DNA of 64,000 nt from Verrucomicrobiota bacterium (GTDB lineage: Bacteria > Verrucomicrobiota > Verrucomicrobiia > Limisphaerales > AAA164-E04). The stretch is taken from positions 2,464,001 through 2,528,000 of the forward strand of contig CP170459.1 in the NCBI GenBank assembly GCA_047947115.1, written 5' to 3'. The notes beneath the pieces are model-generated. The model saw nothing but the letters and a program-made list of their open reading frames with translations, made no database searches and was not told the origin of the DNA. Both the position numbers and the translations under genes were made by a program. Shown here piece after piece: positions 1-64,000 of this stretch; positions within the stretch are counted from its first letter, which is position 1, and the number at the start of each line of letters is the position of its first letter.

Positions 1-54
1 AAAATCTTGCGAGGGGAAAGAAATCTGACTGTTGAACACATCCGCTTTTCTTGA
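1..54 (+). pseudogene. 3' end of a HigA-like antitoxin paralog, C-terminally truncated and cut by the window edge
   Basis: Frame 1 reads KILRGERNLTVEHIRFS*, matching KILRGERNLTVEHIRFL in the 1678-2112 protein; DNA 1-45 is near-identical to ~2019-2063. Confidence 0.75.
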
Positions 55-96
55 TGAAGAGTGAGACGTATTGAGAATGTGCAACAGTTGCTGCAG

Positions 97-113
97 TGTG
101 CGGTTTTGTGCGG
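97..113. repeat. TGTGCGG direct-repeat pair, putative integrase arm-type site (element C)
   Basis: tgtgcgg-ttt-tgtgcgg; same motif at 1152-1168 and a variant at 2221-2238. Confidence 0.6.
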
Positions 114-193
114 CAAGCTGATAATTTGGCCGCTTTACTTGGATGATTTTTTGAGTGTTGAATAAAGTTGGTGAGTTAGGCCATTGTTGGATT

Positions 194-388
194 GTGTCAA
201 AAATAAGGTCATTCAGAATTTATTCAAGCTTGGCAGAGGAGAACCAAGCCGAGTATCGGCGTCGGTCCCGGATGTCTCCTCAAGAACGAATGAATGAATT
301 TGCCGTTCTTCAAGAACGTGCCTGGGGGAATGATTGGAGGACCAAGCCAATGGACCGAATAGCAACTTGGGAAAAGGTGGATTGGTAG
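194..388 (+). CDS. Small hypothetical protein, partner of the downstream nucleotidyltransferase
   Basis: GTG at 194, in frame with ORF 155-388; contains SLAEENQAEY...MSPQER; stops 3 nt before the NTase start. Confidence 0.55.
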   Translation: MSKIRSFRIYSSLAEENQAEYRRRSRMSPQERMNEFAVLQERAWGNDWRTKPMDRIATWEKVDW

Positions 389-391
389 GGT

Positions 392-868
392 ATGACCACG
401 TTGACCGAAGATATGGTCGAGTTCTTGGGGTTGCTCAAAAAGCACGGTGTGGAGTTCGTTTTGGTGGGCGGTCATGCTGTGAATTATTATGGATACGTGC
501 GGACAACTCAGGATATTGACCTACTCATTTACCCTTCTCCGAAAAATGCTCAGTGCATGATGGCTGCTCTAAGCGATTTTGGATTCGGAGACGCTGGAAT
601 TCCGGTGTCACTTTTTGAATCGACAGGAAGTGCCATTCATCTGGGTAATGAACCCAACCGCATTGATTTACTGACAGCGCTGAAGGGGATGAGCAATGAG
701 CAGATATTCAAAAACAAAAAGCGCATACACTTGGGTTCATTGGAACTGGATATTATCGATTTAAATGACCTGCTCCAGATTAAGCGGCAATCAAGCCCTC
801 TCAAAGATCAGGCTGATGCAGAAGAGATTGAAATATCAAAACCTGATGGAGACTCATATGATAGATGA
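392..868 (+). CDS. Minimal nucleotidyltransferase (Pol-beta superfamily)
   Basis: FVLVGGHAV...YGYVRTTQDIDLL (GG and DxD motifs), RIDLL, C-terminal KDQAD. Confidence 0.8.
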   Translation: MTTLTEDMVEFLGLLKKHGVEFVLVGGHAVNYYGYVRTTQDIDLLIYPSPKNAQCMMAALSDFGFGDAGIPVSLFESTGSAIHLGNEPNRIDLLTALKGMSNEQIFKNKKRIHLGSLELDIIDLNDLLQIKRQSSPLKDQADAEEIEISKPDGDSYDR

Positions 869-931
869 TCCGATCGTTGCCGAAGATCGACAACATAGAG
901 CAGTCATACTTAATGGATTTGATGGAGGGTG

Positions 932-1034
932 GTTAGATCTAACTTGTTTATGGGTACAGCCCGCCTCCGCTTAAAGCTCCGGCGAGGCAACTTTCGCGGT
1001 GAGAAAGTTGGTGGAGGCGTCGGGAGTTGAACCC
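932..1034. repeat. ~100-bp att-arm repeat, copy 1 (two hairpins plus ssrA 3' core at 1009-1034)
   Basis: Aligns with ~2250-2351; core tggtggaggcgtcgggagttgaaccc differs from ssrA 31055-31080 at one base. Confidence 0.85.
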
Positions 1035-1336
1035 TATAAGACCTTTCAAGACGAAGTATCCTTCCTTCGCATCCTTGCATGACTACAACACCTTACACGT
1101 TCATTCTCCAAAATCCACCATGCACCGTCTTGAACCATCATGAAAAAAATCTGTGCGGTTTTGTGCGGCAAATTTGGGAAGCTTTGGTTCAGATAGATCC
1201 AACCAACAGTTTTCGGTAAATTCTTATATGAGTGATCAAATGTTTGTTGGCGGGATCAAATCCATCTATTTGATTCGTCATTACTGATTCTCACTCGGGG
1301 AAGTCAAACATTGGCGAATTGGCGAATAGTCCAATA

Positions 1337-1369
1337 TTGACTTTGAGATGAATGCGGGACAAATTGTCC
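1337..1369 (+). promoter_or_regulatory. Putative higBA promoter and operator
   Basis: TTGACT (1337-1342), 17-nt spacer, weak -10 CAAATT overlapped by the perfect palindrome GGACAA-A-TTGTCC (1357-1369), 3 nt before the TTG start. Confidence 0.5.
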
Positions 1370-1372
1370 TTG

Positions 1373-1681
1373 TTGAGGATCATAACGGAAAAAGCACTCA
1401 AGGAATGGTCGTTGAAGCATGCCCGTGCGAAAGTATCTCTCGCAAACTGGGTTCGTGTCGTGAAACGCTCAAGTTGGAATACTTTGGTCGACATTCGTGC
1501 CACCTTTCCTTCAGCCGATCAGATATCTGTAGGCAGCGGACGGTCCGTCATCATCTTCAATATTGCCGGTAATCAATTTCGGCTTGTTTGTGCGGTGCAT
1601 TTTAGAACGAAAATGGTATTCGCTTTGAAATTTATGACACATTCAGAATACGACAAAATGTCTTGGAAGAACGAACTATGA
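1373..1681 (+). CDS. higB: HigB family mRNA interferase toxin (RelE superfamily)
   Basis: RIITEKALKEW...DIRATFPSAD...IFNIAGNQFRLV...FMTHSEYDK; toxin-first order; ATGA overlap with the antitoxin. Start is TTG 1373 or ATG 1352. Confidence 0.9.
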   Translation: MRIITEKALKEWSLKHARAKVSLANWVRVVKRSSWNTLVDIRATFPSADQISVGSGRSVIIFNIAGNQFRLVCAVHFRTKMVFALKFMTHSEYDKMSWKNEL

Positions 1682-2112
1682 AAACTCAGACAGCAACCAA
1701 GGTGCGAGCCTTTAATTCTGTTCCCAAGGATTATTCCTGCCTTTGTTCCGGATATCTTCCGCGTCCCATTCATGATGATCATGAATACGCTGAGGCCCAA
1801 AAAGCCATATTCGAATTGGTAGGTTTTGAAGAACAGTTAACTCCGGATCAAACTGACTATTTGGAGGCAGTTAGTACGTTCATTGAGCAATATGATCAGC
1901 AAACGGTAAGCTGGTCTAGGAGAAATCCGAAGTCCATCCTGAAGTATCTCATGGCAGAGCACGGTATGAGTGGTGCCGACCTGGCAAGATCTCTTGGCAT
2001 GAACGAATCGATGGGAGGCAAAATTTTGCGAGGGGAAAGAAATCTGACTGTTGAACACATTCGTTTTTTATCAAGCAAGTTTTCTGTTAGCCCTGAGCTC
2101 TTTATTGCCTGA
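1678..2112 (+). CDS. higA: HigA family HTH antitoxin
   Basis: PRPIHDDHEY...DYLEAVSTFIEQYD...LKYLMAEHGMSGADLA...ILRGERNLTVEHIRFLSSKFSVSPELF. Confidence 0.9.
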   Translation: MKTQTATKVRAFNSVPKDYSCLCSGYLPRPIHDDHEYAEAQKAIFELVGFEEQLTPDQTDYLEAVSTFIEQYDQQTVSWSRRNPKSILKYLMAEHGMSGADLARSLGMNESMGGKILRGERNLTVEHIRFLSSKFSVSPELFIA

Positions 2113-2249
2113 GATCAGTTCTATTGAAAAAAGCTCCATAAACTTAAAATTGAGTAAGAATTCATCCGCTTTTCTTTATGATGAATGAGATAGATTGAGT
2201 ATGTGTAACAGTAGCAGGAGTGTGTGGTTTTTGTGCGGCAAGGTGAGTG

Positions 2250-2351
2250 ATTTGATCTAACTCGTTGATGGATACAGCCCGCCTTCGCTTTAAGCTGCGG
2301 CGAGGCAAATTTCGCGGTGCGAAAGTTGGTGGAGGCGGCGGGAGTTGAACC
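2250..2351. repeat. ~100-bp att-arm repeat, copy 2, including the 25-bp att core (2327-2351)
   Basis: tggtggaggcggcgggagttgaacc is identical to 31055-31079; IHF-like ATCAA-N4-TTA on the minus strand at 2258-2269. Confidence 0.9.
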
Positions 2352-2472
2352 TGCTGCTTCGTGTTCGTTAACATTCGGGATGACGCACATTACTTTCTTT
2401 TTTACAACGTATTATGATTGTTTTCCTTAAAAGCCAGCACGAACCATTACGCAGTAAACGCGAAACATTTCG

Positions 2473-2490
2473 TGTCAAGTATTGTCAAGT
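2473..2490. repeat. TGTCAAGT direct-repeat pair, putative arm-type site (island A left end)
   Basis: tgtcaagt-at-tgtcaagt; counterpart at 30979-30997. Confidence 0.7.
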
Positions 2491-2579
2491 GACCACCTTC
2501 GATGGATGATTATCGAATCTCCAAGAGTCGGTGTATTGCATCATCTTCACATACGAAAAGCAGCTTAATTTTTGTTGCG

Positions 2580-2741
2580 ATGAATAAACAGGAACGACAG
2601 GATAGAAACGTTCCCCTGAATACGATGAGGGCAATAACAAAACAGAGGACCAGTAAGAGTCCGAAACCTCGGTTTTCAAAAACTTTATTTGATAGCATCA
2701 TCTTCCTTTTACTCGCACTAGCCTATGTTGTTGGAGCTTGA
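2580..2741 (+). CDS. Possible small membrane protein
   Basis: MNKQERQ...FDSIIFLLLALAYVVGA: basic N-terminus and hydrophobic C-terminus; no family recognised. Confidence 0.25.
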   Translation: MNKQERQDRNVPLNTMRAITKQRTSKSPKPRFSKTLFDSIIFLLLALAYVVGA

Positions 2742-2850
2742 TCAACGAGCTGAAATTGCCCCAATAATTCAGCCAGAGTTTGGGATTAATTCTCCCACTA
2801 CTCGACGGAATCGCCGAGATACTGTGCCTCTGAGCCGTTGGTTTTTAACC

Positions 2851-3900
2851 TTAATTTGTATTTTGAGGTACGACCCCAACGGCTCCTCCCCCAACACATC
2901 GCATGTCGCTCAAAGGACGAGTCGTTTGGTCGTGATAGTGCCGCACGCCGCGCTGCATCACCACTTGCACACGGCGATCCTTCGCGGTGGCTCGATAGAA
3001 GGCCGCGTTGAAGCCGACTCCCAAGGCGCTGAAAGCCCATTGCCCGGTTTCACCCGTGATGAAATCCCCCGTCACGCCGTGCTGGACGGGCCGCTGGCCG
3101 ACTTCAAACGAGAATGGCGGATTGCCATGGTAGTTGAAATCGACCGAGGTGCCCGGCCATGTCTCTTTGATATACCGTTCCAGCTCCGTTTCGAACGCAG
3201 CGCTGCTGTCATAGCGGAACTCCATTATCTTTTCCCAGTCCGCATCCCAACGCATCGCCCTGGGCATCTCATGACCGTGCTGCTCCTTGAACTTGGTCTG
3301 ACAATGATCGCACCAGCAACCATAAGGCGGCCCGAATCCTTGATCGACCATGTCGAGGTGAAAGCCGTTGATGCCATACGTCATCATCTCTTCTAGCAAA
3401 CCCTTCACGTAGCCGATGTAAGGCGAATTGAAACAGACGCGCTCGATGGGATTGCCCTCCTTGTCGCGCATGCGCCAGTCTGGATGCTCACGCAAGGTGT
3501 GTGTCGGATATTGCAAGACACAATAGGCGATCACCGGCATCTGATGTTTCTTCGCTTCCTCAACCGTTTCGCGCAGGACATCACGTTCACCCAAGCCAGG
3601 CGCCTTGGGCTGCAGTCTGGAGTCGTAGTACGTGTAGACGCCATCGCGAGCCCAGATGACCATGTAGTCGCAATGCGCGGCGGCGGCGCTCTCAATACAC
3701 TCGCGTCCGTTGAATCGGGCCACGTATCCCACGTCGGCCATGTCGCTGCCGAACTGCGCGCCAGTGGGCCCGGTTTCGATGCCGACCAAGGCGCGCTCGA
3801 ACCAGGGCGTCTTCTGAGCAGCTAGTGGTGTCATCACAACGCTGTGTAGTGCTAGAGCGAAGACGAAGAGTCGTTTGGTGGTCATCGGAAGGAATGGCAT
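2851..3900 (-). pseudogene. Secreted glycoside hydrolase (GHL6/GH151-like TIM barrel), apparently 3'-truncated
   Basis: Signal peptide; EHPDW, CFNSPY, GFHLDM and GCWCDHC motifs; coding-like sequence breaks after TTRPLSDMR (~2897) into AT-rich DNA. Confidence 0.6.
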
Positions 3901-3903
3901 TGA

Positions 3904-5940
3904 CTAAGGCTTTAAAAGCGCCCTTAAGGAGTCAAGATCGGAAACTTTTGATGAGGGATCGAATGCATAGGCGCGCTCCTCTTGCATCAACTCGGCATGC
4001 TTCTGTGCCAGGCGTTGGCGTAGCCCGGGATTTGCGGCAGCGACATAGACGGCGGCAACGTCGATGCGATCGTTGATCTGTAAGGCATCCGGTGCGAGCG
4101 TGAATTCGACCTCGTGAACACCATCGGCATCGACTCGGAAGACTTCCTCCGGTTTCGAAGGATAGCCAGGCAGTCGGAAGGTGAGCGCAGCTTGTCTTGG
4201 GGTGAATTCGAAGGTGTTGGTATCATTGTCAGGGCTGTAGGCGAGATCGTTGGCAAAGAAGAGTGCTCCTTCCTTGCCGGTGATCGACGAGAGATCCCAG
4301 TCGAGTTTGCCTTCGTTGAGGAGGCGCTTGTATTCATAGGCGTCGCCTTCAATGACGAGTGGTGCGATTGTCAGGGCAACGCCGTTTACTCGCGTGATCG
4401 GATCGATGAGATCGGGAAAATTCACCAAAGATTTGAGACTAAGATTGAACCAATAGATCGATGTGATGCGATTGGCGAGACCGTGATAAGCTTGAGCGGC
4501 CAGTTCATCGGGAGTGGGCGAAGCGCGCTCGCGGGAACGTGTTCGCCAGCCATCGTGAGCACCCTGCGCCCAGTAGGCGATGGGGCGCGGACGATTCAGA
4601 TCGCGCAGGCTCCGCGTCATGTCGCCAATGGTTTCCAGCGGCGCGCCCCATGAAATCGATGCGCCGCCCCAGCGATCGTAGCTCCGCCATGAATCCGCCG
4701 CCGGTGCCGTGACCCGATAAGCGTCGTAGTGAGGGTAGTCGGAAAGGCCCGCATAGTAGCGCCAAACGCGTTCTTCACTATGCGTGACCGTGGTCGCCAA
4801 ACGCGTCTTTTGATAGGGTTCGAAGGCTTTCCATACCTCCTGGGGCGGGACGGGTCTGCCACCACCATATTGAGGTTCGCCGAGGAATTCCACCGCGTGG
4901 ATCTGTGGGAGCATGGCATCAGCATCGTAGCGCTGGAAGTTTGCCAGACGATTGAAGCGTTTGATCGGATACTGCGCGTAGAGTTCCGCGTTGTCCGTGT
5001 AGCCACCCACTTCTTCGATCTGCCCGGTGTTGATGTGCATGCGCTTCAAGGTCTTCAGGTAGGGCAACATGGTTAGGGTATTCTTCCCGTCGATATCCGA
5101 AGCCACCCAGCCGCCGCTTAGATCAAAGGCTTCACGCTTGATGCGCAAATAGGCCCACAGGGAGAACGATGTCTCGTCTGCCCGCGCGCATTCGACTTCG
5201 ATCGCCGTGTAGGTGAGTGGCAATGGATCGGTCTTGGCGACAAAGCCTCCCTTGTCTCCCTTCGTGACGATTCCATTCTGCGGAAACAGATCCAGCGCAT
5301 TCAACCAAGGCTGGGGCAGGAGTGCGAGGAAGTCTGCCCCCTCCGCTGGCAGCCAAAACCGACAACGACGGATACTGATATCGGCTCCCGTGTGATTCGC
5401 TAGATGAACGAAGACTTTGTCAGGATGTATCGAATCACTGCTAGAGTCAAAAGTGACCGCCGAGAGCCACGCGTTCGCTGCGGTGAGATCGAGATCGACT
5501 GACGTTGTCTCAGGCCCGGTTCCGAGCGTGAGGCGATGCGATGAGCCTGCGGCCCACTTGCTTCCGCGGCTGTTGAATGACCAGACAGTCAGGGCGCCCG
5601 GCGGCACGCCACACGGCAGTCCATCCCGCGCGGAAGGGGTGTCATGCCAGGCCCATTCGCCGCTTTCCAGCAATTCACTTGGGCGTTCTTCATCAAACCG
5701 ATACTCCAGATCGGACGTGAGTTGCCAGGGCACTTCGCCGACATTCCTCAGGAAGATTTCCACCTTGGCCCCCATCTCCGGATCCGGAGCCCGGCGATAA
5801 CGCATGTTCGGAGACTGCACATGCGGGACGACGTTCAATCCAGCAAGGGTCACGGTTTCTCCGTGCAGAGACGAGTGGCCTGACAAATGCAGACTGATGA
5901 GATAGGCGAAAAGGAAAATCGGTGCGGAGGGCAACTTCAT
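3904..5940 (-). CDS. Secreted hypothetical protein, possibly glycoside-hydrolase-like
   Basis: Long ORF with signal peptide MKLPSAPIFLFAYLISL; GEP and DAYRV motifs in the C-terminal half. Confidence 0.7.
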   Translation of the reverse strand: MKLPSAPIFLFAYLISLHLSGHSSLHGETVTLAGLNVVPHVQSPNMRYRRAPDPEMGAKVEIFLRNVGEVPWQLTSDLEYRFDEERPSELLESGEWAWHDTPSARDGLPCGVPPGALTVWSFNSRGSKWAAGSSHRLTLGTGPETTSVDLDLTAANAWLSAVTFDSSSDSIHPDKVFVHLANHTGADISIRRCRFWLPAEGADFLALLPQPWLNALDLFPQNGIVTKGDKGGFVAKTDPLPLTYTAIEVECARADETSFSLWAYLRIKREAFDLSGGWVASDIDGKNTLTMLPYLKTLKRMHINTGQIEEVGGYTDNAELYAQYPIKRFNRLANFQRYDADAMLPQIHAVEFLGEPQYGGGRPVPPQEVWKAFEPYQKTRLATTVTHSEERVWRYYAGLSDYPHYDAYRVTAPAADSWRSYDRWGGASISWGAPLETIGDMTRSLRDLNRPRPIAYWAQGAHDGWRTRSRERASPTPDELAAQAYHGLANRITSIYWFNLSLKSLVNFPDLIDPITRVNGVALTIAPLVIEGDAYEYKRLLNEGKLDWDLSSITGKEGALFFANDLAYSPDNDTNTFEFTPRQAALTFRLPGYPSKPEEVFRVDADGVHEVEFTLAPDALQINDRIDVAAVYVAAANPGLRQRLAQKHAELMQEERAYAFDPSSKVSDLDSLRALLKP

Positions 5941-6038
5941 GAAAATGCTGGTAGGAGTCTCAACGAACCGTCTAGGCAGTCTTGGAGCGTTTGGCAATAT
6001 GAAGAAGATCGGCGGCTGGCTGCAGGAAGGGCATTTGG

Positions 6039-6310
6039 CTAGCGGGATGTAAATCTTTGACGTTGTAAGATTGAGGTGGCGTTGGCCGGATCACGGGCCA
6101 TCGTTTCGATGGCCTGGGGGAGGCTGGGGTAGCCTGCGTGACCCAAAGGTGCCAGCAAGGCGCACCGGATCAGGGCCAACGCTCGCACGGCGTTGGGCGT
6201 TTACAGATGGCGATGAATTGTTGTGCGAAGGGAAACGCCACGGATTCCGCTTCGATCTCGCATAGGCTTAGATGGCGTTCTTTGATGCGGCCGTGGCCGT
6301 CATGGGTTTC
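6039..6310 (-). pseudogene. Internally deleted ISAs1-like transposase remnant
   Basis: Minus strand reads ETHDGHGRIKERHLSLCEIEAESVAFPFAQQF, then in another frame TPNAVRALALIRCALLAPLGHAGYPSLPQAIETMARDPANATSIL; resembles the GHGRIE motif and C-terminus of ISAs1 transposases. Confidence 0.55.
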
Positions 6311-7619
6311 TCACTGTCCGCAGCGCCTTGATCTCGGCGGCGCCCCCCGCCACGCACAGGCTTTCGATGCGCAGTTCCTGCTCCGCGTTCCCGTCCAGGA
6401 CGGGCTCGATCTCCAGCACGTGGGGAACGCTCGCGTCGAGGTTGTCCACGATGGTCTTGTGGTAGTTCCAGTTGCCATTGAAGCGTGCGGAGGTCATGTC
6501 GTAGAGGTCCGTCGGTTCCTTCTGGCCATCCGGCATGTAGGTGTGCGGCTTGCCGTCGATGCGGATCCGGTACTTCCCGGAGTTCAGGGTGGCCTCGCCG
6601 AACACCATCACGAAGGAAGCCCGCACCTCGAAGCGGAGCGTGGCCGGGGTCTGGGGGACTGATTCCTCGTTTCCTTCCGCGTTCCTGACCCGCTTGCGAT
6701 TCGAGGCGATGAGCAGCCGGTCCAGCCAGCGCGACATCATCTGGTCGTGGCAGGCGCCCGTGAGGTGCGGCTTGCCTTGCGTCCACCCTGAGGGCAACGC
6801 GTCGGACGGAAGCAGGTCCGCGAGCACGGCGCGCCGGTTGGTCATGAAGAGGCTGTCGTGCAGCATCTTCTCCGGCACCGCGCACACGGCGTTTTCGCGC
6901 ACGCCCTTCTCGAAAGCGGCGAAGGCAGCGTCGGCAAAGAGTTGGTAGCCAGCGTCGCCGGGATGCACGCCGTCAGTGTCCCAGATGCGGTCTAGCGTGA
7001 TCTCCTTCTTGCGGACCCGTTCGATGACCAGCGCCGCGGCGTCGCCGGCGGGGACGCCGTAGGCAGCGGCGATTTTCAGGCGCTGCGTCAGGCCTCCGAG
7101 GTGCGCGGTCGTGCCGCTCTCCAGGCCCGTCTCGATCTCCCACTTGAAAGGAAACATCACCGCCACCACCGGCGCGTGGCCGTCGCCGATGATGCGCCGC
7201 AGGAGGGACTCGTACGACGCGAACACGAGGGGATTCCCGGCCCAGTTGTCGTCGTTCGCGCTGAAGTCCAGGAACACCAGATCCGGCTTGCGCGCCAGCA
7301 CGTCGCGCTCGAGGCGGAAGACGCCCAGCAAGGACGGGGTCCCGCCGATGGCGGCGTCATAGCACTGGAAGCGCGCCTTGGGATAGCGCGCCTCCAGCAG
7401 TTTCTTCGTTTGTGCGCGGTAGGAGGTCAACGCCTGGTCCGTGGCGTTGGCCCCCCACGTCAGCGAGGCTCCGAAGAAGACGACATTGAGGGATTCGCCC
7501 GCCCTGGCTCGTGCATCGAACCCGGCAAAGGAACCGCGCTGGGCTTCCGCCGCCAGGGCCGTTGACGCCGTGAGGACGGTTGCGGCTATTGCTGATAGGA
7601 CTCTCCGGGTTGTGCTCAT
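6300..7619 (-). CDS. Secreted SGNH/GDSL hydrolase
   Basis: FFGASLTWG (block I), AIGGT, DFSAND, DGVHP; signal peptide. Confidence 0.85.
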   Translation of the reverse strand: MSTTRRVLSAIAATVLTASTALAAEAQRGSFAGFDARARAGESLNVVFFGASLTWGANATDQALTSYRAQTKKLLEARYPKARFQCYDAAIGGTPSLLGVFRLERDVLARKPDLVFLDFSANDDNWAGNPLVFASYESLLRRIIGDGHAPVVAVMFPFKWEIETGLESGTTAHLGGLTQRLKIAAAYGVPAGDAAALVIERVRKKEITLDRIWDTDGVHPGDAGYQLFADAAFAAFEKGVRENAVCAVPEKMLHDSLFMTNRRAVLADLLPSDALPSGWTQGKPHLTGACHDQMMSRWLDRLLIASNRKRVRNAEGNEESVPQTPATLRFEVRASFVMVFGEATLNSGKYRIRIDGKPHTYMPDGQKEPTDLYDMTSARFNGNWNYHKTIVDNLDASVPHVLEIEPVLDGNAEQELRIESLCVAGGAAEIKALRTVRNP

Positions 7620-7677
7620 TATGATTTGTTTTCGAATGTCACGGTTGGTGTTCGATTCTATTACTGCCACGCGTTGC

Positions 7678-9003
7678 CTACTTCGCAGGCACCTCGCCGC
7701 ATCGGTAAATTTTCGTGCTCAAGCTCATCGGCTGGGCGAAAGTGCCGGCTTTCAGTGTGAAGGTGATTCCCCCATACCAGTCGAACGCGCCGAGCGACTC
7801 GGGAATGGCGCATGTGAACTCGCCATTGTCTCCCGGAACGGCTTCGAGGCGGGCCCAGTGGCGGGCGTCCCAGCCGCACGGCTGGTCGGGAAGCCAGCTC
7901 ACATAGAACCAGCCCGCAGCACGGTCAGGGCAGTTCTTCACGGTGAACTTGAGCACCTTGCCGTCGCGCGGCACAGCCACGGCGTTCGGCTCGGGGAGGG
8001 GAGGACTGCCGCCCGCGAGCACGTGCGCGAAGAACGCAGGCTCGATCTCGGCGTTGATCGGGTAATCCCAGCGCACCGGCCCGCCCGGCAGCGACATGTA
8101 GTGGCTCTTGTTCGGACCGAAGCAGAGGTACTTGCCGGCAGGGATTGCGTCGAGCGTTGCCATCACCGACGGCGGCTTGAAGAAGATGTCGTTCGCGCTG
8201 CTGTACATCAGGTAGGTGGCACGACAGCGATTGAGTCTGGTGCCCGCGTCGAAGCATTTCAGCCAGGTGTTCCGATCCGCCTCGTCCATCTCCTTCAGCG
8301 CGCTGGAGCCAATCGCGTCGAGTTGATAGAATCCCGAGCCATACAGGTTAAAAGTGCCTTTTACGCGTTCGTCGAGGAGGCCGGAGAGCATGGTGACCAT
8401 GTAGCCGCCCCAACTGATGCCGGTCATGCAGAGCTTCTGCGGGTCCACGTCGGGCTGGGCTTCGAGGAGGTTGAACGCCCGCAGGCCCGCGGTGACCGCG
8501 TCGAAGAGCACGCAGACGTAGGGCGTGGGCTTGGGGGGGATGATCTGGTCGGCGCCGAACTGCATCTTGGTGACGCGGCTGATGCTGAGCATCTTGTCGT
8601 TGGCGCCGTAGCCGGGGAGGTCAGGGGCGATCGCCACGTAGCCGAGCTTCGCCCACGCGATGGGGCTGCCTTCACCGGCCATCCCGCCGCCACCGTGGCA
8701 CACGAGCATGCCGGGCAACTTCTGACCGGCAGTATTCTCAGGCCGGGCAATGATGGCATAGATCTCGCAATCCTTGACCTCGCCCTCCTTGCTGCCTTCG
8801 GCGCTGGCGAACCGCAACTTCGTCACCTTCACGCCGTCTGTGGTTTCCTCCGAGATCACCGTCGTGACCTTCGGCACGCCCGTCGCGTAGGGGGCGAAGA
8901 GGTCGTCCTTCTCCAGCGCCGGCGCCGGTGCGGCGGCCACACATTTCACGAGGAAAAAGAGAATCCCAACGGAAACTACTGCATCACGAATGGTTGTTCT
9001 CAT
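7678..9003 (-). CDS. Secreted alpha/beta hydrolase (acetyl-xylan-esterase/dienelactone-hydrolase-like)
   Basis: HGGGG oxyanion motif, GISWGG nucleophile elbow, ANDIFF, NKSH; signal peptide. Confidence 0.85.
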   Translation of the reverse strand: MRTTIRDAVVSVGILFFLVKCVAAAPAPALEKDDLFAPYATGVPKVTTVISEETTDGVKVTKLRFASAEGSKEGEVKDCEIYAIIARPENTAGQKLPGMLVCHGGGGMAGEGSPIAWAKLGYVAIAPDLPGYGANDKMLSISRVTKMQFGADQIIPPKPTPYVCVLFDAVTAGLRAFNLLEAQPDVDPQKLCMTGISWGGYMVTMLSGLLDERVKGTFNLYGSGFYQLDAIGSSALKEMDEADRNTWLKCFDAGTRLNRCRATYLMYSSANDIFFKPPSVMATLDAIPAGKYLCFGPNKSHYMSLPGGPVRWDYPINAEIEPAFFAHVLAGGSPPLPEPNAVAVPRDGKVLKFTVKNCPDRAAGWFYVSWLPDQPCGWDARHWARLEAVPGDNGEFTCAIPESLGAFDWYGGITFTLKAGTFAQPMSLSTKIYRCGEVPAK

Positions 9004-9070
9004 GGTTGTTTGCTGCTAAGTACTGTCTCTAAACAATGTCGTGAAGAACACTCGAACAAGGTGTGGTGGC

Positions 9071-12000
9071 TCATTCCGTGAAAAGGATCTGGCCCCAGTT
9101 CTTCGGTTCCATCTTCAGCTCGAAGACTTCATCGTTCACCAGCCCGGTTGCCTGGTTGTTCCAGTAGGTGCGGAGGAGGGTATCGTCGCCGGCGGGCGTG
9201 CCGTGGGTGGCCCCGAAATCGCCGGAGAGCTTCATCCCTGCGAAAGGCTTCAGGCCAAGCGTGGAGAGGGGCACCCCGATCTCGACCACGCACCACCGAT
9301 CGCCCTTCTTTACCTCGATCTTCGCGTCCTGCAGCTCCACGACGCTGTCCATCACGTAATTGCTGACCACGCCGGAGCTGAAGGTCCTGGGGTTCTTCTG
9401 CTCGGCGATCTTGCGATACAGCACCGCCGTCGGCTTGCCCCGGAAATTTCCGATGGAGAGGCGGAGATCGCCCTTGGCCGCCTCGGCGCGGTTCTCATCG
9501 GCCTCGGGATCGGTGCCGAGCTGGAAATCCACCGTATCGCCCCGGGCGTACATGAATACCGGCGAGTCCGCACCGTTGGTCCACGGCGTCGCATCCGCCA
9601 CGCGCCAGCCGAGGTAAAGAAAGGTTTCGTCCCAGGCAATGGCCGATCGGACTTCGGCATCATCCTGTTTCTTGAAAACGATTTCCTTGCCAAAATCCTT
9701 CGCAAGATCGCCCGTGAAGACCGGCGTCTGCTTCCGGACCTCGCAGCGGCGCAGGCCGGCGCTGCGCTGCACCAGCTCGCTGCGAATCGCCTCGGCGAGC
9801 TTCAGGTCTTTCTCCTCGAGGCGGAGCGTGCCGGAGCCGAGCGGCTTGACGGTTTCGAGACCGACGACTTCGACATTCCAGTTCGCAGTCTTGCCGGCGG
9901 TCACGTAGAGCTTGCCGTCCTTGCCCTGGGTGATGCTGCCGCCGAAATCCTCGCCCCCTTCGCCGGACGGCACGTGATCGAGCACTGCCCCCGGCACTGC
10001 CCTTTCGGGCCATTGCACTTTCGAGAAGTCGCCCTGGAACAGGCGCGTCAGGTAGAACCCGTCGCGCGTGAGCATGTGCCACTCGCCGACGTTCGAGTTG
10101 ATCACCCACGCGCTGCCGACGGGATCGGGCAACGTGACGCTGCCCACGGTGCCGAAGGCCCCGCGGATGAGGCCGGCCTGCGGCCCCGGTGCGTTGTGCG
10201 AGCCGTGCACGCCATGGAACGTGTTCGGATAGCTCCACCGCAGCTTGCCGGAGGCCACGTCGTAGCAGTTGAAGAGCTGCTTCTCGGAGTCGCACGATAG
10301 CACGAGGTCGTTAGCTGGCGACGGCATCGGCCCTTCGAGAGGAGGCAGGAAGTGCAGGTTCGTGGTGTCCCACTTCGGGGCGCCGGAGGGAGTGAAGCCG
10401 GCCAGCCTGATGCGGGCGCCACGGTCCCACCGGTTGGCCTTCGGGTCGAGCACGCCCGCGTAGAGCGTGAGGTCGGTGTTCAGCCCCAACGACCAGTTGA
10501 GGTAGCCATTGAACGACATCAGCATCGGCACCACGGTCTTCTCCCCGTCCTGCTTCTGCTGGTCGCCGTTCTCATCGGACCAGAACACGGTGGTCTTGTC
10601 CTTGTCGTTGCGGCCGAAGGTCGCCCGGAGGGCGTAGGCGCCGTCGCCGAGGCGTTCCCAGACGTGCGTGTCGGTGCCGAGCGTGGCCGCGAGGTAGAGC
10701 TTGCCATTCGTGCCGCGGCAGAAGCGGGCGAAGTTGTGGAACAGGCTGTTCCAGTCCCGGCCCTCTCCGTTCTCAAAGGTGCCGAGGCATTGGGCAAGCC
10801 CGGTGGCGGGATCGAGCCGCCATTCGCAGGCTTCGCCGACCATCAGGTTCGGATCGTCCGGGTTGATCGCTCCGCCGCTGGCACCATAGTGAGTGGAGCC
10901 GAAGAACTCGCGGACGAACGTGCCGGTCTGGTTGTTCCACACGCTGAACCGTTTTGGGAAGAAACCGGCTTCAGCCACCCACAGGTTTCCTTCACGGTCA
11001 ACTGCCAGTCCGTGGATGTTGATCATACCCTCCTTGACCCAGGGCCCGGTGCGAGGCCTGCCGCCCTGCTTCCCGATCGCCAGGGCAGGCTTGCCGTCGG
11101 GCGTAAACACCTTGATCTGCGCGCTCGGCTCGCCTTCGCCCACATAGATTCGACCGCCAGCATCGACCGCAAGGCACTTGGCGTCGATCAGTCGGGTCAG
11201 CACCGGCTTTACCGCGCCGGTTGCGGGGTCCACGGCGGCCACCGAATCGGTGCCGGAAAGGACGTAGAGGAGCGAGTCGCTCACCGCGGCGATGCCGCTG
11301 GGCGCGGGCACGGGGATGGTCTTGAGCACTTTGCCGTTCTCTGCGTCGAGTACGGCGACGAAATCGCTTTTCATAACGGCAACTTCCTGCGGGAAGGAAG
11401 CCTCGATCTTGCGGCGCACCGCGGCCTGCAGCTTCAGCGAAGCCATTTCGGCCCCGCCGTCGACGAGCGTCTTGTCGTTGAGCATGCCGTTGATGGTCCC
11501 GGCAACGGCGTCGCGGACGTCCGGCGTGTAGTAGTTGGGCGCAGCGAGCGCCTTGTCTTCCGGCTCGGTGCCAGCCAGCCAGGCTGCGGCACGCTCGCGG
11601 ACGTTCTTGTCGACCTTCTCCCAGATCGCCTTGCCGATACCGTCGCCCGCGGCGGAGAGCTTGGTGAGGAACGCGCGCCAATTGGTTACATCGCTCCTGC
11701 GGAAATTGTAGGAGCGGAAGGTGAGGTAGAGTTTGCCGTTGCGGGCCGCCATCGCCTCAGCCTTGTCGGGCATGCCGGGCTGGTCCTTCCAGAGATCCTT
11801 CACGAAGAGATCTCTGAATCCGCCATCGTTTGCGTCGTCCCAGTTCTGATAGGAGCCGGTGGCAGTGTCGAGGCGGAAGAGCACCTGCGGGCTGCCGGAG
11901 CTGTTGCCGACATAGACGAGGTCGCCCTCAACTGCCAGCAGTTCGGCGCCGCCGAAGCCGCCGTATTTGTGTTTCCAGCGGACGTTGCCGTCGAGGTCGC

Positions 12001-13201
12001 AGGCGAGCAGGCCGCGGCCGGCCTCGGCGGCTCCCCAGCCAAGGTAAACGGAATCGCCTTGTGCGGCACTGGTCCAGGGCACGCCGAGGTCGCCGCCCCA
12101 GTTCGAGGTGGGGCCGCTGTGCCAGGGTGCGTTGCCGCTGTTGCCCGCCCAGCCTCGCAGGCGCAGGCCGATGCCCGTGTGCCAGATGGCCTGCCAGGTG
12201 TAGTCGCCGGCGGGCAGCACCGCGCCGGGCGTGCGCCAGATCGGCGTGGCCAGGCCGTCCCACGTCACCGTGTGCTCGCCCTTGGCCATCGGCTCGGCAT
12301 TGAGGAGATTCCGCACCACGACGCCGTCGGCGTTGCGGAGGAGCATCGATACGTAGCCGTCCTCGGGCATGGTGAACTTGATCGGCTTGAAGCCCTTCGG
12401 CCCCTCGCTGAGGGCTGACCAGTCAACCACCGGCTGACCTTGCTGCAGCGACACCGGCAACTTGCGGCCGTCGGCCAGGTGCAGCATCCGGGGCTTCATC
12501 TTCCCGGAGCGCTCGAAGGTCGCCGGGCCGAACTGGTCGAGCTTGCGCGTGCCCCAATAGGTACGTTCCGGCACCACTCCGGGCATGAAACAGTCCCATG
12601 CATGCAGACTCCAGCCAAACGGGAGGACGAACATCACTCTAATCTCGCTGCCGGGTCCGAGGGTGACACCTTCGCTTGTAATCATCTTCAGGGGAATCCG
12701 GATCTCCTGCGTATAGCCTTTGCCGTCCGGGTTGTTGAGAAACACCTGCTCCGCGCCCATCTGCTTCGGGTCACGCGCGCTCTGAAGAGGTGGCTCGAAA
12801 TTGAGCGTGATCGATTCCTTCCCGTCCAGGTCGCGCCCGCAGGTCAGGTTGGGCTGAAGCTGCTGCGGTGTGCCGGGCGCCGTGAGCATGTGCATCCGCA
12901 GCGTGCTGCCGGCGGGGCGTCGGTCGTTATGACGGAAGCTGCCTGTGACGCGCGCAAGCACGTAGAGATTATCCTGGTCGTACATCGCATGAAGCCACGC
13001 GCTGTGGCGGTCACGCTGCTCCTCCACGTTCTCGCAGGCGAAGATGCCACCGGTGAGGTCCCAGTCGTCGAATCTGCCGTCGATGACGACCTTGCCCGGC
13101 GCCGGCAACACGGAAATGCCGTAGTTCTCGGTTTGCGTGCCCGCAAATGCGGGCATCGCAAGCAGGCCGCAGACGGTGAGGAGGTTGAAAATAGTTTTCA
13201 T
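9071..13201 (-). CDS. Large secreted protein: CBM9/DOMON-like, FlgD-Ig-like, NHL/beta-propeller, CBM9-like (paralog 1)
   Basis: IDGRFDDW, MPEDGYVSMLLRNADGVVVRNLL...WDG, NHL-type LAVDREGNLWVAE; clear paralog of 23136-27266. Confidence 0.8.
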   Translation of the reverse strand: MKTIFNLLTVCGLLAMPAFAGTQTENYGISVLPAPGKVVIDGRFDDWDLTGGIFACENVEEQRDRHSAWLHAMYDQDNLYVLARVTGSFRHNDRRPAGSTLRMHMLTAPGTPQQLQPNLTCGRDLDGKESITLNFEPPLQSARDPKQMGAEQVFLNNPDGKGYTQEIRIPLKMITSEGVTLGPGSEIRVMFVLPFGWSLHAWDCFMPGVVPERTYWGTRKLDQFGPATFERSGKMKPRMLHLADGRKLPVSLQQGQPVVDWSALSEGPKGFKPIKFTMPEDGYVSMLLRNADGVVVRNLLNAEPMAKGEHTVTWDGLATPIWRTPGAVLPAGDYTWQAIWHTGIGLRLRGWAGNSGNAPWHSGPTSNWGGDLGVPWTSAAQGDSVYLGWGAAEAGRGLLACDLDGNVRWKHKYGGFGGAELLAVEGDLVYVGNSSGSPQVLFRLDTATGSYQNWDDANDGGFRDLFVKDLWKDQPGMPDKAEAMAARNGKLYLTFRSYNFRRSDVTNWRAFLTKLSAAGDGIGKAIWEKVDKNVRERAAAWLAGTEPEDKALAAPNYYTPDVRDAVAGTINGMLNDKTLVDGGAEMASLKLQAAVRRKIEASFPQEVAVMKSDFVAVLDAENGKVLKTIPVPAPSGIAAVSDSLLYVLSGTDSVAAVDPATGAVKPVLTRLIDAKCLAVDAGGRIYVGEGEPSAQIKVFTPDGKPALAIGKQGGRPRTGPWVKEGMINIHGLAVDREGNLWVAEAGFFPKRFSVWNNQTGTFVREFFGSTHYGASGGAINPDDPNLMVGEACEWRLDPATGLAQCLGTFENGEGRDWNSLFHNFARFCRGTNGKLYLAATLGTDTHVWERLGDGAYALRATFGRNDKDKTTVFWSDENGDQQKQDGEKTVVPMLMSFNGYLNWSLGLNTDLTLYAGVLDPKANRWDRGARIRLAGFTPSGAPKWDTTNLHFLPPLEGPMPSPANDLVLSCDSEKQLFNCYDVASGKLRWSYPNTFHGVHGSHNAPGPQAGLIRGAFGTVGSVTLPDPVGSAWVINSNVGEWHMLTRDGFYLTRLFQGDFSKVQWPERAVPGAVLDHVPSGEGGEDFGGSITQGKDGKLYVTAGKTANWNVEVVGLETVKPLGSGTLRLEEKDLKLAEAIRSELVQRSAGLRRCEVRKQTPVFTGDLAKDFGKEIVFKKQDDAEVRSAIAWDETFLYLGWRVADATPWTNGADSPVFMYARGDTVDFQLGTDPEADENRAEAAKGDLRLSIGNFRGKPTAVLYRKIAEQKNPRTFSSGVVSNYVMDSVVELQDAKIEVKKGDRWCVVEIGVPLSTLGLKPFAGMKLSGDFGATHGTPAGDDTLLRTYWNNQATGLVNDEVFELKMEPKNWGQILFTE

Positions 13202-13224
13202 AGAAGGTCTCACTGAGTTATGAA

Positions 13225-15180
13225 TTATTGAGGCTTCACCGAGGATCCAAAATCGGGTGTGCTCTCAAGCAAGGCTTCGGTTAGTTGATAGCAGACCACG
13301 GTATCCAACCCGCGAATGTAGAGCCTGCCGTTGGCAAGGGTTGGCTGTTGGGTGTGATGGATTTCCAACCCGTGGCGCACCCGGCCGAGTTCCTTGTAGC
13401 CCGCCTTGTTCGCTTCCGCCATCACAAGCTCACCGGCTTTGGTCAGGCCGAAGATCAACCCGTCGGCGATGATGAGTTGCTGTTTTGTGTCCCAGTCCCG
13501 GCGCTCGAATTGCTCCCACATCAGTTCGCCGGTCGCGAGGTCGGCGCATTGCAGCCGAAACGAACCAAATCCATAAACGGCACCGTCATGAATGGCCGGC
13601 GTATTGAACCAATTCACCTGGACCCTGGAACTCTGATACAAGATGTCTGCCAAATACTGTCCCTCACGCTTCTTGAGCTCAATACACATGGAGAATCTGT
13701 TTTCTCCGCTGCACAGAAACACCCGATTGGATACCGCCACCGCCGAAGCCATCAACCCGTGGCCCATCACGCGGGGGATCGTCCACAGTATGGAACCGTC
13801 CTTTACGCTGACGCCTATGATCTCTTCGTTGCCCAGACCGTAAATCAACTGCCCCTCACCGTCGAGTTCAAGATAGGTCGGCGACGCGCCGGCATACGGC
13901 GCACCGCCATGCTTGGGCTGCCGTTCTTTTCCGGTCCACAGGACTTTTCCGGAAACCTTATCCAACGCCATCAGAATGTCCTTCTCGATTTGCGGCAGGA
14001 CAAAAAGGGTTCCGCCGATCACGAGCGGCGTCGAAAATCCGTTCACAAAGGGGATGTCTCCACCACTGCGCCACAGTTCCTTGCCATCGCTTACCCGAAG
14101 ACAGACCAACGGGCAGATCTCATTGGGGCCTTTTTGATCAGGCTTACCTCCCTCCCTACTGACTCGCTGATAGGGGATGTAGTACACGCGGTCTTCATCA
14201 ACCAGCGGCGAGGCGACGGTTCCCCACCAGTGAGCCGGCAGCATGTATTCGGGCGCGAGTTCCGTCTTCCAGATGATTCTCCCGGTTTTCGCGTCCACGC
14301 AGTACGCCCACTGTTTGCCGTCGAGTTGCCCCGTTGCAAATGCCCGGCCGCCTGATTCCACGGTCACGCCGATGGAGGGTCCGGTTTTCAGCCGCCAAAG
14401 ATCTTTGGGGCCGTCTTTAGGCCAGGTTCGCAGTAACCCAGCCGCGTTGAACACCGTATTCCCGTCAACGGGAATGAACCGATTCAGATCGGTATTGCGC
14501 GCCTCGATCGTTCTCGTAAAAGTTACCTTCAAGGGCGGAAGGGCATCCCACGCCTGCTCGGCCGTCAGCGTGTCGGTCGAAATGGTTATCTCCTGACCCT
14601 GCTCACAGGATTTCGTTCCTTCTTTTCCGTCCAGGACATACGAAACGAGCATGATTTTCCCCGCCCCGCTGCTTGGATCCCCCGCCCCGTGGTCCGAAGC
14701 CACAATTGTCATTTTGTTGTTGGCGATCGCTGCATTGCACGGTTCGGTTACGTCCACCCATCCCTCTCGTTTACCGTATATGGCGAACTTGATCCCCAAT
14801 CCCGTGGCCGGCAATGGCTTGCTCGCGCCTAGAACCGCAACTCCTTTCACCCAATCCGCGCCCGGGGTAGCAACCCCCAATTCATCACCGGCAATCGCCG
14901 ACAGCTCGATCGTTTGCTGCGTGCCGTCCAGAACATATTCCACCACAATTTTATCATTCCCGGCATCCACGCCCAAAAACGCGCTGGTCGCGACAATCAC
15001 CAACCGGTTATCCTTGACCCTGGCCGCCAGCACCTTGGTGACATCCACTTTCCCGGCCAGAGCCTTGGTAATCGTCAAGCCCGCGGTCGGAATGGCAGCC
15101 CGCTCCTCCGCCATGGCCGTCGATGCCACGAGACATATCACGGCCATCGTTGAGAGAATTCCTCGTGTTGCGTTAGTCAT
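13225..15180 (-). CDS. Secreted PQQ-binding-like beta-propeller protein with two N-terminal lectin-like (DUF3395-like) repeats
   Basis: WPKDGPKDLWR, DAKTGRIIWK, PTLANGRLYIR; duplicated VDVT...YVLDG units. Confidence 0.8.
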   Translation of the reverse strand: MTNATRGILSTMAVICLVASTAMAEERAAIPTAGLTITKALAGKVDVTKVLAARVKDNRLVIVATSAFLGVDAGNDKIVVEYVLDGTQQTIELSAIAGDELGVATPGADWVKGVAVLGASKPLPATGLGIKFAIYGKREGWVDVTEPCNAAIANNKMTIVASDHGAGDPSSGAGKIMLVSYVLDGKEGTKSCEQGQEITISTDTLTAEQAWDALPPLKVTFTRTIEARNTDLNRFIPVDGNTVFNAAGLLRTWPKDGPKDLWRLKTGPSIGVTVESGGRAFATGQLDGKQWAYCVDAKTGRIIWKTELAPEYMLPAHWWGTVASPLVDEDRVYYIPYQRVSREGGKPDQKGPNEICPLVCLRVSDGKELWRSGGDIPFVNGFSTPLVIGGTLFVLPQIEKDILMALDKVSGKVLWTGKERQPKHGGAPYAGASPTYLELDGEGQLIYGLGNEEIIGVSVKDGSILWTIPRVMGHGLMASAVAVSNRVFLCSGENRFSMCIELKKREGQYLADILYQSSRVQVNWFNTPAIHDGAVYGFGSFRLQCADLATGELMWEQFERRDWDTKQQLIIADGLIFGLTKAGELVMAEANKAGYKELGRVRHGLEIHHTQQPTLANGRLYIRGLDTVVCYQLTEALLESTPDFGSSVKPQ

Positions 15181-15190
15181 TGTCTGTTTT

Positions 15191-15218
15191 GGTTCGTGGT
15201 TCTGGGTTCTTGGTTCTG
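15191..15218. repeat. Degenerate heptamer tandem repeat GGTTC(G/T)(T/G) x4
   Basis: ggttcgt ggttctg ggttctt ggttctg fills the intergenic spacer. Confidence 0.8.
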
Positions 15219-15221
15219 GGC

Positions 15222-16421
15222 TCAATAGTCCGCCACCGAACCATCCGGATTCTTCTGGCCGGGCCATTTGAACTTCGTCGGATCAATCTTCGCGAGCGCC
15301 GCTTCATCGACCTCGACGCCCAGCCCCGGTCCCTGTGGCAGCGAGGAGTCGCCATTCTTGTCCACCTCCCAACTTTTCTTGAGTGTGCCGCCGCAGTCAT
15401 TGGAGTAGTATTCGTGAATGAGAAACAGCGGGATGGACGCCGCGACATGAAAGCTCGCCGCAATGCCTATGAACGACGCAATCGAATGAGGAGCGAGCGG
15501 CACCGTGTAAGTCTCCGCCAGCACTGCCACCTTCTTCATCTGCGTGATGCCGCCGCCATGCGCGCAATCGTGCTGGATGATGTCGATACAGCGCTCCTGC
15601 AAATACGGGATCACCTCCCAGATCGTCCGGTCACGCTCGCCCGAAGCCAGCGGCACATTGACGGACTGCTTGATGCGCTTGAACACTTCGATGTTTCCCG
15701 GCACCGCCGGTTCCTCGATCCACAACACGTCGTAAGGCTCGATGGCATTGGCGAACTGGATCAACATCGGCGGCGGCAGACAACAATGCGCGTCAAACAT
15801 CACCGTGCCGTCCTTGCCCACCCGTTCCCGCGCTTCCTTGACCGCCTTCACCAGCGGCTCGATGTCGGCGGGATTGCCGGACGCAGGACGCGGTCCACCG
15901 GCGGGGACCTTGTAAGCCTTGGGCGTGGGATAAACGCGGATTCTGTCGCGTGTCGGGCCACCCATCAGTCGATAAACCGGCACGCCATGCAGTTTGCCGG
16001 TGATGTCCCACAGCGCCATGTCGATGCCCGCAATCGTGTGCAGCATGAAGGCGCCGCCACGATAATCCCGGTGCGCGCGATACAATTTCTGCCAGAGATG
16101 CTCGATGCGCGTTGGGTTCTCGCCGTCGAGCAGTTCAAACATTGACTGCATGAGCGGCCCCGCGACCGTCGGCGGCAATTGCGAAATCTCGCCCCAACCG
16201 AAGATCTGTTGGTTGGTTTCGATTTTCAAAAGCGTCTTGCTGCCGACAGGGTAGGTCTTGAAGCCGGTGATCTTGATCGACGACGCACGGTCGCCAACAT
16301 CAGCCGCAGGGTTGTCGGCCGCTGACACTTCGTTCAGCAGCAGCATACCGGCCGCAGTCGCACCGGCCGATGCGAGCAGATCGCGGCGGCTGATGCCCTG
16401 GCGTTTGGGTTGTGAGGTCAT
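15222..16421 (-). CDS. Tat-exported mandelate racemase/galactonate dehydratase-like enolase-superfamily enzyme
   Basis: SRRDLL Tat motif; GIDMALWDI, FDAH, WIEEP, ASGE, LAPH. Confidence 0.9.
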   Translation of the reverse strand: MTSQPKRQGISRRDLLASAGATAAGMLLLNEVSAADNPAADVGDRASSIKITGFKTYPVGSKTLLKIETNQQIFGWGEISQLPPTVAGPLMQSMFELLDGENPTRIEHLWQKLYRAHRDYRGGAFMLHTIAGIDMALWDITGKLHGVPVYRLMGGPTRDRIRVYPTPKAYKVPAGGPRPASGNPADIEPLVKAVKEARERVGKDGTVMFDAHCCLPPPMLIQFANAIEPYDVLWIEEPAVPGNIEVFKRIKQSVNVPLASGERDRTIWEVIPYLQERCIDIIQHDCAHGGGITQMKKVAVLAETYTVPLAPHSIASFIGIAASFHVAASIPLFLIHEYYSNDCGGTLKKSWEVDKNGDSSLPQGPGLGVEVDEAALAKIDPTKFKWPGQKNPDGSVADY

Positions 16422-16456
16422 GTTCTTAGTTCTTAGTTCTTAGTTCTTAGTTCTTG
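16422..16456. repeat. Heptamer tandem repeat (GTTCTTA)4 GTTCTTG abutting the start codon
   Basis: Read directly; on the coding strand CAAGAAC(TAAGAAC)4-ATG. Confidence 0.9.
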
Positions 16457-16502
16457 GTCAGATGGAGAGTTTTTTGAGTTGGGTCTGGCGGGCGCGGCGC
16501 GA

Positions 16503-17603
16503 TCAGGGTCGGCCAACGGTGAGGAGGTCGGAAATCTCTGCGTCCCACGAGAGGCTTACTGCTTTTTCCAAATTGCCGTCGGTGGTGATTCGGTAGCCCG
16601 TGAGGGTCGCCCCATTGTAGGCGGAAACGAGGAGATACTTGCCGTCTGGAGACAGCGCCAGCCCCCACGGAATTTTGTCCGCCGGTGTCAGCCCGAGCAA
16701 CTCGGCCTGGCCGTCGTCTTTCACCCGGTAGCGGGCGATTCGATCAAAGTCCTGACTGTGTCCGCGCAATCCGGCGAAGATGAACTTACCGTCCGGTGTG
16801 ATCTCCAGGTCGGACGCACTGAGGCCCTCCTTCGACATTCCCTCCGGCAGGATCGGAATGTCCTGCTTCAGAACAAGCTGACCGTCGGACCGCCGCTCGT
16901 AGGTGGAGAGGCCGATGCCTTGCTCGTTGGAGAAATAGACCATCGGCAACCTGGGGTGATAGACGAGGTGGCGCGGGCCAGTGCCGACCGGGGGATTCGC
17001 ATTGACCGGAGTGAGCGGCGTGATCATCCCCGAGGTCGCATCGAAGCGGTATTGGAAAAGAGCCAGATTGCCCTTCACATAGGGGATGTAGAGATGCTGG
17101 TTGTCGGGCGAAATGAGGACGCAGTGGGCTTCCTTCTTGCCCTCATCAATCGTCGCCACGGCTTTACCGGGCAGGCCGTCTTCTCCGAGGCGGTAGGCAT
17201 TGAGCCGCCCGTTTCCATAGCTGACACCGAAAAGAAACGCACCGCTGCGATCGAGACTGAGGTAGGCGGCATCGTCATTCAGGTCCACGCGCTGATGGCT
17301 CGCATAGGTGCCGTTTTTCGCCAACGTCACCACCGCACCGGGCACCTTACCCCGTTCTCCGCCGCCGCCCGCGATGTAGAGCAGCGGTTTCTTCGGGTGC
17401 GCGGCGATGACTCGACCGTTGAATCCCAGCTCCCGCTTTTCGGCCAGTTTGAGTTCCAATCCACCGTCCTCCCTGGGAAGGGCGTCAACGATCCAAAGGG
17501 TTTGCGTCTTGCTGGCAGGCGCATAGACGCGAAAGGCTTCAGCGGCGAGGCTCGTGGCAGACATGCCGATGCCAAGCAGGGCGGTAATGAAATGGAGTTT
17601 CAT
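16503..17603 (-). CDS. Secreted lactonase family beta-propeller (6-phosphogluconolactonase-like)
   Basis: AHCVLISPDN, GTGPRHLVYHP, ITPDGKF; signal peptide MKLHFITALLG. Confidence 0.9.
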   Translation of the reverse strand: MKLHFITALLGIGMSATSLAAEAFRVYAPASKTQTLWIVDALPREDGGLELKLAEKRELGFNGRVIAAHPKKPLLYIAGGGGERGKVPGAVVTLAKNGTYASHQRVDLNDDAAYLSLDRSGAFLFGVSYGNGRLNAYRLGEDGLPGKAVATIDEGKKEAHCVLISPDNQHLYIPYVKGNLALFQYRFDATSGMITPLTPVNANPPVGTGPRHLVYHPRLPMVYFSNEQGIGLSTYERRSDGQLVLKQDIPILPEGMSKEGLSASDLEITPDGKFIFAGLRGHSQDFDRIARYRVKDDGQAELLGLTPADKIPWGLALSPDGKYLLVSAYNGATLTGYRITTDGNLEKAVSLSWDAEISDLLTVGRP

Positions 17604-17638
17604 GTTCTTGGTTCTTTGGATTGCGTGTGCGCTTGGCC

Positions 17639-17756
17639 AAGCGCCTCCACTTCTTCGCGGTCTGCGAACTGCACATCGGCCCCTGTCGCGAATACAAGCA
17701 GTTGCCGCGCGAGGAAAAGACAGCAGGACGATGAGAAGCCTGAGGCTGGGTTTCAT
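17639..17756 (-). pseudogene. Collapsed remnant of a second DUF1592-type gene (signal peptide joined to a DUF1585/PSD2-like fragment)
   Basis: MKPSLRLLIVLLSF, then in a shifted frame LARQLLVFATGADVQFADREEVEAL, which aligns with FIEKLAIYGLRRSMSFDDRDDLKAI of the 20452-22881 protein. Confidence 0.55.
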
Positions 17757-17777
17757 GGCGGTGGATAAATGTGGGTA

Positions 17778-19010
17778 TTACTCGCGCCCGTGGAACCGCT
17801 CTTCCAGCGGCAGCGCGATGACTTTCCACGTGGCAGGATAAAAGCGGATGATGCGGCGCGGGCGATAACCTTCCAGCATCATGCCGCATTTCACCTGGAT
17901 CTGCACACCACTGCTGCCGGGCTCAATGGGCACGTTTTTGATGTCGAGAATGTTGCCGCCTTTCCGATCATTTACGGGATCGTAGGTCATGAGGCTTTCG
18001 CGTGCGACGGCGATGCCGCCCTTCGGCGCTTTCGGATCATCTTCAGGAAAGGAAAACGGCCAGCCCTGCCGCTCTTCGTTGATGCCTTTCAACTCGTCGA
18101 ACAGCTTCGGATCAACCCCGCCGAAGAACGTGATGGTGACGATTTGCTTCGCGTCGTCCACGGCGTTGATCCAGCCGGGCAAACCGCGCTCGCGGATGTG
18201 GTTGCGATGGCGTTCGAGTTGGTTCGCGGTAGCGAGGGCGCGGGCCGGTTGATCAAGCCAGACGTCGGTGATGCGCCCCGGACCGTAGAGTGTCGCCCAG
18301 GTGAGATTGAAGAGCACGGACTGTCCCGGCTGGATCGCTTTGAGATCCGCAATCGTGTTGGCCTCTAACACACGCGTGCTGGTGAGCAGATCGAAGAGTT
18401 TCGGCGGGCCGCTGGGCTGGCCGTTATCCTGCAGTGTGGCCGTGAGCTTCTTCGCATCGAGGTCCGCGCTGTCGATCTTCCAGAGCTGCTTCTGCCCTCC
18501 ATAGAACGAGAAATCGTCCTCGATGCGGAAGCAGCGGCGAAATTCCCAGTCAGGTGTCTTGCGGCCGTTAGCGTTGTAGGGCAGTGGAGTCTTGTCGTCG
18601 GGATCGCTCTGGTAAAACAAGCCGTGCAGATGCGTGCCGAGCGGGATGTCCTGCAACGCCGCCGGTGCCCCCTGATACCAGATGGAGCCATACGGCAGCA
18701 TGGTCGCATCCAGCGGCAAGTCCACAATGCCGGCATCCTGGCTGTCATTGCGGTCCACCCGCATCTGGAATCGACGTTCCAGGTGATCGACATCGATGAG
18801 TTCACCCGAGACGGCGTGCGCGGAGCCCTCCGGCGGGAACTGCCCTTCGACGAGCTGAAACCACTCCGGCTTGTCGCCGGGCTTTCGGTCTTTGGGGTTC
18901 GTGCGTTTCTCGCCCGACTGCACCGGGCCATCGGCATCGGTGCGGAACTTGGGTTTGTCCTCGGCATGGAGGAGCGACGCCGCGAGGCATAGGGCGACGA
19001 GAAGGCGCAT
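17778..19010 (-). CDS. Secreted hypothetical protein
   Basis: Signal peptide MRLLVALCLAASLLHA; long ORF following DUF1552. Confidence 0.75.
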   Translation of the reverse strand: MRLLVALCLAASLLHAEDKPKFRTDADGPVQSGEKRTNPKDRKPGDKPEWFQLVEGQFPPEGSAHAVSGELIDVDHLERRFQMRVDRNDSQDAGIVDLPLDATMLPYGSIWYQGAPAALQDIPLGTHLHGLFYQSDPDDKTPLPYNANGRKTPDWEFRRCFRIEDDFSFYGGQKQLWKIDSADLDAKKLTATLQDNGQPSGPPKLFDLLTSTRVLEANTIADLKAIQPGQSVLFNLTWATLYGPGRITDVWLDQPARALATANQLERHRNHIRERGLPGWINAVDDAKQIVTITFFGGVDPKLFDELKGINEERQGWPFSFPEDDPKAPKGGIAVARESLMTYDPVNDRKGGNILDIKNVPIEPGSSGVQIQVKCGMMLEGYRPRRIIRFYPATWKVIALPLEERFHGRE

Positions 19011-19065
19011 GGAAAATTCAGCCATCATCTTTCTGATTTCAGTTTTTTAATTCACCTTGCGTGGA

Positions 19066-20442
19066 TCACGCAACGACCTGCGAGAGCGGCGCGACGCTGT
19101 CCTGGAACTTGTCCACTTTCACATCTGCGCGTTGCAGCATGGTGAGCAGCAGGTTGCTCACGCGGGCATCGCTGTCCACAGGGCGCGAGCAGATATGATA
19201 GTGGGCGGTCGCATCGGCCACGTTGTATTTGCCGATCTTGGGCAGATTGAAATCAACGTGCGTGCCGTGCTTGTAGCCGAGCGCTTTACCACCCGCGAGG
19301 ATGGTCGGCAGATTGGCGTTGCCATGGCTGTGGCCGTAGGCCATGCCGCTGCCCCAGAGGACTTGCGTGGTATCGAGCAGTGGCGTGTCGCTTTCCTTGT
19401 GCTCCTTGAGCTGGTCGAGGAAATAGCTGAACTGGCGAACGAGGAAAGTGTCCGCCTCGGTGAGGCGACGGAGCTGTTCGGGGTCGCCGTTGTGGTGCGA
19501 GAGGCCGTGGCGTTGCTGCAAAATACCAATGTCGGGAATGGCTCCGCCTTGCGCCTCGCTGCCGATGCCGCAGGTGATGACGCGGGTGGAATCGGTGCGC
19601 AGCGCCATGACCATGAGGTCGTAGAACAGGCGGTAATACGCACCGGCCTCGGCCATGCTGAGCTTGCGCTGGAGGCGCGCGGCTTCGTCAGCGGGGACGA
19701 CGGGTTTGGCGACGTTGAGCCATTCATCGGCGCGGCGGGTGCGTTCCTCGACCTGGCGAACGGCAGTCAAATACTCGTCGAGCTTGCTGCGATCCTCGCT
19801 GCCAAGCTTGTTGTTCACGCGCTTGGCGTCATCGGCCACGAGATCGAGGATGCTGCCGCGGCGGCTGAGACGGCGGCGAATGGTCTCCTTGCTGTCCCTC
19901 TCGACCCCGAAGAGCGCATTGAAAATTTGCTGCGTGTTACGTTCCGCCGGAATCTGAATGCCGTCCTTTGACCACGCCAGCGACTGGCCCTCGACGGCCA
20001 TCTCGAGCGACGAGAAGCGCGTCGCGGCTCCATGCACCTCGGCGATGAGCTGATCGGCGGAGACGGTGTTGCGGAAGGAACCGCCATCGCCCGGCACGTT
20101 CGCGCCGGTGAGCCAGACTTTCTCGCAATTGTGATGCTTGCCTAGCACCATGGGGTGATGCAGGCCGCTGATTGGCGTGATGTCCGCACGATGCTTTTCG
20201 AGCGAAGCGAGTGGCTTGGTGAATTGGTAGTCGGCACCCGCCTGCTCGATCTGCCACGTCAGCGTATTCACGCCGTTCGGGATATAGAGAAACACGCTGC
20301 GCTTCGGCTTGGCGGCCACGGCGGCGGCACGCGCGCTGGCAGGCAGCATGGCATTGAGGAATGGCAGGGCGATGGTGGCACCGAGTCCGCGCAGGGCCTC
20401 GCGGCGGCTGATTTGCCAGTGGTTTAAGTTCAGGTTGCTCAT
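19066..20442 (-). CDS. DUF1552 (HXXSHH) family protein
   Basis: [41 protein letters not shown]; adjacent to DUF1592. Confidence 0.9.
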
Positions 20443-20451
20443 AAGTTCGTG

Positions 20452-22881
20452 TCAGCGTTTTTGGAAAAGTTCGGAGGTGACGAGTGCGGTGACGATGTCC
20501 TTCACGCGATAGTCCATGGCCTTGCTCGCAGCGGCGATGGCTTTCAGATCATCGCGGTCGTCAAACGACATGCTGCGACGCAGGCCATAGATGGCGAGCT
20601 TCTCGATGAAGGTGTGATTGAAGGCGTCGAGATCCGCTACGAGGAGCTTCTTGAACTCGTCAACATTCAGGTATTCGCGACCGTCCGGGAGCATTCCGGC
20701 GGCGGTGACTTTCAGGTTCTCGCCGATGCCGTCGGTGACTTCTTCCGTGCGCCAGCGGCCGATGGCGTCGTAGTTTTCAAACGCCAGGCCGAGGGGATCA
20801 ATCTTCGCGTGGCAGGCGGCGCAGTTGGCGTCCTGGACGTGCGCTTCGAGCTTCTGGCGCAGCGTGGCTTTCGGGCCGGTGGGATTCGTGGGGATGGGAT
20901 TCACGTTTGCGGGCGGCGGCGGTGGTGACTTGCCGAAGATGGACTCCATGACCCACACGCCGCGATGTACGGGGCGATGCCGCACGCCATCGCTCGTGAG
21001 CGAAAGAATCGAGGCCTGCGTAAGTAAGCCGCCGCGATGGCTTTCAGCGGGCAAGGAGACGCGTTGAAACTCGTCGGCGCCGCCCAGCGTCCCCTCGGGC
21101 AGGCCGTAGAACTGCGCGAGCCGCGGGTTCATCATGCTCCAGTCCGAGTGCAAGAACTCGCGGAGCGTCAGGCCGCTGCTGAGCACTTCACGGAAGAAGG
21201 CCTTGGTCTCGCCGACCATGCTCGTTTCAAGCGCGTTGTCGTAGTCCGGGTACAGATTCTTGTCGGGCGGGAACATGCCGACCTTTTTCAAGCGCAGCCA
21301 TTGGGTGGCAAAGGAATCTGTGAAGCGCTGCGAGCGCGCATCGGCCAGCAGACGCGTGACCTGCTGGGCGAGCACCGCCTTGTCGCGCAGCTTGCCCTGC
21401 TCGGCGAGCGCGAACAATTCGGCATCGGGCATCGTGTTCCAGAGCAGGTAAGACAGACGCGACGCGATCTCCCAATCGTTGAGCGTGTGGCGCGATGTGT
21501 TCTCGTCGCCCTCGGCGATGAAGAGGAAGCTCTTCGAGTTCAGGATGGCGAGCATCCCCGCTTTCACCGCGTTGCGGAAGGTCTCCTTCGCATCGAGTTC
21601 GCTTTGCACGATGCGCAGGTAGTGGTCGATCTCCTCGTCAGTGACGGGACGTCGAAAGGCACGTTTCGCCAAAGTGGCCAGGCAGGCGCGCGCCTGCTGC
21701 ATGTTTCCCTCTTCGCTCGGCATGTAGTCATCGCGCAGTTGCTGCTCGTGCTCCTCGATGATCGGCCCCTTCCACGAGACCGAGTCCAGAATGAGGAAGG
21801 GATAGCGCGCCTGGCCCGCTTCATCGGTGAGCTTCATCTGCCAGGGAATGCGGCCAATCTTCGTGCTGATGAAGGGCACCTCGCCATGACGCCCCGAGCG
21901 CGGATTATTCGATGGACCCGGCACGTCGTTATACACGTGAATGTGCGGATCCTTCGGCAAATGCGCACGGAACGTCACGGTGATCGGCTTGTCCTCTGGC
22001 GCGACGATGTCCCGCTCAAACAACACGCGGTCGAGCCTCGTCTCATACACCTTGAGGCGCGGTGCACGGCCATTCTCCGGCTTCAGGCCGCTGAGGGTGT
22101 AGCTTATCTCATAGATTCCTGGCCCCGGCAGCGGCTGCCTCAAATTCGAGTGGCGGAAGATGTCGCCAGCCCACATTTCGAAACGCACCTTGTCGAGTAG
22201 CCCCAACTCGCGCAACCGTTCGCGATGTCGCTCGTTGATCTGTTCTTCCTCAATCGCCGGCTTCGAGCCACCGAAAGGCGGCGCGGGCGGCGCGTTCTCC
22301 GGCAGCGGATCGGGATACGCTTCATCGAGAATGGTCTCCGCCGCCCCGAGATACTTCTCAATGTTCGATGGCGATAGCGTCAGCACCGATCCGATACGTT
22401 CAAAGCCGTGCCATTCCGGGTCCTCAAGGAGGTTGCCAGGATCATTCGCATCGAAGTGCACGCCGATGAGATCGCGCACCGTGTTCACATACTCGTCCCG
22501 CGTGAGGCGGTTGTAACTGACCCGTCCGCGTGCGGCCATGCGGGCGGATTCGCCTTCCTTCATCCGAGCAGCGATCCACTCCACCACCTTGGCGCTCTCG
22601 TCCGCGCCTGGGCGGACCTTCACCTTTTTCGGCGGCATCTCGCCCGTGTTGATGCGTTCCATGACTTCCAGCCACTGCGGCGTGTTCTCGGTCCCCACCT
22701 TCGGCGAGAGATTGTCCACCCGGAATTCCCCCTTCTGCACCTCCGCGTCGTGGCACTCCACGCAATGCTTCTGCAGAAATGGCTGCACGACCTTGTCAAT
22801 GTCCCTGACTTCCTCCGCCCGCGACGAGGCCGGGGCAACCAAGGCGACGATGGCTGAGAGGCCGAAAACGAATCGTGTCAT
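20452..22881 (-). CDS. DUF1592/DUF1588 planctomycete cytochrome c domain protein
   Basis: CVECH, RLTRDEYVNTVRDL, IASRLSYLLW..MPD, RGGLLTQA, CAACH..IDPLG. Confidence 0.9.
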   Translation of the reverse strand: MTRFVFGLSAIVALVAPASSRAEEVRDIDKVVQPFLQKHCVECHDAEVQKGEFRVDNLSPKVGTENTPQWLEVMERINTGEMPPKKVKVRPGADESAKVVEWIAARMKEGESARMAARGRVSYNRLTRDEYVNTVRDLIGVHFDANDPGNLLEDPEWHGFERIGSVLTLSPSNIEKYLGAAETILDEAYPDPLPENAPPAPPFGGSKPAIEEEQINERHRERLRELGLLDKVRFEMWAGDIFRHSNLRQPLPGPGIYEISYTLSGLKPENGRAPRLKVYETRLDRVLFERDIVAPEDKPITVTFRAHLPKDPHIHVYNDVPGPSNNPRSGRHGEVPFISTKIGRIPWQMKLTDEAGQARYPFLILDSVSWKGPIIEEHEQQLRDDYMPSEEGNMQQARACLATLAKRAFRRPVTDEEIDHYLRIVQSELDAKETFRNAVKAGMLAILNSKSFLFIAEGDENTSRHTLNDWEIASRLSYLLWNTMPDAELFALAEQGKLRDKAVLAQQVTRLLADARSQRFTDSFATQWLRLKKVGMFPPDKNLYPDYDNALETSMVGETKAFFREVLSSGLTLREFLHSDWSMMNPRLAQFYGLPEGTLGGADEFQRVSLPAESHRGGLLTQASILSLTSDGVRHRPVHRGVWVMESIFGKSPPPPPANVNPIPTNPTGPKATLRQKLEAHVQDANCAACHAKIDPLGLAFENYDAIGRWRTEEVTDGIGENLKVTAAGMLPDGREYLNVDEFKKLLVADLDAFNHTFIEKLAIYGLRRSMSFDDRDDLKAIAAASKAMDYRVKDIVTALVTSELFQKR

Positions 22882-23024
22882 AGGAAAGCAGACTAGGGTT
22901 TGTGAGCGCGGCGCGCCGGAACGGCTGAGCTGGTGTCTGGGTTGCTGCCGAGCAGCTCGGGGAGGCCATGATAGCATATGAATGAGCAGTGTGGAACGTG
23001 CGGCGCGAAGCCGCGAGTGAACAT

Positions 23025-23060
23025 GCGGCTGATGCCCTGCCGTTTGGGTTGTTCGTTCAT
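23025..23060 (-). pseudogene. 5' stub of a paralog of the 15222-16421 enolase-family gene
   Basis: 32/36 nt identical to 16386-16421; MNEQPKRQGISR vs MTSQPKRQGISR; AGGA upstream. Confidence 0.7.
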
Positions 23061-23135
23061 CATTCCTGTGACTCATGGGTGAAGAATGGTTGGTTCCATG
23101 GGCAAGGTTAATGGGTGGAGTGCACTCGGTGATCG

Positions 23136-26100
23136 TCACGGCTGGAACGTGATCTCGCCCCAGTTCGCCGGTTCCATTTTCAGCTCGAAGACTTCGTCGT
23201 TGACGATGCCCGTGGCCTGGTTGTTCCAGTGGGTGCGCAGGGCGGTGTCGGTTCCGGATTTGTCGCCGTGTGTGGCGCCAAAGTCGCCGCGCAGCGCCAA
23301 GCCGTCCGTGACTTTCAGCCCGAGCGCCGCCAGCGGAATCGCGGATTCGACCACGTAGCGCTTGTCCTCCACCTTCACGGATACCTTGGCCTCGGCCAGC
23401 ACCTCAACGCTGTCCATCACGTATTCCTTCACGACGCCGGAGCTGAAGGTCTTGGGCTTCTTCTCGTCCGCGACCTTGCGATAGACCACGGCCGTGGGCT
23501 GGCCTTTGAAGTTGCCGATGGACAGGCGCAGGTCGCCCTTCACGGGTTCGCCGCGTTTCTTGTCGGCTGCGGGGTCGGTCCCGAGCTGCAGGTCCACGGT
23601 GTCGCCGCGGGCGTAGAGGAACTCGGGCGCGTCCGCGCCGTTGACCCACGGCGTGTCGTCCTCCACCTCCCAGCCGACGTAGAGGTTGGCCTCATCCCGG
23701 GCCATGGCGACCCGGACCCGCGTGCCCGCCTGCTTCTCGAACGCCTGCTTCTCGGGTTCCTCGAAGTCCTTGAAGTCTGCGTCAAGGTTCCCGGTGAACG
23801 CCACCGTGGCCTTCTGGACCATGTACTTCTTGTTGCCTTCCGCGACCTGCAACTGCTTCTCGCGAAACGTCTGGGCCGTCTTCACGTCGTCGGCGCCCAT
23901 CGCCACCTTGCCGCCGGGGATCTCCTGGATCGTCTCCAGTCCTGTGACCTCGATATTCCAGAGCCCGGTCTTGCCGGCCTGGATGTAGACCTTGCCGTCC
24001 TTGCCCTGGCGCAGGGAGCCGCCGAAATCCTCGCCGCCGAGGCCCGGGGGCACGTTGTCGAGGATGGCGCCCGGCACCGCCTGGTCCGGCCACTGGGTCT
24101 TGAACGCGTCGCCCTGGAAGAGGCGCGTGAGGTAGAAGCCGTCCTCGGTCAGCACATGCCACTCGCCGATGTTGCCGTTGATGCCCCAGATGCCGCCGAC
24201 CGGCTTGGGCAGCACCGCGTTGCCGACCAGTCCGAAGGCGCCCCGGATGAGGCCGACCTCCGGCGCTGGCGCCTTATGCGAGCCATGCACGCCGGAGAAG
24301 GTGTTGGGGTACTTCCAGAGCAGGCGTCCGTCGACCGTGTCGTAGCACTCGAAGTTTTGTTCACCCACCGCGACCAGCTTGCGGTTGTCCGGTGTGGATA
24401 GCGCGCCGCCGTCAAAACCGGCAACCTTGCGGGGGCCGGCAACGTCATACCGGGGCGCGCCGCATTTCGTGAAGTCCGCAACCTTGAACTGCAGCCCGTT
24501 GGCGTAGAGGGTCAGATCGCTGTTCATGTTGAGCGACCAGTGCAGATAGCCGGTCATCGTCAGCGCCGCCGGATGCGTCGCCAGTTCGTCGGGCTGCTGC
24601 TGTTCGTCGCCGTTCGCGTCGGCCCAGAAGACCGTCTTCTTCTCTTTGGGGTTGGGTACGATGCTCCCGCGCAGCGCGAACTTCGCGTCGCCCAGCCGCT
24701 CGCGGATGGACAGGCCCGTGTTGCTACTGAATGTCACCAGGTAGAGCTTGCCGTTGCTGCCTTCGGCATAGCGGGCAACCCCGGCATAGTGGTTCTCGAA
24801 GGTCCCCAGGCAAACATCGCGCCCGGTGGCCGGGTCGATGCGCCACTCGCAGCCCTCCCCCGCCATGATGTTCGGGTCGCGCGGGTTGATCGCGCCACCA
24901 CTGGCGCCGTAGTGCGTGGGGCCGAAAAATTCCCTGAGGAAGGCGCCCTCTTTCTTGTCCGCCCCCGCCCGGGCCTGCCACACACTGAAGCGTTGCGGCG
25001 TCTGGTTCGCCTCGGCCACCCAGAGCTTGCCTTCCTTGTCCACCACCAGCCCCAGCGGATTAAGCACGCCGTCCTGGACAAATGCCCCGAGGGCCGGACG
25101 CCCGCCCTTGCGGCCGATCGCGCCGGCGGGCTTCCCGTCGGCGGTGAACACCAGCACCTGCTGGGTCTTGCCGCCCACGCTCACGTAGAGCCGGCCCTGG
25201 TCGTCGGCGGTCACGCCAGAGGCGTCCGGCAGGTCCTTGATCACGGTCTTCACGGTGCCGGCGGCGGGATCGACCGCCAGGATGTTGCGGCGATCGCTGA
25301 CCACATAGACCAGCGTGTCGTTCACGGCCCGCACGAAGCGGGGTTTATCCACATCGATGAGCTTGATGACCTTGCTGGTTTGCGCGTCCAGGACGGCAAG
25401 GAAGTTCATCTTCATCGGGGTCATGTCGGCCGCGAAGGCCTTCTCGATGAACCGGCGGTTCGCCTGGGCGAGGTCGTCCGGGGACAGCTTGGCGGCGTCG
25501 GGCACGAGCGTCGTGCTGTTGAGCAAACCGTTCAGGACGCTCACCACGTTGTCACGCACGTCCGGCGTGTAGTAATTCGGCGCACCGAGGGCTTCGTCGA
25601 TGCCGACTTGAGGGTTCTGGTCGAACCACCAGGTCAGGCGCTGTTTCTGCCAGTCGCCGAGCTTCTCGCGGATCGTCCTGGCGAGGCCGTCGTCTTTGTG
25701 GATCTTTTGAATCAGCGGTTTCCAGTCCCCCACGTCGGCGCGGCGGAAGGAGGCTGCCGAACAGGCGATGTAGAGCTTCCCGTTCCTGGCGTCCATGCCC
25801 TCGATGCGATCGGGCATGCCCGCGGGGTCCTCCCAGATGGCGCTGACCTGCAGATCGGGCGTGTCCTTGCCTTTCCAGGAACTGTAGTTGCCAGTCTTGG
25901 CGTCGAGCCGGTAGATCAGGTTGGCCCACTTGTTGACGTAAACAATGCCGCCGTCCACGCCCATGATCTCGGCGCCGCCCATGCCGCCGTGGGTGTGCTT
26001 CCATTGGACCTTGCCCTGCAGATCGCAGGCCACCACTGCTTTTCCGGCTTCCGCACCGGTCCAGCCGAGATAGACCTTTTCACCGTCGGTGGTGCAGGCG

Positions 26101-27266
26101 AACGGCACGCCGTGATCGCCGCCCCAGTTGGAGGTGAGCGAGCTGTCCCAGGGCGCGCTGCCGCCGTTGCTGGCCCAGCCGCGCAGGCGCAGGCCGATGC
26201 CCTTGTGCGCGATGGCCTTCCAGGTGAAATCGCCCGCCGCCACCGGCTGGCCGGGCGTGCGCCAGTAGGGGGTGGTCAGGCCGTCCCACTGGACCTCGTG
26301 CTCGCCCTTGGCGAAGAAGGCGCAGTTCAGAAGCTGGCGGGCGACCGAGCCATCGGGGGCAAAGAGGTTCAGCGACACGTAGCCGTCGAAGGGCATGGCG
26401 AAGCGGATCGGCTTGAACCCGGGCAGCTCCTTGCTCTGGACCAGCCCCGTCCAGTTCACGACCGGCAACCCTGCCTCCATCGTCACGGCGAACTCGCGGC
26501 CGTCGGAGAGACGGATGGACCGGGGCTGCAGCTTGCCCGTCTTCTCGAGTGTGGCATAACCCCAGCACGTTGGGCCCTGGAAGGTGAAGACGCGGTCGAT
26601 CTGCACGCCCGGCTTGAAGAGATCCTTCATGGTGATGCGGCCAGACTGGCCTGCCGTGAAGTTCGGCTCCACCGTCATGACCATCCGGGCACCGGGCTTG
26701 AGCGGCTGTTGGTCCGCGGTCAGCAGCTTCCAGGGAACGGCGATTTCCTGCACGTAACCCTTGCCGTCGGCATCCGCTGCGAACGTCTGCTGCGCGCCCT
26801 CCGCCCTGGTGTCGGGGATGCTGCCTTCGTTGAGCCCCTTGCCGAATTGGACGCTCACCACATCCCCGCCTTCGCGGTACTTCCAGCAGTCCCAATGGGC
26901 CGTGCGCTCCTTGCCCGCCGCGTCGGTCGTGACCGTGCGGAACTGCAGGCAGTCGCCCTGGAAGCCCATGTCGCCGTTCACCCCGGGGTTGTTGAGCGGG
27001 GTCGGATCCTTCCAGCGCGCCAGCACGTACAGGTTCTGACTGTCGTACATCACGTGGAACCATTGGCCGTACTGGTCGCGCAGATTCTCGACGTCGCTGC
27101 AGGCGAAAATCCCTCCGGTCAGATCCCAGTCATCGAACTTTCCGTCCACGACGACCTTGCCCGGCGCAGGCAGAATCTGCATGTTCAGGTTCTCGGTTTC
27201 GGTGGCCCGGGCGGCCGGAAGGGCGGCCAAGGCGAGAACGAGTGCGATCAGTATCTTGCTGTTCAT
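23136..27266 (-). CDS. Large secreted CBM9-like/FlgD-Ig/NHL protein (paralog 2)
   Basis: Same architecture and shared motifs as 9071-13201 (APNYYTPDVRD, THYGASGGAINP, WNNQATG.VNDEVFELKMEP). Confidence 0.8.
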   Translation of the reverse strand: MNSKILIALVLALAALPAARATETENLNMQILPAPGKVVVDGKFDDWDLTGGIFACSDVENLRDQYGQWFHVMYDSQNLYVLARWKDPTPLNNPGVNGDMGFQGDCLQFRTVTTDAAGKERTAHWDCWKYREGGDVVSVQFGKGLNEGSIPDTRAEGAQQTFAADADGKGYVQEIAVPWKLLTADQQPLKPGARMVMTVEPNFTAGQSGRITMKDLFKPGVQIDRVFTFQGPTCWGYATLEKTGKLQPRSIRLSDGREFAVTMEAGLPVVNWTGLVQSKELPGFKPIRFAMPFDGYVSLNLFAPDGSVARQLLNCAFFAKGEHEVQWDGLTTPYWRTPGQPVAAGDFTWKAIAHKGIGLRLRGWASNGGSAPWDSSLTSNWGGDHGVPFACTTDGEKVYLGWTGAEAGKAVVACDLQGKVQWKHTHGGMGGAEIMGVDGGIVYVNKWANLIYRLDAKTGNYSSWKGKDTPDLQVSAIWEDPAGMPDRIEGMDARNGKLYIACSAASFRRADVGDWKPLIQKIHKDDGLARTIREKLGDWQKQRLTWWFDQNPQVGIDEALGAPNYYTPDVRDNVVSVLNGLLNSTTLVPDAAKLSPDDLAQANRRFIEKAFAADMTPMKMNFLAVLDAQTSKVIKLIDVDKPRFVRAVNDTLVYVVSDRRNILAVDPAAGTVKTVIKDLPDASGVTADDQGRLYVSVGGKTQQVLVFTADGKPAGAIGRKGGRPALGAFVQDGVLNPLGLVVDKEGKLWVAEANQTPQRFSVWQARAGADKKEGAFLREFFGPTHYGASGGAINPRDPNIMAGEGCEWRIDPATGRDVCLGTFENHYAGVARYAEGSNGKLYLVTFSSNTGLSIRERLGDAKFALRGSIVPNPKEKKTVFWADANGDEQQQPDELATHPAALTMTGYLHWSLNMNSDLTLYANGLQFKVADFTKCGAPRYDVAGPRKVAGFDGGALSTPDNRKLVAVGEQNFECYDTVDGRLLWKYPNTFSGVHGSHKAPAPEVGLIRGAFGLVGNAVLPKPVGGIWGINGNIGEWHVLTEDGFYLTRLFQGDAFKTQWPDQAVPGAILDNVPPGLGGEDFGGSLRQGKDGKVYIQAGKTGLWNIEVTGLETIQEIPGGKVAMGADDVKTAQTFREKQLQVAEGNKKYMVQKATVAFTGNLDADFKDFEEPEKQAFEKQAGTRVRVAMARDEANLYVGWEVEDDTPWVNGADAPEFLYARGDTVDLQLGTDPAADKKRGEPVKGDLRLSIGNFKGQPTAVVYRKVADEKKPKTFSSGVVKEYVMDSVEVLAEAKVSVKVEDKRYVVESAIPLAALGLKVTDGLALRGDFGATHGDKSGTDTALRTHWNNQATGIVNDEVFELKMEPANWGEITFQP

Positions 27267-27305
27267 TTCTTTTACTTTCGGTTCATGTTGCAATGTCTTT
27301 CCCGC

Positions 27306-28922
27306 TTACTTTTTAGCCGCTTCCGACTGAAAAACGGCACGTCCCCAATGCGGACCGCTCAGAAAGAATGCCGGCGGCGGAGGGGTTGGAGAAGCCGGTG
27401 GATTCTGGTTGGTCACATCAACCAACTGCCCAAAGCAGATTCGTCCGTCGGCATCGCTCCAATGCACCGTCCACAACGCCCCCATGACGTCGCCTGCGCG
27501 CGGGGGATCGCTCTCGCAGTGGAGCAGCCGCCAGGGAATCGCGTATTCCAGCGTGTAGCCGAGTCCATCCGCGTCCTTCTGGAACGCGCCCTTCCATCCT
27601 GCGGGGGGTGCGGCGGGAGATTCCAATTCAAAGCTGTGCTGCAAACCGAGGCTCGCCCGCCCGGACTTGGCATCGTGCCACAGGATCAGGCTCGTCACCC
27701 GCTCGTTGGTGGAATCCGCAAGCAGCTCACGGCTGGGATTCGCGGGCCGGAATATAGGGTTGATCCCCTTGAGCGGCCAGCCCAGCTGGCGATCCGTGGA
27801 GAGACGCACGATGACGCTGCCTCCGGCAAACTGGAAGCCTTCGCGGGACGCATTGCGCATCGGTTCGGGGTCGCCCACATGCGCAGCCACATACAAGTGC
27901 GTCGCATCATACATCATCCCTCCCTCGACGAAATACGTCGCCGCGTAAGGCGGCTCGCACGCGCTCTTGAAAAAGGTAGCGCGGTTCCATTCCGTGAGCT
28001 GGCCATCCACCGACACCTCGTTCGTCGCACGCGTCACCGCGACTGACTCCACGGCGCTGCGGTTGTAGAGCGGGCCACCGTGAGTTATCGGCGTCGTTCG
28101 CGGCATCCGCCGGATGAACCGGTCCTCGACAAACGCCGCCGGAGCCAGTTCACCCGCGGCCGAGCATCGCAGCCCGCTGCCGGCCTTCAGTTCCCGGGCT
28201 GCCCCTGACGCGGTAGCCTCCGTCCGCACTAGGCCGTCGTAAACCTGCACGCGCTCGTCGCCGCTCTGACTGACGCTCACGCCGAACTCGGTGCCGAGGT
28301 CGATGACCCGCATCTGCGCCGTTTCGACCACAAACCCCGAGCGCCCCTTCGGCATTCTCACCACCACCGTGCCAGACGTGAGCCGGAGGTGTTGAGCGCC
28401 CAGCCATTCCCCGACCGCCGGTCCTTCGACAAGCACTTCAACACCGTTAGCTCCTGCCAGCGAAATTAATCCATTCTGCAGGCTCCAACCGCCTCTCCCG
28501 ACGCGATCGGACACCCGCACTTCCCGCCCGTCCGCCCAGCGCCCGCGCAGAGTCTCGCGAACCGCAAAGCCCGGTTCCAAGTCCGCTCCGGGCTGCCGGG
28601 GAGCGTCACGCAGCGAGAGCCATACCGCGGCCGCCAACCCGAACATCGCCGCCGCCGCTGCCCACGGCAGACTCCAGCGCCACCAGGGGGACGCCGAGGC
28701 ACGTGTTGGTTGCACTGCGCGGAGAAAGGGCAGCTTGCACTCCAGACCGCGAAACTGCCAGGCCAGACCGGCGTGCAGTTCCAGGTAGGAGAGAAAGAAC
28801 CGCTGCGCCTCGTCGCTCGTCAGCAACTCGCGTTCGAGCGCTTCGCGTTCCGCCAAGCGCAGGTTCCCCGCCACGTAAGCATCGGCCCAATCCCGGAGCC
28901 TGGCGGCTTGGTCCGAGTTCAT
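27306..28922 (-). CDS. FecR-type anti-sigma factor with C-terminal CBM9-like domain
   Basis: N-terminal helical region, TM segment WAAAAAMFGLAAAVW, VIDLGTEFGVSV, then VDGQLTEW...MYDATHLYV; ATGA overlap with the sigma gene. Confidence 0.85.
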   Translation of the reverse strand: MNSDQAARLRDWADAYVAGNLRLAEREALERELLTSDEAQRFFLSYLELHAGLAWQFRGLECKLPFLRAVQPTRASASPWWRWSLPWAAAAAMFGLAAAVWLSLRDAPRQPGADLEPGFAVRETLRGRWADGREVRVSDRVGRGGWSLQNGLISLAGANGVEVLVEGPAVGEWLGAQHLRLTSGTVVVRMPKGRSGFVVETAQMRVIDLGTEFGVSVSQSGDERVQVYDGLVRTEATASGAARELKAGSGLRCSAAGELAPAAFVEDRFIRRMPRTTPITHGGPLYNRSAVESVAVTRATNEVSVDGQLTEWNRATFFKSACEPPYAATYFVEGGMMYDATHLYVAAHVGDPEPMRNASREGFQFAGGSVIVRLSTDRQLGWPLKGINPIFRPANPSRELLADSTNERVTSLILWHDAKSGRASLGLQHSFELESPAAPPAGWKGAFQKDADGLGYTLEYAIPWRLLHCESDPPRAGDVMGALWTVHWSDADGRICFGQLVDVTNQNPPASPTPPPPAFFLSGPHWGRAVFQSEAAKK

Positions 28923-29446
28923 GATTTGCTTCCCTCCGCAAGGACTCTCAACATGCAGTCGTGCAGGATGGCCCGGATCCGCCGCAGGCTCTTGTAGAGG
29001 GCGTTGACCGAGCGTCCGGCTCGAGCCGCCGTGCTCTTGAGCGGCCCTTCCCGGTAGCACTCCTCCACCAGAGCCCGTTGGTGCGGCGGAAGCTGGTTCA
29101 GGCAGTGCTGCAGCGCCCGATGGCACTCCTCCGAAAATCGCCCCCCCGCCTCCCGGTCTGTCAAGAGCAGTTCCGCCACTTCCTCGCTCAGCAGGGTGTA
29201 CCGGCTGGATTCGCGGCGGCGGAAATTGCGCACATGGTTGTGGGCAATCGCGCAGGCCCAACTCGCAAACTCGCCCTTTTCCGGGTCGTATTTCGCCCGC
29301 TCCTGCCACAGCGTGAGGCAAGTCTGCTGAAACAAGTCTTCAACATCCTCGCGCCGCGGCACGAGGGTGAACAAGAAGCGGTAAACCCTGCTCTGGTTGG
29401 CCAGCAGCAGGGTGATGAAGCGGTCGTCAGGCGGTTCGGTAGTCAT
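28919..29446 (-). CDS. ECF sigma-70 factor (Rhodopirellula/Verrucomicrobium type)
   Basis: DVEDLFQQT, FASWACAIA, ALQHCLNQLP, ALYKSLRRIR.ILHDC. Confidence 0.9.
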   Translation of the reverse strand: MTTEPPDDRFITLLLANQSRVYRFLFTLVPRREDVEDLFQQTCLTLWQERAKYDPEKGEFASWACAIAHNHVRNFRRRESSRYTLLSEEVAELLLTDREAGGRFSEECHRALQHCLNQLPPHQRALVEECYREGPLKSTAARAGRSVNALYKSLRRIRAILHDCMLRVLAEGSKS

Positions 29447-29743
29447 CTTTATAAGTGATTGGTCGCACTAGCGGAAAAGTGGCCCAGGAAAACGCATCAT
29501 GTCGCCCGCGGAGCCGGAATGGCGAAAACTTACAGGCCTCGATATATCTTAATCTTCGACCTGTTGGGCGATCTCGTGTGCTCGCGATCCGAGCCTCGCG
29601 AACGCGAGACGAAGTCAGTCATTGCCAGCGGCGCGCCAGAGCGCTATCACCGCCGAAATTCACCAACTACCGTTTCGCCATGCGCCAGCTCACTTGCCTG
29701 CCTTTTGTCCTGGTGGTCTTGTTGAAGATTCGGAATTGCCAGT

Positions 29744-30949
29744 TTATTGATTGGCCGATGGAAAAATGTCAAACCACCTCTTGGCTTCATCTTTTCCAAC
29801 TAATTCTAGGTAATGCTGTTTGATTATTTGTACTGAGTTTCCTGATTCGTAGGCAACTTTGGGTAAGTCGGTTGTCATCGCAACCCGGTATGAAATGTAG
29901 CTATGCCTCAATGCATTGTGTTTCCATCTGAGGCGAGCAGAATTAGAGGTTCTCAAAAAGCATTTTGTTAACACGCTCTCCGATCGATTCCATATTTTTC
30001 CCGTGGTTTTCATATTGGGGGTTAACCATGCAGCCAAGTTTTCAGAAATCGGCACAACTCTTCGGGCTGCCGTTTTGGCAATACCATGGTCGATGGTTAT
30101 CATTCTGCGTTCGATATGCACATTTTCCCAATTCAAGCGCATGGTTTCAGCAGTGCGGATGCCACAAAAGGCTCCTAGAAGTAAAACAGGCAAGATTTGG
30201 GCATCCGCGTGTGTTAAGAGTGCTTGGATTTCTTCAGGTGAAAATATTTCTATTGATCCATGCACTTTTTTTCTAAGTGCGATTCGAGAGACTTCACTAT
30301 GGTCTTGCTGCAAATATCCGCGCGATTTTCCGAATTCAAAAAGAGTGAGAATACTTTGAAGGTAGTTGTTGTGACTGCGATTCGAAAGGTTCAGGTTGTT
30401 GAGAAACTCTTCAATATCCGCAGAGGTGATCGAGGTTATTTGGCACACAAATCGACTAGCAAATCGGCCGCACCTGGATCGAAGGTCCTTGAGATATTTC
30501 TCGCTTAAGCTTTGCTGCGCTTTTGCACTCAACATTTCTTCCAGCACATCTTGAACTGTCTTTTTGGGCAGTTCCGTTGGGTGATGTTTCAAGTAGAATT
30601 CAATAGCACTAGAAAGGGGGATACCTTGCAGCTTCCTAACAGCGTCCGAATATTCCTCTGCTACCACATCGAGCGGTTTTTGCACTTCTTTGATCGAGTT
30701 GCATGCACGCGTGTAGATGAGTTTACCAATGTTGTCTATGCTGGTAGACTGGGCCTCTCCTCGACTCAGTTCCGTTGCGATAGTCTCAGCTTCTGATTTA
30801 GCGCGTTTGAAGTCGGCAAATGCCTTGCGTTTGCGAGTTTTTCCAATACGCCAATCGACTGAGTAGACCTTGCCGGAATGTGTTAGGACTTGATAAATTT
30901 TGACAACGGTTCGAGATCGTTTGATCGAAACTGGAAACTTCACCTTCAC
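29744..30949 (-). CDS. Tyrosine recombinase/integrase
   Basis: GIRTAE (R), AKT (K), HNALRH (HxxR), GNS...HY (Y); AT-rich; next to the ssrA 3' end. Confidence 0.92.
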   Translation of the reverse strand: MKVKFPVSIKRSRTVVKIYQVLTHSGKVYSVDWRIGKTRKRKAFADFKRAKSEAETIATELSRGEAQSTSIDNIGKLIYTRACNSIKEVQKPLDVVAEEYSDAVRKLQGIPLSSAIEFYLKHHPTELPKKTVQDVLEEMLSAKAQQSLSEKYLKDLRSRCGRFASRFVCQITSITSADIEEFLNNLNLSNRSHNNYLQSILTLFEFGKSRGYLQQDHSEVSRIALRKKVHGSIEIFSPEEIQALLTHADAQILPVLLLGAFCGIRTAETMRLNWENVHIERRMITIDHGIAKTAARRVVPISENLAAWLTPNMKTTGKIWNRSESVLTKCFLRTSNSARLRWKHNALRHSYISYRVAMTTDLPKVAYESGNSVQIIKQHYLELVGKDEAKRWFDIFPSANQ

Positions 30950-30978
30950 TAGGTGAAGTGTAAGAGAATAGGAAGAAA

Positions 30979-30997
30979 TGTCAAGTATTTGTCAAGT
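30979..30997. repeat. TGTCAAGT direct-repeat pair, putative arm-type site (island A right end)
   Basis: tgtcaagt-att-tgtcaagt, between the integrase start and ssrA. Confidence 0.7.
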
Positions 30998-31054
30998 TTG
31001 ATGGTGGTTTTATTTTGTGTGGTGTGTAAAGCATTTGTGATCAATTAGTAAGAG

Positions 31055-31413
31055 TGGTGGAGGCGGCGGGAGTTGAACCCGCGTCCTAAGCAAACTTGCC
31101 GTGAAGCTTCTACATGCTTGTCCGGGCATTGGGTGTCTGTGAAGTGATGACGACCCGGCGCGAGTCACTTCACATAGTCCGCATGAAATCAGTTTCGGTC
31201 CCTTGCGCGCGGTCTCCGCTCCGAACCTAACCTGCTGTCAGCGTTTCTTCCACCCAGCAGGTGTCAGCAGAGAAACGTCGCGGAGCTTTATGCCGCGAGA
31301 GCTAATTCATTGTTAGCATTTATTGCTATTGGTCCGATTTTTTACGAGGCCAACGAACCATCCTCGGCATGCTACCTCAGACGTATCTACCCAGTCGAAA
31401 CCAGTACGCCTCC
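31055..31413 (-). ncRNA. ssrA: tmRNA, tag ANNELALAA* (31288-31317)
   Basis: 5' GGAGGCGTACTGGTTTCGAC, GCATGCCGAGG...CCTCGT pseudoknot region, TAAAT|GCT resume context, 3' GACGCGGGTTCAACTCCCGCCGCCTCCACCA; 359 nt. Confidence 0.96.
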
Positions 31414-31426
31414 ATGTAGTGGGTAT

Positions 31427-31455
31427 AAACTGCACGGTGTTGGGGTGCTTGTCAA
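31427..31455 (-). promoter_or_regulatory. Putative ssrA promoter
   Basis: Perfect TTGACA (31450-31455), 17-nt spacer, weak -10 CAGTTT, 13 nt upstream of the mature 5' end. Confidence 0.45.
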
Positions 31456-31492
31456 GGAGGGGTTGAGTTTGCGTGGGGCGATCATTTTCCGC

Positions 31493-32211
31493 CTACAGCT
31501 TGCGGGTTCCCTTGCAGGTTGGGTAGCGGGTGCAGCCTAGGAAGGGGTCTCCGGTGTGGGCGCCGGTTTTTGCGGTTCGTTGGACCATGGGGCTGTTGCA
31601 CTCTGGGCAGGGGGGGAAAGCGTTGTCTTTGGTGGTTGCGTTTTGTTGCCGGTGTTCCAGGCGTTTGGCGGCCAGCGTTTCCGAATAGCCACCTTCTTCT
31701 ACAAACTTTTTTTCGAGCGCTTCAATCTGCTGGTCCAGCAGATAGTTGGTCTGGTGGATCAAGCAGATCAGGGCGTTGGCACGTACGAATGCGTTTTCAT
31801 GTTCCAGCCAGGGTACATACAGGTCGAAGCGTTCCATGTCGGTGAGTTGTTCCCAGCGAAGGTTGTGGGTTCTGGCTACTTCGCGTACGGCTTTTGCCTC
31901 GGATGCCCGAGGATCCCAGATCATTTGGCGGTGTTGGCGGATGTAGTCTTCGTAATCGAGTAACAGCTCTTCCAGGCTGGCTCTGGCTACGTTCACCAGC
32001 CGCAGTTCGGTGTTGCTGCTTGTAGCGCCAGCTCGGATCCCTCCGCAATATTTTGTCGCCCGCTGCGTGCTGCCTGGATCATTTGGTCCACTGTACGGGA
32101 GCGCGCGTTGAGGAATTTTTCGCAAAACCAGTAAGTGGCGTCGTAGATGATCGTTGCCGTTTGGAAGCTGCGCAGTTTTCGGTAGCCGCCGCTTTTTCTG
32201 ATGCGTGGCAT
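31493..32211 (-). pseudogene. Four-helix-bundle protein with suffix domain and C4 zinc ribbon; single-base frameshift near 32035
   Basis: GGYRKLRSFQ...RTVDQMIQAARSGRQNIAEGS continues in another frame as RAGATSSNTELRLVNVARASLEELLLDYEDY...CPEC...GCTRYPTC. Confidence 0.8.
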
Positions 32212-32232
32212 GTTGGTTCTTTCGTTTTTGGT

Positions 32233-32273
32233 GGATCGGTCGGATCAGTCGGATCGGACTGATCCGACCGATC
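32233..32273. repeat. 9-mer repeats forming a perfect 17-bp inverted repeat
   Basis: gatcggtcggatcagtc (32234-32250) / gactgatccgaccgatc (32257-32273). Confidence 0.9.
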
Positions 32274-32276
32274 GTT

Positions 32277-33899
32277 TTACTCCTCAACGTGACGAGTGAG
32301 GATTTCCATGCTTTCGGGGGGGAGGGTAGAGAGTTTCATGCCTCCGTTGGTTTCGGAGAAATAGCTTGCCGCCCAGTCGGAGTCAAATAGCGCCACGGGG
32401 TGTTCGTTGCCGTCGTAGGCGATTTTCGTACCTGTGGGGAGTTGCAGGTTGTCCAGATCGGATTCCTCCAGTTCGACCGGCAGCCAGCGAATGACCGACC
32501 AAGGGGCGGTTTCAAGTCGTGATTCGGCTCCGTATTCGGATTCCAGGCGGTACTGCACGACCTCGAACTGAAGTTGTCCCACTGCCGCGAGCAGGGGGAT
32601 GCGTGTCAATGCATCCCGGACTTGGAGGACCTGTATGACGCCTTCCTGCAGGAGCTGGTCCAGGCCTTGACGGAATTGTTTGAATTTTGCCGTGTTCGGA
32701 TTGTGAAGATAGGCAAAACATTCCGGTGTGAAGATGGGGATTTCCCGATATTGAATTGAGGGATCGGTTGTTAATGTGTCCCCAATGCCGTAATCGTTCA
32801 GTCCCACGAGTCCTACGATATCCCCTGGGTAAGCGTCATTGACAGTTTCTCGTTCGTTGCCGAACAGTTTGTGTGAGCTGGCCAGGCGGACTTTCTTGCC
32901 GGAACGCGGGTGGATGACGGTCATGTCGCGTTCGAATTTTCCTGAACAAATACGGGCAAACATAATGCGATCCCTATGTTTTGGGTCCATGTTGGCCTGG
33001 ATTTTAAAGATGAATGCGGAAAAGGCTTCATGGTCCGTCGGGATGATTTTTTCTTCTGATTTGCGCGCTGCCGGGGGCGGGGAGTATTGAAGGAATCCCT
33101 TGAGCAACAGTTCGACTCCGAAGTTGTTCATGGCGCTGCCGAAGAACACTGGGGTTATGGCCCCGGAATAGACCGATTGGACATCAAAGGATTCACCGGC
33201 CAGATTGAGCATTTCGACTTCTTCTTTGAGTTTGTCATGCATTTCGGCATTCATTTGGTTCCGGATGATGTCTGCATCCAGATCCCCGACTGATTCCGGA
33301 GCGCGATAAAGTCCGCCTGCTGTGCGTTCGAACAGATGCACCTCCTTTTTGAGCCGATCAAACACGCCTTTGAAATCAACCCCGGTGCCGATGGGCCAGT
33401 TGACCGGGAATGACCCGATACCCAACACGCGTTCCAGTTCGTCCAGCAGTTCCAGCGGATCTTTCGTCGGCCGGTCGCACTTGTTCATGAAAGTGAAGAT
33501 CGGGATGCCGCGGCGTCGGCAGATTTCGAAGAGTTTCTGGGTCTGGGCCTCAATTCCTTTTGCGGCGTCGATCACCATGACCACGCCGTCCACCGCTGTG
33601 AGCACTCGGTAGGTATCCTCGGAAAAATCCTTGTGTCCTGGAGTGTCCAGCAGGTTGATGGCAAAGTCTTCGTATTCGAATTGCAGCACGGTGGAACTGA
33701 TCGAGATCCCGCGTTTGCGCTCCAGCTCCATCCAGTCCGATGTCGAGGCGCGCTGGTGTTTGCGGGCGGTGACCGAGCCGGCAAGGTGAACGGCTCCCCC
33801 GTACAGCAGCAGTTTTTCCGTCAGCGTGGTTTTACCTGCGTCCGGATGAGAGATGATCGCAAAGGTGCGTCGGCGTTGAATTTCTTTCTGAAAACTCAC
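32277..33899 (-). CDS. prfC: Peptide chain release factor 3
   Basis: RRRTFAIISHPDAGKTTLTEKLL, DTPGHKDFSEDTYR, KIQANMDPKHRDR; GTG start at 33899. Confidence 0.97.
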   Translation of the reverse strand: MSFQKEIQRRRTFAIISHPDAGKTTLTEKLLLYGGAVHLAGSVTARKHQRASTSDWMELERKRGISISSTVLQFEYEDFAINLLDTPGHKDFSEDTYRVLTAVDGVVMVIDAAKGIEAQTQKLFEICRRRGIPIFTFMNKCDRPTKDPLELLDELERVLGIGSFPVNWPIGTGVDFKGVFDRLKKEVHLFERTAGGLYRAPESVGDLDADIIRNQMNAEMHDKLKEEVEMLNLAGESFDVQSVYSGAITPVFFGSAMNNFGVELLLKGFLQYSPPPAARKSEEKIIPTDHEAFSAFIFKIQANMDPKHRDRIMFARICSGKFERDMTVIHPRSGKKVRLASSHKLFGNERETVNDAYPGDIVGLVGLNDYGIGDTLTTDPSIQYREIPIFTPECFAYLHNPNTAKFKQFRQGLDQLLQEGVIQVLQVRDALTRIPLLAAVGQLQFEVVQYRLESEYGAESRLETAPWSVIRWLPVELEESDLDNLQLPTGTKIAYDGNEHPVALFDSDWAASYFSETNGGMKLSTLPPESMEILTRHVEE

Positions 33900-33922
33900 A
33901 AGGCGGCGTAGCGTAACAGGAT

Positions 33923-36900
33923 TTAGCCGAGGAACAAGCTGGAATCGGAAGTTCCGGCAGTCGATTTGGACGGGGAGCCGGGTTTGCCCGGGTGATTCAG
34001 TTTTCTCCACACGCGCAACGCTTCGGAAACACTCCATGCCTGCGCATCGCATCCTCGCTGGGTGTGTGGTGCGTCTCCATCGGCGATTTCGGGTAGTTGT
34101 CCGGAGCATCCTTCCTTCCAAAAATAGGTCATGCTGGCCAGATAATCCTTTGCGGCTTTTTGGGCTGAAGGATCATCGGGCCATGCTTCGCTCAGGGCTT
34201 CGCAAAAGGTGGGAAATGTCCACAGCCACGCAGTTCCGTTGTGGTAGGCCGGTTTGCGTCGGGTGTCCTCGTCGCCTTCGTATCGCCCCCAATATGGAAA
34301 GGCCGGGTTGTTCAATAAATCACCGTGTTTTCCGTATATCGGCAAATGGGGCACGACTGGAAGCGGTGCCAGCGAGCGTAACGCTCCAGGGATGATCAGA
34401 TGCTTGCGGGCGGCCTCGACGGTTGACCGGGCTTTGTCCTGGTCAAGACAGCCCAGGCTCACCGTCCAGAGACAATTGCTGCGTAATGCCTGATCGCGCA
34501 GGGCGTCTTTTGCTGAAGTTCCTTTGGACGCGATCAACACATCTGCCGGCCAACCTTTCTCCTTCAGCCAGAACAGTCGGTTGAAGGATGATTTCGCCAG
34601 TTCCAGCCAATGACTCCAGGTTTGAGTGGGCGGCTGCATGTATGGATGGGGCGAGGATGTTGTTTCATCTTGTTCGGCCAATCGTGTCAGATGATTCAGA
34701 AGGCGGATCCATAGGGCTTGTATTTCCACCGGATAGCCTTCTCGGGGGGTGCCGGCGGGATAATTGGTATCCATCCATGTAAAGTGGCTGGGACTCCATA
34801 CCAATCCGCTGTGTGCGTCCATGCGGATGCCATTGGGGGCACCTTTCATGATGCCGCCGGCGATGCGGAACAATACTTCACGGATGGTGCGGCCACTGGA
34901 ATCCACCTGGGTTTGGTAAAAATCAGTCCCTTTCAAAGCAGCTGTTTCTTCGCAGAGAACGCCGTACCACAGGGGAGCGTCGGATGTGTCGCGATTGGAC
35001 GCGTTTTCACCATGAATGGTATTGGGCAGGGTGCCATGGGATTCGAAGCGTCCGAAGACTTTCAAAAGTTTTACAACGTCTTCGACCATTCCTGCGCTCA
35101 GCATGCCGCGTGCGGCGATGAGCGAGTCGCGCCCCCAATCGAGGAACCATGGGTAACCGGCGATCACGGTGCGTCCATCGTCGCGTTTCACCACGAAGGT
35201 TTCCAATGCCTTGACCAGATCGCGGCCCCAGGTGTCGCGCTCGTCGAGATTTGATTGAGCCAGCAGATTTTCGTGGTGATTGATTCGGGATTGAGCGAAT
35301 GACTCGATCGCTTCTTTGTTTGGCCTTTCCTTTTCCGCGCTCGCGACAAAATGTGCCGGTTGATCCGGTGTGAGGGGAAGTTCAAACCAACCGGGACTGA
35401 ATGCGTCCCCATGACCGGTTTGGCCGCGGGTTTGCTCGATGGGGTGGGGGATGCCATGAGCCCATTCAGGGCCTGAATGGTATGAGCCGCTGTCACACCA
35501 GACACTCAAGTGTCGATCATCTGCCGGGGTGAAGTGAAATCCGTTCCGATCTGAATTGGGTTTGCAGTGTTGATTGAAGTGGTGATCGGCGCCGTCGTTG
35601 CGCTGGGTTTCCGAGTGAAAGTTGCGGTCTTCGAGATCAAAGCGAACGGTCAGGCTCACCTTGCATTCTTCAGGGAGTTCGGCACCTGTGGAAACGCGGT
35701 CGCTGGGTCGTGATATTCGCAGTGCAACCGTGTTGGCATGCTGGATCATGTCGACAACCAGGTCCAATTCCACGGAGCGTCCATTGCCTGCCGGAGCAAA
35801 GAAACGCCACTTTGCAGGAGGCCCGGCTTCAAATCGAAGGAGCGCCTGCCGGTTGAGGGGCGTGATGAATCCGTCGGCATTCACCCACATTCGAACGCGT
35901 TTGATGAAAACATGGCGGTCTACCGGCAATGAGCCGTGCAGATTGGCTCCCAGTAAACAGTCATACTTGGATTCAATAACCTCCAATCCGGCATGCATGC
36001 GTGCCATGGCCCCGCGACCATTTGTCAGGAGTGTACGATGATCGTTCCCGGAACTGAGTGCGCGGATCTGGTCTGCGTCATAGACGTAGAATCGCGCCTG
36101 GATCGTCTGTTGCGGTGAGCTGTAGATTTGGAGCTCCAGGTCCAAAGCTCCCTGCATGTCGGTCCAGTAGGCCGCGACGTGTCCGTCCTGCACAGGGACG
36201 GATTCCATGTGAATGGGGCACGCTGCGTGGCCTGGGCGCCATCGCAGGCGAAAGGGATGTTTTTCCCTGACCACGATCCAATGGCGGACAGGAACCGGAG
36301 TGACTCTTGGTCGATCCTGGCTGTTCCAGGTCACGACGTTTTGATAAAGAGCCCCGTTTGCTTTTTCTATTGATTCCGGTTGGAATTTGCTTCGGGAGAT
36401 TTCAGTCAACCATGTTTCCAGTGATTGATGGATGTTCTCGGCTGCTTCTTCCCAATCCAGCAAGGGTGTGGATTCAATCGGATGAATCTGACTGAGGCAG
36501 CGGAGGGCTAGCGCCGCTTGAGCGCGTTTGGCGCGATATTGTTTTCCGGTATCGATGGCCGGTGACGGGTTGTGAGAAAGGCAAAAAACAGCGCCCGGCG
36601 GAAGGATTAATTTCCAATTCTCCTTTTCAATGACCCATTCCAGATCCTCCTCTTGTCCCAGCAATTCATGATTGGGAAGAGTGTTTGTTTTCCAGCCAAA
36701 GAAGGAGGCTTCGAAAGTCGCGGTTTGAGATTGCGTGTCGTCTGTGTTGGCGATGATCCATACCTGATCCTGTTTTTCGCGCGAGAGACGTTCGAGGACA
36801 TAAACAGCTTGGTTGTCAGAGGAATGTGCGGTCAGGTGAGAACCGTCAAAGAAGCATGGATGGGAACTGATCAGTCGGTTGAGTTTGGAAAGTTCCTCGA

Positions 36901-38329
36901 CGATGTTTTCCTCGGCGCCCCAGTTCATGCCGGTGCATTCATGCACGATGATTTTTTCGGGCGCGAGCCACTCAACGCCACAGGTGAAACCAAATCCGCC
37001 ATTGAAGCTGGTCAAGCCGCACAGTCGATTTCTGAGAAGTGACCACACCCGGCTTTTGGCGGCCAGTCGACTGTTGTCATGTGTTTCGCTGTAATGCACC
37101 AGTGTTCCGACACGCGGGCTTTGGTGGATGCAGTGATTCATGTAACGGTTCACCGAAGGCCCCGGATATTCCTGGAACAGCTCTGAGTAAGCCCACTGCA
37201 TGCCTCCCTCTTTCAGTAATGATTCGGTCGCTTCCCAGGCACCTCCCAGACCTTCGAGGAGGAAGATGGTGTCGGGGTACTCTTCGCGTACTCTTGCGGT
37301 GATGTATTGCCATGCTTCGACCGGAACCATGTAGCCGGCGTCGCAGCGAAATCCGTCCACGCCGCGTTGACACCAGGTCAGGAACACGTCTGCCAGGTAT
37401 TTCCAAATGTCCGGGTTTTTATGACGCAACTCCACCAGGTCACCCCAGGTGTTTCCCCATGCGCCCGGACTAATGAATTTGCCCGAGGGCTCGCGTTCAT
37501 ACCATTCGGGATGGTTTTCAAAAATGTCGGCTCCCCATCCGGTGTGGTTGGCCACCAGATCGATGAACAAACGGGCGCCTTTGGCATGGACGGCATCGGC
37601 CAGTTCGCGGAATTGATCCAGTCCGGTGGAGTGATGGTCAAATTCCACCAGCGCAGGATCAATGGCCATGAGGTTTTGGGCTGCGTAGGGACTTCCGAAA
37701 CGACCGAATCGTGCGAAGGTCGTCGGGGTTGGGTTGATGGGCAGCAGATGGATGATGCGGCAACCCAGGGTGTCAACGATGTGGGGAAGTTCTTCGATCA
37801 GGTCCCTGATTTTTCCCGAAGGAGGAATGACGGAATATCCTTTTGAATCGAGTGGTTGAAGGTGTTCGTTGGTACGTTCGGCTTCGGTGTTGGATTTGTG
37901 TTTGGATTCCCCGAAAAGGCGGATCCATGCACAATATATGGTGTTTGCGCTTCGTGTGAAATCGGGATGAACCGAGATGCCCGTGTTGGGGCCTTCAGGC
38001 CAGGTTTGGCGGTGGCCTTTATCGACCAGGTAAGGTTTGGCCTGAAAGAATCCCACCTGGCTTAAAGGCAATTCCACTGTCCAACGGTCCGTTTCCCACT
38101 TCATCGGGATGTCCTGCCAGGAGAACAATGCCAGAGCATTTTCTCCTGAGGTGCGTTGCATGATTTCTTTGCGAAGCACCTCGGCACGTCCCAGGTTGGT
38201 GCGCAGGAATGCCTGGTGGGTGGTCTGGTTTTGATTCAATTCACCGGGGCTGATTTCGAATCGTTGCCAATCGCCCACATAAGCGACTTGGCACTCGCCC
38301 GGGGATGGCTGCATGGAAGGTGTGTTCAT
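33923..38329 (-). CDS. Glycogen debranching enzyme: GH13 domain fused to amylo-alpha-1,6-glucosidase
   Basis: DLVANH, GFRCDAG, ETHD (GH13 regions); IAGYPWFLDWGRD, YHNGTAW, GCDAQAWS (GDE C-terminal). Confidence 0.9.
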   Translation of the reverse strand: MNTPSMQPSPGECQVAYVGDWQRFEISPGELNQNQTTHQAFLRTNLGRAEVLRKEIMQRTSGENALALFSWQDIPMKWETDRWTVELPLSQVGFFQAKPYLVDKGHRQTWPEGPNTGISVHPDFTRSANTIYCAWIRLFGESKHKSNTEAERTNEHLQPLDSKGYSVIPPSGKIRDLIEELPHIVDTLGCRIIHLLPINPTPTTFARFGRFGSPYAAQNLMAIDPALVEFDHHSTGLDQFRELADAVHAKGARLFIDLVANHTGWGADIFENHPEWYEREPSGKFISPGAWGNTWGDLVELRHKNPDIWKYLADVFLTWCQRGVDGFRCDAGYMVPVEAWQYITARVREEYPDTIFLLEGLGGAWEATESLLKEGGMQWAYSELFQEYPGPSVNRYMNHCIHQSPRVGTLVHYSETHDNSRLAAKSRVWSLLRNRLCGLTSFNGGFGFTCGVEWLAPEKIIVHECTGMNWGAEENIVEELSKLNRLISSHPCFFDGSHLTAHSSDNQAVYVLERLSREKQDQVWIIANTDDTQSQTATFEASFFGWKTNTLPNHELLGQEEDLEWVIEKENWKLILPPGAVFCLSHNPSPAIDTGKQYRAKRAQAALALRCLSQIHPIESTPLLDWEEAAENIHQSLETWLTEISRSKFQPESIEKANGALYQNVVTWNSQDRPRVTPVPVRHWIVVREKHPFRLRWRPGHAACPIHMESVPVQDGHVAAYWTDMQGALDLELQIYSSPQQTIQARFYVYDADQIRALSSGNDHRTLLTNGRGAMARMHAGLEVIESKYDCLLGANLHGSLPVDRHVFIKRVRMWVNADGFITPLNRQALLRFEAGPPAKWRFFAPAGNGRSVELDLVVDMIQHANTVALRISRPSDRVSTGAELPEECKVSLTVRFDLEDRNFHSETQRNDGADHHFNQHCKPNSDRNGFHFTPADDRHLSVWCDSGSYHSGPEWAHGIPHPIEQTRGQTGHGDAFSPGWFELPLTPDQPAHFVASAEKERPNKEAIESFAQSRINHHENLLAQSNLDERDTWGRDLVKALETFVVKRDDGRTVIAGYPWFLDWGRDSLIAARGMLSAGMVEDVVKLLKVFGRFESHGTLPNTIHGENASNRDTSDAPLWYGVLCEETAALKGTDFYQTQVDSSGRTIREVLFRIAGGIMKGAPNGIRMDAHSGLVWSPSHFTWMDTNYPAGTPREGYPVEIQALWIRLLNHLTRLAEQDETTSSPHPYMQPPTQTWSHWLELAKSSFNRLFWLKEKGWPADVLIASKGTSAKDALRDQALRSNCLWTVSLGCLDQDKARSTVEAARKHLIIPGALRSLAPLPVVPHLPIYGKHGDLLNNPAFPYWGRYEGDEDTRRKPAYHNGTAWLWTFPTFCEALSEAWPDDPSAQKAAKDYLASMTYFWKEGCSGQLPEIADGDAPHTQRGCDAQAWSVSEALRVWRKLNHPGKPGSPSKSTAGTSDSSLFLG

Positions 38330-38453
38330 TCGGGGGAAACTCGTTTAGTCATTCAAAAGAAAGGAACCCGAGATTCTTTCCAAAGGAAGCTTCGGGACAG
38401 CTTGGGAACCATTTTTTGTACGGTCCTGTTCTGTAGTTGCAAAGGGTGTCAGC

Positions 38454-39407
38454 TCAAGCCATCAGAGGTTTAAGTTCCTCAATATGGCGGGGGATGGCGC
38501 GCCATGGATCTTCCGCAGCCTCGTACTCCAGCACGACGAAGCCCTGATAATTGGCTTCCTTCAGGATATTGACCAATCGGGGCAGGTCGGAAGGTCGTTT
38601 TTGCTGACCGCGCGGAGCGATTTCGACTTTCAACTGCACGTTCACTGCGTATGGGGCACACTTGACCAGATCTCCGTAGGGATCGTCGGTGTGGAAATTT
38701 CCGGTGTCCAGGTTGATGCCCAGCCAGGGACTGTCGATGCCCTTGACGATTTCGATCAAAGGATCAGCTTCGGCTACGATGCCGCCGTGGTTTTCAATTC
38801 CAAGAAAAACCCCTTTCTTGGCGGCGTAATCGCAGCATGCTTTCAGGCCCTCGATGCAGCGGACGACAGCTTCTTTCCAGGATTCGTTCCTGGGAGCGTT
38901 CCCGGCAAACACCCGGATATGAGGTGCTCCCATGACAGCTGCGCGATCGATCCATTGTTTGACATGACTGATTTGCTCGTTTCGTTCCTTACCGGGGAAA
39001 TCCGTGAATTGGTTTCCAACCGCGGTTCCACTGATTGCCACTCCTCGCATGAAAGCGTGATGTTTGAGTTTCAGGAGAAACGCATCACTGATTTCTGCAG
39101 GAAAATAATAGCTGGTCAGCTCCGCCCCTTCACATCCGAGATCGGCGCAAAACGAGATAAAGTCGAACAAATCGATCTGGCGAGATTCGGGGGGAAGGTT
39201 TTGGCGTGGGTGGCTGGCATCCTTGAAATAATCTCGGAGGGAGTAGGCTGCCAGACCCAGTTTCAAGTTAGGTTTGCCGGGACGATTGAATGCATCAACT
39301 GCATTCAGGCTGAAAGGCGAGGCCAAGCTTCCGGCCAAAGTGGCCAGGGATCCCATGGCTGCATTTTCCAGGAATTGTCGTCGTGAGGCAGTGTGTTTTG
39401 GCGGCAT
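38454..39407 (-). CDS. Tat-exported sugar phosphate isomerase/epimerase (TIM barrel)
   Basis: SRRQFL; IENHGG, NLDTGN, VLEYE. Confidence 0.88.
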   Translation of the reverse strand: MPPKHTASRRQFLENAAMGSLATLAGSLASPFSLNAVDAFNRPGKPNLKLGLAAYSLRDYFKDASHPRQNLPPESRQIDLFDFISFCADLGCEGAELTSYYFPAEISDAFLLKLKHHAFMRGVAISGTAVGNQFTDFPGKERNEQISHVKQWIDRAAVMGAPHIRVFAGNAPRNESWKEAVVRCIEGLKACCDYAAKKGVFLGIENHGGIVAEADPLIEIVKGIDSPWLGINLDTGNFHTDDPYGDLVKCAPYAVNVQLKVEIAPRGQQKRPSDLPRLVNILKEANYQGFVVLEYEAAEDPWRAIPRHIEELKPLMA

Positions 39408-39474
39408 GATGGTTGATCTGGTTGTCAGGTTAATGAGTGTGTTGTAATTTTTCGGAGTAGACCTTGTGAATTGT

Positions 39475-40437
39475 TCATGCCTCCACAAATCGTCCTAATG
39501 ATCTGAATTTGGAATACCTATTCTTCATCAGATCTTCTTTGCTTGTGGATAGCAGGCCGCTCAGTGTGGATTTCAGTGTGGATTTGATCGAGTCAGCGAC
39601 AATATCCACATCATTCTGTGCCCCGCCTAGTGGTTCTGGAATAATGTCATCCACCAGCTTGAGTGATTGCAGTTGATCTGCTGTGATACGCAATGACTCA
39701 GCGGCTTTCGGGATGGCCGATTGGTTCTTCCAAAGAATGGCAGCGCAACCCTCGGGGCTGATGACCGAGTAATAGGCATTTTCGAGTATCAGCACCTTAT
39801 CCGCGACGCCAATCCCTAATGCGCCACCGGATCCACCTTCTCCAATGACAATTGCGATGACGGGGACTTCCAGCAGCATCATCTCGCGGAGATTGACCGC
39901 AATGGCCTCGGCGATGTGCCTTTCCTCAGCCCCGATGCCGGGGTAAGCGCCGGCGGTATCAATAAACGCCACGATCGGCAGGCTGAATTTATCAGCCATT
40001 TTCATGAGTCGCAGTGCTTTGCGGTAACCTTCAGGATGAGCGGAACCGAAATTCCTCATGATGTTCTCTTTGGTGTCCCGCCCCTTCTGGGTACCGACCA
40101 CCATGACCTTCTGGTTGTCCAGTGAGGCGAACCCGCCCACCATGGCTCGATCATCTCCAAATAAACGATCCCCATGGAGTTCCGAAAAATCGGAAAAAAT
40201 GTGGTGGATGTAGTCCAAGGTGTAGGGGCGTTTGGGGTGACGGGCCAACTGAACGCGCTGATGGGCGTTCAAATTGGAGAAAATCTGTTCGCGTGTTTCT
40301 TGTATCTTCTTTTCGATCAACGCGATTTCTTCCTGAAAACTGATTGCCAGGGAGCTGGTTTCCTCATGGCGTTTGAGTTCTTCCAGCTTCCTTTGCAGTT
40401 CCGCAACCGGCTTTTCAAATTCGAGATAATACTTCAT
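39475..40437 (-). CDS. accA: Acetyl-CoA carboxylase carboxyltransferase subunit alpha
   Basis: YLEFEKP, ARHPKRP, ELHGDR, GEGGSGGAL, YSVISPEGCAAILWK. Confidence 0.98.
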   Translation of the reverse strand: MKYYLEFEKPVAELQRKLEELKRHEETSSLAISFQEEIALIEKKIQETREQIFSNLNAHQRVQLARHPKRPYTLDYIHHIFSDFSELHGDRLFGDDRAMVGGFASLDNQKVMVVGTQKGRDTKENIMRNFGSAHPEGYRKALRLMKMADKFSLPIVAFIDTAGAYPGIGAEERHIAEAIAVNLREMMLLEVPVIAIVIGEGGSGGALGIGVADKVLILENAYYSVISPEGCAAILWKNQSAIPKAAESLRITADQLQSLKLVDDIIPEPLGGAQNDVDIVADSIKSTLKSTLSGLLSTSKEDLMKNRYSKFRSLGRFVEA

Positions 40438-40736
40438 CGACCTGCGCTTTATACGGTGTTTCGTTCAAAAAGGTAAGTAAAAATAAAAATCAACGAGCAG
40501 TTTGGTTTTCCGGGTCTGTCGGGACGATTTTCACCTCTTGTCATGCTTTCTCCGTGACAACTTGATCGATCTCATAAAATGGAACATGCCAAGCCGGAGG
40601 TCATCGATTGCTTGTGGCGATGCCTCTGCGGCTTGATACAGGTTCGAAGGATGCACTTTAGGATCTGGACCTATGGCAGAGCATGCGCTTCCTTTGATGA
40701 TATTTTATTCTTAGTTGCGCCCAGCCCCGTAATTGC

Positions 40737-42188
40737 TTAGCTCTTTGCCTTCATTCGGTGGTAGGCATCCAATGCCGTTTCTCGTGCGATCGTGTGGTTG
40801 ACAATTGGGACCGGATAGGTTCTGCCGAGTTCAATGCCTGCCATCTTGAGTATCATGGGATCCACGTTCCAGGGAGTGTGGATGTCATTGTCGGAAAGGT
40901 TTGAAATTTCAGGAATCCATTTGCGAATGTAATCCCCATGGGTATCAAATTTCTGACTCTGCATGATGGGATTGAAGATCCGGAAATAGGGAGCGGCATC
41001 GGCACCGCATCCCGCAATCCACTGCCATCCCATGGTGTTATTTGCCAGGTCCGCATCGACCAGAGTGTCCCAGAACCATTCCGCTCCCAGTTTCCAGTCC
41101 AGCAGGAGATGCTTGACCAGAAAGGATCCTACGATCATGCGCACCCGATTGTGCATCCACCCGGTCGCCCACAGCTCGCGCATGCCGGCGTCTACGATGG
41201 GGTAGCCGGTTTGGCCTTTTTGCCAGGCTAGGAGCATGGTCTCATCCTTTCGCCATGGGAAAGTTTCGAATTCCGGTCGCAGTGGACATTTGGTCATGTG
41301 TGGGAAATGGTGGAGCAGGTGATGGGCAAATTCACGCCATCCCACTTCCTTCATATAGGTGGAAAGCATCACCGAGGCTCCCGAACTTTTGGTGCGGCAG
41401 GTTGTCGTTTCCAAATGATGGTAGATCTGCCCTGGAGTAATCTCTCCAAAGTGCAGGTGGGGTGACAGTCTGGATGTACCTGCAATGCCGGGAAAATTCC
41501 GTTTCCCTTCATAGTTCCCGTATGCTTCCGACTGGAATCGCCTGAGCTGAGCCATGGCTTCATTTTCTCCGGGTGCCCAGCTCGCTTGAATGCCCTTGTC
41601 CCAATGGACGGAAGGGAGCAGTCGAAAACTTTCCAGATATTCGGACTTCAGGGTGGTTCCTGGATGCTTCGGCCAGATTGCGGGTGGGGGGAGCGGTCTG
41701 GCGGGTGGGGATTGTTGGCAGAGGTGTTTCCAAAAAGGTGTAAACACTTGAAATGGCTTGCCAGATTTGTTGCGAATGGAACAAGGGTCCCACATGAGTT
41801 GTCCGGGAAAGCTTTTGAGTTCGATACCCGACGGGCTGAGGGCTTTTTGAATGGACGCATCAATGCCCTTCCAGAAAGGATCAAAACTGGTGGAGACATG
41901 AATGCATTGTGCGTTTGTTTCTTTGCAAATCGATTGAAGAATGCTGGCCGGTTCGCCTGTTCGCAGGATCATTTTGCCCCCTAACGAACAAATGGAGGAC
42001 TCCAGGCTTTTTAGCGATTGATGCAGCCACCATTTGGAGGCGCTACCCGTTGCCTGGCTTTCCTTCTCAGAATATATGTAGAGCGGAATGATCGGGCATT
42101 CAGTTTCCATGGCGGCGGATAGAGCCTGATGATCTGATAATCTCAGATCCCGCCGGAACCACATTAGTATGGGAGCTTGTTTGTCCAT
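40737..42188 (-). CDS. phrB: Class I/III-type DNA photolyase
   Basis: WFRRDLRLSD, TSRLSPHLHFGEI, GYPIVDAGMREL..TGWMHNRVRM, ADAAPYFRIFNP. Confidence 0.95.
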   Translation of the reverse strand: MDKQAPILMWFRRDLRLSDHQALSAAMETECPIIPLYIYSEKESQATGSASKWWLHQSLKSLESSICSLGGKMILRTGEPASILQSICKETNAQCIHVSTSFDPFWKGIDASIQKALSPSGIELKSFPGQLMWDPCSIRNKSGKPFQVFTPFWKHLCQQSPPARPLPPPAIWPKHPGTTLKSEYLESFRLLPSVHWDKGIQASWAPGENEAMAQLRRFQSEAYGNYEGKRNFPGIAGTSRLSPHLHFGEITPGQIYHHLETTTCRTKSSGASVMLSTYMKEVGWREFAHHLLHHFPHMTKCPLRPEFETFPWRKDETMLLAWQKGQTGYPIVDAGMRELWATGWMHNRVRMIVGSFLVKHLLLDWKLGAEWFWDTLVDADLANNTMGWQWIAGCGADAAPYFRIFNPIMQSQKFDTHGDYIRKWIPEISNLSDNDIHTPWNVDPMILKMAGIELGRTYPVPIVNHTIARETALDAYHRMKAKS

Positions 42189-42213
42189 TTTTGTCGACTT
42201 TACTGTGCCACGC

Positions 42214-42246
42214 AAAAACCGTCCTGCAATGAAGAGGACAGTTTTT
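42214..42246 (-). terminator. Putative intrinsic terminator after the DUF4126 gene
   Basis: Minus strand ACTGTCCT...AGGACGGT followed by a T run; A/T tracts on both sides. Confidence 0.5.
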
Positions 42247-42303
42247 TGAAAAAATAGTGAACCAGAAAGGGGTGAAACCGGCCGGGCCGATGAGGCAATG
42301 ACT

Positions 42304-42915
42304 TTAACTATGCTTCAGCACCTCACTGGAGGCTTGCGTGGTTGGGGTTGATTTTAATTTCCAATAACGAATGCCCGCTCCTGCAACGACGAGCACCACA
42401 ACCAGTGCCAGCCCCGGCATGACGAGGGCCATGACTGAAGTGCTTACGGCTCCGCCGAGTTCAGCTGTCGCGATCAGAGGATTTCCCAGACCGCCGGTCA
42501 TCAGTGTGCTGCCGCCTCGAATAAACGCCATGGCCACATGAATGGCTCCGGCAATGCCGCCACCTGCGATCAAGGCCAGCGACCAGGTCATGAGCGGACT
42601 CATCTCGGTAAACATCGATGCGCTCACGACCGAGCCGGCCACCACTGCCGCAGGCCCGGCAACAGTATCGAGAAAGTGATCCAGTATGGGAATGTAGTAG
42701 GCGCCCACCTCGAGAACCACCGCTGATCCCAGAGCGATGACCGCCGGCCAGGTGTTCAGCCAGGCGAAATTTTCGGATAATTCAAGGTGCCCGCCCATGG
42801 CCGCCAGACTGATGATGAACGGCGGCACAAAAATTCGGAATCCACAGGAGGCACTTAATCCCAGACCGATGAGGATGCTGAGCAAGCTTGAGGAGGATGG
42901 TGGAATGAGTTCCAT
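42304..42915 (-). CDS. DUF4126 membrane protein
   Basis: GLGLSASCGFRIFVP, EVGAYYIP..DHFLD, TGGLGNP. Confidence 0.85.
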   Translation of the reverse strand: MELIPPSSSSLLSILIGLGLSASCGFRIFVPPFIISLAAMGGHLELSENFAWLNTWPAVIALGSAVVLEVGAYYIPILDHFLDTVAGPAAVVAGSVVSASMFTEMSPLMTWSLALIAGGGIAGAIHVAMAFIRGGSTLMTGGLGNPLIATAELGGAVSTSVMALVMPGLALVVVLVVAGAGIRYWKLKSTPTTQASSEVLKHS

Positions 42916-43141
42916 GGTAGTGATCGTGGTTTTTTTAGGTGTTCTGAACTTGTTGCTCTGAAAAACACCGTCATATTGCCCGAGGTTTCAAGAAAATGCT
43001 CTTACAAAGTACTTTTTGAATTGGAATTTTCGAACACGCCCTCATGGTGTGGGCTCTATAAAACGATCAAGATGTTTGGGTTTAATGCCATTAGGGATGC
43101 TTGGAGAGATTTTGATGTTGGTTATGAAACTTTGGTGTTCA

Positions 43142-44164
43142 ATGATTGATTTGGAGTTGCCATGTCGGTTGAGAGGGCTGCTCGGGTTGGTGATTGCTCT
43201 GTCATGTGCCATGGTTTCAGGGTGCCGCCATGACCATGGAGGATTATACTCAACCGGACATCCTGCTTCGTCGATCGAAACTGATTCCCCGTCAGTTGAC
43301 TCCTCCACGACTTCAACAGCTTCATCCACTGTGTTGATGCTGGCCCATGTTGAATCAGACACTCTTCAGAATCTGATTCAAATCTCTGATCGGGTCTATT
43401 CGGGAGGGGAACCTCACGGTGAAGATGCATTTCGGGAACTGGCAGCACTGGGGATTCAAACCGTTCTCAGCGTCGATGGGGCAAAGCCGGATCTGACAGG
43501 AGCCAAGCGCCAAGGGCTTCGTTACGTGCATGTTCCTATCGGGTATGACGGTGTTGAGACGCATTCGGCATTGTCCATTGTTCAATTGATGAGGGAATCC
43601 GAAGGCAAGATCTACGTGCATTGCCACCACGGACGACATCGGGGGCCGGTTGCGGCTGCCATCGCCTGCATGGCTGATGGACAAGTGGGGCCCGAAGCTG
43701 GATTGAGTATTTTAGAGGTCGCTGGAACCAGTCGTGATTATGCAGGACTTTGGCGCGATGTGGCCGCCTTTCGTCCACCGGACGCCGATGTCATATTGCC
43801 TGAACTGACTGAAGTGGCACGGGTAGGAGATTTGGCTGAGTCGATGGCCAAGATGGATCGGGTATTTGATCGATTGACACTTTTAAGCGCGCATCAGTGG
43901 CAACCTCCTGATTCGCATGAGGATTTGGATGCGCGACAGGAAGCCATCATCCTTCGTGAACTTTTGCATGAATGCGGGCGTCTATTGGATGCCGGTGCGG
44001 CCAAGGACCTTTACAAACGATTTGATCACTCTGAAAAAGAAGCCGGAGCACTCGAGAACGCATTGCAAGCTGGTTATTTGGAACGATCCACCAACTTGCT
44101 TGGACAAATTAAAATTTCCTGCAAATCCTGCCACCAGCAACACCGAAACGATCCCGGTCATTAA
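43142..44164 (+). CDS. Putative lipoprotein: PTP/DSP-like (CX5R) domain fused to a cytochrome c'-like domain
   Basis: Lipobox-like MVSGC; VHCHHGRHRG; C-terminal helical region ending CKSCHQQHR. Confidence 0.75.
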   Translation: MIDLELPCRLRGLLGLVIALSCAMVSGCRHDHGGLYSTGHPASSIETDSPSVDSSTTSTASSTVLMLAHVESDTLQNLIQISDRVYSGGEPHGEDAFRELAALGIQTVLSVDGAKPDLTGAKRQGLRYVHVPIGYDGVETHSALSIVQLMRESEGKIYVHCHHGRHRGPVAAAIACMADGQVGPEAGLSILEVAGTSRDYAGLWRDVAAFRPPDADVILPELTEVARVGDLAESMAKMDRVFDRLTLLSAHQWQPPDSHEDLDARQEAIILRELLHECGRLLDAGAAKDLYKRFDHSEKEAGALENALQAGYLERSTNLLGQIKISCKSCHQQHRNDPGH

Positions 44165-44371
44165 GCCGCTGTTTGCTCTTGCAAAATCTGTAGCAAGAAT
44201 TTGCAAATCATTAAGTTTCCAGCCAAAAGTGATTGATTCTCTTCTGCAATTAAGGTTTGCTCGTTTTATTCTCCTTTGTTTCACAGGTTAAACTGAATTG
44301 CAGATGCAATGTTACAGATTTGTGGAGGTGTGGACGTTCATGGCGGAACTCCACTGAGCCACGCAAACATC

Positions 44372-47300
44372 ATGAAGTATATGAACAAACTAAAAAACAA
44401 ACTGAAATACATGGCGGGATTGGCTGCCTTGGTCTTGACGGTGGGTCAAGCCGTGGCACAGCCATCAACACCCCAGGAGACCATCACAGGGCGTGCCTGG
44501 CTGGATATCGGCGGCACGGCAATTGGTGATCTCACTGGAAATGCAAAGTTCCCGGATAATTACGATGTCCAGGTTTGGCTTCCTTATTTTGAATGGAACC
44601 CGGATCCCGATGGGAACATCGATAATCCTTCCAACAACGCCTTTGGCGACAACTATGGGGCCCAGATCCTGGGTTATTTCCACGCCCCAGCTACTGGAGA
44701 CTATACATTCTGGATTTCGGCGGACGACAACGCTGAGCTTTACTTGAGTACCGACGAAGATCCGGCAAACAAATTACTGATTGCCAGAGAATCCGGATGG
44801 TCCAATCCACGTAACTGGGATTCCATTGGTGGAGCTCCCAGTGTCGTTGAGGAAAAAAATTCCAGCACCTACACCGGCACCCAGTGGCCTGACACCAATG
44901 CTGATGGCGGAGCCACTATCACGCTCCAGCAAGGTCAGGCTTACTACATCGAAGCTCTCGTCAAAGAGGGGGGCGGCGGTGATAATCTGGCTGTTGCCGT
45001 GGAAGATCCGAACGGGATCATTGATCCATTCCTTCCCATCCCAGGCGAATACCTTTCCTCCCACGTTCCATCCGGTCCCTTGGCAATTACCAGTCAACCA
45101 GTTGGAGCCACAGTCGATGCATTGACCTCTCTGACTCTGTCCGTGGAAGTGTCTGGAACACCCCCCTATGCCTTTCAATGGAAAAAGGACGGATCAGATG
45201 TTGATGGGGCTACAAGTGCTAGTCTCACCATTGATCGTGTGGGTGCTGGCGATGCCGGTTCTTACACCGTCGAAGTTTCCGGTGCCAGTGGTTCTGCCAC
45301 AAGCAACGCGGCAGTCGTTGCTGTCAACAGTGATGACGTAGCACCAGCTCTGACCTTTGTTACCGGATCTGAAACCTTTACCGTGGTGAAGGTCACCTTT
45401 TCAGAACCTGTCGATGCCGCCACCGGTGGTAATGCATCGAACTACAAGCTATCAGGTGGTATCAACGTGACCGGTGCAACCGTTGCCGATGCCCCGAATG
45501 ACAACACTGTTATTTTGAACACCAGTAAACAGGACGAAGGCACGATGCTGACTCTGAGTGTAGAGAATGTTCAGGATCTGTTCGGAAATGCCATCGCCGC
45601 TGCTTCCATGGAGTTCTCGACCTTCGTGTGGCAGGAAGGTGTCGTGTTGCACAAATTCTGGGAAAATATGACGACGAACAATCTGGATGGTTTGCGTGCC
45701 GATCCACGTTTCCCGGACAATCCGTCCTGGGTTTCTCTTGAACCATTCTGGGAGTATGGCCCCGGTGGTTCCAACGAAAGTGGCAGCAACTACGGCAACC
45801 AACTGGTTGGCTGGTTCGTTGCACCCGAGGATGGCAACTACATCTTTTTCACCAACTCGGACGATCCTTCCGACCTCTACCTGAGTACGGATGATGATCC
45901 GGCCAACAAGCTGCTCATCGCTCGCGAGGCGGGCTGGTCCAATGCCCGCAGCTGGAATTCGGTCGGGGACGGAAGTGTTGCGGATGACAAACGTTCCGAT
46001 TTCTTCATCGACAGTGAATGGCCGACTCTTGATATCAAGTTGGAAGCCGGAAAGCGCTATTACCTCGAATCCATCCACACGGAAGGTGGCGGCGGTGACA
46101 ATGTGGGGGCAACCGTTATCAGCAGTCTGGATCCAGATCCAGCCGATGGCGATGCACCTACCTTGACCGGCTCCTTGATCGGAACTTACCTCGATCCAAA
46201 TGGTGCGGAAATCACCATTGACCAACAACCTTCCGATGTCACCACTGATGAAGGTCAGTCCGTTACCCTTGCAATCGGTGCATCCGGGATGTCCGCTTAC
46301 GGCAACACCGTGGGAATCCAATGGCAGACTGCCGCGGCCGGAAGTTCCGATTTCAGCAATGTGGCAGGGGCAACCACAGAAACATTGAATACGGGCGTAC
46401 TGACCACTGCCGATTCGGGAGTGCAGTTCCGGGTTGTTTTGACTGTTCCTACGCTCACCGTGACCAGCGATGTGGCTACTGTGACGGTTGAAAGTGATAC
46501 CAATCCTCCTTCGATCGTGGGTGTTTCCGCCACTTCGGCCAACACATTGATTGTTCGCTTCAACGAGCGCATTGATGAAACCACCGGTTCACAGGCCGGG
46601 AACTTCAGCCTCAGCGATGGTGTCAGTATTTCCAGCGCACAGGCAACCGGGAGTACGGTTCTGTTGACCACCGGAGATTTGACTCCGGGTGGTTCTTATA
46701 CACTCACTGCTGGTGGTGTGAACGACTTGTTCGGAAACGCACTCGCTGCAGGTTCGACCAAGAACTTCACCGTCAATATCGTAACCTATACCGACATCAT
46801 TCTGGAAGACGGTCCAATCGTGTTCTACACATTTGATGGCGACAGCGGTCAGGTGTCCACCAACCATGGAACACTCGGTAGCGATGCTGATGGACTCTGG
46901 ATGTCCGGTGCCGGTCCTGACGATTCCTTCGAATGGGATGTGACCACTGAAGAAGGTCCCAACAGCGGAGAAGGTTTTCTTGGTTTTGCCGGAGACAACC
47001 AGGCCGCTTCATTCAATGGCGATCTTGACGCCATCTGGATCGACGCTCAGGGCTCTTGGTTGAGTAACCTGGATTCCTTCACCTTGGAATATTGGGTCAA
47101 ACCCACCAACCGTGAAGGTAATGGCTGGAATCGAGTTGGGATCGTTGGTCAGAACGATACTGTGGAATACGGTTTCATTAACGGAACGACCATTCAGATC
47201 TGGACCCCGGGTGGCGGTTCTCTGAATACCACCTATGAATTCGGTGATGACGAGTGGCATCACGTGGCAACCATCGCCGATGGGGGTCAGATTGTGAACT

Positions 47301-48466
47301 ACTTCGACGGTGTGTTGATCAACAGCGGTGGTGGAGCAACTGCCAACTATGGTGCTGCTGACTTCAACGTGCACATCGGTGGTGGTGGTGTCTATGACGC
47401 AACCGGCAATCACTTCGAAGGTGCTTTGGACGCAGTGGCCATCTTTAACAAGGCCATCCCTGGCGAGCGAGTGGAAGAACACTTCCGGGCTGGTCGTGAA
47501 GGTGGTTCCATTGCTGAAGCTACCGGTATCGACATCGCTTGGGTGAGTTTCCATCCTGCTGACAACGAACCAGGCGCCGATGCGGCTGCTGCCGGTTTCA
47601 CCGAAGCGGCTGACAAAGGTTATACCGACCTGCTGCGCAAGGCCGGGCACAACGTGACCCGCGTCCTTACTTCCGGTACTCCTGATGTGGCGGCATTGAA
47701 CGAATACGATCTCGTGATCATCAGTCGTTCGGTCCCAAGTGGTGATTATCAGGATGCTGCTGAAGCAGCTGCCTGGAACAGCGTGGAAACGCCCACCTTG
47801 ATTCTGGGCGGTTATATCCTCCGCAATAGTCGTCTGGGATACACCACCGGAGGAACGATGGTGGACACTGATCGCGTGATCAAGCTGTTGGCCAATGATC
47901 CTAATCACCCCATCTTTGCTGATATTGCATTGGATGCGAATGGTCTCATGGTGAATGACTACGCCGGTATCGTGACCGCTCTCGACAATGTTCAGCGCGG
48001 TGTTTCCATCAATAATGATCCTATCATTGGTGGCGGGAAATTGGTTGCAACGGTTGGAACATCCGATGATCCTACTGTCGGCGGGATGGTTATCGGCGAG
48101 TTCGGTGCCGGGACCTCCATGTCCAATGGCGGAGGAGATACCCTGAACGGACATCGCATGGTCTTCCTGACCGGTAGCCGTGAGCAGGGATTCACCTCGC
48201 AGGGTGCAGGTATCTACGACTTGGAAGCCGACGGCGCCAAGTTGTTCCTGAACGCCGTGAACTACATGACCTCTCTGCCTGACGCTCCTGCTGGTGGCGC
48301 TGCCATTGCCATTGCAAATGAGGGTGGCAACATTGCTATCACTTACGAAGGCACCTTGCAGTCAGCGGACAGCGTGACCGGTCCTTACAGCAACGTGACA
48401 GGAGCTTCCAGTCCGTTCAGTGTCACAGCTGACGCGCCTCAGAAGTTCTACCGAGCCGTTCAGTAA
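44372..48466 (+). CDS. Secreted protein with two PA14, Ig-like and LamG domains
   Basis: Two PA14 units (GYFHAP.TGDYTFWISADD; KEGGGGDN / TEGGGGDN), ITSQP/IDQQP Ig units, WHHVA LamG, C-terminal GTLQSADSVTGPY...KFYRA tail. Confidence 0.85.
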   Translation: MKYMNKLKNKLKYMAGLAALVLTVGQAVAQPSTPQETITGRAWLDIGGTAIGDLTGNAKFPDNYDVQVWLPYFEWNPDPDGNIDNPSNNAFGDNYGAQILGYFHAPATGDYTFWISADDNAELYLSTDEDPANKLLIARESGWSNPRNWDSIGGAPSVVEEKNSSTYTGTQWPDTNADGGATITLQQGQAYYIEALVKEGGGGDNLAVAVEDPNGIIDPFLPIPGEYLSSHVPSGPLAITSQPVGATVDALTSLTLSVEVSGTPPYAFQWKKDGSDVDGATSASLTIDRVGAGDAGSYTVEVSGASGSATSNAAVVAVNSDDVAPALTFVTGSETFTVVKVTFSEPVDAATGGNASNYKLSGGINVTGATVADAPNDNTVILNTSKQDEGTMLTLSVENVQDLFGNAIAAASMEFSTFVWQEGVVLHKFWENMTTNNLDGLRADPRFPDNPSWVSLEPFWEYGPGGSNESGSNYGNQLVGWFVAPEDGNYIFFTNSDDPSDLYLSTDDDPANKLLIAREAGWSNARSWNSVGDGSVADDKRSDFFIDSEWPTLDIKLEAGKRYYLESIHTEGGGGDNVGATVISSLDPDPADGDAPTLTGSLIGTYLDPNGAEITIDQQPSDVTTDEGQSVTLAIGASGMSAYGNTVGIQWQTAAAGSSDFSNVAGATTETLNTGVLTTADSGVQFRVVLTVPTLTVTSDVATVTVESDTNPPSIVGVSATSANTLIVRFNERIDETTGSQAGNFSLSDGVSISSAQATGSTVLLTTGDLTPGGSYTLTAGGVNDLFGNALAAGSTKNFTVNIVTYTDIILEDGPIVFYTFDGDSGQVSTNHGTLGSDADGLWMSGAGPDDSFEWDVTTEEGPNSGEGFLGFAGDNQAASFNGDLDAIWIDAQGSWLSNLDSFTLEYWVKPTNREGNGWNRVGIVGQNDTVEYGFINGTTIQIWTPGGGSLNTTYEFGDDEWHHVATIADGGQIVNYFDGVLINSGGGATANYGAADFNVHIGGGGVYDATGNHFEGALDAVAIFNKAIPGERVEEHFRAGREGGSIAEATGIDIAWVSFHPADNEPGADAAAAGFTEAADKGYTDLLRKAGHNVTRVLTSGTPDVAALNEYDLVIISRSVPSGDYQDAAEAAAWNSVETPTLILGGYILRNSRLGYTTGGTMVDTDRVIKLLANDPNHPIFADIALDANGLMVNDYAGIVTALDNVQRGVSINNDPIIGGGKLVATVGTSDDPTVGGMVIGEFGAGTSMSNGGGDTLNGHRMVFLTGSREQGFTSQGAGIYDLEADGAKLFLNAVNYMTSLPDAPAGGAAIAIANEGGNIAITYEGTLQSADSVTGPYSNVTGASSPFSVTADAPQKFYRAVQ

Positions 48467-48497
48467 GATCTTCGGATTGAGCTGGAAATTATACACA

Positions 48498-48528
48498 AGG
48501 CCGGGCGCTGAAGCGCCCGGCCTTTTTT
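48498..48528 (+). terminator. Rho-independent terminator
   Basis: aggccgggcgct-ga-agcgcccggcct followed by ttttt. Confidence 0.9.
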
Positions 48529-48774
48529 GTGGGCAGGGATTCCATACTGCGCGTCCGTATGCGTTATTGCATGGTTGTCGCAGGTCGTTGGATACCGGTT
48601 GCGCATACGCTACACCGTATAGGCGGTGCCCTGCCGGCACAGTGTTTGAATTATTTTTACATTTGTTTAAATTCGCACTTGCATTTTTTTTCCAAGAGCA
48701 TCATCTAGGCATTGGTAAATTTAATGTACTCAGAATTATTCTTCTACAGAGGCTGCGACATCGCCTGAATCGCC

Positions 48775-50358
48775 GTGAAGAGGTCTCGAATCCGCATCCG
48801 TCAGGCTCATCTGTCAGACGTTCCATTGCTGGTGGAACTCAATCGCAAGGCCTACCCCACCATGGCGCAGGACAATGTCATATGGGGGGAATCCCACCTT
48901 CGAAGTCATCAACGGGTTTTTCCTGAAGGTCAGTTGGTCGCAGTATTGGAAGGCAGGATTGTGGGGGCGGCGGCCAGTTTGATCGTTGACCTGTCTCGTG
49001 ATCCCAATCGTCCGCACACTTGGGCGGGTATCACGGACAGCGGTTACTTCCACAATCACAATCCGGAGGGCGATACTTTGTACGGAGCCGATGTGTATGT
49101 GGATCCGGATTGCCATCGCATGGGCGTTGGATCGTCGCTATACGAGGCCCGTCGAAAACTTTGTCAAAAATTCAACCTGCGCCGGATACTGGCCGGTGGG
49201 CGTCTGGTGAAATACCATCATTACCGAGATCAGATTTCGCCTGAGGAATACGCCGAACGAGTCGTCAAAGGGGAGATAAAGGATCCTGTGTTGACCTTCC
49301 AGCTGCGGCATGGATTTGAATTACGGGGCGTGCTTTCCAATTACCTGCACGACACCATGAGTTGCAATTTTGCCAGTCAGATCGAATGGCTGAACCCCAA
49401 GTTCAAAGCCAAGCCCTCAGCTGTTCGCAAGGTGCGTGTTTCCTGTGTGCAATACCAGATGCGCAAAGTGACTTCCTTCGAAGATTTCGCCCGCCAGGTC
49501 ACTTACTTTGTGGACATTGCCAGTGATTACGGCAGTGATTTCCTGTTGATGCCTGAATTGTTCTCGGTGCAACTGCTGTCCCAGACGAGCACCTTGACCC
49601 CACAGGAGGGAATCCGCGAACTGACCGCCTACACCAAGCCTTTCGTCAAGTTGATGACCTCGCTTGCCAAACGATATGATTTGACCATCATTTCCGGAAG
49701 CCACCCCGTCAAGAGAGGAAAGGATATATGGAACATCAGTCACATCTGCCTTCCTTCAGGGCGGGTTGTCGAGCAACCGAAGCTGCACATCACGCCGAAC
49801 GAACGGAAATGGTGGGGGATTACAGGAGGGGATCAACTTGCGGTCATTGACACCCCTGCGGGAAAAATCGGGGTGTTAATTTGTTATGATGTCGAGTTTC
49901 CGGAGGCGGCTCGTTACCTCGCTGATCAGGGGGCTGAAATTATCTTTGTTCCCTTCTGCACGGACAATCGCCAGGGTTACATGCGGGTTCGTTACTGTGC
50001 CCAGGCCAGGGCGATTGAGAATCAGGTCTATGTGGCTTTGGCTGGCAATGTAGGCAACCTTCCGGACGTAGTGAACATGGATGTTCAGTATGGGCAGGCA
50101 GCAGTGTTGACTCCTTGTGATTTTGCATTTGCGCGGGATGGCATTGCGGCCGAAGCGGATTCCAATGAGGAAACCATCCTGGTATGCGATCTGGACCTCG
50201 ACGACCTGCACGAGGCCCGCCATTCAGGTACCGTGACACCAAGATTGGATCGGCGCCCGGATTTGTTTCTGGCGCGGCATCAGTTCAAGGACATGACTCC
50301 TCTGGAATATCATCTGGATGAGGGCCCGTTGGGGGACCAGCCGAAATTTGGTGGTTGA
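48775..50358 (+). CDS. Bifunctional GNAT acetyltransferase / carbon-nitrogen hydrolase
   Basis: FPEGQLVA, VYVDP..HRMGVG (GNAT); MPE, PKLH, ICYDVEFPE (E-K-C triad). Confidence 0.92.
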   Translation: MKRSRIRIRQAHLSDVPLLVELNRKAYPTMAQDNVIWGESHLRSHQRVFPEGQLVAVLEGRIVGAAASLIVDLSRDPNRPHTWAGITDSGYFHNHNPEGDTLYGADVYVDPDCHRMGVGSSLYEARRKLCQKFNLRRILAGGRLVKYHHYRDQISPEEYAERVVKGEIKDPVLTFQLRHGFELRGVLSNYLHDTMSCNFASQIEWLNPKFKAKPSAVRKVRVSCVQYQMRKVTSFEDFARQVTYFVDIASDYGSDFLLMPELFSVQLLSQTSTLTPQEGIRELTAYTKPFVKLMTSLAKRYDLTIISGSHPVKRGKDIWNISHICLPSGRVVEQPKLHITPNERKWWGITGGDQLAVIDTPAGKIGVLICYDVEFPEAARYLADQGAEIIFVPFCTDNRQGYMRVRYCAQARAIENQVYVALAGNVGNLPDVVNMDVQYGQAAVLTPCDFAFARDGIAAEADSNEETILVCDLDLDDLHEARHSGTVTPRLDRRPDLFLARHQFKDMTPLEYHLDEGPLGDQPKFGG

Positions 50359-50404
50359 CTCTCATCCAAACGGTGAGATTTTACAGCTGACAACAAACTG
50401 TTTC

Positions 50405-51142
50405 TTGAAAACAAACACCTACCCTGAAAATCTGGATCGGTTCCAACTCGATCTTGAATTGCAGCCGCAGCCCAACGACACCACATGTGGCCCCACATGT
50501 CTGCAGGCCATTTACCATTATTACGGGGACACCGTTGGTTTGGATCAACTGACTCATCACATCCCGGAATTGGAAAATGGCGGCACCCTGGCGGTTCAGT
50601 TGGGGTTGCACGCCCTGCAACGTGGTTATCAGGCTCGCATCTGGACTTTCAACCTGCGAATTTTTGATCCCACCTGGTTTCACCATGGTGTTCCGAAAGC
50701 CGGATTGGACGACCGGTTGAAGCACCAGGAGGAGCATCGCGAAGATCCCAAGCGACGCATGGCGGCCGCAGCTTACCTGGCATTTCACCTGAACAAAGGA
50801 GACATTCGTTTCGGTGTTCTGAATGGTAAATTGATAAGAAGCATATTGCGGGCGCAATACCCCCTGATTGTAGGGCTGAGTTCTACTTTCCTTTACAATG
50901 CCTGTCGTGAGATGCCCGACACCAATAAGGATGATGATCTGAATGGTGATCCCTGTGGGCATTTTGTGGTCCTGTGTGGCTACGACAAACAATCGCGCCT
51001 GGTCAAAGTGGCTGATCCCTATCATGATAATCCGTTGAGTCGTGCCGGGTATTATCAGGTCGATCTGGATCGATTGATCAATGCCATTCTGTTGGGTGTG
51101 CTGACCTACGATGGCAACCTTCTGCAGATTTATCCTAAATAA
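50405..51142 (+). CDS. C39-like papain-fold peptidase
   Basis: QPNDTTCGPTCL, GHFVVL.GYD, VADP; start uncertain. Confidence 0.85.
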   Translation: MKTNTYPENLDRFQLDLELQPQPNDTTCGPTCLQAIYHYYGDTVGLDQLTHHIPELENGGTLAVQLGLHALQRGYQARIWTFNLRIFDPTWFHHGVPKAGLDDRLKHQEEHREDPKRRMAAAAYLAFHLNKGDIRFGVLNGKLIRSILRAQYPLIVGLSSTFLYNACREMPDTNKDDDLNGDPCGHFVVLCGYDKQSRLVKVADPYHDNPLSRAGYYQVDLDRLINAILLGVLTYDGNLLQIYPK

Positions 51143-51157
51143 TCATTCAAATCTGGT

Positions 51158-52618
51158 ATGCCTACCATACTGTTAGTGCTGGACCAACCGAAGCGTTGGA
51201 ACTGGAACATCGAAGGCGTTGAGATAGTCAGCGCCAGGGAATATCTCACCAATCCCGACTGGGCGGAGCGTCGTCATTGCAAGGTTTATCACTTGTGCCG
51301 TTCCTACCGTTACCAAAGTCTTGGTTACTACGTGGGACTTTTGGCCGAAGCGCGAGGGCATCGTCCGATCCCGAGAATATCCACCGTGCAGGATATACGA
51401 CATCCTTCCTTGCTGAAAGTTGTCAGCGAGGATCTGGACCAGCTCATACAAAAGTCGCTGGCGCCGCTTCAGGGTAATGAATTCGAAATATCCATCTACT
51501 TTGGACGCAATCTGGCCAAGCGATATGATCGACTGGCCAAGCAGCTCTTCAATCTGTTTCCGGCGCCGCTGTTGCGGGCCTTTTTCAGACTGCGGGAAGG
51601 GAATCATTGGGATTTGATACAGGTCTCGATTTTGTCGACCAAGGATATCCCATCCGATCACCATGAGTTTGTGGGAACCGCCGCCAAGGAGTTCTTTTTC
51701 AAGCCTCCCAGCATCCAATCCAAGCGCAAAAGCCCCCGGTATAACTTGGCGTTGCTGACCGATCCCGATGACCCGACACCTCCGTCGGACGAAAAGGCTT
51801 TGCAGCATTTCATTCATGCCGGAGCGCGTCATTCCATTGCCGTCGAGCGCATCGGTCGTATGGATTATGGTCGACTTGCCGAATACGACGCGCTGTTTAT
51901 TCGACAGACCACCGCCGTTAACAATGTGACTTATCGCTTTGCTCGAAGGGCGGAGGCGGAGGGACTTGTAGTCATGGACGATCCGACATCCATCGTTCGA
52001 TGCACCAATAAAGTTTACCTGGCCGAATTACTCCAACGGCATCGTATCCCAGGTCCGGCCACCATGATGATCCACAAAGACAACATGGAATCGGCCTTAA
52101 ATCGATTGGGATTGCCTTGCGTGTTGAAACAGCCCGATTCCGCCTTCTCTCTTGGAGTCGTCAAAGTCGACACGGAATCAGAATACCGCCGGAAGGTCCT
52201 TGAACTGCTGGAAGGGTCGGACATGTTGATCGGTCAGGAATTTTTGCGCACGGATTTTGACTGGCGCATTGGTGTGCTGGATCGCAAACCCTTGTTCGCA
52301 TGCAAATACTTCATGGCAGCCGGTCATTGGCAGATCTACAACAATTCCGCGGAGGACAAGGACGATTACTCGGGGGATTTCGAAACCATGCCGGTGGAAT
52401 TGGCTCCTCGCAAAGTGGTGTCCACAGCCTTGAAGGCTGCCAATCTGATTGGGAACGGTCTTTACGGAGTGGATATCAAGGATTTTCACGGTCGCCCAAT
52501 CGTGATTGAAGTGAACGACAATCCAAGTATAGACGCGGGTGTGGAAGACAAGATTCTTCGTCACACGCTTTATGACCGGATCATGGAAGTGTTCTATCAA
52601 CGGATGGAGCGTTTGTGA
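51158..52618 (+). CDS. RimK-family ATP-grasp ligase with N-terminal RLAN domain
   Basis: LCRSYRYQSLGYYV.LLAEARGH, LKQPDSAFSLGV, DFDWRIG, GVDIK, IEVNDNP. Confidence 0.92.
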   Translation: MPTILLVLDQPKRWNWNIEGVEIVSAREYLTNPDWAERRHCKVYHLCRSYRYQSLGYYVGLLAEARGHRPIPRISTVQDIRHPSLLKVVSEDLDQLIQKSLAPLQGNEFEISIYFGRNLAKRYDRLAKQLFNLFPAPLLRAFFRLREGNHWDLIQVSILSTKDIPSDHHEFVGTAAKEFFFKPPSIQSKRKSPRYNLALLTDPDDPTPPSDEKALQHFIHAGARHSIAVERIGRMDYGRLAEYDALFIRQTTAVNNVTYRFARRAEAEGLVVMDDPTSIVRCTNKVYLAELLQRHRIPGPATMMIHKDNMESALNRLGLPCVLKQPDSAFSLGVVKVDTESEYRRKVLELLEGSDMLIGQEFLRTDFDWRIGVLDRKPLFACKYFMAAGHWQIYNNSAEDKDDYSGDFETMPVELAPRKVVSTALKAANLIGNGLYGVDIKDFHGRPIVIEVNDNPSIDAGVEDKILRHTLYDRIMEVFYQRMERL

Positions 52619-52643
52619 TCCTGACCCAGTACTTTTCCTGTAT

Positions 52644-53891
52644 ATGAATCGCAGCTCTTACCCGCTTTTCTCCCGTTTTGGTGTGGAGATTGAATACATG
52701 GTGGTTGACCGTGAACGGTTGGACGTTTCGCCGACCACCGATGAAATCCTTTTCCATTTTGGGAACGGTCCGACTTCCGAAGTCGAGTTTGATCAGGCAA
52801 CCTGGTCCAATGAACTGGTCCGGCATGTCCTGGAATTCAAGATCAACCAGCCTGCCGTACAGCTTGAATCCTGTGTGGATATTTTTCAGGAACAGGTTCG
52901 GAAAGCAAACTTGTGGCTTGCCGGGGAGGGGAGACTACTGCTGCCCACCGGGATGCATCCCTGGATGAATCCAAAACGCGAAACCCACTTATGGCCTTTC
53001 GAAGGGAGCGAGATTTACCAGGCCTTTGATCGCGTCTTCGGATGCCAGGGACATGGTTGGAGCAATCTTCAGTCCGTTCATCTCAATCTTCCCTATTCAA
53101 GTGAAGAAGAATTTGTTTATCTGCATGCCGCCATTCGTTTGTTGCTTCCGCTCATACCCGCCCTTTCGGCCAGCACTCCCTTTCAGGAAGGCCAGCACCT
53201 GGGGTTCATGGATCAGCGCCTGGAGTCTTATCGCACGAATGCCCGCCGGTTTGATTGTGTGTCCGGTCAAGTGATTCCCGAACCCTTTGATTCATATCAA
53301 GCTTACCGTGAAGGTGTCTTCGATCCGATTGAGAACTGTTTGAAACCGCTTGATCCGGATGGAATCTTCGAAGCCGAATGGGTAAATGCCCGGGGGGCCA
53401 TTGCCCGACTTTCGCGTGGCAGTATCGAGATACGCATCATTGATACCCAGGAATGTCCATTGGCGGATCTGGCGATCCTGTTTCTGGTGGTCGAGGCGTT
53501 GAAAGTCTTCTTGGCACGTCATTCGGGCAGTCCGACTGCCATGCTTTCTTATCCTCAGGAATGTCTGGTGGACCTTTTTAAACAATCTTCACGTGACGCG
53601 GATCGAACCATTCTGAAGGATCCTGTCTATTTGGATCTGGTCGGTATCGATGCTAAAGAGTCGTGCATGGCCGTGGATTTCTGGAATCAGGTGTATCGAA
53701 CCAAGGTTTCAGCTTCCTCCATTTTCTTTGAGCCACTCGGCATCATATTGAATCAGGGGACTTTGGCCAGACGCATGCTTGACACTGTCGGAAGCCGTCC
53801 CTCACACGAAGAACTGCAACTCCTCTACAGGCGCCTCGGTCACTGTCTGCACGACGGAGTGTTGCTGGCTCGTGACGCACCGGTTGGATAG
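52644..53891 (+). CDS. Glutamate-cysteine ligase family 2 (GCS2) protein
   Basis: GVEIEYMVVD, SNELVRHVLE, TGMHP, SVHLN, NARG, IEIR. Confidence 0.9.
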   Translation: MNRSSYPLFSRFGVEIEYMVVDRERLDVSPTTDEILFHFGNGPTSEVEFDQATWSNELVRHVLEFKINQPAVQLESCVDIFQEQVRKANLWLAGEGRLLLPTGMHPWMNPKRETHLWPFEGSEIYQAFDRVFGCQGHGWSNLQSVHLNLPYSSEEEFVYLHAAIRLLLPLIPALSASTPFQEGQHLGFMDQRLESYRTNARRFDCVSGQVIPEPFDSYQAYREGVFDPIENCLKPLDPDGIFEAEWVNARGAIARLSRGSIEIRIIDTQECPLADLAILFLVVEALKVFLARHSGSPTAMLSYPQECLVDLFKQSSRDADRTILKDPVYLDLVGIDAKESCMAVDFWNQVYRTKVSASSIFFEPLGIILNQGTLARRMLDTVGSRPSHEELQLLYRRLGHCLHDGVLLARDAPVG

Positions 53892-53975
53892 TTGTTCGGT
53901 TTATCGAAGACAACGAGATGAGCTTTCCTGCCTGAACCGAGCCAATCTGCTTCTGTCAGCGGATGAGCAACAACT

Positions 53976-56111
53976 TCAGGCTGCAGTCTGTCGCCTTGTT
54001 GCGAACGACGCAACCAGACTTTCGATGAGGATGAGACCTAGAACGGCCGCCAGAGCCCATCGCCAGAATTTTTGTTGGTGTTCAATTTCCTGGGCAGCCA
54101 GTAAACGAGTTTCCTCGGCTGACTGCTGGCGTGATTCAGGGGTGTCTTCGATGGCGGACTCAGGTTGACGGGTTGGCACTCCGAGCCCTTCCAGTGTTTC
54201 GACAGGTAATGGTGACGTGCGGCTTTCGTTGGGATCCAGGTTGACCGCGAAGGTCCAATTGAAATCGTTATCTGCTTCGATTTCATAAAGGCCCGGTTCC
54301 TGTGTAGTTCGATAAAGCTTGTCGGTTTCAATGTTGGATTCGCTACCTTTGGGATCGCGGACCAAAAGCTTGTTGACCGTGGGAATGCTGCTGAGATCCA
54401 CAACTTCGCCGATGCTGTATTGGGTGCGGAGTTCCTGATAATTACGTCCCAGATTGAGGATGGTGTAAAGCCAGGGAACAAACTTTGTTGAAAGTGCCAA
54501 CTGACTGTCCTGCGGCATCCAGGAAGAAGTCAGGATCACCAGCCGACCAAGGCCGGCTTTATGGGTCAGGATGGCCGGAGCGCCGGTGTCAAATCGGGCG
54601 GGGATGGTCATCGATGTGAGGTCTTCTACGAGGTTGCGGATTTCTCGGTGTTTCCAGAAATGGATCTTGCTGAAATCGCTGAAACGCGGATCGGCGAAGG
54701 GGGCGAACAGAGGGTCCTGAAAATCGATCTTTCCAAACAGCGCAAAATCTGAAACCGATGCTTCACTGATTTCCAAAGAAGGATTTTCCCACAATGTTTG
54801 AAGTGTTTCCTGCATGGCGGTGGAGGGGATGGTCATCAAAACGGTGGCGCCCTGTTCCATTTTGCCTCTCAGCCCATCTGCCACAGATTCCGTCAGGGGA
54901 CGTGTGATGATCCAAAGATCAATGGATCGCAGGGAGGCCATGGGATCCCAGGCGTCGCTCTGCGGTTGAATGAGTTCGACCTGATGTTCCGGGATGGATT
55001 GAAATGCTCGCTGAAGGTAATACTCCAGTTCAGTATCACCGGTCGCCTCTTGTCGGGGGGAGAGCAACACAATGCGGCTTCGTTTGGGTTTGAATGGAGC
55101 CATCCAGATCGTGTTGTCAAAACTCTCGGAATCCCCGCTGAGCACCAGTCGATCCGCTCCGCTGGATCGTGGCCATTCCGGAGCGGTGGTGATGCGGGCC
55201 TGGCCTGGTGTGACATACATTGGCAGGCTGGCGGTGTTTGGGACGGGGCCGGATGCGTTTTGCCACGCTACCTGAAACTGTTCTTTCTCTGAGTCCAACG
55301 CGTTGGAAACACGCACACGCGGAGCCACGGATTCGCCGTCCTCTGAAATCTGCCAGGCCGATTGCAGCGCCTGGAGTCCGGCGTTATGGGGGTTTTTGGC
55401 TTTTGCTCCATCGAAAACGACGTAAGCATGCTTGGGCCAATCCTGTCCCCGAAGGCTTTCATAACGGCTTCCTGTTTGCAGGTCCGATATGACGACCATT
55501 TCCCATGCCTGTTGCTCGGTGTCTTTTTCCTCTTCTTTGGCGCCCTCTTCCATGCGGTTCAAGGATTCCAGCAAAGCCGTGTCGATGGAGGTGGATTTCC
55601 AGGTCGGAGATTCGCCTTTGAGCCGGTTAACGACATCCGCAACCCTCACATCTGCATTGATGGCTGACCAATCGGCAAAGGAAACAACTTGTTGAAGGCT
55701 TTCGTCAAAGAGAAAAACGGTGACATAGTTTTCCTGTTTCCATTGCGAAAGCCAGACTTCGGCCTTCGCAAGCGCGTCTTCCCATACCCCGTCGCGGCGC
55801 ATGCTCGCGCTGCGATCCAGAAGCAGGCAATGGCGCACTCGTTCATCGGCTTGAAGTTCCACGCTTTGCTGGTTGGAGAAATAGGGGCGTGAAAAGGCCA
55901 GGGCCATCAATAGCAACACCAGACAGCGGAGCAACAAGAGGAACCAATGTTCGATCCGGCTCTTTTTGGTGAGTTTTGGGGGGGAGGGCTTGAGGAACAT
56001 CAGTGAACTGAAGGTCACCTTGTCCCTCGTTACCCGCCGGATCATGTGAAAGATGATCGGGGCCGCGATGGCGGCGCCTCCGACGAGAAACAATGGATAG
56101 AGAAAACTCAT
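53976..56111 (-). CDS. BatA N-terminal double-TM / vWA-like membrane protein
   Basis: MSFLYPLFL...PIIFH, FSSLMFL, LLLLRCL, DRSASM MIDAS-like motif, ISDLQ; C-terminal TM. Confidence 0.88.
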   Translation of the reverse strand: MSFLYPLFLVGGAAIAAPIIFHMIRRVTRDKVTFSSLMFLKPSPPKLTKKSRIEHWFLLLLRCLVLLLMALAFSRPYFSNQQSVELQADERVRHCLLLDRSASMRRDGVWEDALAKAEVWLSQWKQENYVTVFLFDESLQQVVSFADWSAINADVRVADVVNRLKGESPTWKSTSIDTALLESLNRMEEGAKEEEKDTEQQAWEMVVISDLQTGSRYESLRGQDWPKHAYVVFDGAKAKNPHNAGLQALQSAWQISEDGESVAPRVRVSNALDSEKEQFQVAWQNASGPVPNTASLPMYVTPGQARITTAPEWPRSSGADRLVLSGDSESFDNTIWMAPFKPKRSRIVLLSPRQEATGDTELEYYLQRAFQSIPEHQVELIQPQSDAWDPMASLRSIDLWIITRPLTESVADGLRGKMEQGATVLMTIPSTAMQETLQTLWENPSLEISEASVSDFALFGKIDFQDPLFAPFADPRFSDFSKIHFWKHREIRNLVEDLTSMTIPARFDTGAPAILTHKAGLGRLVILTSSWMPQDSQLALSTKFVPWLYTILNLGRNYQELRTQYSIGEVVDLSSIPTVNKLLVRDPKGSESNIETDKLYRTTQEPGLYEIEADNDFNWTFAVNLDPNESRTSPLPVETLEGLGVPTRQPESAIEDTPESRQQSAEETRLLAAQEIEHQQKFWRWALAAVLGLILIESLVASFATRRQTAA

Positions 56112-56118
56112 GCGTCGA

Positions 56119-57078
56119 TCATGCGGTCTGTGCTTTTCGTTGGACCACGCGTCCGCGGTGCATGCGGGCTTTGAGGAAATCGAACAAACCTTTTTCCAGA
56201 GGTTGGTCCGTGGTCAACAAAGTATAGTCGATTCCGGATGCCTCGCAGGCTTTCTTGAGCCGAGCAAGATGTGCCTCCAACTGGCTCATGTATTCCTTAC
56301 GTGCTGTGGCGGGATCGATGAACATTTGTTCGCCGGTTTCCTGGTCTTCAAACTGGATGGCGTTTTCGAATGTGAAATGTCGTTCGGCGGGATCCAGAAT
56401 CTGAAAGACCTGTGCCTCATGTCCGTAGGCGGCAATAGTAGCCAGATCCTCTTCCAATTCATCCAATGGGGCCAGGAAATCGGAAATCAAAATAATCAAC
56501 CCACGTTTGTTCATCAGATCCATGATTCGTTTCATGGGTTTCTGAAGGTTGGTGCTGCCGCCTTGACACGGTTTTTCCAAAGCCTGCATCAATTGGCGCA
56601 AGTGTCCCGGTCGGTTGCGGGCAGGCATGTATTCCTGGATGCCTTCGTCAAAGGACAACATGCCAACCGCATCACCCTGGCGGTTCAGGAAATACCCCAA
56701 AGTTGCTGCGAGTGTGTTGGCATAGTCCTGTTTGGTGACGCCGCTTTGACCAAATTCCATGGAACGACTGCGGTCCATTACCAGGAAGCAGCGAAGATTG
56801 GTTTCGTCCTCGAATTTCTTGATGTAGTAACGGTCGCTGCGGGCGTAAAGTTTCCAGTCCAGATAGCGAGGATCATCCCCCGGCGTATATTGCCGATACT
56901 CGGTGAATTCCACCGAGAAGCCGTGGTAAGGGCTGCGATGCAATCCACTCCAGAACCCTTCAACCACCACTTTGGCGCGCAGTTCCAGATGACGGATGGT
57001 CATCAGGGTGCGGGGATCAATGAACCGATGCTGGCTCAGACCCTGTTGCGCGGAGTGTTTCGTTGTGGTTTCTGCCAT
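56119..57078 (-). CDS. DUF58 protein
   Basis: GLHRSPYHGFSVEFTEYRQY.PGDD, DWK, EDETN, DRSRSM. Confidence 0.93.
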   Translation of the reverse strand: MAETTTKHSAQQGLSQHRFIDPRTLMTIRHLELRAKVVVEGFWSGLHRSPYHGFSVEFTEYRQYTPGDDPRYLDWKLYARSDRYYIKKFEDETNLRCFLVMDRSRSMEFGQSGVTKQDYANTLAATLGYFLNRQGDAVGMLSFDEGIQEYMPARNRPGHLRQLMQALEKPCQGGSTNLQKPMKRIMDLMNKRGLIILISDFLAPLDELEEDLATIAAYGHEAQVFQILDPAERHFTFENAIQFEDQETGEQMFIDPATARKEYMSQLEAHLARLKKACEASGIDYTLLTTDQPLEKGLFDFLKARMHRGRVVQRKAQTA

Positions 57079-57123
57079 GACGAGGATTTCTGGAAACTGC
57101 AGTGGCTGTTTGGTTGACCTTGC

Positions 57124-58140
57124 TTAAATCGGTTTCACCTGGTCCAGCAGCTTCTGGATGATGTTTTCGACACTGACTCCCTCGGCTTCCGCCCGGTAAT
57201 TGGTCAGGATACGATGCCTCAGGGTGGGAGTGGCCAGTTTCTGGATGTCTTCGATGATCACGTGTGAGCGGCCTTGCAACACTGCGCGCACCTTGGCTCC
57301 CAGGATGAGGAACTGGGCGGCACGGAGACCTGCGCCCCAGCTGACCCATTGATTGATGAAATCGGGGGTGTCTTTCTGGTTGGGACGAGAGGCGGACGCC
57401 AGACGGACCGCGTATCGGATCATCTCATCCGCCACAGGCACGGCTCGGACGGTGTCATGAAAACGGATGACGTCTTCACCTGTGAAAATAGGTCTGATGG
57501 GATCGGGCTTTTTCGATGTGGTCTGTTTCACGACCTCCACCTCGTCATCTTCCGGGAGGTAATCAATGACCACATTGAACATGAAACGGTCGAGCTGCGC
57601 TTCGGGCAGGGGATAGGTGCCCTCCATTTCAATGGGATTCTGTGTAGCGAGCACGAAGAAGGGTTCCTCAAGCGGGTGTCGAACACCCGAAGCGGTGATC
57701 TGGTGCTCCTGCATGGCTTCGAGCAGGGCGGCCTGGGTTTTGGGAGGTGTACGATTGATTTCATCGGCCAGGATCATGTTGGCGAAAATGGGGCCTTTGA
57801 CGAAGTTCAGGTGTCGTCCATCGTCCGTTTCCTGCAGGATTTCCGTGCCGGTGATGTCGGCGGGCATCAGGTCGGGGGTGAACTGGATGCGTTGAAATTT
57901 AAGATGGAAAATCTGGGCGATCGATTTCACCAACAAGGTTTTTGCCAGACCGGGTGCACCGGTGATCAGGCAATGACCGCCGGCGAGCAGGGCGATGAGG
58001 ATTTCCTCTATCGGGCCTTTTTGCCCGATGATGACTTTGCTGAGTTCGCCTTCGATGCGGTCGCGGCTCTGGGCGAGTTGTTCCACGGTGCGCTCTTCAT
58101 TCTCCCATGGTTGATTTGTCGATGCTGATTCTGCCTCCAC
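57124..58140 (-). CDS. moxR: MoxR family AAA+ ATPase
   Basis: GAPGLAKT, RIQFTPDLMPADITG, DEINRTPPKTQAALLEAMQE, ATQNPIE.EGTYPLPEAQLDRF. Confidence 0.95.
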   Translation of the reverse strand: MEAESASTNQPWENEERTVEQLAQSRDRIEGELSKVIIGQKGPIEEILIALLAGGHCLITGAPGLAKTLLVKSIAQIFHLKFQRIQFTPDLMPADITGTEILQETDDGRHLNFVKGPIFANMILADEINRTPPKTQAALLEAMQEHQITASGVRHPLEEPFFVLATQNPIEMEGTYPLPEAQLDRFMFNVVIDYLPEDDEVEVVKQTTSKKPDPIRPIFTGEDVIRFHDTVRAVPVADEMIRYAVRLASASRPNQKDTPDFINQWVSWGAGLRAAQFLILGAKVRAVLQGRSHVIIEDIQKLATPTLRHRILTNYRAEAEGVSVENIIQKLLDQVKPI

Positions 58141-58171
58141 ACTGATCCTCTCTCTTGATTGTTTTACCTAA

Positions 58172-59065
58172 TTAATGCGTGAGGGCATACATAACGATAT
58201 TAATGCCCAAAGGGTATGCTTTTTTTTCCGAAAATTCTCTGAAGTAATATTCATTGGCGCCTTCCCATTCCCACCCGTCTCCGAGATCAGTGTTGTGACA
58301 GATGATCATCATCAGGCGTCCTTCGTCGTCGAACAAGCCCTTGTAGAAGGGGGTTTGTGCGTCCCAGCGTTCGAAAGTGATGCCGTCATACTGGCTGTCA
58401 GTTCCACGTCCGACATTTGGGATTTGTGGCTTTTCCTTGAGCGGGAAAACGAAGCTGAAAATGGGGTGTTCTATGGGAAGTTCCTGCGGTTCCCTATCGG
58501 GAAAGACGAGCTTCAATTCTCTGCGCAAATTTTCATATTCATCTACGCCCCAGAAATCGTCGATCATCATGAACCCCCCGCCAAGCAGGTATTTGCGCAT
58601 GGCTTGCCGCTCATCCTCCTGAAGCATCATTTCCCCTGGCTCAATGAGGTAGACGAACGGGTAATCGAACAACTTGGGATCGGTGAGAGAAACAAATTTG
58701 CCGTCCGGATTCACTTTGAGCGATGTCAACTGCTCCAGGCGATAGGAAAAGTTGAGGTCACTCTCCGGCATATCGATACTCCACTTCTGTCGGTAGCGTC
58801 CATAACCATCCGACCAGGAACGAAACTGTATCCGGACAAAGGTGAAGACATCTTCCTTGTATGATTCGTCCAGATCCCAGTCAGGCACACCGGCGCGTTC
58901 GTCACGTTGGTCGCCAAAGCGACGTCCCCATTGCGCCTGTGAGTGGATGTCGATACAAATCAGCCCTGTTATCATCAATACCAAAAACATTCCATGGCGC
59001 AGACCTGCCGTTCCTGCCTTTGGCTGGCTGACGAGCGGTAAGGGTGTGGCACTTGCTATCGGCAT
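58172..59065 (-). CDS. DUF4159 protein
   Basis: FTFVRI, YPFVYL.EPG, GGFMMIDDFWG, HNTDLGDGWE, GINIVMYALTH; the start may lie further downstream. Confidence 0.88.
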   Translation of the reverse strand: MPIASATPLPLVSQPKAGTAGLRHGMFLVLMITGLICIDIHSQAQWGRRFGDQRDERAGVPDWDLDESYKEDVFTFVRIQFRSWSDGYGRYRQKWSIDMPESDLNFSYRLEQLTSLKVNPDGKFVSLTDPKLFDYPFVYLIEPGEMMLQEDERQAMRKYLLGGGFMMIDDFWGVDEYENLRRELKLVFPDREPQELPIEHPIFSFVFPLKEKPQIPNVGRGTDSQYDGITFERWDAQTPFYKGLFDDEGRLMMIICHNTDLGDGWEWEGANEYYFREFSEKKAYPLGINIVMYALTH

Positions 59066-59075
59066 GGAAAAGTTC

Positions 59076-61805
59076 TTATTGATCTTCCTGGCTTTGTGGT
59101 TGTTCTTCTGCCGGTATGGAAGGTTGTGTTGAAATCTGAGCCGGAGTCAGTCCGTAACGCTTTTGTATTTCAATGTCGATCACGTCCTTTTGTATCGGTT
59201 CGGATTCCTCTGCCGGGATTTCTTCTTGTCTGGCAGGGGAGGTGTCTTTCGATTCTTTTTTTACCAAAGTAAGCAATAATCTCTGAGCGTCCTGGTATCG
59301 AGGCGCCTCTTCCAATGCCATCAGCACCTGGCGTTTTGCCTCATCCGATCCCTCCGCATGGAGGAGTCGGGCCAATTCGTAATGGGCCAGGGCAGGATCG
59401 AGTGGGTTCAGTTTGATCAAGGTTTGTCGAGCCTTGATGGCGGTCGGGATATCCTCCAGACGCTCCGAAGCAGCGGCCAAGGCTTTATAGGGCTGGGCGC
59501 TCAACGGGTTGACGGCAAGGAAACGTTCGGCGTTCAGCTTCATGCTTTCCCAGTCTTCCGCATCGCCGGCAATGTTGATCAATCGCATGTAGGCTTCGCT
59601 GACGTCACCATCTATGGCGGCAAGTTTTTCAAGGTGTTCACGTTCCCTGACGGTGTCATCTTGTTTTCCGGCTACGAAGGCCGCCAGGTAAAGTGCTCCA
59701 TTGAGTCCGCGTTGTTCGGGGTAAGCTTCCAGAAGTGTGTTCAAGACAGTTTCAGCCTCTTCCCAATTCTCGTTTTGAACATGTTGACGGGCTGTGCCGA
59801 TCAGTAAGTAATAATTGGTGGGATTCCCTTCAAGTTCAGCGGGCATTTCCGCAGCAGAAATCAGGTTTGGATCGGGTTCATCCCAGGTGAGGGTTTCGCC
59901 CAGCTTGGAGGCCTTGGCTTTTGCCCAGGCGATGAAGGCTTCGTCCAGCTCTTCCACATCCAGTGTTCGTTCGGTAATGGCATCATTAATCGGAATGCCT
60001 TCTCCCAGGTCGGTCAGGATATTTTTCAAGGCATCCATGCCGTATTTCTCCACGATGAAGGCGACGACCAAGGATGATTGATAATAGGCGAACTGCATGT
60101 CTTCACCGGATTCGGCATTGAGGAAGGCGCCGCTTAACTCGCCGATAGGTGTCATTTCGTTGCGCATGACGCGTTGGCGATAGTCCGGTGACATATGCTG
60201 TCCCCATGCAGGATTGCGCTGGAGTTCTTCAAACACCGAAATGCCCTCACTCAACCAGCGTGGCATCTTGTTCTTGGTGAGATTCAGGGTGACCACGTGG
60301 CAGAACTCATGCCACAACACGGCGCGCCAGTTGGAATTACGACCAATTCTTGAAGAAGGGCTGTTGGCGGTGATCACATCACCGAAACAGACACCCAAAA
60401 AACCAGGGTTGTGCGGCATGCCAAAGGTGCGCACCCCGAAGTCGCTTTGATTGGGGAAGATTTCCACGATGATCGGGTGATCCAGCTCAATATCGTATTT
60501 GTCGCAGATCACCGATTTGGCTTCCTGCAAAAGGGCCATGGCCTGGTCTCCGAATATCGCTGCTTCCTGCGCATCCATGCGGAGGATGAAATCCTCGTTT
60601 TGGATGGTTGCAAAGTCGTCGATGACCGATTTCAGCTGCATCAGGTTGAAGGCTGTGACGTTGTAGCCGTCGGCATCATGCATATCCTTGGCCATTTGCC
60701 ATCCGTCGTGTTCGTGACCCAGTCGCAGGAGATCCTGTGCCAGTTGAATGCGGGCATGGGAAAAGTCCTGTTTGAACTTCAGGGAAGCTTTTTGGTATTC
60801 CGCTCCTTCGGCAAAGCGGTATTTCTGTGAAAGCTTTCTTCCGATCAAATGGTCGACCTCGGGGTTTTGGGTCCAGGTGGACATGGCCTTGTCGCGGGCC
60901 TCTTTTTCTTTCTCGTGGTCGCTGTGAAGATGGGCGATGACTGCTTCATAAGCCCAGGCGTCGGGGTGATTGGGGTTGATGGTTTTGATTTGACCCAGCA
61001 AGTCCCTCGCCTGACCGTAATCCTCCGCATCGATGGAGTTGTCAACAAACATCAACATCGCGCCGACATGGTTGGGATTGGCTTTGAGTGTCTTGGTGAG
61101 CATCTCTCCCATTTGATTGTTGCCCGAACCTGCGAGAGCTTGTGCCCAGCGGAACAGAAGCTCTGCATCGTCGGGAAAGTGTTGCAGACCTTGTTTAACA
61201 GTGTTTTCGGCGACGGCGTAATCTTCCTTTTTCAAGGCCAGATCAGCCGCAGCCAGGAATGATTCCCGCAGAGGAGGGGAGGCTTTCATGCCGGGATCGA
61301 AGAAAAGTTCCAGCACCACCCGGGGATCGACATCAAGCTTCAGTGCAGCATCTCCCAAATAGGCAAGATTCTCCGGGTTGACTTTCGAATAACGGATACT
61401 GTTGATGTAGGGGGCGCTGCGATCGAGGTATTCCTGTGCTACGTCCGGTTTGTTGTTAAACAAAGCAACACGATGACCGGCAGGATACAGTTTGATGCCG
61501 CTGACGCGTCGGTCTTCGAGCCCGTCCTGAAGGATTTCGAAAGCTCGTTCGTACCGTCCCAACTGCATGGCGTTTTCCATGCCGAGCAGATACCATTTTT
61601 CGTTGAAAGCGTTGGAATCCTTGAGTTGTTCTTCGCACACATTCAGGCTTTTTTCATACTCACCTTCCCGATTCCATCCGATTGCGTCGTCGTATGCGTC
61701 TGCGTGGCTTGTTTGACTAAAGCAAAAGAGGTGGAAGCACAAAGTAACTGCGATGGTGAGCAGCGCATTTGCATGGCGAATCCGATGATGGAAGAGTGTC
61801 CCCAT
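59076..61805 (-). CDS. TPR protein with MA-clan metallopeptidase-like domain
   Basis: TPR-like helices; VLWHEFCH, PRWLSEG, AYYQS. Confidence 0.85.
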   Translation of the reverse strand: MGTLFHHRIRHANALLTIAVTLCFHLFCFSQTSHADAYDDAIGWNREGEYEKSLNVCEEQLKDSNAFNEKWYLLGMENAMQLGRYERAFEILQDGLEDRRVSGIKLYPAGHRVALFNNKPDVAQEYLDRSAPYINSIRYSKVNPENLAYLGDAALKLDVDPRVVLELFFDPGMKASPPLRESFLAAADLALKKEDYAVAENTVKQGLQHFPDDAELLFRWAQALAGSGNNQMGEMLTKTLKANPNHVGAMLMFVDNSIDAEDYGQARDLLGQIKTINPNHPDAWAYEAVIAHLHSDHEKEKEARDKAMSTWTQNPEVDHLIGRKLSQKYRFAEGAEYQKASLKFKQDFSHARIQLAQDLLRLGHEHDGWQMAKDMHDADGYNVTAFNLMQLKSVIDDFATIQNEDFILRMDAQEAAIFGDQAMALLQEAKSVICDKYDIELDHPIIVEIFPNQSDFGVRTFGMPHNPGFLGVCFGDVITANSPSSRIGRNSNWRAVLWHEFCHVVTLNLTKNKMPRWLSEGISVFEELQRNPAWGQHMSPDYRQRVMRNEMTPIGELSGAFLNAESGEDMQFAYYQSSLVVAFIVEKYGMDALKNILTDLGEGIPINDAITERTLDVEELDEAFIAWAKAKASKLGETLTWDEPDPNLISAAEMPAELEGNPTNYYLLIGTARQHVQNENWEEAETVLNTLLEAYPEQRGLNGALYLAAFVAGKQDDTVREREHLEKLAAIDGDVSEAYMRLINIAGDAEDWESMKLNAERFLAVNPLSAQPYKALAAASERLEDIPTAIKARQTLIKLNPLDPALAHYELARLLHAEGSDEAKRQVLMALEEAPRYQDAQRLLLTLVKKESKDTSPARQEEIPAEESEPIQKDVIDIEIQKRYGLTPAQISTQPSIPAEEQPQSQEDQ

Positions 61806-62011
61806 GATGATTTCCAGCACGATAGCCTGCCGAGGCAGGATTGCAAATAAATTGAGGACATTAAAAATTCAAGGAAAGGATTGTTTATTTGTTCCCTGGT
61901 TGGGATTGTGTTTATAACCAACTCCGACTTGAAACCGGGAATTTTGAATCTGCGCGAGTCCTTATGTTCTGGATTGACCCTAATGGGTGTTTGGCTTACC
62001 CTGGACCGATT

Positions 62012-62290
62012 ATGTCAGAGAAACTTCCAATTCGATTTGGTGGCATAATTCATACTAGTGAAAACCTTTCTGGAATTCTGACGTGGTTGTGCACAGGGCT
62101 ATTGATATGCACCGTCATTTGGTTGGGGCGATATTTCTCCCCGATATTGGTTTTCGGTTTTCTTGGCTTTTCCTTGCTGGTATTTCTTCCCGCGCTTTGT
62201 GGTTCTTTTATTGGCTGGTTTCTGGGGGGTGTTCGTAACGAATGCAAACAATTTCGCCACCATCGCAAGATAGAACGATCATTTCGGTAA
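62012..62290 (+). CDS. Small membrane protein
   Basis: Two hydrophobic segments and a basic tail. Confidence 0.45.
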   Translation: MSEKLPIRFGGIIHTSENLSGILTWLCTGLLICTVIWLGRYFSPILVFGFLGFSLLVFLPALCGSFIGWFLGGVRNECKQFRHHRKIERSFR

Positions 62291-62333
62291 AGATTGTAGC
62301 TTACCAAAGCCAGATCCTCGCCCCCACCTCCAC

Positions 62334-62580
62334 ACCACCGCAAAGCGTCCGTATCGGGTAGCGCACCGCTGCCGCGGGGCCGCGAGTGTGAGAAGAGGGT
62401 TCAACAGACTGATGCGTCATGCGGACTCATGGTTTGCGATGACAGTTCACGCCTCGCATCGATCCCCGGTGGATTTTGTTCACCACAATACACGTCGCGG
62501 ACTTGCGGCAGCAAGTCCCTACCACCTCAAAGCGTCCGTATCGGGTAGCGCACCGCTGCTGCGGGGCCGCGAGCGTGAGA
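62334..62580. repeat. REP-like cluster: 60-bp direct repeats plus an inverted GTAG-palindrome
   Basis: 62334-62393 vs 62521-62580 (3 mismatches); minus-strand GTAG-GGACTTGC-TGCC-GCAAGTCC at 62499-62522. Confidence 0.75.
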
Positions 62581-62638
62581 ATCCGTGATCCCAACGAGTT
62601 CGTTTAGGCAAATGCTTTTGGTCATTGGTATAACAAAA

Positions 62639-63904
62639 CTATTTGATAGGTGTGAAAGGTGTTCCCGACGGTTGATTGCCGGTGGCTGGTCGTTGAAAGA
62701 CGGCGCCATAATCTGTAAAGCCATCCACAAATCCACCATGGGATAGAAAGAACTGTCCCTTTTCCAATCCCATAAAGCGATCGAGTCGGTCTTCTTTACC
62801 GGTAGGATCATGACTGAATTTGGCGCTGGTGAGTTCTATCCAGTACCCGTTGGGTTGAACAATCCATTGGTTTCCGTATAACGCTTTGCGAATCAGGTGA
62901 CCGTTGCTTCCGACGAAATTTTCGCTGAAGCTGTAAAGACCGCGCATATATCCGCCTTCACCCGGAGTGTCCCAGGAGGAAATTAACATCCATTCCAGGC
63001 TATCCGGGTGATGATAATACCCAGTAAAGCGTGTGTGTGTGTCGTTAATCGGAGTGGCGGTTACCAGGAATTTTTGAAGGCTGCCGGTTTTCCAGGGATA
63101 CTTAAGGTGACTGTGTCCCCCGGTGCCTTCATTCCCGAAGCGACCGGTAAAGACTCCATCTCCTTTTTCAACCAGTCGCACGCGATCCATTTCGTCGACT
63201 TTGTTGGGATCAGTTGGTTCGTTGCCCCGGTCCCACACGCTGAAAATAATCCGCCGCTCCGTCGGGCTGTTTACTTGCATTCCGAAATAACCCCGGTGCC
63301 ATCCGCAAGCCATGTAGTATGAGTGAACGGGATCTTCCAGAGCCGTCATCTCACAATAAAAAGCGGCTACCTTGACGTTTTCCATTACCGGATAGACCAA
63401 ATGGACGGAGGCGGCATTCCGTCTGGGTTTCAGGTTGAAATGGGCTTTATCAACAGACTCTCCATCCAGTTCAAGCTGGATGATATCCAGAGCCGTGGCA
63501 TCGGCATCTTGTGAAGGGATGCGTTTGAGTGCGATAGGAAGATAGCCTGGTTCAGTTATCTCGAACGCGCCGAAATCTACTTCGGCTTCCTTATTGTTCT
63601 CAATGTTCACAACCCGGCGCTTTTCTTCTGAACCGACCTGTAACTTTAGGGCGACCGAACCCTCATCCCGTCCGCGGACTTGCAAGCGAACTTTCAGGTT
63701 GCCAACGTTCTTGAAATTCCCATACCACTGAATCTGAGTCGCATGATCCTTCCAGTTTACAATACCGCCTTGTCTGGAAATGCGTGCACCTCCCATGTCC
63801 GGTTTAAGGTAACCGGTCTCTGCCGGTACAATCAGTGATGCAGCCCCGGAACAGAGGTGCAAGCAAAGCAGGGCAAATAAACTCACGATAAAAGTTGATC
63901 TCAT
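62639..63904 (-). CDS. Secreted DUF5077/DUF3472-like protein
   Basis: RRNAASVHL, SYYMACGW, GYFGMQVNSPTERRIIFSVWD, FGNEGTGG, SFSENF; start 63904 or 63925. Confidence 0.85.
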   Translation of the reverse strand: MRSTFIVSLFALLCLHLCSGAASLIVPAETGYLKPDMGGARISRQGGIVNWKDHATQIQWYGNFKNVGNLKVRLQVRGRDEGSVALKLQVGSEEKRRVVNIENNKEAEVDFGAFEITEPGYLPIALKRIPSQDADATALDIIQLELDGESVDKAHFNLKPRRNAASVHLVYPVMENVKVAAFYCEMTALEDPVHSYYMACGWHRGYFGMQVNSPTERRIIFSVWDRGNEPTDPNKVDEMDRVRLVEKGDGVFTGRFGNEGTGGHSHLKYPWKTGSLQKFLVTATPINDTHTRFTGYYHHPDSLEWMLISSWDTPGEGGYMRGLYSFSENFVGSNGHLIRKALYGNQWIVQPNGYWIELTSAKFSHDPTGKEDRLDRFMGLEKGQFFLSHGGFVDGFTDYGAVFQRPATGNQPSGTPFTPIK

Positions 63905-64000
63905 AATGCTAAGTGAAATGGACATAGGTGAAGCTCTTTTCTTACTTTGCAGTAAACTGCAGGTAAGCCTCAATTTGATGAACTGAGCATATCCTATGTG

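Follow-up and report, generated by a model that had tools for sequence, protein, structure and literature searches.

Introduction

CIMEs are defined as elements that have lost their integration and transfer genes while keeping attL and attR, and a three-step model accounts for their accretion in tandem (PMC5704250). The CIMEs of Streptococcus (Pavlovic 2004, Bellanger 2011, as described in PMC5704250) belong here, and the same text documents cis-mobilisation of CIME-ICE tandems. For Dehalococcoides, fifteen ssrA islands that lack integration modules have been described (PMC3146451), and the composite island CGI48, described as stabilised by HipAB (PMC8978831), offers a precedent for a toxin-antitoxin (TA) pair that stabilises a composite tRNA island.

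Here we analyse a 64,000-nucleotide stretch of a Verrucomicrobiota genome (G000; assembly GCA_047947115.1, contig CP170459.1, positions 2,464,001 to 2,528,000), hereafter the window, in which an initial annotation made from the letters alone had singled out a short att-flanked unit, here called B. With two att ends and one TA operon, a test substrate could hardly be smaller than B. The unit bears on the fate of tandem elements that have no integrase, which may be dead relics or may be set in motion again by visiting integrases, and on whether chromosomal TA clusters come from addiction filtering the decay of islands. We consider it probable that B is a CIME-type relic, a tyrosine-integrase island shrunk to its att ends and a HigBA pair.

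Results

The 26-nt tmRNA 3' end occurs three times in the 6.08-Mb genome at one mismatch or fewer: within the gene that serves as integration target, tmRNA (ssrA; 31055-31413, minus strand), which is the sole tmRNA found by ARAGORN and Rfam; at 2327-2352 (minus strand), the junction of island A and unit B; and at 1009-1034 (minus strand), where a copy with one mismatch in the acceptor-stem part forms the distal, attR-type core of B. As there are copies only at the gene, 2327 and 1009, unit B spans 1,318 bp from core to core, and the att cores that the annotation had placed at its two ends are these tmRNA 3'-end copies. Outward from the tmRNA the order is island A, unit B, element C, an IS copy and a convergent tRNA-Arg. 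The GC content of B is 43%, versus 61% for island A. An assembly artefact is unlikely, since B and C differ by 9-17% and the module is also present in an independent assembly.

The arm-like TGTGYGG pairs read inside both ends of B are there as well, as CCGCACA pairs on the minus strand. The first, TGTGCGGTTTTGTGCGG at 1152-1168, lies 125-135 nt before the core in an attR/P-arm layout, and the second, TGTGTGGTTTTTGTGCGG (CCGCACA/CCACACA) at 2221-2238, lies 88/99 nt from its core. Five such pairs exist in the whole genome, at 97, 1152 and 2221 of the window and at both ends of the tRNA-Tyr island; for this 6.6-kb region, with its three pairs, 1,000 Markov resamples gave 0.001 on average. Beside the second pair, a non-coding segment at 2158-2220 is conserved in B, C and the copy of the sister species G001 (about 82%); in autonomous relatives the integrase starts at this point. 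The IHF-like site noted earlier is present at 2258-2270 (minus strand, 12/13 match to the consensus), also in the sister-species copy, but a single site is not above chance, since the window has 36 such matches and 31.1 +/- 6.0 would be expected. Directly after the core a double hairpin (REP-like) occupies 2277-2326; it recurs after the core at 1009, after the tmRNA in G007 and after three cores in G018. We rejected it as a general native tmRNA flank, as it is present in 1 of 13 tmRNA flanks inspected.

To place these ends among those of other elements, we scanned 400 other genomes of the order with an order-wide pattern (two CCGCACA, 110-140 nt, GGTTCRA). There were ten matches in eight genomes and none for the reversed control, and all ten run into a tRNA-like ...CCA end that is absent from the query. 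The distal end of B fits this layout, with arms at -135/-125. The annotation had suggested looking for an integrase next to TGTGCGG/CCGCACA pairs, and such genes were found in other islands, with CCGCACA arms directly before them, at tRNA-Tyr (G000, G004), tRNA-Leu (G373) and tmRNA (G175); the tmRNA island of G175 measures 10.8 kb, and its integrase is frameshifted and split over two frames. Because the combination of arms and tRNA end is common to integrase-type islands in 8 of the 400 genomes, the ends of B are, judged by sequence, real att-type ends and belong to a real tyrosine-integrase element family. The tRNA-Tyr island of G000 (G000:C1:341637-355704) is 14 kb long, has a whole duplicated tRNA and CCGCACA arms at both ends, and also carries a copy of the tRNA-SeC integrase (94%) that is truncated at its 5' end.

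The retention of both arm pairs and both cores is also what would be expected if B were a live non-autonomous cassette, which a visiting CCGCACA/tmRNA integrase together with an excisionase would release as a 1,318-bp circle and reinsert at the tmRNA end, so that TA cassettes would be stacked and re-ordered as in an integron, via double-stranded att sites. We regard this as possible but rather unlikely. Against it stands the position of the tmRNA-side arms, at +88/+99 in B versus +34/+45 in three autonomous CCGCACA elements and +46 in a fourth; the extra 54 nt between core and arms are largely the double hairpin and amount to about five helical turns, a spacing at which the ends might still function. 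No B-like DNA was found in plasmids or phages searched with B, or in viral contigs searched with HigA. A scan of viral contigs for arm pair plus core gave 14 matches, one of them a plausible att with an integrase and none at tmRNA, and a scan of metagenomes for arm pair plus tmRNA core, with a pattern that proved too loose, gave no relative of B; a tmRNA-type core was seen in 2 of its 83 matches, both at one unrelated type of locus.

B has no integrase, as had been reported: the 14 resident integrases, used as tblastn queries, matched nothing in the region at E<1. Over the six frames of B, a local integrase HMM reached E>=0.8 at best, versus 1e-117 for the control. The annotation had held that homologues found only as full-size islands, together with a visible integrase scar, would point to simple decay. 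Neither a scar nor a full-size element bearing the end sequences of B itself was found, so for the relic that we favour we infer a parent rather than see one.

The next candidates are the enzymes resident in G000, where none of the 14 PF00589 matches unites B's arm motif with B's core, a further point against a live cassette. Island A, the tmRNA-proximal member of the array (2353-31054, 28.7 kb), encodes a tyrosine integrase at 29744-30991 (minus strand; open frame, PF00589), and it is conceivable, if improbable, that B was moved by this enzyme, alone or as an A+B composite, or by that of the tRNA-Tyr island. The integrase of A serves the same tmRNA core, and cis-mobilisation of CIME-ICE tandems provides a precedent (PMC5704250). 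Yet its arms are CTTGACA pairs (2473-2489 and 30979-30996), only 4/7 like CCGCACA, and in a tree of 21 integrase rows it falls outside the supported (95/97) CCGCACA clade. That tree took frames of at least 280 aa and left out the broken G175 integrase, and therefore cannot place a tmRNA-specific CCGCACA integrase. The tRNA-Tyr island has the CCGCACA pairs at both ends, but the core that its integrase uses is another one, and comparison with the G004 orthologue puts the first ATG of this integrase out of frame. By analogy with lambda-type integrases, mobilisation of B would need a visiting integrase or relaxed arm recognition. Island A also holds two large paralogous genes (window 9071-13213 and about 23150-27200; 72-82% DNA identity), 14 kb apart among carbohydrate-active-enzyme-like cargo.

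On its other side B adjoins element C, whose start lies some 480 nt outside the window. The annotation had called C a sister of B, and it is a real but decayed relative, 83-91% alike across the shared parts and 91% over the higBA remnant. Its higB is truncated, its higA is cut by a microhomology deletion and its distal core is absent; the end that lies in the window (1-121, plus strand) consists of the decayed higA end and an arm pair (97-113). Between arms and core there is an insert of 807 nt, which puts the arms about 900 nt from the core; its cargo (155-868, plus strand) is a 77-aa ORF and a nucleotidyltransferase (DUF2204; weak AbiEii match), a pair that was sought in G001-G005 and not found. 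The tmRNA-proximal end of C (924-1008) is 88-89% like 2242-2326. Between tRNA-Arg(CCG) and C lies an IS element (G000:C1 about 2460760-2462290) that is 99.8% identical to a copy at 3754120 and that looks IS3-like from its ORFs.

The likeness of B and C might also reflect a local tandem duplication of the higBA region with a tmRNA-end fragment that was never integrative, and B, C and the G001 copy all lie 3-5 kb from tRNA-Arg(CCG). We think this very unlikely: the distal arm of B (1035-1168) is unmatched in C except for the arm pair and fits the order-wide attR layout, and the higA of B is far closer to that of G001 (3 differences) than to that of C (40 differences).

The cargo of B is the intact higBA pair reported at the outset. 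The toxin gene higB (1352-1681, plus strand) is an open frame that passes the Pfam HigB_toxin cut-off (PF09907, E 1e-23), and its product matches three solved mRNA interferase HigB relatives (PDB 5ycl/6kml/5ifg) at E of about 3e-10. The antitoxin gene higA (1678-2112, plus strand), also open and with a C-terminal HTH_3, overlaps the higB stop, which is the gene layout of type II HigBA systems, the HigB toxin gene being upstream of and overlapping the HTH antitoxin gene. A search of NCBIfam gave no family for HigB or HigA, and there is no third ORF within B. The palindrome seen before higB is an inverted repeat at 1301-1343, a putative operator from its sequence, and is significant as a fold (z -2.9, reached in 1 of 200 shuffles); a sigma-70 consensus promoter was looked for and not found. 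A motif, TTGGCGAATA...TATTGAC, is common to the upstream regions of higBA (window 1311-1340) and of an unrelated parDE at tRNA-Ser (G000:C1 about 5487570).

PADLOC matched HigB to PD-Lambda-2 A and HigA to the N-terminus of PD-Lambda-2 B, HigA (144 aa) matching only positions 5-118 of the 402 of PD-Lambda-2_B. PD-lambda-2, as described, requires a HigA-like domain fused to a peptidase plus a third gene (PMC9519451). We rejected B as such a system: its HigA is without the C-terminal peptidase fusion and the third component is absent. Because these parts are missing, an anti-phage role of B's HigBA, as the homology might suggest, is only a possibility.

A comparison of B DNA with 61 relatives matched the cargo in G001 alone, and a HigB scan of the genome collection (349 candidate stretches, close relatives) gave one hit, the same copy. 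Between B and G001, fourfold sites are changed at 2/47 positions in higB and 0/58 in higA (2/105 together), as against 23/70, 22/63 and 13/44 (58/177) in three neighbouring housekeeping genes, which we take from their translations to be rplI, ssb and rpsF; the G001 flanks are 84-86% identical to G000. Such a disparity implies that the module was exchanged long after the species split and points to recent lateral exchange of higBA between the sister species, as a live cassette would also lead one to expect. The tract of high identity (at least 55/60 per window of 60) is, however, confined to 1129-2148, inside the att cores, and identity drops to 28-32/60 at 1009-1128 and 33-50/60 at 2149-2328. 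Both cores are missing from the G001 copy, whose tmRNA-side end resembles that of B at only 79%. This pattern, which speaks against a live cassette, would result if related units had replaced one another's sequence by homologous recombination, or if the ends had been lost quickly; it is not evidence of att-mediated transfer. The G001 copy sits at a rearrangement point (G001:C54) whose flanks correspond to the tRNA-Arg side of G000 and to a region about 0.55 Mb off, beyond the tRNA-Met island, which suggests an inversion between two island hot spots.

A second array made of TA pairs lies at tRNA-Ser(GGA) (G000:C1:5483400-5487992). Its first unit is a 1,209-bp integrase-less parDE between the tRNA and a 3'-end copy, followed by an antitoxin+PIN_3 pair, an RHH-like+PIN pair and a second parDE. 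Each TA block ends in one CAGTAA arm pair, and in G000 the PIN gene of the RHH-like pair contains an internal stop. No integrase match was obtained in the tRNA-Ser loci of G000, G001 or G007. TA units similar to B, as the annotation had anticipated, thus do exist, in G000 and re-ordered in two sister species: the modules stand in different orders in G000, G001 (C69:1-3000) and G007 (C61), and three of them are 86-94% identical across species (the first parDE 78%), for comparison with genome flanks at 84-86% (G001) and 67-74% (G007). The re-ordering and the high identity of three modules would favour live cassettes, but several of the order swaps fall inside units, at a common antitoxin gene, as homologous recombination would give.

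Arrays of integrase-less units also occur in a related genus (g3), where three genomes (G018, G020, G021) have 6-11 tmRNA-end copies each and 13 inter-core units without an integrase, of 1.1-15.3 kb, could be extracted (G018:C1 5580605-5603378, 3935334-3945075 and 6608727-6626667; G020:C94; G021:C478 and C129). They have a long distal end in common, in which a TTTGCCAA arm pair precedes the core by about 133 nt. Among the 23 cargo proteins scanned are TIR, SIR2-like, Shedu-like, IrrE peptidase, methyltransferase, kinase and relaxase domains, in part defence-like, and in an all-against-all comparison these units had no cargo in common. As their arms are not those of B, we regard them as analogues and not homologues; similar units were thus obtained, though with ends other than B's. 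G018 has 11 cores and eight integrase-less units, no PF00589 match inside its arrays, and two of its three arrays far from the tmRNA gene. In G021 an intact integrase lies directly behind the tmRNA (G021:C452:776-2026) with TTTGCCAA-like motifs before the gene, and is a candidate cognate enzyme for the g3 units by its sequence and position; as a query it found no orthologue in G018 or G020.

The eight units of G018, and the units of G021 with an integrase beside the tmRNA, are what live cassettes would produce; the different ends and the lack of common cargo weigh the other way where B is concerned. B, C and the G001 copy are all without an integrase, as are the tRNA-Ser array and the 13 g3 units, in which the ends are conserved. 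This counts against the relic reading, looking more like a reproducing family than like independent decay, and the clean absence of scars and the re-ordering of arrays likewise speak for a live cassette family.

Across the order, the tmRNA core was found in 209 of 301 sampled genomes, mostly in single copy, a count in which drafts may collapse repeats, and tmRNA-end arrays are patchy. About 80 higB matches were found in 63 of the 301 genomes. Of 29 other higB loci examined, six lie within 1.5 kb of a tRNA gene or an integrase, and none has B-like ends; in G060, G046 and G081 higB lies directly behind an integrase 34-37% like that of A, in G060 at tmRNA. TA pairs of this kind are thus ordinary cargo of autonomous islands, which favours the relic reading of B. 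Another of the six lies in G055 (C1), where a 3.5-kb unit between tRNA-Val and a 3'-end copy has a higBA homologue first and no integrase match. Two small tRNA-end duplications of 353 and 327 bp lie in G000 at tRNA-Met and tRNA-Thr (G000:C1:3010973-3011350 and 3758803-3759204), with one short ORF each, which we presume to resemble a GIY-YIG nuclease.

The annotation had likened B and C to integron cassettes. An ATCTAAC...GTTGAAC pair spans each junction, and G000 encodes at G000:C1:741177-742220 what we take, from reading the sequence, to be an IntI-like recombinase, unrelated to B, with short upstream segments that may be cassettes. In the strict sense the likeness failed, as did an attC reading of the B junctions: in a crude scan, other than IntegronFinder, the R boxes pair at 4/7 positions without a single-strand hairpin to join them, each junction consists of a tmRNA-end copy and arm-type repeats, and the intI-like gene is 1.7 Mb away. 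That B and C are cassettes (CALIN) served by this recombinase is scarcely credible.

Discussion

Our preferred reading, that B is what remains of an integrase island, would run as follows. An element with CCGCACA arms would have integrated at the tmRNA T-loop, in front of the older relative C, and the incoming island A would then have pushed B outward, with the integrase lost before or after B's arrival. B likely persists, while the TA-broken C decays, because loss of an intact HigBA would putatively poison the cell, and the same putative addiction likely explains why TA operons are the remainder in both arrays. Homologous recombination among related units would account, at least in part, for the movement of TA modules from species to species, and would make the arrays mosaic. 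B itself probably does not move at all, or is excised only on the rare occasion of a visit by a matching integrase. Decay products at hand, namely C and the core-less G001 copy, support such shrinkage, and B agrees with the definition of a CIME and with the model of accretion in three steps (PMC5704250).

We give tentative consideration, at odds with our own leaning, to a wider idea: that the genus might run an integron analogue on tRNA and tmRNA ends, in which TA-only, integrase-free cassettes (higBA, two parDE types, two PIN-type pairs and the nucleotidyltransferase pair) would be stacked behind tmRNA and tRNA-Ser. Visiting tyrosine integrases, reading an arm code specific to each cassette, would excise and re-order them, and exchange between species would make them a rotating repertoire for defence or addiction, the related genus doing likewise with defence-like cargo. 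Were such units live, they would give a phylum that has been little studied an integron-like means of gene exchange via double-stranded att sites. Such units escape island finders that require an integrase, and TA and defence cassettes at tRNA and tmRNA ends are consequently undercounted.

How, then, does B compare with what has been described? In literature consulted mainly as openly accessible main texts, we found no TA-only integrase-less tRNA/tmRNA units of such size, or arrays of them, in Verrucomicrobia. The annotation's view of an undescribed system is nonetheless not borne out, with CIMEs (PMC5704250) and ssrA islands lacking integration modules (PMC3146451) already published. Against integron TA cassettes and CALINs, as outlined in PMC4889954, the resemblance is one of outline, that is, recombinase-free TA units in re-orderable arrays, while B has no attC fold and no adjacent attI, Pc or intI, its sites being tmRNA-end cores plus arms. 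The Acinetobacter dif modules with higBA are likewise small, recombinase-free, TA-bearing and shuffled between related replicons, but are described as using XerC/D at plasmid pdif sites (PMC13141974), in contrast to the chromosomal tmRNA att site of B. E. coli/Shigella-type HigBA, described under PD-lambda-2, shares with B a HigB homologue and an Xre-HTH HigA (PMC9519451).

Closer still are the islands of tRNA and tmRNA genes. In Islander islands (PMC4383910) and tycheposon arrays (bioRxiv 10.1101/2020.12.28.424599), as set out there, a target fragment marks the end, newcomers displace elders and remnants accumulate. Island A is a plain member of such tDNA-targeting tyrosine-integrase islands (PMC4383910). 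B has the tDNA fragment at its end but no on-board integrase, which Islander as described requires (PMC4383910), so that B is excluded by definition and units of its kind go uncounted. The Dehalococcoides ssrA islands are, like B, arranged in tandem with ssrA-end repeats, some without an integrase, and their cargo is younger than their ends, but there a serine recombinase (DsiB) and dehalogenase cargo are described (PMC3146451), whereas B has tyrosine-integrase arm sites and TA-only cargo in 1.3 kb.

The closest match is with the CIMEs as PMC5704250 presents them. Like them, B is without integrase and transfer genes, keeps attL and attR at the sequence level (core and arms at both ends, with an atypical spacing on the tmRNA side), and stands in tandem with an integrase-bearing element, island A, at the 3' end of the target gene. 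It differs from them in its size of 1.3 kb, its TA-only cargo and a neighbouring integrase with a different arm motif, and this last difference makes cis-mobilisation of B doubtful. In sum, B is best regarded as a minimal, TA-only variant of an already described CIME-like or ssrA-island type.
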